Source: Coriobacteriia bacterium (GTDB taxonomy: Bacteria > Actinomycetota > Coriobacteriia > Anaerosomatales > Anaerosomataceae). From it: a DNA stretch of 24,000 nucleotides. The notes below the pieces were generated by a model, which ran no database searches, was not told the origin of the DNA, and saw only the letters and a list, made by a program, of their open reading frames with translations. This document shows, piece by piece, positions 1 to 24,000 of the stretch (its first letter is position 1; every line of letters starts with the position of its first letter). The position numbers were made by a program, and so were the translations under genes. Location of the stretch: contig JAUSBK010000001.1 in the NCBI GenBank assembly GCA_030652115.1, positions 34,254 through 58,253 of the forward strand, written 5' to 3'.

Positions 1-1262
1 TAGTAATCGTCATCATCCTCGCGGAAGTCCCAGATCTCCGCGGCACCGTCGATGGCAAGCGGCGGGTTCTTGTACTCGGGCTGCGCCTGCCACTCGCCGT
101 AGCTGTTCGGCTCGTAGCCGATGGTGGCGCCGTAGTTGTCGTCCACGCGCATCTGCCCGTCGCGGCTGTAGCCGTGGACGGGGCAGCGGGCCGCATTCAC
201 CGGGATGAGGTAGTGGTTCACGCCGAGTCGGTACCGCTGCGCGTCGCCATAGCTGAACAGGCGGCCCTGGAGCATCTTGTCCGGCGAGAAGCTGATGCCG
301 GGGACTACGTTGCCGGGGTTGAACGCGGCCTGCTCCACGTCAACGAAGTAGTTCTCCGGGTTCCGGTTGAGCTCCATCACGCCCACCTCGATGAGCGGGT
401 AGTCGCCCTTGTACCAGACCTTGGTGAGGTCGAAGGGGTTGTACTGCATCTTCGCGGCGTCGGCCTCCGGCATGACCTGTATCTTGAGCGTCCACTTCGG
501 GTAGTCGCCCCGATCGATCGCCTCGAGCAAGTCGCGCTGGTGGCTCTCGCGGTCCTTGGCCACGATCGCCTCGGCCTCGGCGTCAGTGAGGGTCTCGATG
601 CCCTGCTGGCACACCCAGTGGAACTTCACCCAGAAGCGCTCGTTCGCCGCGTTGATCATCGAGAACGCGTGGCTTCCGAAGCCGTGCATGTGACGGTAGC
701 TCTTCGGGATGCCGCGCTCGCTCATCGTGATCGTGATCTGGTGCAGCGCTTCGGGCAGCGACGTCCAGAAGTCCCAGTTGTTCTTCGCGCTGCGCATGTT
801 CGTGCGTGGGTCGCGCTTCACGGCGCGGTTGAGGTCGGGGAAGTTGTGCGGGTCGCGCAGGAAGAACACCGGCGTGTTGTTGCCCACCAGGTCCCAGTTG
901 CCCTCCTCGGTGTAGAACTTCACCGCGAATCCGCGGATGTCGCGCTCGGCATCGGCGGCGCCCCGCTCGCCAGCAACGGTGGAGAAGCGGACGAACAGAT
1001 CGGTCGTCTTGCCGACCTCGGAGAATACCTTCGCTCGCGTGTACTTCGTGATGTCGTTCGTCACGGTGAACGTACCGAACGCGCCCGAGCCCTTCGCGTG
1101 CATACGCCGCTCCGGGATGACTTCACGATCGAAGTTGGCAAGCTTCTCCAGGTACCAGACGTCCTGCAGCAGCATCGGTCCGCGCGGACCGGCCGTCATC
1201 GCGTTCTGGTTGTCCGGAACCGGTGCTCCGAAGTTGGTGGTGAGCTTCTTCTTGTCACTCAT
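1..1262 (-). CDS. katA: Monofunctional heme catalase, N-terminal ~420 codons only (C-terminus lies beyond the window start)
   Basis: Absent from the ORF track because there is no stop codon in the window. My translation of the minus strand from ATG 1262..1260 stays open to position 1: [65 protein letters not shown]... It carries catalase hallmarks: FDRE-IPER-HAKG (distal His region), [41 protein letters not shown], and [18 protein letters not shown] (proximal Tyr region). GAAAGGGG lies upstream of the ATG. Confidence 0.93.
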
Positions 1263-1329
1263 CGCGCGCCCCTTTCATAGTGTCGCCCGCACGCCCTCAC
1301 GGGCGCGGAACTCGAACCCTTGCCACGCG

Positions 1330-1785
1330 TCAGGCGCTTGTCTGCGCCTCGCAGCGCCTGCAGATGCCTCTCAGATGGACATCGACCGTCTCGACCGTGC
1401 CGAACGTCGAGGTGGCACCTGCAGCTCGGACCGCGTCGAGCGCGGGATCGACGACGTCGCGGACGAGCCCGCATCGCGTGCATACGAAGTGATGGTGCTC
1501 GGCCAGGTTGGCGTCGTACCGCGCCGGGCCGGCGGTTGCAGTGACGCGTGCAACGACACCGATGTCGACGAGTGTCCCCAGAGTGCGGTAGACCGTGTCG
1601 AGCGAAACGGTCGGCACGCGGCCCCTTACCGCGTTGAAGATGGCCTCGACATCGGGGTGCTCATCGGTCGCCGCCAACTCACGCACGATCTCGAGCCGCT
1701 GGTGGGTGAGCCGAAAGCCCTGACGCCTGAGTGCGCCGGTCAGGAGTTCGACTCTGCGGGAGATCTCGTCAGGTGCAACTGACAT
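1330..1785 (-). CDS. Fur-family metalloregulator, PerR/CatR-like (peroxide role inferred from its position directly upstream of catalase)
   Basis: 151-aa ORF with a winged-helix N-terminus (FRLTHQRLEIVRELA...VSLDTVYRTL). HHHFVCTRCG and GICRRC supply two CxxC pairs, the Fur-family structural Zn site. AGGAG (1794-1798) lies 8 nt before ATG 1785. The gap to catalase on the same strand is 67 nt. Confidence 0.9.
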   Translation of the reverse strand: MSVAPDEISRRVELLTGALRRQGFRLTHQRLEIVRELAATDEHPDVEAIFNAVRGRVPTVSLDTVYRTLGTLVDIGVVARVTATAGPARYDANLAEHHHFVCTRCGLVRDVVDPALDAVRAAGATSTFGTVETVDVHLRGICRRCEAQTSA

Positions 1786-1801
1786 GCGAATGACTCCTAG
1801 T

Positions 1802-1816
1802 TAGGAAGAGTTCCTA
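1802..1816. promoter_or_regulatory. Candidate Fur/PerR-type operator: perfect 6-3-6 inverted repeat TAGGAA-GAG-TTCCTA in an AT-rich island, overlapping a TATATA/TAGTAT -10-like element of the fur-catalase promoter
   Basis: Read directly: TAGGAA 1802-1807 and TTCCTA 1811-1816. It sits 17-31 nt upstream of the Fur start codon, in the divergent intergenic region 1786-1968. This is one of the few AT-rich stretches in the window. Confidence 0.45.
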
Positions 1817-1968
1817 TATACTACAGCGGACCTAGCACCGTGACAACCCAGCCATCGGAGCCGGACGCACACAGACCGCCTGCCGATGCCGGTTTCTGGC
1901 ACACTGGGACAGGAAATCTGGACTGAAGAGCGGCAGCACCGACCTCGTATGCCGCCTGGAGGAGACCG

Positions 1969-3531
1969 ATGCTGCGCTTCATCGTATTCGCGTGCGGAGC
2001 CGCCCTGATGGGGCTCGAGATGGTCGCGGCCCGGGTGCTCGCGCCCTACCTCGGCAACTCCATCTACGTGTGGGGCTCGGTGATCTCCGTCGTGATGATC
2101 GCGCTCTCGATCGGCTACGCGCTCGGGGGGCAGCTGGCCGACCGGTTCGGCGCGGCCCGTTCGTTGCCGCCGGTGATCGCCGGGGCCGGACTCTTCACCG
2201 CGGTGGCACCGCTCGTCGCGATCGCCGTGCTTCCGGGAGCCGCCGAACTTGGCCCGCGGGCGGGCTCGCTCGTGGCTGCGCTCGCCATCTACTTCGTCCC
2301 ATCGCTCCTTCTCGCGATGGTCTCCCCGCTGGGCGTACGCCTCGCCGCCCGTCAGGGCATGGGGCACCTCGGCCGCTCCACCGGCAACCTCTACGCGGTC
2401 TCGACCGCGGGCAGCATCGTCGGCACGATCGTGACGTCCTTCTGGCTCATCCCCGTGCTGTCGCTCGAGCCGCTCGTGGTCTGGACGGGCCTAGCGCTGA
2501 TTGCGGTGGCCCTCCTCGCGCTCGGCCTGAAGCCCGAGGAAGGGCTGGCCGAGGGCGACCCCGGTCCCGGCGGACGCTTCGCACGAGCGGTCCTCCCGAC
2601 CACCCTCGCACTCGCGGTCATGGGCGCGGTCCTCGGCGGCGTCGTGCTCTGGCGCGTCGCGCCGGTGCCGGACACCAACGCCGAGGGCGAGGCCATCCTC
2701 TTCCGCGCCGACACGCAGTACCACCGCGTCACGGTGACCGAGGGCGACGGCGCCCGGCACCTGCGCTTCGACCAGAGCCACCAGAGCGCGATCTCGATCG
2801 CGGACCCGTACGAGAGCCGCATCCGGTATCCCGACTACATGCACCTCGCCATGGCGATCAAGCCGGACGCCAAGCGGGTGCTGGTCCTCGGCCTCGGCGG
2901 CGGCGCCATCACCAAGCGCTTCTGGCGCGACTATCCCGGCGTGACGGTCGACTCGGTGGAGATCGACCCGGTCGTGGTGGACGTCGCCCGCAAGTACTTC
3001 TGGCTCCCTGAAGACGAGCGCAGCCAAGTCTACGTCGAGGACGCCCGCCGCTACGTGCAGTCCACCGGCGAGACCTACGACATCGTCATCGTGGACGCGT
3101 ACTATTCCCACGCGCTGCCCGTACACCTCACCACCGAGGAGTTCCTCACCGAGGTGAAGGGCGTGATGGCGCCCGACGGCGTGCTCGCCTACAACGTCAT
3201 CTCCCCCACCGAGGGCGACAACAGCGACCTGTTCCGCAGCATGTACCGAACCGCCGAGAGCGTCTGGGGCCGCATCTGGGTCTTCCCGATCGGCATCGGC
3301 AGCGACGGCACCCCGGAGACGCGGCGGAACATCATCGTGCTCGCCACGGACACGCCCATGAGCGAGGACGAGCTGCGCGACGCGATAGCCTCACGCGTGG
3401 ATGGCACGGTCACGATCGACGGGTTTGCCGAGATGGCCGACGACCTCTACACCGAACCGGTGCCGGTCGCCGACGTCCCGCTCCTGACCGATTCGCACGC
3501 GCCGACAGACTCGCTCATCCAGGTGCAGTAG
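1969..3531 (+). CDS. Fused polytopic membrane domain / spermidine-synthase-like class I methyltransferase-fold protein (non-canonical, function unknown)
   Basis: 520 aa. The N-terminal ~200 aa are hydrophobic multi-TM (MLRFIVFACGAALMGLEMVAARVL...). The C-terminal half is a Rossmann fold: VLVLGLGGGAITKRF...VDSVEIDPVVVDVARKYF...YDIVIVDAY...APDGVLAYNV. GGAGGAG lies 7 nt upstream of the ATG. Confidence 0.8.
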   Translation: MLRFIVFACGAALMGLEMVAARVLAPYLGNSIYVWGSVISVVMIALSIGYALGGQLADRFGAARSLPPVIAGAGLFTAVAPLVAIAVLPGAAELGPRAGSLVAALAIYFVPSLLLAMVSPLGVRLAARQGMGHLGRSTGNLYAVSTAGSIVGTIVTSFWLIPVLSLEPLVVWTGLALIAVALLALGLKPEEGLAEGDPGPGGRFARAVLPTTLALAVMGAVLGGVVLWRVAPVPDTNAEGEAILFRADTQYHRVTVTEGDGARHLRFDQSHQSAISIADPYESRIRYPDYMHLAMAIKPDAKRVLVLGLGGGAITKRFWRDYPGVTVDSVEIDPVVVDVARKYFWLPEDERSQVYVEDARRYVQSTGETYDIVIVDAYYSHALPVHLTTEEFLTEVKGVMAPDGVLAYNVISPTEGDNSDLFRSMYRTAESVWGRIWVFPIGIGSDGTPETRRNIIVLATDTPMSEDELRDAIASRVDGTVTIDGFAEMADDLYTEPVPVADVPLLTDSHAPTDSLIQVQ

Positions 3532-3557
3532 GCGACCGAGGCGGCGATGCGATTTCG

Positions 3558-4472
3558 CTACTCCGCGGCGGTGACCCCGATCTGCACGAAGTAGCTGTAG
3601 ACGATGTACGGCGCGTCCGCGCCGCGCGACGGACCGACCGGGTCGACCTCGAGGATGCCCGGCATCCCGAGATCGGCCAGCAGCAGGGCCGTGACCTCCT
3701 GCGGTTCGACGGTCTCCGAGAGCTCGATCCGCACGTTGGCCGCGCGCCCGCCCGGCACGAACACCGAGCCGATCACCTCACCCGGCTCATCCGGCGTAGC
3801 GCCCCGGATCGCCACGACCCAGGAGTCCGCTGGTGCAAGCACGCGCTGAACGTCGATCGCGGTGCCGGAGTCGACGAGGAAGGCCGCACCAAGATCGGCC
3901 TCGGTGAGCCTGTAGACGAGGTCGACCATCGTGATATTCACGTGCTCGGTCACGACCACGCCGTCCGCCACGAGCGGCTTGTCGACAGGACCCGTCATCG
4001 CGGGACCACCGCCAGAGCCGCCCATGCCGCCCGAACCCATCGCCCCCCCGCCGAGCGACACCGTGTCGTCGGGATCGCCGGTGGTGTACTCGAAGGTACC
4101 GATCACGCCCTTGTCGGCAACGAGCGACACGAAGGCGCCCGCAGAGTAGTCGCGCGTGCGATCCACTGCTACAGAGACGCTGCGGTTCTCTCCTGCCTTC
4201 ACCGGTGCGGCGCCGATGAGCGCGCCAGGCGTCCCGTCGCCACGATCGGCCCGCAGGATGACCCACCCGTCCACCGGGGTCAGCACCCGATCGATCGCAA
4301 CGGCACCGTAGATCTGCTGGTCCTCCACCCGGATGACCACGTCCTCGGCCCCGACCATCACCCCGTCGGCGGGGAGTTCCCCCGATCCGTATGCGATGGC
4401 CGCCATCACGGCCACCTCCGCGATGAAGATCGCGGCCACGCCGATTCGTTTGACCGTACTCGAGACTTGCAT
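3558..4472 (-). CDS. Membrane-anchored extracytoplasmic protein with two tandem homologous domains joined by a Gly/Met-rich linker (uncharacterised; possibly DUF7282-like)
   Basis: 304 aa. N-terminal signal-anchor IGVAAIFIAEVAVMAAIAYG. Repeat 1 (about aa 37-133) and repeat 2 (about aa 167-300) share I-D--RVL-P-D-WV---R----PG--IG...L-AD-G--G--E. The linker is LGGGAMGSGGMGGSGGGPAM (nt 3990-4055). It is the last gene of the copA cluster, 27 nt after the preceding gene. Confidence 0.75.
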   Translation of the reverse strand: MQVSSTVKRIGVAAIFIAEVAVMAAIAYGSGELPADGVMVGAEDVVIRVEDQQIYGAVAIDRVLTPVDGWVILRADRGDGTPGALIGAAPVKAGENRSVSVAVDRTRDYSAGAFVSLVADKGVIGTFEYTTGDPDDTVSLGGGAMGSGGMGGSGGGPAMTGPVDKPLVADGVVVTEHVNITMVDLVYRLTEADLGAAFLVDSGTAIDVQRVLAPADSWVVAIRGATPDEPGEVIGSVFVPGGRAANVRIELSETVEPQEVTALLLADLGMPGILEVDPVGPSRGADAPYIVYSYFVQIGVTAAE

Positions 4473-4499
4473 GTGTTTGCTCTCTTCGTAGGGGTGGAC

Positions 4500-5537
4500 C
4501 TAAGGAGCCCTCACGACGATCTCACCGGACATCATGCCCATGCCGCACGTCATCGGGTATGTGCCCGGCTCGCTTGCAGGCAGAACCACCTCGGTGGTGG
4601 CGTTGGGGGCAAGCGCCACGTCAACGTCCATGCCCGGGATCACCAGGCGATCGGAGCACCCCACCGCCTCACGGCGGTCCACGATGAGCCGGACCTGTCG
4701 GTCCGCAGGCACCACCACGGTGGACGGAAAGTACTGCACGCTCTGGATCACGAGCGGCACCTCGGCAACGCCGTCGGAGGCGGTCGTGAACTCGAGCGCG
4801 GGCTCATCCGAGGTGCCGTTGAAGATGCCGAGCACCGCCCGGGAGTTGACCGGGAAGCCGGTGAGCAGCGCAGCCCGGTTCAGGAACACAAGCCCCGAGA
4901 TGATCACCACGACCGCGAGCACGATGTGGAGCCGCTGCTTCCACGTCTTGGGGATCATGCTCGACGCGGTCCCAAAGGCGAGCATGAGCGGCGCGGTCCC
5001 GAGGCCGAAGGCGAGCATCGTCAGACCGCCCGTGAGCGCACTCCCACTCGAGGCGGCCACAAGCTGAGCCGCCTGCAGCGGGGCGCAGGGCATGAGGCCC
5101 GTGAGAAGACCGAACGCAGCGGGCACGGCGAGCGTGCTCTCTCCCTGCTCGGCATCGGCTGTTGCCTTGCGCCGCAGGCGGAGAAGCGCGTTCACGAGCG
5201 CCTTTGGCGGGCGTGGCGTGAGACGCAGCGCCCAGGGGAACCGGCCGGTCATGCCGAGTCCGAGAATGATCATGAACACACCGGCGAGCGCCATCACCCA
5301 GGGCCGGATCGCGTCCACGTCAAACGCCGAACCGATGGCGCCGAGCAGGGTACCGACCGCGGCGTAGCTGAAGATCTTCGCGCCCTGGTAGACGAGGTTG
5401 GGGGCAAGTTTGCCTCGCCAGCCTGTGTCGTCGCTGCACTGCACCACGTAGGTGACCACCATCGGACCACACATGGAGAGACAGTGCACACTCGTAGCCA
5501 GCCCGAGCGCAAACGATGACACGAAGAGCGTGATCAT
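4500..5537 (-). CDS. DsbD_2 / TauE-SafE-like (HCxxMCGP) polytopic membrane protein fused to a C-terminal cupredoxin-like domain
   Basis: 345 aa. TM1 motif [12 protein letters not shown] and a second motif GLMPCAPLQ. The C-terminal 89 aa form a beta-rich domain ending [17 protein letters not shown] (a cupredoxin_1-type C-terminal loop). Its start ATG overlaps the copA stop (ATGA, 5534-5537). Confidence 0.8.
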
Positions 5538-8248
5538 GACTCGGTCCGCACGAGCGAGGGCTTGAACCGCCGGAGCAGAAGCGAGCTCGTCACCACGCTC
5601 ACGCTCGAGAGCGCCATCGCACCGCCGGCGATCTCGGGCCGCAGCAAGCCGAGCGCCGCCACCGGGATGCCGAGCGCGTTGTAGCCGAGCGCCCAGAAGA
5701 AGTTCTGGCGGATCTTGCGCATAGTCGCGCGGGAGAGCTCGATGGCCGTGACCACGTCGCGCAGGTCGTTGCGAATCAGCACGATGCCGCCGGTCTCCAT
5801 CGCAACGTCCGTGCCCGCACCCATGGCGATGCCCACGTCGGCCTGCGCGAGCGCCGGCGTGTCGTTGATGCCATCGCCCACCATGGCGACCGTGAGTCCG
5901 CGCTCCTGAAGCTTCGCGACCTCCTCGGCCTTGTGCTCGGGAAGCACCTCGGCGAGCACGTGGTCGGCGGGAATGCCGACCTGGGCGGCGATGGCCTCGG
6001 CGGTGCGACGGTTGTCGCCCGTGATCATGAAGACTTCCACGCCCATCTTCGCGAGCTGTTCGACCGCTCTGGCCGAGTTGTCCTTGAGCGTGTCGGCGAC
6101 CGCGATCATCCCCGCGAGCTTGGCGCCGCTCACGCCCACGAGCATCACGGTCTTGCCCTCACTCTCGAGCTCGCTGATGCGCTCCTCGAAGGCCGCGATG
6201 CCGATGCCTTCACGTGCCATGAGCTTGCGGTTGCCAAAGGCCACGCGGGTTCCCTCAACGCTGCCTTCAACGCCGTGGCCGGGCACCGCAGCGAAGTCCT
6301 CCACGGCCGGCAGATGCATGCTCTTCTCCTTGGCGTGCGCCACGATCGCCTCCGCCAGGGGGTGCTCGCTCTTGCGCTCGAGCGCCGCGGCGAGCATGAA
6401 GACGCGCTCGGTGTCGTGCCCCTCGGCCAGCTCGATGTCGGTCACCACGGGCTTGCCGTGAGTAAGCGTGCCGGTCTTGTCGAAGACGATAGCCTTGATC
6501 TTGTAGGCGGTCTCGAGGGCCTCGCCGCTCTTGATGAGGATGCCGTTCTCGGCACCCTTGCCCGTGCCCACCATGATGGCGGTCGGGGTTGCGAGCCCGA
6601 GCGCGCAGGGACACGCGATGACCACCACGGAGGTACCCGCGAGCAGCGCCTTGATGAACGGCGTGAGCTCGGCGTAGAAGGCGGGATCCACGAAGCGCGG
6701 CACCACGAGCAGCCACACCAGGAACGTGAGCACCGCGGCGCCGATCACCGCGGGCACGAACACCGCGCTGATGCGATCGGCGAACCGCTGCACCGGGGCC
6801 TTGGAGCCCTGCGCGTCCTCCACGAGCTTCACTATCTGTGCGAGTGCCGTGTCTGAGCCCACCTTGGTGGCGCGGAAGTGGAAGCTCCCGAGCTTGTTCA
6901 GGGTGGCGCCGATCACCGCATCGCCCACCTGCTTCTCCACGGGGATCGACTCGCCGGTGAGCATAGATTCGTCCACCGCCGAGGCGCCCTCGAGCACCAC
7001 GCCGTCCACCGGCACCTTGTCGCCAGGGCGGACAACCACGACATCGCCCACCAGGACGTCCTCAACGGGCACGTCGATCTCGGCGCCGTCTCGCACCACG
7101 CGCGCGGTCTTGGCCGCAAGGCCCATCAGCGTCTTTATGGCGTCGCTCGTGCGACCCTTCGCCCTCGCCTCGAGAAGCTTGCCGAGGATCACGAACGTGA
7201 TGAGGAGCGCGCTGGTCTCGTAGAACACCGGCTCCTCGGCAAATGCCGGAATGAACGTGGCCGCGACGCTGTACAGGTACGCTGCGCCCGTGCCGATGGC
7301 GATGAGCGTGTCCATGTTGCCGGTGCGCCGCTTGAGCGCATGCCAGAAGCCTCTGTAGAACTGCCACCCCGCGATGAACTGCACGGGAGTGGCGAGAACA
7401 AAGCCGAGGTACTTGCCGGTCGCCATGGGATCCCAGGCGCCCCCCACATTGTTGGCGAGCCACATGGCGAGCCTCGTGGGGATGCCGTCCATGAACGGCT
7501 GGAACATCATCACGAGCAGCGGGATGGAGAGTGCCACCGAGAGCACGAGCAGACGCACCTCGTGGTCGATATGGGTCTGCTGCGCCTCGCGCTGGGCGTC
7601 GCGCGCGCTCTCGCCGCCGCGCTCCTCCTCAACCCGAACGATCGCGTCGTAGCCGGCGTTGCGCACCGCCGCAACAAGATCGTCCACGCTCACCCGCGCA
7701 GGGTCGTACTCGATCGCGGCCGTCTCGGCGGCGAGATTCACGGTTGCGGAGACCACGCCGCCCACCCGGATGAGCGTCTTCTCGATCACGGCCTGGCACG
7801 ACGCACACGTCATGCCGATGATGCCGAGCGTGGCTCTGACCGCCGGACCCGTGAGCACGGGCGCAGCAAGGTCTTCGTCCACGTCGTCGGGCATCACAGG
7901 ACAGACGCCGGTCGGGCAGGCATCGGCGGTGCCGGTCTCCTGCTCGCCAGTATCCTCGGAGGTTGCCGCGCCGGGCGCCGGCTCCGCGAATTCGGCCGGC
8001 ATCTCCACCGGCTCGAGCGTCACGGCCCCGCCGCGGGGCGTGAAGCCCGCGGCCACGATCCCCGCCTCGAGCGCGGCGAGGTCCACTGCCGGATCCGCCG
8101 CAATCACTATCACGCCGGTGGCCGCGTCTGCCTTCACGTGCTCCACGCCGTCGACACGGGAGAGCTGCATGCCCACGAGCTTCTCGCACGCGCCGCAGTG
8201 CATGCCGTCGACCTCGATGCGAAACGCCTGTGATTCGGCGTGTTCCAC
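5534..8248 (-). CDS. copA: Copper-translocating P1B-1 P-type ATPase with two N-terminal HMA domains
   Basis: HMA motifs GMHCGACE and GMTCASCQ; TGES ([11 protein letters not shown]); CPC ([11 protein letters not shown]); FDKTGTLT; [10 protein letters not shown]. The track ORF runs to 8362, but that extension overlaps the ABC ATPase gene. I place the start at GTG 8248 ([13 protein letters not shown]...), 10 nt after the ABC stop and preceded by AGGGA. Confidence 0.92.
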
Positions 8249-8258
8249 GGGTACGTCC

Positions 8259-8966
8259 CTACTCGCTCGCTCGGACAGGACTCGCTGCGTGCTCCTCGGC
8301 GACGAGATGTCCCGAGGCCATCTCGATCGCACGAGTTCCGTGCGACAACAGCGCAAGCGCATGCGTGACCATCACGATCGTCACATCCGTGGAGCCGTGA
8401 ACGCTACTGAACAGCGCCATCATCTCGGCCTCGGTACGCTCGTCCAGGTTGCTCGTGGGCTCATCGGCCATGATGATACGCGGACGGTTGATGAGCGCGC
8501 GCGCAAGCACCACGCGCTGCTGCTGTCCGGCGGAGAGCTGTCGCGGAAACGCCGCAGCCTTCTCGGCGATTCCAACGAGGCGAAGCAGCTCGAGTGCCCG
8601 CTCGTCGAGGTCGAGCGCGCGCCGCTCGGCGCCGAACACGCTTGGCAGCACCACGTTCTCGAGTGCCGTGAGCGTGGGCATCAGACTCGGGAACTGGAAG
8701 ACGAAGCCGATCGCGCCGTGCCGAAGCCGGCAGCGCTCCTTGTCCGGGATGCCCCACAGGTCGGTGCCGTCGAGCCGCACCGCCCCGGCCGACGGCCTGG
8801 CGAGACCGGCCATGAGGTTCAGCAGTGTCGTCTTGCCTGAGCCCGAGCGGCCGCTGATGACCACGAACTCGCCGTCGGCGATGGCGAGACTCACGTTGTC
8901 GACCGCGGTCACGGGCGCTAGAACCTTGTCGTCGTACGTCTTCGTGACGCCCTCAAGGGTGATCAT
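8259..8966 (-). CDS. ABC transporter ATP-binding protein, MacB/LolD/FtsE-like
   Basis: 235 aa. Walker [12 protein letters not shown]-loop FVFQ, signature LSAGQQQRV, Walker [14 protein letters not shown]-loop VMVTHA. GAGGGAG lies upstream of the ATG, which is 4 nt after the permease stop. Confidence 0.92.
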
Positions 8967-8970
8967 GCGC

Positions 8971-10164
8971 TCACTCCCTCATCGCGCTCGCCGGGTCTTG
9001 CCGGCTTGCGCGGATCGCGGGAACGAGCGAGGCAAGCGTTGCCGTCACCACGGAGGCGGCGAGGCCGGCGAGCAAGAGCATCGCGAGTGCGGGCAGCGAC
9101 GGGAAGAGGAACGGCACGCCGATGCGCCCCACGATGTAGTCGTGGAAGAGGTAGGCCGCGAGCGCGGAGAACGCCGCTCCAACGAGACCGCCGGCTGCGG
9201 CCAGAAGCACCGCCTGGATCACGAGTGAGAGGACCACGTGCTCCCGGGTGGCGCCAAGCGCACGCCACACGCCGATCTCCCGGCGTCGCTCGTGCGATGC
9301 CATCGAGAACACGACCGCGATCAGCATGATGGAGAGCGCCACCGTGAGTCCGAGCACGAAGCCCAGGCCGCTGCGCAGCGTGGCGATGTGCAGCCTGAAG
9401 TCGTCGAACATCGAAGGTGCCATCACCACCCCCACATCCTGTACGCGAGTCAGGATGGCGCCGGCAACCGCGTTCGGGTCCTCACCTTCGGCCACCCGCA
9501 CGAGTATCGATGACACGCTGCTGTCCGGGATCTCGAGCGGACGTTCGGCTTCGGTCACCGACAGGCGCGCCATGTCACGCGCCGTCTCGAAGGTGAGAAA
9601 CAGGCTCTGGTCGAGGTTCCCGCCCGTGGGCTCCAGATTCGCTGCGAGCTTGAGCGGGTAGCCGTAGATCTTCAGGCCGCCCTCATCCTCCGACGCCGAA
9701 ACGAACGCGCCGCCCACCGCATCGCCGAGAGCGAGATCCTCGCCGAGCTCGCGTTCGAGCCACGGCTGCACCGTGAAGTCGGTGGCCGGGTCGAACGCCA
9801 CGATGAACATGTCGCTCACCGAGCAACACGACGCGCCCGACAGCGACGCGAGGTACATCTGCGGGCTCGCGGCCTCTACACCCGGGACCTCGCGAATCTC
9901 TTCAACCGCCGAAGCAGACATCCAGACCGTGCCCGGCGTGCCCATGAGAAGCGCACTCTCGACCCTGGCCTCGGTCCCCCGCGGCACCACGAGGAGGTCG
10001 GCCCCCAACCGCCCCTGGGTGAGCCGAAGGCTGTCGTTCGTCCCCTGCAGCACGAGGGCGGCGGCGAGCACGAGCGCCGCAACCAGCATGGCCGAGAGGA
10101 ACACAATCCAGCTGCGGAACTCGTTGCGCGCGATGTCTCTGAGCGCGAGTCGCGTGAACGTCAC
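8971..10164 (-). CDS. ABC transporter permease, FtsX/MacB type (4 TM with a large extracytoplasmic domain between TM1 and TM2)
   Basis: 397 aa with a GTG start and GGAGGG 7 nt upstream. TM1 is WIVFLSAMLVAALVLAAALVL, followed by a soluble domain of about 225 aa and then three C-terminal TMs with the FtsX-type region RRREIGVWRALGATREHV. A vicinal Cys-Cys (ASCCSV, nt 9823-9828) lies in the extracytoplasmic domain. Confidence 0.88.
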   Translation of the reverse strand: MTFTRLALRDIARNEFRSWIVFLSAMLVAALVLAAALVLQGTNDSLRLTQGRLGADLLVVPRGTEARVESALLMGTPGTVWMSASAVEEIREVPGVEAASPQMYLASLSGASCCSVSDMFIVAFDPATDFTVQPWLERELGEDLALGDAVGGAFVSASEDEGGLKIYGYPLKLAANLEPTGGNLDQSLFLTFETARDMARLSVTEAERPLEIPDSSVSSILVRVAEGEDPNAVAGAILTRVQDVGVVMAPSMFDDFRLHIATLRSGLGFVLGLTVALSIMLIAVVFSMASHERRREIGVWRALGATREHVVLSLVIQAVLLAAAGGLVGAAFSALAAYLFHDYIVGRIGVPFLFPSLPALAMLLLAGLAASVVTATLASLVPAIRASRQDPASAMRE

Positions 10165-10228
10165 TCGGGGTCCCTCCGGTGCGATCGGACATCGTCTGCG
10201 GGCGTGGCTCGCGTCACGCGTGGGAGAC

Positions 10229-10660
10229 TCAGGCTGGAGTCTCCTCTCCGGTATCGCCGCTTCCGGCCAGAGCGATAGCAGCTACGCTGAGCGCCGCAGC
10301 GATCGCGCCCAGCAGGATCAGCGACGGCTTCATGACGTTGAGGCATGTCTTGTCCATCGCACACACGCCGATGAGTTCCGTGGGAAGCGCGACGAGCGCG
10401 GCGCCGAGCAGCACGCCGATCACGCCGAGTACGCGCCGCGTCTCCTTGCGATGGCTGACGGCGAGCAGGATGCCTACAACGCCCAGGACCACTGCCACCG
10501 CCACAGAGGCGCGCGACGTCCAGTAGCACTTCATGTCGATCTGCCGGCCATCCTTGGTCGTGATGAAGAGGCCCTCAGCAGTGCAGTTGTTCGTTACGGG
10601 GATGACCACCGCGAGCACAGCTACCACCAGAAGCGCGATGCCGAGCACCTTCATGACCAT
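10229..10660 (-). CDS. Small 4-TM membrane protein with four cysteines in the two predicted outward loops (DUF4418-like)
   Basis: 143 aa. GGGAG lies 6 nt upstream of ATG 10660. There are four hydrophobic segments, and HRKETRR between TM2 and TM3 fixes the topology (positive-inside rule). C26 (NNCTAEG) and C45 (MKCYWT) fall in loop 1; C100 and C106 (GVCAMDKTC) fall in loop 2. The family name is from memory of DUF4418 architecture, not from a search. Confidence 0.7.
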   Translation of the reverse strand: MVMKVLGIALLVVAVLAVVIPVTNNCTAEGLFITTKDGRQIDMKCYWTSRASVAVAVVLGVVGILLAVSHRKETRRVLGVIGVLLGAALVALPTELIGVCAMDKTCLNVMKPSLILLGAIAAALSVAAIALAGSGDTGEETPA

Positions 10661-10757
10661 GGAATACTCCCTTTCGATCGACAGCCATGCGGAAGTCCGC
10701 GCTCAAGAGTTGCGTGCGGGGTTCGTTGGTGCGCTCACGGACATGCGTGGTTACTCG

Positions 10758-10774
10758 ATACCCGTCGGCGGTAG
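10758..10774. promoter_or_regulatory. Imperfect CsoR-type operator-like repeat ATACCC-GTCGG-CGGTAG about 100 nt upstream of the first gene of the copA cluster
   Basis: One half-site matches ATACCC/GGGTAT perfectly and the other matches 4/6 (CTACCG on the minus strand). It shares the GATACCC core with the perfect palindrome at 11995-12010 and lies in the only sizeable intergenic region upstream of the cluster. Confidence 0.3.
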
Positions 10775-10785
10775 GGCCGTAAACG

Positions 10786-11607
10786 CTACTCCGGCTTGCG
10801 CGCGGTGAGCGTGAACATCATCGGGACCTCGGGGTGGCCGTCGGGCATGCCGAAGAGGTCGGGCTCTCGCTCCACCATGCCGAGTGTGTACTTCCACGCC
10901 AGCAGCGGGAACTCCCGGAGTTCGTCGATCACGAGACCTGCACGCACGAGCGCGCCGATGATCTCCTCGAAGGTGTGCTGCCAGGAGTGCGAGGTGCCCG
11001 CGAACTCACCGCCCGGCGCGGCGTAGCTGCCGTACTCCTGCCACTCGAGGGCGTCTCTCATGAAGTACGGGTAGCGCACGCGCAGCTCGGGGGCCTCGGC
11101 CTCATCGTCGAAGATCCAGAGCGTTGGGTGCGCGTCGGCGATCTTGAACACGCCACCCGGTACGAGGCTACGTGCGATCGTGCGCGCCCATGGCTCGAGA
11201 TCCGGCAGCCAGGAGATCACACCATAGGAAGTGAAGACGAGGTCGAACGCGCCTTCTGAGAGCTCCGCCGGAGGAGCGGTGACATCGCCCTCGATGAACG
11301 TAGCCTGGACGCCCATGCGCGACGAGAGATCGCGAGCCGCCACGATGGCTGCGGGCGAGAAATCGAGCCCCGTCGCCTCCGCTCCGAGAAGTGCCAGACG
11401 CACGGTGTCCATGCCGAAGTGACACTGCAGGTGAAGCGCGCGCAGGCCGGCCACGTCACCCACCAACTCCGCGATGATGCGATCGAACGGCCGCGACGCC
11501 GGGTCGGCGATGAAGCCCTCGACATCGTAGAAGTCAGAAGGTACGTGCAGCGCCGTCCAGCGCTGCCAGAGTTCGCGGTTTGCTGCCATCCGTTCGCGGT
11601 CGTCCAT
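10786..11607 (-). CDS. Class I SAM-dependent methyltransferase
   Basis: The track ORF extends to 11727. I prefer ATG 11607 (MDDRERMAANRELWQRW...), which is preceded by GGGGAGGGG. The SAM-binding region is LRALHLQCHFGMDTVRLALLGAEATGLDFSPAAI...DLVFTSYGVISWL. Confidence 0.8.
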   Translation of the reverse strand: MDDRERMAANRELWQRWTALHVPSDFYDVEGFIADPASRPFDRIIAELVGDVAGLRALHLQCHFGMDTVRLALLGAEATGLDFSPAAIVAARDLSSRMGVQATFIEGDVTAPPAELSEGAFDLVFTSYGVISWLPDLEPWARTIARSLVPGGVFKIADAHPTLWIFDDEAEAPELRVRYPYFMRDALEWQEYGSYAAPGGEFAGTSHSWQHTFEEIIGALVRAGLVIDELREFPLLAWKYTLGMVEREPDLFGMPDGHPEVPMMFTLTARKPE

Positions 11608-11725
11608 GCGAGCCCCTCCCCTGCGCCAGATCGGTCCCTGCAGCGGCGAACCGCCAGGAGAAGACGATACGCTACACTCGACGCGGGTTGCAGAGGGCGC
11701 GCGAACGAGAAGAGGCTCTGGTCGC

Positions 11726-11947
11726 ATGACCTGCTACATCAGGCATCTCGGCCGACTGTTCGAGCTGCTCGGTCTCGAGGCCGACACGGTAACCCGCAAG
11801 CGGGTTGACGGCGCGATCCGCGAGGCCTTTGGCCTGGGTGCCGAGGCGCACTGCCCGGAGGTCTGGGCTGCGATCAAACCGCTTTCGGCCCAGGTGCTTG
11901 CGGGCAGACTCCGCGGACCGCTTGGCATGCCGGACCCGGACGCCTGA
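11726..11947 (+). CDS. Small (73 aa) hypothetical protein with paired Cys/His residues
   Basis: MTCYIRHLGRLFELLGLEADTVTRKRVDGAIREAFGLGAEAHCPEVWAAIKPLSAQVLAGRLRGPLGMPDPDA. GAGAAGAGG lies upstream of ATG 11726. The upstream part of the track ORF (11606-11725) is Pro/Arg-rich and overlaps the divergent methyltransferase start. It is on the same strand as the heliorhodopsin gene and 102 nt upstream of it. Confidence 0.5.
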   Translation: MTCYIRHLGRLFELLGLEADTVTRKRVDGAIREAFGLGAEAHCPEVWAAIKPLSAQVLAGRLRGPLGMPDPDA

Positions 11948-11994
11948 AACCACATGAGGACGAGGTAGATGGTGCGTCCGGCGGTGTTACTGGG

Positions 11995-12010
11995 ATACCC
12001 ATAGGGGTAT
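11995..12010. promoter_or_regulatory. Perfect inverted repeat ATACCC-ATAG-GGGTAT, a CsoR/RcnR-family-type operator candidate, overlapping a TATATG -10-like hexamer (12008-12013)
   Basis: Read directly. It lies 40 nt upstream of the preferred heliorhodopsin start (12050). This is an A/T-flanked C-tract/G-tract palindrome in a locally AT-rich patch. Confidence 0.5.
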
Positions 12011-12049
12011 ATGAGCACCAAAGCAACCCGCCCAGGGAGGAGAACGGCA

Positions 12050-12808
12050 ATGGACGAGGAACGCCGCTTCAAGAGATTGAGGCTCTACAACGTCGTGATG
12101 GGCTTCATCCATCTGGCGCAGGGAGCGGCCATCGTTGCGCTCTCGCAGCCGTACGCAGTACCCGTGACCGCCTCGTGGATGAACACCCGCCCGGGTCCGG
12201 GAGTGTTCAGCATGCCGCAGTTGTACTTTGAGTTCGAGCTCGGCTACGCGGTCGCGCTCTTCTTGTTCTTCTCGGCGCTCGCGCACTTCGTGATCGCCGG
12301 ACCGGCGTACAAGCGCTACGTCGAGGGCTTGAAGCAGAGCCGCAACTACTACCGGTGGATCGAGTACTCCCTCAGCTCCTCGCTGATGGTGGTGCTCATC
12401 TCCGCGCTCGTCGGCATCACCGACATAGCAGCCCTCACGGCGATCTTCGGCGTGAACGCGATGATGATCCTGTTCGGCCTGCTGATGGAGAAGTACGAGC
12501 AGCCGGGCAAGCCCGATTGGACCGCGTTCATCTTCGGCAGCATCGCGGGGATCGTGCCCTGGATCGCTATCGCCGACTACCTCTGGGGACCCGGCGCGAG
12601 CGACCTTACGCCTACCTTCGTGTACTGGATCTTCGCCTCGATGTTCGTGTTCTTCAACAGCTTCGCGGTGAACATGATCCTGCAGTACAAGCAGGTCGGT
12701 AAGTGGAAGGACTACCTGTTCGGCGAGTCCTCCTACGTGCTCCTGAGCCTGGTGTCCAAGTCACTGCTAGCGTGGCTCGTGTTCGCGAACGTGCTGATCC
12801 CGCAGTAG
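12050..12808 (+). CDS. Heliorhodopsin (7-TM retinal protein with inverted topology)
   Basis: It aligns along its whole length with the prototype heliorhodopsin 48C12 as I recall it: FIHLAQ (cf VFHLLQ), LAHFVI (cf LFHFIV), RWIEYSLSSSLMVVLI (cf RWVEYSLSSSVMIVLI, counterion Glu), AIFGVNAMMILFG, GSIAGIVPWI, FVFFNSFAV, ILQYKQVGKW, and YVLLSLVSKSLLAW (cf YIVLSLVAKSALAW; Schiff-base Lys codon at 12758-12760). The start is set at ATG 12050 because GGGAGGAG (12035-12042) sits 7 nt upstream. The track start at 12011 abuts the palindrome and -10 element. Confidence 0.93.
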   Translation: MDEERRFKRLRLYNVVMGFIHLAQGAAIVALSQPYAVPVTASWMNTRPGPGVFSMPQLYFEFELGYAVALFLFFSALAHFVIAGPAYKRYVEGLKQSRNYYRWIEYSLSSSLMVVLISALVGITDIAALTAIFGVNAMMILFGLLMEKYEQPGKPDWTAFIFGSIAGIVPWIAIADYLWGPGASDLTPTFVYWIFASMFVFFNSFAVNMILQYKQVGKWKDYLFGESSYVLLSLVSKSLLAWLVFANVLIPQ

Positions 12809-12828
12809 GGCATCACTTGGCGAATCTG

Positions 12829-12865
12829 GCGGGCGGGGCGCAGGCTGCTCCGCCCGCTCTTCGTT
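12829..12865 (+). terminator. Intrinsic terminator of the heliorhodopsin transcript
   Basis: An 11-bp GC stem GCGGGCGGGGC (12829-12839) / GCTCCGCCCGC (12847-12857, one G-U pair), a 7-nt loop, then TCTTCGTT. It begins 21 nt after the stop codon. Confidence 0.6.
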
Positions 12866-12957
12866 CCGTCGGCGTGAGCTCGCGCGGGGTACGATTGGCG
12901 GAGGCACGACCGTCCGCCCGGCGACTTTGCCGAAGGAGAGGGCATCCCCTGAACCGC

Positions 12958-13941
12958 ATGCGCGAACTCCTCCCGCCCGGCAGCGTGGTGCTCGGACCGA
13001 TGGCGGGCGTGACCGAGGCGCCGTTCCGCGGCATCTGCAAGCGGATGGGCGCAGCGCTCACCTACACGGAGATGATCAGCGCGAAAGGGCTGCACTACAA
13101 CCCTGACGCGCGCGTCTCTCGCGCCATGCTCACATTCGATCCGGCCGAGACGCCGTGTGCAGTGCAGCTCTTCGGCTCGGAGCCGGCGCTCATGGCCGAG
13201 CAGGCGGCGCGCATCGTGGCCGAGTACGGCCAGCACGTCGCGTGTATCGACATCAACATGGGCTGCCCGGTCACGAAGATCGTGAGCAACGGCGAGGGCT
13301 CCGCACTCATGCGCACGCCGGAGCTGGCGGCCGAGATCGTGGGCAGGCTGGCCGAAGCGGTCCGGGTACCGGTGACCGTGAAGTTCCGCAAGGGCTGGGA
13401 CGAGGCGAGCGCGAACGCCGTGGACTTCGCGCGCGCCATGGAGGCGGCTGGCGCCTCGGCGCTCTGCGTGCACGGCCGCACGCGCCAGCAGTTCTACCGC
13501 GGCACCGCCGACTGGGACGTGATCGCCGAGGTGAAGGCCGCGGTGAGCGTGCCGGTCATCGGCAGCGGGGACGTGTTTTCGGCAGGCGACGCCAAGGCGA
13601 TGCTCGACCGCACGGGCGCAGACGCCGTGATGGTCGCGCGCGGCGCACAGGGCAATCCGTGGATCTTTCGCGAGGCGCGCGCGCTCATCGACCATGGTGA
13701 GGTGCTCGCTCCCCCGTCGGCGTTCGAGCGAGTGGAGATGGCGCGCGAGCATGCGCGGGCGCTCGTGGCCTTCGGCGGCGAGCACGCGGTCGCGCGCATG
13801 CGCAAGCATGTGGCGTGGTACATCACGGGCATGCCGGGCGCGAGCCACGTGCGCGAGCGCGTGAACCACATCGGTTCCTCGGCGGAACTCGACGCACTGT
13901 TGGTCGAGTACCGCGAGTTTCTGGCCGAACGGGGCGAATAG
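12958..13941 (+). CDS. dusB: tRNA-dihydrouridine synthase (DusB-like)
   Basis: MRELLPPGSVVLGPMAGVTEAPFRGICKRMGAALTYTEMISAKG...DINMGCPVTKIV (catalytic Cys)...VTVKFRKGWD...LCVHGRTRQQFYRGTADW...GSGDV. The start is uncertain: ATG 12958 lies 16 nt from GAAGGAGAGG, and an in-frame CTG at 12949 is better spaced. The track extension to 12703 overlaps the heliorhodopsin gene. Confidence 0.9.
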   Translation: MRELLPPGSVVLGPMAGVTEAPFRGICKRMGAALTYTEMISAKGLHYNPDARVSRAMLTFDPAETPCAVQLFGSEPALMAEQAARIVAEYGQHVACIDINMGCPVTKIVSNGEGSALMRTPELAAEIVGRLAEAVRVPVTVKFRKGWDEASANAVDFARAMEAAGASALCVHGRTRQQFYRGTADWDVIAEVKAAVSVPVIGSGDVFSAGDAKAMLDRTGADAVMVARGAQGNPWIFREARALIDHGEVLAPPSAFERVEMAREHARALVAFGGEHAVARMRKHVAWYITGMPGASHVRERVNHIGSSAELDALLVEYREFLAERGE

Positions 13942-14062
13942 GCGCGGGTTACTCCCGCGGGGCGAGCACGCGAGCGACGTTCAATGTGCGTACATGCAGG
14001 CGCCTGCGGGCAGAAACGCCCTAGGGGCTAGCCGAGGCATGGACGCTCGCGGAGGTCACCCG

Positions 14063-16129
14063 ATGAACGAGCACACCGGACACGGAGAACAGGCGCGCGC
14101 GGACCACAGCGGCCACGACACGCACGGTGGTGGCGGGGCGATGCCTGCGGCCCACGACCGCCATGAGGGCCACAGCGCTGCGATGTTCCGCAGCCGTTTC
14201 TGGCTCTCGCTCGCGCTCACCGTACCCACGGTCATCTGGTCGGAGGCCGTCCAGCACCTGCTCGGCTATTCGGCGCCCGCCTTCCCCGGCTCGGCGTACG
14301 TGCCGGCGGTCTTCGGGACGATCGTCTTTGTCTACGGCGGGCTGCCGTTCCTCAAGGGCGCTCGCAACGAGCTCCGCGACCGGCTGCCGGGGATGATGAC
14401 GCTCATCTCGCTCGCAATCGGCGTGGCGTTCGGCTTCAGCCTCGCGGTCACGCTCGGCGTGCCGGGCATGGACCTGTGGTGGGAGCTCGCGACGCTCGTG
14501 ACGATCATGCTCCTCGGCCACTGGATCGAGATGCGCTCGATCGCGCAGGCCCAAGGCGCTCTCGCGGAGCTGGCGAAACTGCTGCCCGACACCGCCGAGC
14601 GGATCGGCGCCGACGGCTCGGCCGAGCAGGTGCCAGTCTCGGCGCTCACGGCGGGCGACCTCCTGCTCGTTCGGCCGGGCGCACGTGTGCCGGCCGACGG
14701 CGAGGTGGCCGAGGGCGAGAGCACGCTCGACGAGTCGATGATCACGGGAGAATCCCGGCCGGCGAGCAAGGCCGCGGGTGATGCGGTGATCGCCGGCACC
14801 GTGAACGGCGCCGGGTCGTTGCGTGTGCGCGTGACGCGCACCGGCGAGGACACCGCGCTCGCCGGCATCATGCGACTCGTGGCGGGCGCACAGGCGTCGC
14901 GCTCGCGCGCGCAAGACCTCGCGGATCGCGCGGCCAGGCTCCTTACGTTCGTGGCGATCGGGTCCGCGGTGATCACCGCCGTGGCCTGGTGGCTCGTCGG
15001 CGCCGAGTGGACGTACACCGTCGAGCGCGTGGTGACCGTGCTCGTGATCGCATGCCCGCACGCGCTCGGCCTGGCCATCCCGCTCGTGGTCGCGATCTCC
15101 ACGACCCTCGGCGCGCGCAGCGGGCTGCTCGTCCGCGACCGGCGCGGGCTTGAGGAGGCGCGGCTGATCGACACGGTTGTCTTCGACAAGACCGGCACCC
15201 TCACGCTCGCCGAGCACCGCGTGGTTGACGAGGCCTACGCTGAGGGCGTCGACCCGGCAGAAGCGCTCGCGCTGGCAGCCGCCGTGGAGGGCGACTCCGA
15301 GCACCCTGTGGCGCGCGCGATCATCGCGCGAGCCGCCGAGAAGAGCGCCCGGCCTCTGCACGCGAGCGGGTTCGAGGCGCTCCCGGGCCAGGGCGTGCGT
15401 GCGAGCGTGGAGGGCCGCAAGATCGCCGTCGGCGGTCCGGCGCTGCTCGACGCGCTCGACCTCGAGGTCCCGCCCGCACTCGAGGAGGCACTTGCCCGCT
15501 CGGCCGCAGCAGGACGCTCGGCGGTCTATCTGGTGGATGGCGACACGGTGCTGGCTCTGTTCTCCGTCGCCGATGCGGTGCGTCCCGAGTCGCGCGAGGC
15601 GATCGACCGCCTGCACGCCATGGGTATCGATACGGCCATGCTCACCGGAGACGCGGAGCCCGTGGCGCAAGCGGTGGCTGCCGAGCTCGGCATCGACCGC
15701 GTGCTCGCCGAGGTGCTTCCGGCCGACAAGGCGCACGAGATCGAGAAGCTGCAGGCGGGCGGCATGCGCGTCGCGATGGTGGGCGACGGTGTGAACGATG
15801 CGCCGGCGCTTGCGACCGCCGATGTGGGAATCGCGATCGGCGCCGGCACCGAGGTGGCGGTCGAAGCCGGCGACATCGTGCTCGTGCGCTCGGACCCGCG
15901 CGATGTGGCCTCCATCGTCTCGCTCAGCCGCGCCACCTACCGGAAGATGGTGCAGAACCTGTGGTGGGCGGCCGGGTACAACATCGTGGCGATACCACTA
16001 GCCGCCGGGCTGCTCGCTCGCTGGGGAATCGTGCTCTCCCCCGCCGTCGGCGCGGTGCTCATGTCGGCAAGCACGGTGATCGTGGCCGCCAACGCACAGC
16101 TGCTACGGCGGTGGCGCCCCGAAAGCTGA
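14063..16129 (+). CDS. copB: Copper P-type ATPase of the His-rich, CPH-motif class (P1B-3, CopB-like)
   Basis: No HMA domain. The N-terminus is His-rich: [34 protein letters not shown]. It has TGES (MITGESRP), CPH ([12 protein letters not shown]), FDKTGTLT and [10 protein letters not shown]. The start is set at ATG 14063 with GGAGG (14051-14055) 7 nt upstream. Confidence 0.9.
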
Positions 16130-16147
16130 CCGACCCCACCATATCAC

Positions 16148-16178
16148 TTGTGTTATTTCATCACACATGCGTTATACT
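16148..16178 (+). promoter_or_regulatory. Putative promoter (TTGTGT ... TATACT) with an embedded inverted repeat TGTGT-N9-ACACA, positioned for a leaderless mntA-hepT mRNA
   Basis: TATACT at 16173-16178 ends 6 nt before ATG 16185. TTGTGT at 16148-16153 gives a long 19-nt spacer. The repeat arms are 16149-16153 and 16163-16167. This is an AT-rich island immediately after the copB stop. Confidence 0.4.
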
Positions 16179-16184
16179 CGCAGC

Positions 16185-16772
16185 ATGACCCCCCTGTCTG
16201 ACATCGGACGACAGATGATCGCGGCACGGCAGACCGCCGGAATCACCCAGGCGGAGCTCGGCCGCCGCCTTGGCGTGGCCCAGCCGCAGGTGGCACGGTG
16301 GGAGGCCGCTGCCTACCGAAACGTGGCCCTTGAACGCGTGAGCGCGGTGGCCGAGGCGCTCGGCTTCGACATCGCCGCGCCAGATCTGCCGCTCGCGGCC
16401 GAAGCCCCCGGCACGTACGAGACCACCCTACCGGGCGCCGATGCCGAGGCCCTGCGCGCCCTCGCGCGCACCCGCACCTCACCCGCGGCGCTGGCCGCAT
16501 TCGCACGCACGCACGGCATCGAGCGGCTCGAGCTGTTCGGCTCTGTGCTGAGGCCCGACTTCACGCCGGAGAGCGACGTGGATGTTCTCGTGACCTACGC
16601 GCCCGATCGAGTGCCGTCGCTCTTCAGGCTTGTCGACCACGAAACCGAACTCGCCGGCCTGTTGCGCCGTCGGGTGGACCTCGTCTCGCGCCGTGGCATC
16701 GAGCGAAGTGAGAACACGATACGGCGTGAGGCAATCCTCACAACCGCTCGGACGATCTATGCGCGACCCTGA
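16185..16772 (+). CDS. mntA: MntA-type nucleotidyltransferase antitoxin with N-terminal XRE-family HTH domain (type VII TA antitoxin, fused architecture)
   Basis: The HTH is IAARQTAGITQAELGRRLGVAQPQVARWE, followed by an Ala/Pro-rich linker and then the minimal NTase motif LELFGSVLRPDFTPESDVDVLV (GS-X10-DXD). The track start is 16167; I prefer ATG 16185, given the -10 element at 16173-16178. It overlaps hepT by 14 nt. Confidence 0.85.
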   Translation: MTPLSDIGRQMIAARQTAGITQAELGRRLGVAQPQVARWEAAAYRNVALERVSAVAEALGFDIAAPDLPLAAEAPGTYETTLPGADAEALRALARTRTSPAALAAFARTHGIERLELFGSVLRPDFTPESDVDVLVTYAPDRVPSLFRLVDHETELAGLLRRRVDLVSRRGIERSENTIRREAILTTARTIYARP

Positions 16773-17094
16773 AGCCAGTCTGGCCGATATCGCGGTGTAC
16801 GCTCGCCGCGCCGTGGCCTACTTGGATGGCATGTCCCTTGCCGAGTTCGCGTGCAACACGGGTGTCCAGGACCAGGTGGTACGCTGCCTCACCGTGATCG
16901 GGGAGGCCGCCCGCCGAACGCCCGAGGGACTCCGCACCCGGCACCCCGATGTCCCGTGGTCTGTGATGATCGCGACGCGCAACCGCCTCGCCCATGAGTA
17001 CGACGGCATCGACATCGAAACGGTCTGGTTGACGGTGACCGACGATCTGCCCAGCGTGCTGCAGCAGCTCGAAGCGTATCTGCCCGAGGCCTAG
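16759..17094 (+). CDS. hepT: HepT-type HEPN (DUF86) RNase toxin
   Basis: 111 aa from ATG 16759: MRDPEASLADIAVYARRAVAYL...VIGEAARR...RNRLAHEYDGID. RNRLAHEY is the Rx4HxY HEPN motif. The upstream part of the track ORF (16630-16758) is out of frame with mntA and is not needed. Confidence 0.85.
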   Translation: MRDPEASLADIAVYARRAVAYLDGMSLAEFACNTGVQDQVVRCLTVIGEAARRTPEGLRTRHPDVPWSVMIATRNRLAHEYDGIDIETVWLTVTDDLPSVLQQLEAYLPEA

Positions 17095-17792
17095 GTGCCG
17101 CAGCCCCTCCACGATGCAGCCGGTGCGGACTTCTTCTTCCGCCGGCGAGGCTTGTGCTTCACCTTCGGCGCCGCAGCATGGGCCGCTTCGACGACTGCCG
17201 GCTCACGGTACTTGTCGAAGCCCTCGAGGATCTCGCCGAAGACGGCCGCTGCGTACTCCTGCTGCCAGTCCTCAAGCGACATATAGAACATCGGGTAGAA
17301 CGGGAGGCCCATCGCGATCGTCAGGTCCACGACACTCCCGAGGATGTCCGGTCGCTCGACCATCAGGTCGATGACCTCGGGATTCACGAAGTCCTGAGCG
17401 CGGTCCGGCGGCATCAGCATGAACGTCCGCTCGTCCGTTCGGATGACGATGTCGTAGAGGTAGTTGCCGTCGCCGAGAAGCGCGATGCCGTAGCCACCGA
17501 CACTATCGCCGAAGCGCCGCGCCCAGGCGTGCTCCTCGCGCTCCAACCCCCAGATCCGCGCCAGACTCTCGAAGTCCAAACTCATCGGCATGGGGCAGCG
17601 CGGAAGCTCCTTGATGACTTCCCGCACGTTCGCGCAGGTGACAAGCGTGCGCGGCGGGACCGCTTCGGCAAGGACGCCGAGTGCGAGACTCGCTTCGAGC
17701 CAGGACGTGGCGTTCAGGAGGATCCGGGTGAGGTCCGGGTCTGCCTCGAAGTGAGGGCTGAGTGCGTTGAGCATCGGCTGAACAGCGCGCAT
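17091..17792 (-). CDS. Hypothetical protein with polybasic C-terminal tail (weak SUKH/SMI1-like flavour, not assignable)
   Basis: 233 aa from ATG 17792 (GAGG 6 nt upstream; the track start is 17828). The central segment is GGYGIALLGDGNYLYDIVIRTD. The C-terminus is PKVKHKPRRRKKKSAP. Its stop codon shares the tetranucleotide CTAG (17091-17094) with the convergent hepT stop. Confidence 0.55.
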   Translation of the reverse strand: MRAVQPMLNALSPHFEADPDLTRILLNATSWLEASLALGVLAEAVPPRTLVTCANVREVIKELPRCPMPMSLDFESLARIWGLEREEHAWARRFGDSVGGYGIALLGDGNYLYDIVIRTDERTFMLMPPDRAQDFVNPEVIDLMVERPDILGSVVDLTIAMGLPFYPMFYMSLEDWQQEYAAAVFGEILEGFDKYREPAVVEAAHAAAPKVKHKPRRRKKKSAPAASWRGCGT

Positions 17793-17918
17793 GCGTGACC
17801 TCGAGGAATCGTGGGACCTGGCACCCATGCTATCGGCCCGCGGTTCACCGGCGTTGAGAGCCGTCTGCCAGACGAGTGTGCGCCGTCCGACACGATGGGC
17901 GACGGGCGGTGCGAAAGC

Positions 17919-19259
17919 CTAGAACTCCAGCCCCGCCACCCGCTCGAAGACCACGCCCGCCCTCGCGAGGAACGCCCGCGGGTCAAAGATCGCGTCGAGC
18001 TGCTCGGCCGAGAGCACGCACTCGGCGTCCGCCTCGAGCCGCTCGCGGTAGCTCGCACCCTCTCGCGCATGCTGGATGTCGTCCCAGACGGCCATGGCGT
18101 TGCGCTGCACCACGAGGTATGCGTCCTCGCGCTTCATCCCGGCGTCAACAAGTTCGAGCAGCACGCGGCTCGAGTAGATGAGCCCACGCGTCTTCTCGAG
18201 GTTGGCGATCATGACCTCGGGATACACCACGAGCCCGTCGAGGATCCACTCGAGCTTGGCGAGGAGATAGTCGGTTGCGATGAAGCTGTCGGCGAGCACC
18301 ACGCGCTCGGCGCTCGAATGCGAGATGTCGCGCTCGTGCCACAGCGCCACGTTGTCGAAGCCCACCTGCGCGTTCGCCTTCACCACACGCGCCAGCCCGC
18401 ACACGCGCTCGGCCGTGATCGGATTGCGCTTGTGCGGCATCGCCGAGCTGCCCTTCTGCCCGGCGGTGAACGGCTCCTCGGCTTCGATGGTGTCGCTCTT
18501 CTGCAGCGCGCGAATCTCGGTGGCGATCCACTCGGCGGTGGCGGCTACGGTGGCGAGCACCGCGAGCACGTGCGCGTGCCGGTCGCGCGCGATCACCTGC
18601 TGCGACGCCGGATCCGGCGTGAGGCCGAGCTTCTCGCAGACGTAGCTCTCCACGAACGGGTCGATGTTCGAGTACGACCCCACGGCGCCGGAGATGGCGC
18701 CCCACGCGCACGAGAAGCGGCGGGTCGCCACGAGCCGTCCTTCGGCACGCTTGAGCGCTTGGGCCCACGCCGCCCACTTCATGCCGAAGGTCATCGGCTC
18801 GGCGTGGATGCCGTGTGTGCGGCCCACGCACAGGGTGTCCTGGAATTCGGCCGCGCGCCGCTGGCAGATGCGGCCGAGCTTGCGCACGTCTTCGATGATG
18901 ATGTCCTGCGCCTGCGTCATCTGGTAGCACAGCGCGGTGTCGCCGAGGTCGCTCGACGTCATGCCGTAGTGCACCCAGCGGGACGGCTTCGGGTCGTCTT
19001 CGGCATATCCCGCGTCGATGTGCTCGGCCATGTTCGTGAGGAACGCGATCACGTCGTGGTTGAGCGTGGCCTCGAGTTCGTTGATGCGCTCCACCTCGAA
19101 AGCCGCGCGCTCACGGATGATCGCCACGTCTTCGGCGGGCATCACGCCGAGTTCCACCTGCGCCTCGCACGCGAGGATCTCGATCCGCTTCCAAATCTCG
19201 AACTTGTTCTCGAGGTCCCAGATGGCGCCCATCTCGGGGCGGGTGTAGCGATCGATCAT
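17919..19259 (-). CDS. purB: Adenylosuccinate lyase
   Basis: 446 aa from ATG 19259 (AAGGAG upstream): MIDRYTRPEMGAIWDLENKFEIWKRIE...HYGMTSSD...GRTHGIHAEP...GSSAMPHKRNP (fumarate-lyase signature). The track extension to 19367 is unsupported. Confidence 0.95.
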   Translation of the reverse strand: MIDRYTRPEMGAIWDLENKFEIWKRIEILACEAQVELGVMPAEDVAIIRERAAFEVERINELEATLNHDVIAFLTNMAEHIDAGYAEDDPKPSRWVHYGMTSSDLGDTALCYQMTQAQDIIIEDVRKLGRICQRRAAEFQDTLCVGRTHGIHAEPMTFGMKWAAWAQALKRAEGRLVATRRFSCAWGAISGAVGSYSNIDPFVESYVCEKLGLTPDPASQQVIARDRHAHVLAVLATVAATAEWIATEIRALQKSDTIEAEEPFTAGQKGSSAMPHKRNPITAERVCGLARVVKANAQVGFDNVALWHERDISHSSAERVVLADSFIATDYLLAKLEWILDGLVVYPEVMIANLEKTRGLIYSSRVLLELVDAGMKREDAYLVVQRNAMAVWDDIQHAREGASYRERLEADAECVLSAEQLDAIFDPRAFLARAGVVFERVAGLEF

Positions 19260-19348
19260 CGTCGGCTCCTTTGGTGAGTCGGCGGGCAGGTCCGGTGCGG
19301 CCGTGCGGGGACCCATTATCGCACGGCACGCGGGCGCGCGAATCCCTC

Positions 19349-19378
19349 TTGACCGCCATTCATGCATGGGTGTATTTT
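19349..19378 (+). promoter_or_regulatory. Putative promoter of the higBA-like pair (TTGACC -N18- TATTTT) with the palindrome CATGCATG in the spacer
   Basis: TTGACC at 19349-19354, TATTTT at 19373-19378, CATGCATG at 19361-19368. It lies in the divergent region between purB and the toxin gene. Confidence 0.4.
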
Positions 19379-19409
19379 GTGGCTACCTCAGGAGGGGACG
19401 AGAGGACAT

Positions 19410-19781
19410 GTGGAGCTCTCCCCTTACAGCAGTCGGGAGTCACCGGACAAGATCTGGTTCATGCGTCGCGAGCGAGGCGACTCGCCGGTCAGGCGATCCA
19501 TCGAGCAGCTCGACGGGCAAACGCGAATGGCGACATGGCGTCTACTCGACCAAACGGAGGTATCAGGCCCTCCGAGGAGGATCAACCGCTTCCGGCACCT
19601 CAAGGGCGATGTCTTCGAGTTCAAAGTGCACCAGGCCGTGGCGGTACGCTACTTGAGCTTCAGGTCTGACGTTGGGTGGGTAATCACCTTCGCGGTTTAC
19701 AAGCCCGGAAGCGCCACACTGCAACGGCTGATACGAGAGACGCAACAACTGCATGATGAGTACGAGAGGACGCGATCATGA
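19410..19781 (+). CDS. RelE/HigB-superfamily toxin, Gp49 (DUF891)-like
   Basis: About 123 aa from GTG 19410 (GAGAGGA upstream; the track ATG at 19362 is also possible). The pattern is IWFMRRERGDSPVRRSIEQLD...FRHLKGDVFEFKVHQAVAVRYLSFRSDVGWVITFAVYKPGS. The gene order is toxin first, and the stop overlaps the start of the following HTH gene (ATGA at 19778-19781). Confidence 0.65.
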   Translation: MELSPYSSRESPDKIWFMRRERGDSPVRRSIEQLDGQTRMATWRLLDQTEVSGPPRRINRFRHLKGDVFEFKVHQAVAVRYLSFRSDVGWVITFAVYKPGSATLQRLIRETQQLHDEYERTRS

Positions 19782-20410
19782 ATCTGCTCCCGCACGAGGA
19801 GGACGAATTCCAGGCGATGGTGGCCGCCGACCGCCTGACTCCCGAGTATCGGCTCGCAGGCGCAACCTACGCCATCTCCGAAGCACTCTACGTCCGCATG
19901 GAGGAGCTCGGGCTCACGCGCAAGGAGTTCGCCCAGCGCATGGGCGTTTCACCTGCCCGAATCACCAACATCTTCAAGGAGAAGGGCAACTTCACACTCA
20001 AGACACTCGTCGAAGCCGCGCACGCGCTCGACTGCGAACTCACCATCGGGCTCAAGCCCCGCGAGATCGATAACTCCGGCGAGTATCGCCTCCCGAGCGC
20101 CGAGGGTGCGAGTGTCGCGGCCGAGGCTCGCGCTTCCTACGCCCGCACGGGTTCTGTCACCCGCGCGGATCGCTCACGCGATGAGGAGATCCGCCAGCAC
20201 CTCGCATCGGGCAAGCTGCGCATGGAGGATGACCAGGTACTCATGCGCCATCAGGCCGACGGCTCCTATCATCCGGCGAAGTTTCGGCAGGCCTCCGCCC
20301 ATTCGGCCATGGAGAAGACCAACATCGGCCGCCGGGCGTACTACCGCAGCCGCATCCTGGCAATCGCCCGCGAGACCGGGGTCTCGGACTCCCGCATAGC
20401 CGCCGGATGA
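19778..20410 (+). CDS. XRE-family HTH antitoxin (HigA-like) with a C-terminal extension of about 110 aa and unknown function
   Basis: 210 aa. The HTH is ELGLTRKEFAQRMGVSPARITNIFKEKGNFTLKTLVEAAHALDCEL. It is translationally coupled to the upstream toxin-like gene. Confidence 0.7.
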   Translation: MNLLPHEEDEFQAMVAADRLTPEYRLAGATYAISEALYVRMEELGLTRKEFAQRMGVSPARITNIFKEKGNFTLKTLVEAAHALDCELTIGLKPREIDNSGEYRLPSAEGASVAAEARASYARTGSVTRADRSRDEEIRQHLASGKLRMEDDQVLMRHQADGSYHPAKFRQASAHSAMEKTNIGRRAYYRSRILAIARETGVSDSRIAAG

Positions 20411-20441
20411 CGGTATCAGCCAGGGTCGCTATCCTCGCACC

Positions 20442-21263
20442 ATGGCCGAGTACTCGCATACCTCCGCACACCACCGCCTGCACGTGACAGACCGCGACGG
20501 CGTCCGCACGCTGCGCTTCGAGCGCCACCAGCAGTCATCCATGCGGCTCGATGACCCCTTCGCAACCGACATCGAGTACGTGGGTTACCTCCACCTGACG
20601 CTTGCGATCTCACCCGAGCCGAGGCGGGCGCTCGTGATCGGGCTCGGTGGCGGAACGTTCGTGAAGCAGCTGTGGCGCGACCACCCGACGCTTCACATCG
20701 ACGCGATCGAGATAGACGCCGAAGTGGCAGCGATCGCGCGTGAACTCTTCGAGCTGCCGGACGACCAGCGCATCTCGGTGCACGTCACCGACGGTCGCAC
20801 GTTTCTCGACGCGAGCGACGGCGCCTACGACATCATCGTGATAGACGCCTACGACGACGATCACATCCCCCGCCCGCTCGTCACCGAGGAGTTCATGCGA
20901 TCGGCCTACGCGCATCTGACCCCGGACGGTGTGGTCGCCTACAACGTGATCGGGACGATCGCCGGAAGCCAGAGCAAGCCCTTGCGGAGCCTGCATCGCA
21001 CGGCGTCGAACGTGTGGCGCACCGTCTGGCTCTTCCGCGTCGATGCAGCGGTGTCCGGCGAGCAGCGTCCGGAAAACGTGATCCTGCTCGCGAGCGATGC
21101 CGAGCTCACCGACGACATCGTGCTTGAGCGCATCGCGAGCCGGGTCGACGGCAGCGTATCGGTTCCCGGCTTCGAGTGCTTCGGCGAGCAGCTCTACCGC
21201 GGCCCGCTGCGTTCGGGTGACGTGCCGATCCTGACCGACCCTCCATCTCGGCGCGGGCGCTAG
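20442..21263 (+). CDS. Soluble spermidine-synthase-like protein, paralogue of the C-terminal half of the 1969-3531 product
   Basis: 273 aa: ALVIGLGGGTFVKQLWRDHP...IDAIEIDAEVAAIARELF...YDIIVIDAYDDDHIPRPLVTEEF...TPDGVVAYNV...IASRVDGSVSVPGF...DVPILTD. It is colinear with the 1969-3531 protein from HRVTVTE... to DVPLLTD. Confidence 0.8.
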   Translation: MAEYSHTSAHHRLHVTDRDGVRTLRFERHQQSSMRLDDPFATDIEYVGYLHLTLAISPEPRRALVIGLGGGTFVKQLWRDHPTLHIDAIEIDAEVAAIARELFELPDDQRISVHVTDGRTFLDASDGAYDIIVIDAYDDDHIPRPLVTEEFMRSAYAHLTPDGVVAYNVIGTIAGSQSKPLRSLHRTASNVWRTVWLFRVDAAVSGEQRPENVILLASDAELTDDIVLERIASRVDGSVSVPGFECFGEQLYRGPLRSGDVPILTDPPSRRGR

Positions 21264-21374
21264 CCCCACGCTGCGCCCTCGACGTGCAGCCCCCTCACCG
21301 TGCTACAATCCGCCACCTAAGGCCCGTATCGAGACGCGACCCACCCAGGGCGTGTACCCGAGGGAGCAACTCAA

Positions 21375-21755
21375 GTGAAGCGCACCATGCTCGGCGGCAA
21401 GATCCACCGCGCCGTCGTTACGGAAGCCAACGTGGCGTACGAGGGCAGCGTCTCGGTCGACGAGGACCTGCTCGACGCCGCCGGCATCCTGCCCGGCGAG
21501 TTCGTCCACATCTGGGACGTCACCAACGCCGCGCGCCTCACCACCTACGCGATCGCCGCCCCGCGCGGCTCGGGCGCAATCTGCGTGAACGGCGCTGCCG
21601 CCCACCTCGTTGCTGCCGGCGATCTCGTGATCATCGCGTCGTTCGTGGAGCTCGAGGACGCCGAAGCCCGCGCCTGGGCTCCGCGCGCGGTGTTCGTGGA
21701 CTCTGCCAACCGCGCAGTCGAGGTCCGCGCCGAAGAGGCGTTCCGCGCGCACTAG
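21375..21755 (+). CDS. panD: Aspartate 1-decarboxylase (pyruvoyl-dependent)
   Basis: [62 protein letters not shown]..., with the self-processing Gly24-Ser25 site. It has a GTG start with GAGGGAG 8 nt upstream, and a TACAAT -10-like hexamer lies at 21304-21309. Confidence 0.95.
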
Positions 21756-21793
21756 CGCGTGCGGCGCCTCTCCGCTTCGGGTATCATCCCGCC

Positions 21794-21896
21794 GAAGGGG
21801 AGTAGCTGCCCGGCGTCGCAGCCGGGAGGCAGGCCGTCATCACGGGCATCCCGGCCCCGGCCCTGCTGCGCGGAACACCTCGCGTGCGAGACCTTC
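21794..21896 (+). promoter_or_regulatory. yybP-ykoY (Mn2+-sensing) riboswitch-like aptamer in the leader of the P2-type ATPase gene
   Basis: P1 is GAAGG (21794-21798) paired with CCUUC (21892-21896). The hallmark conserved strings are GGGGAGUAGC (21797-21806) and GCGAGACCUUC (21886-21896), compared with AAAGGGGAGUAGC ... GCAAGACCUUU in characterised members. There is a GC hairpin at 21806-21832 and a hairpin GCGCG-N8-CGCGUGC just before the 3' conserved string. The element ends 41 nt before the ATPase ATG. Confidence 0.7.
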
Positions 21897-21937
21897 AGGA
21901 TCGTTCGTGTCCTGACCCGCTGCGCACAGGAGGATGC

Positions 21938-24000
21938 ATGTCCAAACGGATCCCGCTCGACCCCGCGTCTCTCGACGGGGCCTTCGTCGTCGAAGCGGCA
22001 CACACCGTCCCCGCCGACGAGGTCCTCTCCCATCTCGCCAGCACGCCCGATGGCCTGACTGCCGATGAAGTCGCGCGGCGTCAGGAAGCGGTGGGCCCGA
22101 ACGAGCTTCCCGAGGGCGAGAAGCGCACCATCCCCGCGATGATCCTGGACCAGTTCAAGGACTTCCTTATCCTGCTGCTCCTTGGCGCGGCTGTGATCTC
22201 CGGAGTACTCGGAGAGTTGGCCGACACCATCGCCATCCTCGTGATCGTCATCCTGAACGCCGTCATCGGTGTGGTGCAGGAGTTCCGCGCCGAGCGCGCG
22301 ATGGAAGCACTTCGCGAGATGGCCGCCGAAACCGCCACTGTGCGCCGCGACGGTGTGGCCGCTGACGTACCCGCCGCCGACCTCACCGTCGGCGACATCG
22401 TGCTGCTGGACGCCGGGCGTGTGGTGCCCGCGGACCTGCGGCTCATCGAGTCGGCCGGCCTGCGCGTGGCCGAGGCGGCACTCACTGGCGAATCGCTGCC
22501 GGTGGAGAAGTACACCGAGGCCGTCGAGGGCGCCGACTCCCCCATCGGCGACCGCTCGAGCATGGCCTACCGCGGCACGCAGGTCGTCTACGGCCGTGGC
22601 GTGGGCGTCGTGACCAGCGTGGGTCTCGCAACCGAGCTCGGCAAGATCGCCCACCTGCTCGGCTCGACGGGCGACGTCAAGACGCCGCTGCAGAAACGGC
22701 TCGCGCAGTTCAGCAAGCAGCTCGGCCTGGCCGCCCTCGGGCTCTGCACGATCGTCTTCATCGTCGGCATGGTCCAGGGCGGCGACATGCTCGAGATGTT
22801 CATCACCGCCGTAGCCCTGGCGGTGGCCGCCGTGCCGGAGGCGCTGCCCGCGGTGGCGACCATCTCACTCGCCCTCGGCGCAAGCAGGCTCGTGAAGACC
22901 AACACGCTCGTCCGCAAGCTGCCGGCCGTGGAAGCGCTCGGCTCGGTCACCTACATCTGCACCGACAAGACCGGCACGCTCACGCTCAACAAAATGACCG
23001 TGGAGCACCTCGCCGCTGGCGACGCACAGACGATTGCCACCACAGCACTCGACGGCAGCGGCGAGGGTCTCACGTGGCTCGGCCGTGCGCTCGCACTCTC
23101 GAACGACGTCACCGGTAGTGACGACGCGCTCGTGGGCGACCCCACCGAGATCGCCTTCTATCGCATCGCCGCCGAGAACGGCTTCATCCCCGCCACGCTC
23201 ACCGCCGAGCTGCCGCGCTCGGCCGAGGTGCCGTTCGACTCGGACCGCAAGCTCATGACCACCGTGCACACGCTGCCCGACGGTGGGTACGTGTCGTTCA
23301 CCAAGGGCGCCGCCGAGGCGATCCTCGAGCGCTCGCGTGAGGCAATCGCCGCCGATGGCGCTCCCGTCGCACTCGACACCGACGCATCGTCCGCGCTGGT
23401 AGACAGCTGGTCGGCCGAGGGGCTGCGCGTGCTCGCGTTCGGCATGCGGCGTCTCGACACGCTGCCTGAGGACGGCAACATCTCCGCACTCGAGCAGGAT
23501 CTCACGCTCATCGGCTACACGGGCCTCGTCGACCCGCCCCGCGAGGAGGCGCGCGAGGCGGTAAGCACCTGCAAGACCGCCGGCATCATCCCGGTGATGA
23601 TCACCGGCGATCACCCGGCCACCGCGCTCGCGATCGCCAAGCGCCTCGGCATCGCGGACCACAAGGAGCAGATGATCACTGGCGTCGAACTCGACGCGCT
23701 CTCGCTCGAGGACTTCGAGGGCCGCGTGGAGGGCATTCGCGTGTACGCGCGCGTGGCGCCCGAGCAGAAGCTCAAGATCGTCCAGGCGCTTCAGGACCGC
23801 GGTGAGTTCGTGGCGATGACCGGCGACGGCGTGAACGACGCACCCGCGCTCGCCACCGCCGATATCGGCGTGGCGATGGGCATCACCGGCACCGACGTGG
23901 CCAAGGAGGCCGCCTCGATGGTGCTGTTGGACGACAACTTCTCCTCGATCGTGTCGTCGGTCCGCGAGGGTCGCCGCATCTTCGACAACATCCGCAAGTT
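21938..24000 (+). CDS. P2-type cation-transporting P-type ATPase (Ca2+/Mn2+-ATPase-like), first 687 codons; continues past the window end
   Basis: Absent from the ORF track because there is no stop codon in the window. My translation from ATG 21938 (AGGAGGA at 21928-21934) reads MSKRIPLDPASLDG...LTADEVARRQEAVGPNELPE (cation ATPase N-terminal domain), ALTGESLPVEK, AAVPEALPAV (TM4), [24 protein letters not shown] and [22 protein letters not shown]. It stays open to position 24000. Confidence 0.9.
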   Translation, partial: MSKRIPLDPASLDGAFVVEAAHTVPADEVLSHLASTPDGLTADEVARRQEAVGPNELPEGEKRTIPAMILDQFKDFLILLLLGAAVISGVLGELADTIAILVIVILNAVIGVVQEFRAERAMEALREMAAETATVRRDGVAADVPAADLTVGDIVLLDAGRVVPADLRLIESAGLRVAEAALTGESLPVEKYTEAVEGADSPIGDRSSMAYRGTQVVYGRGVGVVTSVGLATELGKIAHLLGSTGDVKTPLQKRLAQFSKQLGLAALGLCTIVFIVGMVQGGDMLEMFITAVALAVAAVPEALPAVATISLALGASRLVKTNTLVRKLPAVEALGSVTYICTDKTGTLTLNKMTVEHLAAGDAQTIATTALDGSGEGLTWLGRALALSNDVTGSDDALVGDPTEIAFYRIAAENGFIPATLTAELPRSAEVPFDSDRKLMTTVHTLPDGGYVSFTKGAAEAILERSREAIAADGAPVALDTDASSALVDSWSAEGLRVLAFGMRRLDTLPEDGNISALEQDLTLIGYTGLVDPPREEAREAVSTCKTAGIIPVMITGDHPATALAIAKRLGIADHKEQMITGVELDALSLEDFEGRVEGIRVYARVAPEQKLKIVQALQDRGEFVAMTGDGVNDAPALATADIGVAMGITGTDVAKEAASMVLLDDNFSSIVSSVREGRRIFDNIRK

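What the first reader, a model, noticed from the sequence alone, without database searches (positions are those of the whole stretch)
3558..10660. Six-gene translationally coupled cluster joining a DUF4418/MacB-type ABC system to CopA and cupredoxin proteins
All six genes are on the minus strand, and the gaps between consecutive genes are 64, 4, 10, -4 and 27 nt. The order is: 4-Cys DUF4418-like membrane protein, FtsX/MacB-type permease, ABC ATPase, CopA, HCxxMCGP membrane protein fused to a cupredoxin, and an anchored tandem-domain protein with a Met/Gly linker. CopA operons normally pair with CopZ and CsoR or CopY. A MacB-type (mechanotransmission) ABC transporter and a DUF4418 protein coupled directly to copA is not a described copper system as far as I know. 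Every non-ATPase member presents Cys or Met ligands on the predicted outer face. This suggests an extracytoplasmic copper-handling or detoxification relay that works downstream of CopA export.
Basis: partly seen in the sequence, partly recalled or inferred. Interest (0 to 1): 0.68.

Follow-up and report, generated by a model that had tools for sequence, protein, structure and literature searches.

The report
Copper pump joined to cysteine-rich ABC module
Six tightly packed genes join an ordinary copper-export unit to an uncharacterised ATP-driven membrane machine, and relatives of that machine in several bacterial phyla nearly always sit beside copper proteins, so it is probably an undescribed way of handling copper outside the cell.

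Summary
Six minus-strand genes (3558-10660) have gaps of 64, 4, 10, -4 and 27 nt. They encode DUF4418, a MacB/FtsX-type permease, its ABC ATPase, a P1B-1 CopA, a DsbD_2 membrane domain fused to a CupA-like Cu(I) cupredoxin, and an anchored 2xDUF7282 protein.

The cluster has two parts:
- CopA + DsbD_2::cupredoxin + DUF7282 is the usual cop unit of this order (Anaerosomatales). The same genome holds a second copy.
- DUF4418-FtsX-ABC is rare and accessory there (5 of 151 genomes of the class). Two of three same-genus genomes carry two other genes at this site; the third lacks the methyltransferase flank.

On an FtsX tree the window's triplet falls in a well-supported clade, mostly Chloroflexota. 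In that clade 38 of 43 evaluable loci have a multicopper oxidase, CupA-like protein, CopA or DsbD_2 gene within 6 kb. Other DUF4418 clades give 2 of 33. CopA was joined at least three times, in different gene orders.

The six outward cysteines are invariant across the whole family, so they are not a copper signature on their own.

Best reading: an ATP-driven extracytoplasmic Cu(I) relay attached to CopA export. Whether it serves tolerance or metallation of secreted cuproenzymes is unresolved. I found no publication on it. Earlier notes of this scan report the same module beside copper genes on other DNA. There is no expression or biochemical evidence.

The parts
10661..10785 (-). 125-nt non-coding stretch upstream of the first gene; the only room for a promoter of the cluster
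   Evidence: It lies between the methyltransferase stop and the DUF4418 start. No sigma-70 consensus match. A degenerate ATACCC-N5-CGGTAG site at 10758 is absent from the orthologous loci.
10229..10660 (-). DUF4418 membrane protein (143 aa): four TM helices with four invariant Cys (C26, C45, C100, C106) at the outer face
   Evidence: PF14387 E 7e-18. AF2 model pLDDT 94 with helices 2-23, 44-68, 72-96 and 105-134. The basic loop 69-76 lies inside. Cys are invariant or nearly so in 47 homologues. No PDB fold match with E below 0.3.
8971..10164 (-). Type VII (MacB/FtsX-type) ABC permease (397 aa) with a ~210-residue ectodomain carrying an invariant Cys113-Cys114 pair
   Evidence: PF02687 and PF12704. 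AF2 pLDDT 84. Foldseek top hits are LolCDE, MacB, Spr0694-0695, HrtBA and YtrEF, with E as low as 6e-15. C113 and C114 are invariant in 60 sequences. 894 homologues at E<=1e-20, and the 120 listed are almost all exactly 397 aa.
8259..8966 (-). ABC ATPase (235 aa) of the LolD/FtsE/MacB type
   Evidence: PF00005 E 1.5e-34. Best NCBIfam models are LolD, FtsE, DevA and MacB, all below equivalog cut-offs. Walker A GSGKTT, signature LSAGQ, Walker B IIMADEP and an H-loop are visible in the translation.
5534..8248 (-). CopA, a P1B-1 Cu(I)-exporting P-type ATPase (904 aa) with two N-terminal HMA domains
   Evidence: TIGR01511 620 bits (cut-off 397) and TIGR01525 676 bits. Motifs found: CxxC at 18 and 148, TGES 431, CPC 546, DKTGT 590, N-x6-YN-x4-P 849, M-x2-SS-x5-S 878.
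4500..5537 (-). Six-TM DsbD_2 domain (H18, C19, C23 in TM1; C151 in TM4) fused to a C-terminal CupA-like cupredoxin (C294, C331, M333, M335), predicted outside the cell
   Evidence: PF13386 E 1e-43 and PF13473 E 2e-14. PDB CupA 4F2E/2MRY E 1.9e-6, with the C...CxMxM residues aligned. By my count on the six Pfam-modelled helices (one search gives the hydropathy and charge data, but its scan missed TM2), loops 1, 3 and 5 hold 13 K+R and the N-terminus and loops 2 and 4 hold 1. The start overlaps the CopA stop (ATGA).
3558..4472 (-). N-terminally anchored protein (304 aa) with two DUF7282 domains joined by a Gly/Met linker; function unknown
   Evidence: PF23951 E 7e-19 in two stretches. Single TM 10-28 with K8/R9 before it. 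Only part of the linker methionines are kept in orthologues. PDB sequence hits match only the Gly-rich linker. Not related to the small lipoprotein partners of other architectures (hhalign probability 0.1).

Best explanation
The cluster is a laterally mobile copper unit made of two parts.

Part 1 is the order's standard cop unit. CopA pumps cytoplasmic Cu(I) outward. The CupA-like domain is held on the outer face by the six-TM DsbD_2 domain and takes Cu(I) on its Cys2/Met2 site. The DsbD_2 domain either keeps those thiols reduced, as CcdA does, or itself conducts Cu(I). DUF7282 is an envelope partner of unknown role.

Part 2 is a type VII ABC machine (FtsX dimer plus ATPase) with its obligate four-Cys partner DUF4418. 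Like LolCDE, MacB and HrtBA, it does not carry substrate across the membrane. It uses ATP-driven movements of the ectodomain to move a thiol-bound substrate on the outer face. Here that substrate is Cu(I), passed between the DUF4418 cysteines and the Cys-Cys loop of the ectodomain, and on to or from CupA-like proteins and multicopper oxidases.

Net role in this genome: extra copper tolerance, by clearing exported Cu(I) from the membrane surface.

Shown: gene identities, folds, ligand residues, predicted topology, conservation, and the clade-wide copper neighbourhood.

Inferred: Cu(I) as the substrate of the ABC module, the direction of transfer, co-transcription, and the physiological role.

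The confidence of 0.4 is for this full statement, including the tolerance role. That the module handles copper outside the cell in some way I put at about 0.7.
For: - Gene order and spacing. The same six-gene block recurs in other genera at a different chromosomal site. Two same-genus genomes hold two unrelated genes at the window's site.
- CopA carries P1B-1 motifs.
- CupA homology with the ligand residues kept, and outward topology from the charge balance of the loops (my count on the data).
- The FtsX model matches type VII ABC structures.
- An FtsX-tree clade with SH-aLRT 100 holds the window, and 38 of 43 evaluable loci there have MCO, CupA-like, CopA or DsbD_2 genes within 6 kb, against 2 of 33 in other clades.
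- CopA was joined in three different gene orders: window group, L028/L029/L051 and L046.
- Methionine-rich anchored proteins occur on the same strand in 11 loci of the clade.
- For the tolerance role: the triplet is patchy and accessory (5 of 151 genomes of the class). The genome already has a resident CopA unit on contig C3. A CopB-type ATPase lies 3.3 kb away.
Against: - No copper-sensing regulator gene or conserved operator is at the cluster.
- The six cysteines are equally invariant in DUF4418 clades that have no copper neighbours, so the chemistry they perform need not be copper-specific.
- Most loci of the clade lack CopA.
- Multicopper oxidases need O2, while the hosts are mostly anaerobes.
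- No coordinates of the models were available, so the distances between cysteines are unknown.
Confidence: 0.4

Rival explanations
1. The machine is the same but the purpose is different. The relay delivers copper to secreted cuproenzymes. CopA supplies Cu(I) from the cytoplasm and the outward CupA-like domain acts as chaperone. The DUF4418-FtsX-ABC module uses ATP to drive copper insertion into a Sec-exported multicopper oxidase. This would be a functional analogue of NosDFY-NosL for N2O reductase.
For: - 31 of the 38 copper-linked loci of the clade carry a multicopper oxidase, of at least four unrelated types.
- In the sister genomes a giant cell-wall-bound MCO lies directly upstream of the cluster.
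- The window's genome encodes the orthologue at C13:81589-86070, with a Sec-type signal peptide and all four MCO copper motifs.
- The sister clade sits behind FTR1-P19-FtrD-FetBCD-like iron-uptake genes. P19 is a copper-containing protein (my knowledge), and that is not a detoxification context.
- Earlier notes of this scan report the module at nos and MCO clusters (unchecked).
Against: - In the sampled class the giant MCO is in 35 of 151 genomes but DUF4418 in only 5. Thirty-two MCO-bearing genomes lack DUF4418, and G462 and G499 have DUF4418 without this MCO. The module is therefore not required for that enzyme.
- In the window the cluster arrived without the MCO gene.
- CopA here has the two-HMA efflux-type architecture.
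Confidence: 0.3
2. The cysteines do redox work rather than carry metal. The DsbD_2 domain brings electrons out, and the cysteines of DUF4418 and FtsX keep envelope thiols reduced or repair copper-catalysed disulfides. This would resemble the Scs (suppressor of copper sensitivity) system or FetBCD-FetEF.
For: - The DsbD_2 domain keeps Cys in TM1 and TM4, as CcdA/DsbD does.
- DUF4418 has two Cys in each outer loop of a four-TM protein.
- The cysteines are invariant whatever the neighbours.
- FetBCD, another FtsX-type ABC, was proposed to support a redox relay (PMC10783030).
Against: - Most loci of the clade have no DsbD_2 or thioredoxin gene.
- DUF4418 has no fold similarity to DsbB or VKOR (best VKOR hit E 2.4, TM 0.37).
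- It is unclear why a mechanotransmission ABC would be needed for electron transfer.
Confidence: 0.12
3. The ABC module has nothing to do with copper. It would export or sense a peptide, lipid or cell-wall compound, and it lies next to copper genes only because envelope-stress genes cluster together.
For: - Other DUF4418 clades (gut Bacillota, Bifidobacterium, Eggerthellaceae) show no copper neighbours.
- Type VII ABC systems have very diverse substrates.
- No experiment exists for any member.
Against: - The contrast of 38 of 43 against 2 of 33, with the clade defined by sequence and not by neighbours.
- Different copper partners in different gene orders across four phyla.
- Stop-start spacings of 10 nt or overlaps between the ABC gene and copA or DsbD_2 genes.
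Confidence: 0.08

Closest known systems
Streptococcus pneumoniae cop operon (CopY-CupA-CopA); CupA structures 4F2E/2MRY
   Same: A P1B-1 CopA is paired with a membrane-tethered cupredoxin-fold Cu(I) chaperone. The Cys...Cys-x-Met-x-Met ligand set aligns.
   Different: Here the CupA-like domain is fused to a six-TM DsbD_2 domain and is predicted to face outward, whereas CupA is cytoplasmic (my knowledge). There is no CopY. CopA has HMA domains, not a cupredoxin metal-binding domain.
Type VII ABC transporters (MacB, LolCDE, HrtBA, FtsEX, BceAB, YbbAP)
   Same: Same four-TM permease with a large ectodomain between TM1 and TM2 and a separate ATPase. The mechanism is presumably mechanotransmission.
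   Different: It has a fixed four-Cys, four-TM partner (DUF4418) and an invariant Cys-Cys loop in the ectodomain. Its neighbours are copper proteins. No known member handles a metal ion.
NosDFY-NosL copper-insertion machinery of N2O reductase
   Same: An ABC ATPase/permease energises copper transfer from a membrane-tethered Cu(I) chaperone to a secreted cuproenzyme outside the cytoplasm (my knowledge; reviews listed).
   Different: NosY is an ABC-2 type permease and works through the NosD beta-helix. Here the permease is FtsX-type and there is no NosD. The resemblance is functional only.
Campylobacter jejuni FetMP-FetABCDEF (PMC10783030)
   Same: FtsX-type ABC permeases and an ATPase of unknown substrate are required next to a P19 metal-uptake protein (copper-containing, my knowledge) and Cys-rich membrane and redox partners. 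The sister clade of the window's module lies directly behind such genes.
   Different: Fet is an iron-uptake cluster with a FetB/FetC heterodimer and no DUF4418. It has no CopA, MCO or CupA.
CsoR-regulated copA operons with COG2836 (DsbD_2) proteins in gut Firmicutes (PMC4938975)
   Same: DsbD_2-family membrane proteins are encoded with copA.
   Different: Those proteins carry HMA domains and sit behind CsoR operators. Here the partner domain is a cupredoxin and no operator was found.

Membership tests
P1B-1 Cu(I)/Ag(I) P-type ATPase (CopA) | DKTGT phosphorylation site, TGE, and HAD-type nucleotide domain | tested here: met
   DKTGT 590, TGES 431, GDGIND 791; E1-E2_ATPase and Hydrolase domains.
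P1B-1 Cu(I)/Ag(I) P-type ATPase (CopA) | Transmembrane metal-site signature CPC, N-x6-YN-x4-P and M-x2-SS-x5-[NS] | tested here: met
   CPC 546, [14 protein letters not shown] 849, [11 protein letters not shown] 878; TIGR01511 620 bits against a cut-off of 397.
P1B-1 Cu(I)/Ag(I) P-type ATPase (CopA) | Cu(I) transport activity | not testable with these tools
   Needs ATPase or transport assays.
Type VII ABC transporter (MacB/FtsX type) | Four TM helices with a large extracytoplasmic domain between TM1 and TM2 (MacB_PCD) and a C-terminal FtsX domain | tested here: met
   PF12704 28 bits (cut-off 27) and PF02687 66 bits. AF2 helices 15-53, 254-292, 307-339 and 357-387. Foldseek hits to LolCDE, MacB and HrtBA at E 1e-11 to 6e-15.
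Type VII ABC transporter (MacB/FtsX type) | Cognate cytoplasmic ATPase of the LolD/FtsE/MacB group encoded alongside | tested here: met
   The gene lies 4 nt downstream. Best NCBIfam models are LolD, FtsE, DevA and MacB.
Type VII ABC transporter (MacB/FtsX type) | Membership in a named equivalog (LolC/E, MacB, FtsX, DevC) | tested here: not met
   All NCBIfam hits are far below their cut-offs, for example lolCE 47 bits against 362. It is a separate subfamily.
DUF4418 (PF14387) | Pfam model above the gathering score, with four TM helices and four conserved Cys | tested here: met
   65.4 bits against 27. C45, C100 and C106 are invariant and C26 is kept in at least 90% of 47 sequences. Four helices at pLDDT 94.
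CupA-type Cu(I) chaperone | Cupredoxin fold with the Cys...Cys-x-Met-x-Met binuclear Cu(I) ligand set | tested here: met
   PF13473 54 bits. phmmer to 4F2E/2MRY gives E 1.9e-6 with C294, C331, M333 and M335 aligned to the CupA ligands.
CupA-type Cu(I) chaperone | Single N-terminal anchor with the domain in the cytoplasm, handing Cu(I) to the CopA N-terminal domain | tested here: not met
   The anchor is a six-TM DsbD_2 domain. By my count on the data, loops 1, 3 and 5 hold 13 K+R and the N-terminus and loops 2 and 4 hold 1, which puts the C-terminal domain outside. This is a prediction only.
DsbD/CcdA superfamily (DsbD_2, PF13386) | Six-TM core with conserved Cys in TM1 and TM4 | tested here: met
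   PF13386 150 bits; C19 and C23 in TM1 and C151 in TM4.
DsbD/CcdA superfamily (DsbD_2, PF13386) | Transfer of electrons from cytoplasmic thioredoxin to an outer thiol partner | not testable with these tools
   Needs redox-state assays. The H/M/C-rich TM1 motif would also suit a metal path.
NosDFY-NosL | ABC-2 type permease NosY with the periplasmic beta-helix protein NosD | tested here: not met
   The permease is FtsX-type. No NosD-like gene is among the six. The analogy is functional only.

The most novel reading that the evidence does not exclude
DUF4418-FtsX-ABC is a new class of type VII ABC machine. It would be an ATP-driven extracytoplasmic copper insertase or relay whose six invariant outward cysteines pass Cu(I) to secreted cuproproteins (multicopper oxidases, P19, possibly NosZ) in bacteria that lack a confined periplasm or live where free copper is vanishingly scarce. 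It would be the counterpart of NosDFY-NosL for a much wider set of enzymes. CopA clusters such as this one would then be its copper source.
Probability: 0.3. Interest if true: 0.85.

Novelty: new variant of a known kind. Interest (0 to 1): 0.66.

Why it matters
How copper is handled outside the membrane of Gram-positive-type and anaerobic bacteria is poorly understood. How secreted cuproenzymes receive their metal there is also unclear. The known extracytoplasmic systems (CusCFBA, CueO, PcoC/CopC, NosDFY-NosL) are from Proteobacteria.

A conserved, very well-defined module (hundreds of 397-aa permeases over 50% identical across phyla, each with a fixed four-Cys partner) that tracks multicopper oxidases, CupA-like chaperones and CopA would add a new energy-dependent step to copper homeostasis. 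It would also give DUF4418, DUF7282 and DsbD_2::cupredoxin fusions a testable role.

It is directly testable: three small genes, six cysteines, and simple copper phenotypes.

Tried and rejected
1. A CsoR operator upstream of the cluster. The degenerate ATACCC-N5-CGGTAG site at 10758 has no counterpart upstream of the orthologous clusters. The genome's only CsoR-family gene is on another contig. Dropped.
2. Internal promoters or terminators that would split the cluster. The scan found no promoter-like site and no more terminator-like sites than shuffles give.
3. DUF4418 as a DsbB/VKOR-like oxidoreductase. There is no significant fold match.
4. DUF7282 as a homologue of the small lipoprotein that precedes DUF4418 in other architectures. 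hhalign probability is 0.1. Those lipoproteins and the 165-aa proteins of the two-FtsX loci are related to each other (probability 89%, E 2e-6).
5. The triplet as an obligate maturation factor of the giant MCO. Phylogenetic profiles reject this for the order.
6. Natural DUF4418::FtsX fusions that would allow a one-chain model of the complex. None is in the 120 best homologues. Apparent fusions in L026, L054 and L065 are frameshifted long-read assemblies.
8. The broad DUF4418 alignment (A1) was too divergent for the locus scan. The narrower A2 worked.
9. PDB sequence search for DUF7282 hit only Gly-rich linkers.

Full report
**1. What is there**

The window is high-GC DNA (about 67%) from a 2.38-Mb, 98%-complete genome. 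Its nearest named relatives are Anaerosomatales/Coriobacteriia MAGs.

Six minus-strand ORFs fill 3558-10660. The gaps are 64, 4, 10, -4 and 27 nt. Each start is preceded by a purine-rich Shine-Dalgarno-like stretch. Only the CopA/fusion junction is a true ATGA overlap, so 'translationally coupled' holds strictly for that pair alone.

The scan found no promoter-like site, and its two terminator-like matches are no more than shuffles give. The 3' end abuts a convergent gene 26 nt away. The only sizeable non-coding stretch is the 125 nt upstream of the first gene.

**2. Identities**

Pfam gives, in gene order:
- DUF4418 (PF14387)
- FtsX + MacB_PCD
- ABC_tran
- E1-E2_ATPase/Hydrolase with two HMA domains
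- DsbD_2 + Cupredoxin_1
- two DUF7282 stretches

CopA passes the copper-ATPase NCBIfam model. It carries the full P1B-1 signature: CPC, N-x6-YN-x4-P and M-x2-SS.

The cupredoxin domain matches S. pneumoniae CupA (4F2E/2MRY) at E 1.9e-6. C294, C331, M333 and M335 align with the CupA Cu(I) ligands.

The ATPase has intact Walker A, signature, Walker B and H-loop motifs.

An AF2 model of the permease (pLDDT 84) matches LolCDE, MacB, Spr0694-0695, HrtBA, YtrEF, YbbAP, BceAB and FtsEX. It is therefore a type VII, mechanotransmission-type ABC permease.

DUF4418 models as a four-helix membrane protein at pLDDT 94. It has no significant fold relative in the PDB.

**3. Topology**

- In DUF4418 the basic loop 69-76 is the cytoplasmic one. 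C26 and C45 therefore flank outer loop 1, and C100 and C106 flank outer loop 2.
- In the permease, Cys113-Cys114 sits in a low-confidence loop between two long strands of the ectodomain.
- In the fusion, by my count on the six Pfam-modelled helices, loops 1, 3 and 5 hold 13 Lys+Arg and the N-terminus and loops 2 and 4 hold 1. The hydropathy scan supplied the charge data but missed TM2. With six helices this places the CupA-like domain outside, which is the DsbD/CcdA topology known from the literature. That is the opposite side from pneumococcal CupA (my knowledge).
- DUF7282 has one N-in anchor.

All of these are predictions.

**4. The cluster is a composite**

The DsbD_2::cupredoxin fusion is nearly universal in the order: 62 of about 66 sampled genomes, often in two copies.

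The window's own genome has a second unit on contig C3. It consists of a small Cys-rich ORF, DsbD_2 fused to two cupredoxins, a two-HMA CopA and a single-domain DUF7282 lipoprotein.

DUF4418, by contrast, is in only 5 of 151 genomes of the class and 10 of 401 of the phylum at the curated cut-off. None of the three same-genus genomes has it.

In two congeners the same flanking genes enclose two unrelated genes (2.9 kb) instead of the six; the third congener (G408) lacks the methyltransferase flank, and there the spermidine-synthase-like gene lies near the Dus gene.

In other genera (G420 = JASEEU01; metagenome contigs L004/L005 and L017) the same six genes lie in the same order between purine-biosynthesis genes. 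There they follow a 1365-1380-aa cell-wall-bound multicopper oxidase, which ends in a GC-rich hairpin.

The six genes therefore travel as a block.

The window's genome keeps the MCO orthologue elsewhere (C13:81589-86070). It has a Sec-type signal peptide and the motifs HLHGG, HDH, HPIHFH and HCHILSHEEMDMM.

**5. The copper link of the ABC module**

I collected 80 GTDB species loci with a DUF4418 profile, nine phylum loci and metagenome contigs. I scored their neighbours with phmmer, using queries taken from this window and from loci verified by Pfam.

An FtsX tree (76 rows) gives three groups:
- A clade with SH-aLRT 100 that holds the window. It is mostly Chloroflexota, plus Actinomycetota, Gemmatimonadota and Acidobacteriota.
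- A Bacillota-centred clade that lies directly behind FTR1-P19-FtrD-FetBCD-like genes.
- A gut-type clade with no partner found.

In the window's clade, 38 of 43 loci with enough flank have a multicopper oxidase, CupA-like protein, CopA or DsbD_2 gene within 6 kb. Outside it the figure is 2 of 33, and both of those are weak hits to a non-catalytic part of the giant protein. The clade is defined by sequence, not by neighbours. Kinship inflates the count, but the partners and gene orders differ.

Architectures seen:
- MCO, anchored CupA-like protein, small lipoprotein, DUF4418, FtsX, ABC
- CupA-like, DUF4418, FtsX, ABC, Met-rich protein, Tat-type MCO
- MCO pairs with DUF4418, FtsX, FtsX, ABC
- DUF4418, FtsX, ABC, DsbD_2, CopA (L028, L029, L051)
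- DsbD_2, CopA, MCO, CupA-like, DUF4418, FtsX, ABC (L046)

CopA was thus recruited at least three times. The window's group nests among MCO/CupA-type loci.

Other recurrent partners:
- A 225-250-aa anchored protein extremely rich in Met, in 11 loci.
- A small beta-rich lipoprotein family directly upstream of DUF4418. Two versions of it are homologous. It is unrelated to DUF7282.

**6. What the cysteines do and do not say**

C26, C45, C100 and C106 of DUF4418 and C113-C114 of the permease are invariant or nearly so in all clades, copper-linked or not. They define the module's chemistry (thiol-based, outward-facing), but they cannot by themselves be read as copper ligands. Vicinal Cys pairs handle Hg(II) in MerT and MerA (my knowledge), which fits a soft-metal relay. 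A redox role is not excluded.

**7. Mechanism**

The best-supported reading is an ATP-driven Cu(I) relay on the outer face, coupled here to a CopA export unit. I favour a tolerance role in this genome (0.4) for these reasons:
- The block is accessory and mobile.
- It duplicates a resident cop unit.
- It lies 3.3 kb from a CopB-type (CPH, His-rich) ATPase.
- It arrived without the oxidase.

Copper delivery to secreted oxidases is the close rival (0.3). The clade-wide MCO association, the adjacency in sister genomes, the P19 context of the sister clade and the NosDFY-NosL precedent favour it. The profile in which 32 MCO-bearing genomes of the class lack DUF4418 weakens it.

A thiol-redox role (0.12) and no copper role at all (0.08) remain possible.

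**8. Regulation and expression**

No regulator gene is in the cluster. The weak CsoR-like site at 10758 is not conserved. The genome's CsoR-family gene is on contig C7. Perfect ATACCC-N4-GGGTAT palindromes occur at four other places.

**9. Novelty**

Full-text searches found only one paper that mentions DUF4418, in a transcriptome table where it lies next to an ABC permease in Bifidobacterium. No paper mentions DUF7282. None links FtsX/MacB-type systems to copA, MCO or nosZ.

The DsbD_2 (COG2836) link with copA is published as a metagenomic inference (PMC4938975). FetBCD is a published FtsX-type ABC of unknown substrate in a metal-uptake cluster (PMC10783030).

Earlier AI notes of this scan report the same module beside MCO, nos and other copper-related genes on other DNA. 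I used them as leads. The MCO association is confirmed independently here; the nos association was not checked.

Noticed in passing
window 13994-16129 (+): A second heavy-metal P-type ATPase (711 aa) with a His-rich N-terminus and a CPH transmembrane motif, i.e. CopB/P1B-3 type. It lies 3.3 kb from the cluster on the other strand.
   Followed up: partly
own genome, contig C3:96676-101700 (-): A paralogous cop unit: a small Cys-rich anchored ORF (CTMPDCDD...CSDFKPACDECPD), DsbD_2 fused to two CupA-like cupredoxins with an ACACCGG linker, a two-HMA CopA and a single-domain DUF7282 lipoprotein. There is no DUF4418/FtsX/ABC.
   Followed up: partly
own genome, contig C13:81589-86070 (+): A giant (1493 aa) Sec-exported multicopper oxidase with C-terminal YRFYN..G.HFYTAS repeats. 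It is adjacent to the cluster in sister genomes. A 14-of-16 match to the ATACCC-N4-GGGTAT palindrome lies about 100 nt upstream (C13:81484).
   Followed up: partly
own genome: C1:31402, C5:46248 (= window 11995), C6:137819, C7:201890: Four perfect ATACCC-N4-GGGTAT palindromes. One lies about 1 kb downstream of the only CsoR-family gene (C7:202878-203234). None is at either copA cluster.
   Followed up: partly
L037:12330-13004, L047:12292-13035 and 9 further loci: A family of anchored proteins, about 240 aa, with long Met/Gly/Ser-rich tracts (MGMGCMGTMGGMG...). It is encoded between the ABC gene and a Tat-type multicopper oxidase and has no Pfam match.
   Followed up: partly
L006:9267-9926, L018:2952-3458, L024:249-746 and others: Small lipoprotein or anchored beta-rich proteins directly upstream of DUF4418 in two architectures are homologous to each other (hhalign probability 89%, E 2e-6). 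They have no Pfam family.
   Followed up: partly
L070-L076, L081, L092 (Bacillota; e.g. Clostridium aminobutyricum L074:4017-12307): FTR1, P19 (PF10634), an FtrD-like protein, two FtsX permeases and an ATPase (FetMP-FetABCD-like) are followed directly by a second DUF4418-FtsX-ABC module.
   Followed up: partly
L109 and L110 (same-genus genomes G504, G428): At the site of the six-gene cluster these congeners carry two other genes (about 330 and 560 aa, both with hydrophobic N-termini) between the same flanking genes.
   Followed up: no
window 3-1262 (-) and 1330-1785 (-): A catalase gene with a Fur-family (possibly PerR-like) regulator gene beside it, in a lineage described as anaerobic.
   Followed up: no
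window 21884-23998 (+): A type II (Cation_ATPase_N) P-type ATPase, cut by the window end. It is the third P-type ATPase in 24 kb.
   Followed up: no

Follow-up and report, generated by a model that had tools for sequence, protein, structure and literature searches.

Repressors of the CsoR family that recognize type 2 sites bind two G/C tracts flanked on the outside by AT-rich repeats, and a 5'-TAC/GTA-3' dyad is essential for CsoR binding (PMC3902906). TTHA1953, another member of the family, bound DNA about 10-15-fold more weakly when the gap between the repeats was made one base longer or shorter (PMC10318464). The copper-sensing CsoR of Streptomyces lividans has the consensus ATATACCCCTNAGGGGTATAT, and its csoR, copZA1, and copZA2 oligonucleotides have nine bases from TAC to GTA (PMC3902906). 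For the RicR site of Mycobacterium tuberculosis, the Methods of PMC3944814 print TACCCCGCTGGGTA, with eight bases from TAC to GTA, whereas the primer implies TACCCCGCTGGGGTA, with nine; we took the RicR spacing from the primer and not from the printed site. ScCsoR of S. coelicolor, a two-cysteine CsoR-family sensor of sulfane sulfur, binds ATACCn6GGTAT and controls persulfide dioxygenase (pdo) and rhodanese genes, and polysulfide releases it from DNA (PMC7533328). The 79-bp EMSA probe used in that study contains GATACCCCAGGGGGTAAT, on which we checked the N6 spacing. The cst operator of CstR from S. mitis, ATATACCCTTATGGGGTATAT, has nine bases and is therefore of the N7 type (PMC8643695), and CstR is a CsoR-family member with a non-copper effector, a sensor of persulfide. 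Because the S. mitis operator is N7, spacing fails to predict the effector across phyla; within Streptomyces, it separates the paralogues. ScCsoR was the only case of an experimentally studied N6 operator that we found in the literature.

[quoted passage not shown] Our search found no literature that links heliorhodopsin with CsoR, the sole co-mention being a GPCR database paper. We know of no described transcriptional regulator for any HeR gene.

We analyzed a 24-kb stretch of DNA (the window) from a Coriobacteriia bacterium, in which a palindrome lies upstream of a HeR gene (Table 1). The initial annotation had described a perfect 6-4-6 inverted repeat that overlaps a TATATG hexamer, 40 nt before the HeR ATG, and all of this was confirmed by reading the sequence (...GGCGGTGTTACTGGGATACCCATAGGGGTATATGAGCACC...) and by a repeat scan of the window. 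As a 16-mer, the element has 7 of 8 dyad pairs, and its right arm shares bases with the hexamer. Symmetry alone is weak evidence, because the window contains 17 perfect 6-4-6 repeats (131 if spacers of 0-8 are admitted). ATACCC-N4-GGGTAT with up to two mismatches occurs once in the window, against 0.17 expected, and the single exact match to ATACC-N6-GGTAT is a count that none of 100 shuffles reached. It is conservation, not symmetry, that carries the evidence for a candidate operator. The upstream TGTTAC is separated by 17 nt from TATATG, and we infer that it is the -35 element; TATATG is without the final T usual in a -10 hexamer, and a scan with sigma-70 and terminator consensus sequences found no promoter at the palindrome.

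Table 1. Coordinates of features in the window and in related loci, and the palindrome in each HeR promoter
Feature	Locus	Position	Strand	Remarks
Fur-family gene	window	1330-1785		
Six-gene cluster: DUF4418, FtsX permease, ABC ATPase, CopA-type ATPase (two HMA), DsbD-cupredoxin fusion, DUF7282	window	10660-3558	minus	
CopA, HMA domains	window	5534-8362	minus	
Second site, ATACCCGTCGGCGGTAG	window	10758-10774	.	5' of the DUF4418-FtsX-ABC-CopA cluster; not supported as part of the system
Methyltransferase gene	window	10786-11610	minus	
Conserved GTTA, within -35-like TGTTAC (11985-11990)	window	11986-11989	+	5 nt 5' of palindrome; GTT invariant and fourth base A/T in 7/7 promoters
Operator-like 16-bp palindrome, ATACCCATAGGGGTAT = ATACC-N6-GGTAT = TAC-X8-GTA	window	11995-12010	.	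Conservation and match to ScCsoR consensus
-10-like hexamer TATATG, overlapping right arm	window	12008-12013	+	ATA after GG(T/C) invariant in 7/7 promoters
Shine-Dalgarno GGAGG	window	12036-12040	+	9 nt 5' of HeR start; read from sequence; region conserved in promoter alignment
HeR gene, 252 aa	window	12050-12808	+	Pfam PF18761, E 3.2e-95
GC-rich 13-bp hairpin, probable terminator	window	12828-12858	+	20 nt past HeR stop; kept in L083
Dihydrouridine synthase (Dus) gene	window	12958-13941		
His-rich CPH-type CopB ATPase gene	window	14063-16129		Likely start 14063, end 16129
MarR-family gene	L001	9424-9939		
MarR-family gene	L004	2736-3296		
MarR-family gene	L011	220-711		
MarR-family gene	L015	9446-9943		
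MarR-family gene	L167	4913-5368		
Site and right flank	window (=L161)			ATACCCATAGGGGTATATG
Site and right flank	L083			ATACCCATAGGGGTATATC
Site and right flank	L082			ATACCTAAGGGGGTATATG
Site and right flank	L008			ATACCTGCTGGGGTATATG
Site and right flank	L170 (=L171)			ATACCTGTGGGGGTATATC
Site and right flank	L169			ATACCCTATCGGGCATATC
Site and right flank	L172-L174			ATACCCCATGGGGTATAAG, perfect 16-bp palindrome

We compared the locus with 160 HeR loci from genomes and metagenomes, a set extended by exact-protein look-ups, in which the closest loci came from uncultured Coriobacteriia or Actinomycetota MAGs. L161, a 5.2-kb Logan contig from the same organism, was counted together with the window as one promoter. 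Seven distinct HeR promoters, all of uncultured Coriobacteriia-like bacteria, have the palindrome in the same position, and their shared footprint is GTT(A/T)-N5-ATACC-N6-GGTAT-A or, in fuller form, GTT(A/T)-N5-ATACC-N4-gGGG(T/C)ATA. The ATACC arm is invariant in all seven and the GG(T/C)AT arm is nearly so, and the base after GG(T/C)ATA is T in six promoters and A in L172. The G-tract is conserved, and the C-tract reads CC(C/T), L008, L082, and L170 having T for C at arm position 6. Variation among the seven promoters lies in the inner spacer, in the remaining 5'UTR, and in the flanking genes. The upstream neighbor of HeR is a 73-aa ORF in the window and L083, TspO in L008, L082, and L170, a Gly_transporter gene in L174, and an unknown gene in L169; downstream of HeR lie the hairpin and then Dus in the window, UbiA in L008 and L172-L174, and Dus at a distance of 10-25 nt in L169 and L170.

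The element thus stays with HeR while the neighbors change. A conserved footprint, a constant link to HeR, and changing neighbors form the pattern expected of a functional cis-element dedicated to the HeR promoter, and the observation made in the initial annotation is stronger than its reader could know. The spacer is not conserved in ordinary promoters. At the HeR promoter, the invariant ATACC in the spacer mirrors the GGTAT that overlaps the -10-like TATAT, which argues for a dyad-symmetric DNA-binding protein rather than RNA polymerase alone. In a neighbor-joining tree, the site-bearing HeRs formed two subclades interleaved with site-less clades.

Several features around the promoter deserve separate mention. 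The HeR 5'UTR and first codons of the window (11964-12113) and L083 are 96-100% identical, and the HeR coding regions are about 72-94% identical per 50-nt block, with the two proteins falling in different subclades. A near-identical 5' end combined with a divergent coding region in different subclades suggests that this end of the gene, together with the promoter, is under strong constraint or has recombined. The 73-aa ORF (MTCYIRHLGRLFELLGLE...), which has no Pfam hit, adjoins HeR in the window (11726-11947, plus strand), L083 (16-237), and L161 (564-785). The L083 copy is 88% identical, and copies downstream of HeR in L084 (15651-15818) and L095 (1612-1773) are about 50% identical; the L095 contig stops short of the HeR promoter. 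The ORF appears to encode an uncharacterized small protein linked to HeR. We rejected it as the regulator, as it is missing from the site-bearing L008 and found in L084, where the site is absent. The TspO/MBR gene lies at 9476-9904 in L008 and 776-1207 in L170, and in L083 the region that separates the small ORF from the promoter (about 238-350) includes about 100 nt alignable to the 3' end of TspO, a stretch that the window does not have.

The anatomy of the site is that of a CsoR-family operator. TAC at 11996-11998 and GTA at 12007-12009 form the type 2 dyad, which is kept in six of the seven promoters. L169 has GCA: its arm reads GGCAT, and the altered base belongs to the GTA triplet, critical to S. 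lividans CsoR. The core CCC-ATA-GGGG, with ATA and TAT outside, falls within the type 2 description of G/C tracts 2-4 bases apart with AT-rich repeats. Like the S. lividans CsoR and RicR sites, the HeR site combines the TAC/GTA dyad with C- and G-tracts, AT-rich ends, and overlap with promoter elements. It differs from them in having eight rather than nine bases from TAC to GTA in all seven promoters, so that it does not fit the ATACC-N7-GGTAT pattern of the copper subclass. CsoR and RicR control copZA, csoR, and other copper genes, whereas the copper genes near HeR share no conserved copy of the site. An internal control was provided by the csoR-copA operon of L058, whose operator (ATACCCCAGGAGGGTAT) has nine bases and overlaps TATAAT; its layout, GGGGTATAAT, places the right arm on the -10 element, as at the HeR promoter. 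The CsoR encoded there carries Cys, His, and Cys at alignment columns that do not vary across the three CsoR sequences in our comparison. The cst operators of CstR have arms nearly identical to those at HeR (ATACCC / GGGGTAT), but they have N7 spacing, come from a different phylum (Firmicutes), and control sulfurtransferase and persulfide reductase genes.

The closest match is to the ScCsoR operators. Both systems are from Actinomycetota, both have the exact 16-bp ATACCn6GGTAT (GATACCCCAGGGGGTAAT at the pdo/rhodanese operators versus GATACCCATAGGGGTATA at HeR), and both place the site near a promoter, at -9 and -48 in S. coelicolor. They differ in that ScCsoR acts on sulfur-oxidation genes through a tandem pair, whereas the HeR site is single and its target is a retinal photoreceptor; the HeR site also has no adjacent gene for a cognate regulator.

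These comparisons point to a candidate conserved repressor-type operator dedicated to HeR, probably of the CsoR family. In the model that we favor, a dyad-symmetric repressor would occupy the HeR promoter from the spacer across the -10 region, holding HeR off until the repressor is inactivated; the controlled unit in some relatives would be HeR together with the adjacent dihydrouridine synthase gene. The repressor would most likely be a tetramer of the CsoR/RcnR family (DUF156), with its gene at another place in the genome, and the site would be private to the HeR promoter rather than common to the neighboring copper-export genes. Reactive sulfur or thiol stress is a more likely inducer than Cu(I), and a thiol or persulfide sensor more likely than a copper sensor, because ATACC-N6-GGTAT matches ScCsoR and not the N7 sites of copper CsoR and RicR. 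We give about even credence to a reading of the element as an operator of DUF156 type that serves HeR only and whose repressor responds to an effector other than copper. The initial annotation had likewise placed a CsoR/RcnR-type operator on the HeR promoter, and the type 2 anatomy, the ScCsoR match, and the seven promoters bear out that part of its claim; its link to copper is undercut by the N6 spacing.

The fetched loci amount to 1.8 Mb, in which 0.87 matches to ATACC-N6-GGTAT are expected and 11 were found; for ATACCC-N4-GGGTAT, the expectation was 0.07 and the count 5. With other spacings, N7 was found twice and N5 and N8 not at all. Outside HeR promoters, N6 sites that contain the G-tract are found only in L020 and L080. 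L020 (4012-4061) has a tandem pair, ATACCCATGGGGGTAT and ATACCCCTTGGGGCAT, with 34 bp from one start to the next. The pair separates a DUF302 gene from a gene for a 1033-aa FAD-binding/4Fe-4S/CCG protein, and its first site fills the spacer of a TTGACA...TATCGT promoter. L080 (14592-14607) has a perfect ATACCCCTAGGGGTAT immediately 5' of a CMD/AhpD-like gene (14229-14582, minus strand), beside groEL. These sites are thus at non-copper redox genes, and neither locus places one at a copper gene. The Nanopelagicales loci L048/L159 and L154/L158 also match the N6 motif exactly, but inside coding sequence and with no G/C tracts, and we set these matches aside as chance.

A CsoR/RcnR regulon has a DUF156 (PF02583) gene in the same genome, and that gene is often autoregulated through the same motif. 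The W-X-Y-Z residues of DUF156 proteins read x-C-H-C in copper sensors and x-C-x-C in persulfide sensors. As the initial annotation had stated, the window contains no CsoR-family gene, a result that we obtained both with tblastn and with an HMM for which five members of the family served as input. Flanks of up to 10 kb on either side of the site in site-bearing relatives likewise had no DUF156 gene, and among all the fetched flanks the only one was in the unrelated L058. In a CsoR profile search, the 120 best matches listed were all from Bacillus or Acidimicrobiia relatives.

The lack of a DUF156 gene near any copy of the site is one reason to consider that the element is the operator of a repressor from another family, such as the MarR, TetR, Rrf2, or ArsR types, with its likeness to CsoR sites a coincidence. 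CsoR is not alone in having short GC palindromes with AT flanks, and the sister loci that lack the site show that control of HeR is not tied to one family. In L001, L004, L011-L019, L089, L091, and L167, a MarR-family gene lies directly 5' of HeR, on the same strand and at a distance of 50-60 nt, in what looks like a dedicated marR-HeR unit; the MarR proteins of these loci have a conserved N-terminal Cys (..LLCAY..). Like the site-bearing loci, the MarR-HeR loci thus seem to place the same HeR family under dedicated repressor-type control. They differ in that the regulator belongs to another family and is encoded directly 5', and ATACC-N6-GGTAT is absent from them, which counts against a MarR-type reading of the site. 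Also against an operator of another family is the exact match to a published 16-bp CsoR-family consensus, including both the TAC/GTA dyad and the G-tract. We know of no other repressor family whose common operator consensus gives ATACC-N6-GGTAT. We consider an operator of another family unlikely, and assignment to the CsoR family, made from motif similarity, plausible.

A further possibility is that a Cu(I)-sensing CsoR binds both the HeR site and a second site at the copA cluster, so that HeR is induced together with copper export. Co-regulation of HeR with copper genes had been proposed in the initial annotation, and the setting invites it: HeR lies between the genes for two copper ATPases, CopA and CopB, CopB is likewise downstream of HeR and on the same strand in L008, and operators of the CsoR family resemble one another. 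The degenerate copy that the annotation had reported at the copA cluster does exist, but it has N7 spacing and one mismatch (ATACC-N7-GGTAg), and relaxed matches of this kind are expected about once per window from base composition. It is also not conserved. L162 has the same six-gene cluster, with a DUF4418 that is 81% identical, and reads CTGCC...GGTAT at this position, so that TAC is lost and the dyad broken; the flanking CGTTTAC and CGGGTATCGAGTAACC blocks, which look like ordinary -35 and -10 elements, are retained. No equivalent of the second site is present in L163-L166 (73% identical). The cluster lies at 3558-10660 in the window, 4287-11346 in L162, and 10001-17417 in L163, where multicopper oxidase genes lie upstream of it.

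The syntenic loci L007 and L008 retain SpeE/MFS and the methyltransferase and are missing the copA cluster at this position, so its adjacency to HeR is lineage specific, and the adjacency of HeR and copper genes in this genome is incidental. In the window, the cluster sits between SpeE/MFS and the methyltransferase gene as if inserted. At the site-bearing L169, L170, and L172-L174, no copper genes were found in the sequence available. A copper regulon would have the same operator 5' of copA, copZ, or csoR; the sole candidate is the second site, which differs from the HeR site in spacing and is not conserved in L162-L166, and nothing comparable lies 5' of CopB. A CCCTAGGG palindrome is present about 35 nt before the likely CopB start, and we rejected its core (14020-14027) as an operator: the TAC/GTA dyad is missing from it, and L008 does not conserve it.

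We also rejected a HeR-Dus-CopB operon under control of the palindrome. In the window, L083, L008, and L172, four lineages in all, HeR is followed by a GC-rich hairpin of 12-15 bp, with z scores down to -3.9. L083 keeps the hairpin of the window, with an A-U replacing a G-U pair, and the hairpins of L008 (z -3.7) and L172 (z -3.9) are equally strong and unrelated to it. The genes after Dus in L169 and L170 are convergent, and CopB is not among them. Dus itself is a recurrent downstream neighbor of HeR (L169 1713-2705; L170 2046-3056; L007 3499-4464; L094 1606-2583; and the window), and its distance of 10-25 nt from HeR in L169 and L170 implies a HeR-Dus operon there. In the window, a 6-bp GC hairpin (13944-13960) directly follows the Dus stop, and a toxin-antitoxin-type pair, an HTH-nucleotidyltransferase (MNT-like) gene and a HepT/HEPN-like gene, lies just 3' of CopB (16167-17094).

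Copper co-regulation is therefore not supported, given an unconserved second site, a lineage-specific cluster, strong hairpins between HeR and the downstream genes, and the absence of CopB in L169 and L170. Spacing argues in the same direction, as the HeR site is N6 and every copper-type site that we checked (the S. lividans oligonucleotides, the RicR primer, and L058) is N7, a one-base difference of the kind that weakened TTHA1953 binding (PMC10318464). We regard control of HeR by a copper-sensing CsoR as improbable.

That no regulator is involved, and that the element consists of unusual core-promoter sequences or a 6-bp hairpin at the mRNA 5' end, has very little chance of being right: the right arm does overlap the -10-like TATAT, the copA-cluster promoter likewise has GGGTAT before a -10-like element, and the C-to-T change at arm position 6 would still permit a G-U pair in RNA, but a plain promoter leaves the mirrored ATACC of the spacer unexplained, the arms are conserved in sequence without compensatory changes on both sides, the RNA fold of the HeR 5' region is no better than that of shuffles (z -0.15), and no Rfam family was matched, whether the whole window was searched at gathering thresholds or the surroundings of the palindrome by E-value.

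Returning to a HeR-dedicated operator with a non-copper effector, the sister loci bear on the nature of the signal. In two site-less loci, an AhpC/TSA-redoxin gene ends 8 nt (L002, 7363-7704) or 5 nt (L005, 9655-9996) before the HeR start, which suggests that HeR is cotranscribed with a thiol peroxidase there. Because the site-less sisters carry a MarR-family or AhpC/redoxin gene 5' of HeR, dedicated stress-type control of HeR is a general theme in the group. This arrangement fits a gating of HeR expression by thiol-type stress repressors, and it fits the proposal that HeR mitigates light-induced oxidative stress (PMC8612252). A more specific version, to which we hold only tentatively, is that HeR in this uncultured Coriobacteriia-like clade of Actinomycetota belongs to the regulon of a thiol-switch CsoR-family repressor that responds to persulfide or reactive sulfur, with the sister lineages using a Cys-containing MarR or a peroxiredoxin operon.

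These results remove a misleading copper lead and present HeR as a candidate new target for a known kind of regulator. The prediction is a rise in HeR expression under a chemical stress signal, for which reactive sulfur or thiol stress is the probable candidate, and the question of which signal HeR responds to becomes a simple experiment. If the tentative thiol-switch version is true, the expression of an orphan photoreceptor would be gated by sulfur or redox stress, which would provide the first regulatory handle on the purpose of HeR.

Follow-up and report, generated by a model that had tools for sequence, protein, structure and literature searches.

A probable yybP-ykoY-type riboswitch in the GC-rich leader of a P2A-type cation ATPase gene

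Introduction

The window, a stretch of 24 000 nucleotides, ends inside a gene for a P-type cation pump. The leader of this gene raises the question of whether it belongs to the yybP-ykoY (Mn2+) riboswitch class and by which route it would control the pump. Activation of a P2-type ATPase by a Mn2+ riboswitch is established in Lactococcus and Streptococcus (PMC6649816). With this pairing already described in other bacteria, the present case is ordinary except that the standard RNA-family model does not detect it. The features of the locus are collected in Table 1.

Table 1. Features of the leader and of the 5' part of the pump gene, in window coordinates.
Feature	Position	Strand	Basis
Upstream complement of the P1.1 5' strand	21770..21780	+	lies in the promoter spacer
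-10 promoter hexamer TATCAT	21782..21787	+	TANNNT comparison across leaders
yybP-ykoY-type aptamer (probable), four-way junction	21794..21896	+	R1 score, covariation, sub-threshold in-register RF00080 alignments of homologues
P1.1 5' strand GAAGG, partner CCUUC 21892-21896	21794..21798	+	helix 1
L1 5' strand GGAGUA, within the invariant GGGGAGUAGC	21799..21804	+	columns invariant, 45 leaders
P2 hairpin CCCGGC/GCCGGG	21809..21826	+	helix 3: 6/6 pairs change on both sides
P3.1, 21828-21836 with 21858-67, C21861 bulged	within 21828..21867	+	helices 4-6
P3.2, 21844-47 with 21854-57	within 21828..21867	+	helices 4-6
L3 UCAUCAC	21837-21843	+	register against RF00080 consensus ACAUACU
P4 hairpin, 21868-73 with 21880-85	21868..21885	+	helix 7: 4/4 pairs covary
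CCUC in P4 loop and 3' strand, proposed anti-SD	21878-21881	+	kept in clade-A leaders
L1 3' strand GAGA	21888-21891	+	columns invariant, 45 leaders
Hairpin UCAGGA/UCCUGA, two basal pairs overlapping P1.1	21895..21915	+	conservation
Spacer CGCAC 21923-27 and SD core GAGG 21930-33, proposed OFF-state partners	21923..21933	+	unconstrained MFE
Shine-Dalgarno AGGAGGA 21928-34 and start codon ATG 21938-40	21928..21940	+	N-terminus aligns with orthologues
P2A-type cation ATPase, 901 aa, extends beyond the window end	21938..24000	+	Pfam, NCBIfam, structures, motifs

Aptamer architecture

The aptamer carries GGGGAGUAGC at 21797-21806 and GCGAGACCUUC at 21886-21896. The combined pattern GGGGAGTAGC-N70-90-GAGACCTTC matches once in the window, compared with 0.00 matches expected from 100 shuffles. 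GAAGG (21794-21798) is complementary to CCUUC (21892-21896), and both the signature strings and this P1 pairing lie where a sequence-only reading of the window had placed them. Between the end of the aptamer and the ATG of the P2A ATPase lie 41 nt, and all fetched homologues have the same layout.

Comparison of the homologous leaders yields a four-way junction formed by P1.1/P1.2, P2, P3.1/P3.2 and P4. In an alignment that was fitted to the model and so favours the structure somewhat, 93.7% of the cells are paired (31-51% in slid controls), 25 of the 31 pairs change on both sides and none of 500 shuffles is as good. For this covariation analysis a MAFFT alignment was replaced by a CM-based one because P2 and P3.2 were misregistered in the paralogue clade. 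P1.1 is paired in 99.6% of cells and four of its five pairs change on both sides, as in the swap to AGAGG/CCUCU in L040, L050 and L062. Judged from these aligned sequences, purifying selection evidently acts on all helices of the leaders.

The L1 strands flank P1.1, with GGGGAGUAG on the 5' side (21797-21806) and GAGAC on the 3' side (21888-21892). Invariant across the 45 leaders are GGGGAGUAGC, AGACC and the CA of L3. The latter residues, C21838 and A21839, align with the CA in ACAUACU, the RF00080 consensus of this loop. A21839 corresponds to A41 of the Lactococcus lactis aptamer, which contacts Mn2+ (PMC6649816).

Class membership

Rfam cmscan gave no RF00080 match in the 301-nt and 121-nt stretches, either at the gathering threshold of 45 bits, which the window leader does not reach, or at E <= 10, and an RF00080 search of the whole genome gave none either. 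The sequence-only reading had proposed this covariance model as its check, with a score below threshold counting against the class, and formally that is the outcome. We do not take the miss as a refutation because the model used omits the P1 3' strand and takes GGGGAGUAGC to be unpaired, so that it cannot score half of the core, and because it under-scores the whole lineage. Homologous leaders align to RF00080 over their full length and in register at a sub-threshold 11-26 bits. Among 61 related genomes the leader is conserved in 52, and an above-threshold RF00080 match occurs in just two; automated annotation therefore under-counts Mn2+ riboswitches in this lineage.

A covariance model built from ATPase leaders only (R1) scores 21791-21898 at 97.6 bits. 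It recovers RF00080 matches outside its seed (L031-L036 and L039) at 49-66 bits, and these precede genes of the GDT1/UPF0016 Mn-exporter family. On 20 kb of Escherichia coli its sole match is the mntP riboswitch, a validated member (38.3 bits, E = 4.5e-8). Each fetched homologous leader precedes a P-type ATPase gene (P2A), either an orthologue or a paralogue. Covariation, the reciprocal model searches and the recognition of mntP carry the case despite the missing Rfam match; the original assignment, a yybP-ykoY-type aptamer preceding a P2A ATPase, is thereby upheld, and the leader is very probably a genuine, GC-rich member of the class.

Mn2+ is the probable physiological signal. The aptamer might instead sense another divalent ion such as Ca2+, or its resemblance to the class might be that of a decayed, non-functional relic. 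The departure of L3 (UCAUCAC) from the Rfam consensus and one orthologous leader with a destroyed L1 (L030) would suit this alternative. Against it, the L3 of the L. lactis Mn2+ aptamer begins similarly, with CGUCA. The core residues of L1 and L3 are moreover invariant across the 45 leaders, and all helices are evidently under purifying selection. The closest solved relative of the pump is a Ca2+ pump, LMCA1, and Ca2+ is a ligand of the pneumococcal mgtA aptamer in vitro, but Mn2+ alone activated expression in pneumococcus (PMC6649816). Taken together, we regard a different ion or a relic as very improbable.

The pump

The encoded protein contains the Pfam domains Cation_ATPase_N, E1-E2_ATPase, Hydrolase and Cation_ATPase_C and the motifs TGES, DKTGT, TGD, GDGVND, VPEALP and NLVTDG, and its N-terminus aligns from residue 1 with its orthologues. 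TIGR01494 is matched with 335 bits (cut-off 62.3). The best NCBIfam model is the PMR1-type TIGR01522 at 709.8 bits, which is under the equivalog cut-off of 798.3; the pump was therefore filed as P2A and LMCA1/SPCA-like and not as a PMR1 equivalog. The closest structures are LMCA1 (PDB entry 6zhf) and SPCA1 (PDB entry 8iwp). From the riboswitch in front of it, the pump is most likely an exporter of Mn2+ and perhaps also of Ca2+. A long minus-strand ORF (21752-22654) was rejected as a gene, as it runs antisense to the conserved ATPase in GC-rich DNA.

Promoter and upstream complement

In all 48 leaders a TANNNT hexamer precedes P1.1, with its end 5-13 nt away (background 2.3%); positions 1, 2 and 6 are invariant and positions 3-5 variable. 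This -10 box is recognised solely through comparison with relatives. A consensus scan found no full -35/-10 promoter at the leader, and the -35 is therefore judged weak. An RNA loop was also considered for TATCAT and was rejected, as the T-A-N-N-N-T invariance across the 48 leaders argues for a promoter. Going by the -10 motif, transcription probably begins with the first base of P1.1, near 21793-21795.

The sequence-only reading had also noted that 21770-21780 can pair with 21792-21802 and had proposed that this pairing competes with the folding of the aptamer. The complementarity is real: ten of 11 positions pair (the mismatch is G21774/G21798), and the duplex reaches -19.1 kcal/mol compared with -11.0 kcal/mol for shuffles, of which two in 300 are as good. 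The role as a competitor is not supported, since the element lies in the promoter spacer, upstream of the conserved -10 box, and thus probably outside the riboswitch transcript, and since it is mostly at chance in relatives (above chance in only six of 25 close leaders and none of 23 others). The stop codon of panD is at 21753-55 and no terminator lies between panD and the complement, which would be transcribed only in panD read-through.

Expression platform

Downstream of P1.1 the leader contains CAGGA (21896-21900), UCCUG (21910-21914), the Shine-Dalgarno string CAGGAGGA (21927-21934) and the ATG at 21938. In 18 relatives the pairing of the small hairpin 21895-21915 amounts to 96.3%, and a single compensatory change occurs (L011); the hairpin reaches further into P1.1 in L009, L010 and L023. 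With 6 bp and no U-run it was rejected as an intrinsic terminator. The consensus terminator scan found no terminator-like site in 21600-22100 and a U-run is present in none of the 25 clade-A leaders, so that control is most likely translational. To this extent the proposal of the sequence-only reading, translational ON control without a terminator, is plausible.

Alternatively, folding of the aptamer could gate transcription, either through Rho-dependent termination or through a U-less hairpin that terminates or pauses the polymerase in the leader or early in the coding region. Most paralogous and canonical leaders of the same order do have intrinsic terminators overlapping P1.1, and the clade-A hairpin, which shares 2-4 nt with P1.1, resembles the remnant of a terminator stem. 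The empty terminator scan, the missing U-runs and the shortness of the hairpin speak against this route, which we consider improbable.

How, then, would translation be controlled? In the scheme of the sequence-only reading, UCCUG at 21910-14 is the anti-SD and toggles between CAGGA at 21896-900 (with Mn2+, leaving the SD free) and the CAGGA of the SD at 21927-31 (without Mn2+). All three strings are in place and can pair as claimed, the 5' hairpin is conserved, and the minimum free-energy fold of the window with just P1.1 forced, a noisy and uninformative folding, pairs the tail with the SD region. Nevertheless, the central U:A pair of UCCUG with the SD is broken in eight of 18 relatives (CCGGA or CUGGA) without compensation; 85.6% of cells are paired, with slid controls at up to 68.9%, and there is no covariation. 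The UCCUG tail is the partner of the SD in only one of 25 ensembles, with a probability of 0.00 in the window. The toggle also has no link to the ligand because nothing sequesters the 5' CAGGA without Mn2+. This part of the earlier proposal is not supported and is improbable. A somewhat better, although still unlikely, possibility is direct pairing of the GGAGG in the SD with CCUUC (21892-96), the 3' strand of P1.1, when P1.1 is open, as a translational analogue of the clade-B terminator. This pairing can form in 98.9% of cells in the 18 relatives and dominates six of 25 ensembles (L006, L014, L016, L018, L022 and L025), and the same complementarity occurs in clade-B terminators, where the 3' strand GGAGGUC pairs with GACCUUC. 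However, other constraints already keep both strands invariant, which leaves no informative variation, and a control slid by +1 already reaches 78.9%. The helix has just 5 bp including a G-U pair, competes with the conserved hairpin and has a probability of 0.00 in the window ensemble.

The partner that the folding points to is the 3' strand of P4/P1.2, where CGCAC (21923-27) can pair with GUGCG (21884-88) and GAGG (21930-33) with CCUC (21878-81). In the folding ensemble the SD of the window pairs with this strand with p = 0.66, and among 25 leaders there are 19 in whose unconstrained ensemble the SD pairs predominantly with an aptamer 3' strand. The pairing of spacer and SD is kept in 93.9% of cells in relatives, with one compensatory change (L023); the alternative helix reaches 94.9% pairability, and its two compensatory changes are a thin covariation among 18 closely related sequences. 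CCUC or CUCC on P4 is kept in 23 of 25 clade-A (terminator-less) leaders and in three of 23 others, counts that are not phylogenetically independent. With the full aptamer enforced, SD unpaired probability and RBS opening energy show no consistent difference between the states. The mean RBS opening cost is 6.5 kcal/mol (apo) versus 6.3 kcal/mol (holo), and for the window it is 4.3 kcal/mol (apo) versus 8.0 kcal/mol (holo), the wrong direction for an ON switch. We put the chance that CCUC and GUGCG act on spacer and SD as an anti-SD device at slightly under even.

Proposed mechanism

A yybP-ykoY aptamer that exerts translational ON control through its P4/P1.2 strands over a Mn2+-exporting pump is, as a whole, the best explanation and a reasonably likely one. 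The comparisons show the architecture of the aptamer, its conservation and its association with the pump gene; the ligand, the 5' end, the ON logic and the anti-SD partner are inferred. A sigma-A-type promoter with its -10 box at 21782-87 would set the mRNA start close to the first base of P1.1. Residues 21794-21896 fold as the classical four-way junction, in which a P1.1/P1.2-P2 stack lies beside P3.1/P3.2-P4, and the conserved L1 and L3 loops would form the metal site. When Mn2+ is absent, CCUC (21878-81) and GUGCG (21884-88) would hold the spacer CGCAC and the GAGG of the SD, with the small hairpin 21895-21915 at the tip of the SD-blocking helix. Stabilisation of the aptamer by Mn2+ would keep both strands in P4 and P1.2, and the SD would be released.

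In a more specific version, which we find doubtful, P4 itself serves as the expression platform of this terminator-less lineage: metal-driven closure of P4 together with P1.2 (and not P1.1) frees the RBS, and 21770-80 silences panD read-through. Here the P4 3' CCUC would be the anti-SD and the P4 5' strand (CGAG/GAGG-like) the anti-anti-SD, while 21770-80 would trap the P1.1 5' strand in panD read-through transcripts. If true, the leader would represent a translational form of the Mn2+ riboswitch, compact and abutting its promoter, that the literature searched does not describe for the class.

The association also suggests that, throughout an order of GC-rich bacteria, a pump otherwise described as 'Ca2+-ATPase-like' probably serves in Mn2+ efflux.

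Comparison with known systems

The mgtA leader of Streptococcus pneumoniae is similar in that a Mn2+-class aptamer with an L1/L3 metal site occupies the 5' leader of an LMCA1-like P2-type ATPase. There, the riboswitch turns on the PII ATPase MgtA (Mn2+/Ca2+), which protects against Mn2+ excess (PMC6649816). The mgtA aptamer has a three-way junction and an intrinsic terminator, whereas the present leader has a four-way junction, is GC-rich and scores below the Rfam threshold; it is without a terminator, and control is therefore probably translational. The L. lactis yoaB riboswitch, for which a crystal structure of the four-way-junction aptamer is available (PMC6649816), shares the placement of P2 on P1 and of P4 on P3, GGGGAGUAGC in L1 and the regulation of a P-type ATPase. 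It is a transcriptional ON switch with a terminator, in contrast to the present leader, which has GC-rich helices and an mRNA that apparently begins at P1.1.

E. coli mntP, recognised by R1, differs in that it serves an MntP-family exporter and not an ATPase, lies far inside a long leader and has a lower GC content (47%). Dambach et al. are said to have found in 2015 that this riboswitch acts on translation and not through a terminator.

A further comparison is with clade B, the leaders of paralogous ATPase and GDT1/UPF0016 genes of the same order (L026-L063, L031-L036). They share the aptamer architecture and the layout from promoter to P1.1, but have a classical terminator, GACCUUCGGCG...CGCCGGAGGUC-UUUU, that overlaps P1.1, and the sequence of their P4 can vary freely. 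With a terminator in the paralogues and no terminator together with a conserved CCUC in P4 here, the paired lineages offer a natural comparison of expression platforms rebuilt around a fixed aptamer.

The leader is a yybP-ykoY aptamer

The leader is present in 52 of 61 related genomes from 25 families of one order, and a P-type ATPase gene lies downstream of every fetched homologue, encoding either orthologues of the pump (clade A, 60-89% identity) or paralogues (clade B, 41-45%). Re-reading of the sequence confirmed the two signature strings, the P1 complementarity and the positions of CAGGA, UCCUG and the Shine-Dalgarno sequence (SD) proposed in the sequence-only reading. A search for both strings together (GGGGAGTAGC-N70-90-GAGACCTTC) gives a single match in the window, where shuffles predict 0.00. 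Among 45 distinct aligned aptamers (alignment A1), no variation occurs in GGGGAGUAGC, the CA of L3 or AGACC.

Features of the leader and its surroundings (window positions unless a locus is named)
Feature	Position	Remark
panD (aspartate 1-decarboxylase, PF02261)	21375-21755	stop codon 21753-55
Inverted repeat around the -10 box	21778-21791	
-10 hexamer TATCAT	21782-87	conserved hexamer 5' of P1.1
P1 5' strand GAAGG	21794-98	
Signature string GGGGAGUAGC	21797-21806	
Signature string GCGAGACCUUC	21886-21896	
P1 3' strand CCUUC	21892-96	
CAGGA	21896-900	
UCCUG	21910-14	
SD CAGGAGGA	21927-34	
ATG start codon of the ATPase gene	21938	
P-type ATPase ORF	L066:192-2894	from 21938, extends beyond the window end; 901 aa
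Convergent neighbour	L066:3297-4739	minus strand, just past the window end; 480 aa

A covariance model (R1) was built from the ATPase leaders only by imposing the classical four-way junction (P1.1, P1.2, P2, P3.1, P3.2, P4; 31 pairs). In the model-based alignment of 56 sequences, which is fitted to the structure and somewhat inflates the paired fraction, standard pairs occupy 93.7% of cells, compared with 31-51% when the partners are slid. Two-sided changes occur at 25 of the 31 pairs, and none of 500 shuffles reached the observed values. Compensatory changes are spread over all seven helices, for example from GAAGG/CCUUC to AGAGG/CCUCU in P1.1, and their number and spread are clear despite the structure-fitted alignment. 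One orthologous ATPase leader (L030:1543-1645, G036:C9; R1 score 43.7 bits) carries GAAGACGGUGC in place of GAAGGGGAGUAGC as the 5' strand of L1 and has probably decayed or become deregulated.

The check suggested with the original assignment, a search with the Rfam covariance model, was negative: Rfam 15 cmscan reported no family for the window with gathering thresholds applied. At E <= 10, RF00080 gave no match on 301-nt or 121-nt stretches, and a search of the whole 2.38-Mb genome gave none. In 60 related genomes it yields full-length sub-threshold matches (11-26 bits) that coincide exactly with BLAST homologues of the leader (G018, G047, G060, G012, G025, G015, G009, G046), with alignments in register across L1, P2, P3.1, L3 and P3.2. 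The scores are low because the model, of 177 positions, stops at the P4 hairpin, has no positions for the P1 3' strand (GAGACCUU) and marks GGGGAGUAGC as unpaired in the alignments. The Rfam test is weak for the present leader. Since RF00080 exceeds its gathering score in only two of the 61 genomes, against the 52 that contain the leader, the lineage is systematically under-annotated.

R1 matches the window at 21791-21898 with 97.6 bits. It also recovers, at 49-66 bits, full-length RF00080-found sequences from outside its seed (L031, L032, L033-L036, L039); L031 and L032 exceed the Rfam threshold, and L033, L035 and L036, the order's higher-scoring RF00080 matches, precede genes of the GDT1/UPF0016 family, a known Mn2+-exporter class. 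As an outside control, R1 was run with filters off on 20 kb around E. coli mntP, where the single match is the mntP leader over the full model (38.3 bits, E = 4.5e-8). Given this recognition by R1, the element is assigned to the yybP-ykoY class despite its Rfam score.

Within the genome of the window R1 detects the present copy alone, with no second ATPase leader. Many relatives (L026-L029, L038, L040, L047-L063) encode a further P-type ATPase, a paralogue with 41-45% identity, whose leader has this aptamer too, together with a classical terminator that overlaps P1.1. In G012 the ATPase leader (C16:147082-147173) has a GDT1/UPF0016-type leader (C16:152392-152554) 5 kb away.

Probable promoter and transcript start

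A TANNNT hexamer ends 5-13 nt 5' of P1.1 in all 48 leaders examined (5-7 nt in clade A; background 2.3%). Positions 1, 2 and 6 are invariant and 3-5 variable, as expected for a -10 box, and the mRNA is therefore expected to begin at about 21794. The strand 21770-21780 had been proposed to pair with 21792-21802 and compete with aptamer folding. Ten of the 11 positions do pair (-19.1 kcal/mol, compared with -11.0 in shuffled controls; equalled by 2 of 300 shuffles), but with this start the strand would sit in the promoter spacer, outside the riboswitch transcript. Among clade-A leaders the complementarity exceeds chance in just 6 of 25, and among the others in none of 23. A terminator scan detected none between the panD stop and the riboswitch; the strand could be relevant only to panD read-through RNA.

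The panD gene ends 27 nt 5' of the -10 box, a neighbourhood shared by the closest relatives (L002, L004, L005). The short inverted repeat recurs at the corresponding position of L002-L018 and L021, and both of its arms differ from lineage to lineage (CGGG-TATCAT-CCCG, CGGC-TATCAT-xGCCG, GTGGCG-TATCAT-CGCCAC, GATG...CATC); it might serve as an operator covering the promoter, or form a hairpin in read-through transcripts.

Expression platform

Leaders of clade B and of the GDT1 genes have a textbook terminator overlapping P1.1 (GACCUUCGGCG...CGCCGGAGGUC plus a U-run). No U-run is found in clade-A leaders, and the scan detected no terminator-like site in the window's leader region. Three anti-SD schemes were compared among 18 close relatives. 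The pairing of UCCUG with CAGGA (SD) proposed in the sequence-only reading fares poorly: 85.6% of cells are paired, with slid controls reaching 69%, the central pair is broken in 8 of the 18 without covariation, and in unconstrained ensembles UCCUG is the main partner of the SD in just 1 of 25 leaders. Pairing of the P1.1 3' strand with the SD fills 98.9% of cells and is uninformative because both strands are invariant; the L1/P1.1 3' strand is the main partner in 6 of 25 ensembles. In the remaining scheme a small hairpin forms and the P4/P1.2 3' strand pairs with the spacer and SD, giving 94.9% paired cells (slid 34-54%) and two compensatory changes; this strand is the main partner in 13 of the 25 leaders, with a pairing probability of 0.66 for the window itself.

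The P4 3' strand keeps CCUC/CUCC in 23 of 25 clade-A leaders, whose counts share ancestry, compared with 3 of 23 others; the motif persists also in L021, L024 and L025, whose P4 is otherwise divergent. Energy modelling of the cost of opening the ribosome-binding site did not separate apo from holo states. Weighing the pairing and CCUC evidence against these energies and the shared ancestry, we consider translational ON control in general likely and the P4/P1.2 3' strand only a tentative candidate for the anti-SD partner.

The pump and comparison with known systems

The pump carries the complete P-type domain set, with the motifs TGES, DKTGT, TGD, GDGVND, VPEALP and NLVTDG. Of the NCBIfam models, that for the PMR1-type Ca2+ ATPase scores best (709.8 bits, under the 798.3 cut-off), followed by the SERCA type, and among solved structures the pump is closest to Listeria LMCA1 and human SPCA1. 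In TM4 (residue ~300) VPEALP replaces the usual PEGLP, TM6 contains NLVTDG (~residue 724), and the TM8 position reads LSQMGH, with Gln where SERCA has Glu; these features could affect ion stoichiometry or selectivity. The convergent neighbour combines a divergent 4Fe-4S mono-cluster domain with CDGSH iron-binding zinc fingers.

Both the Mn2+ riboswitch class to which the leader is assigned and the type of target that it controls are already known. Pumps of this class are turned on by the Mn2+ riboswitch of pneumococcal mgtA, whose expression is activated by Mn2+ and not by Ca2+ (PMC6649816). Together with L. lactis yoaB and E. coli mntP, S. pneumoniae mgtA is the nearest precedent; the present leader is set apart by the absence of a terminator, the failure of the current Rfam model, its GC-rich four-way junction and an mRNA expected to start at P1.1 itself.
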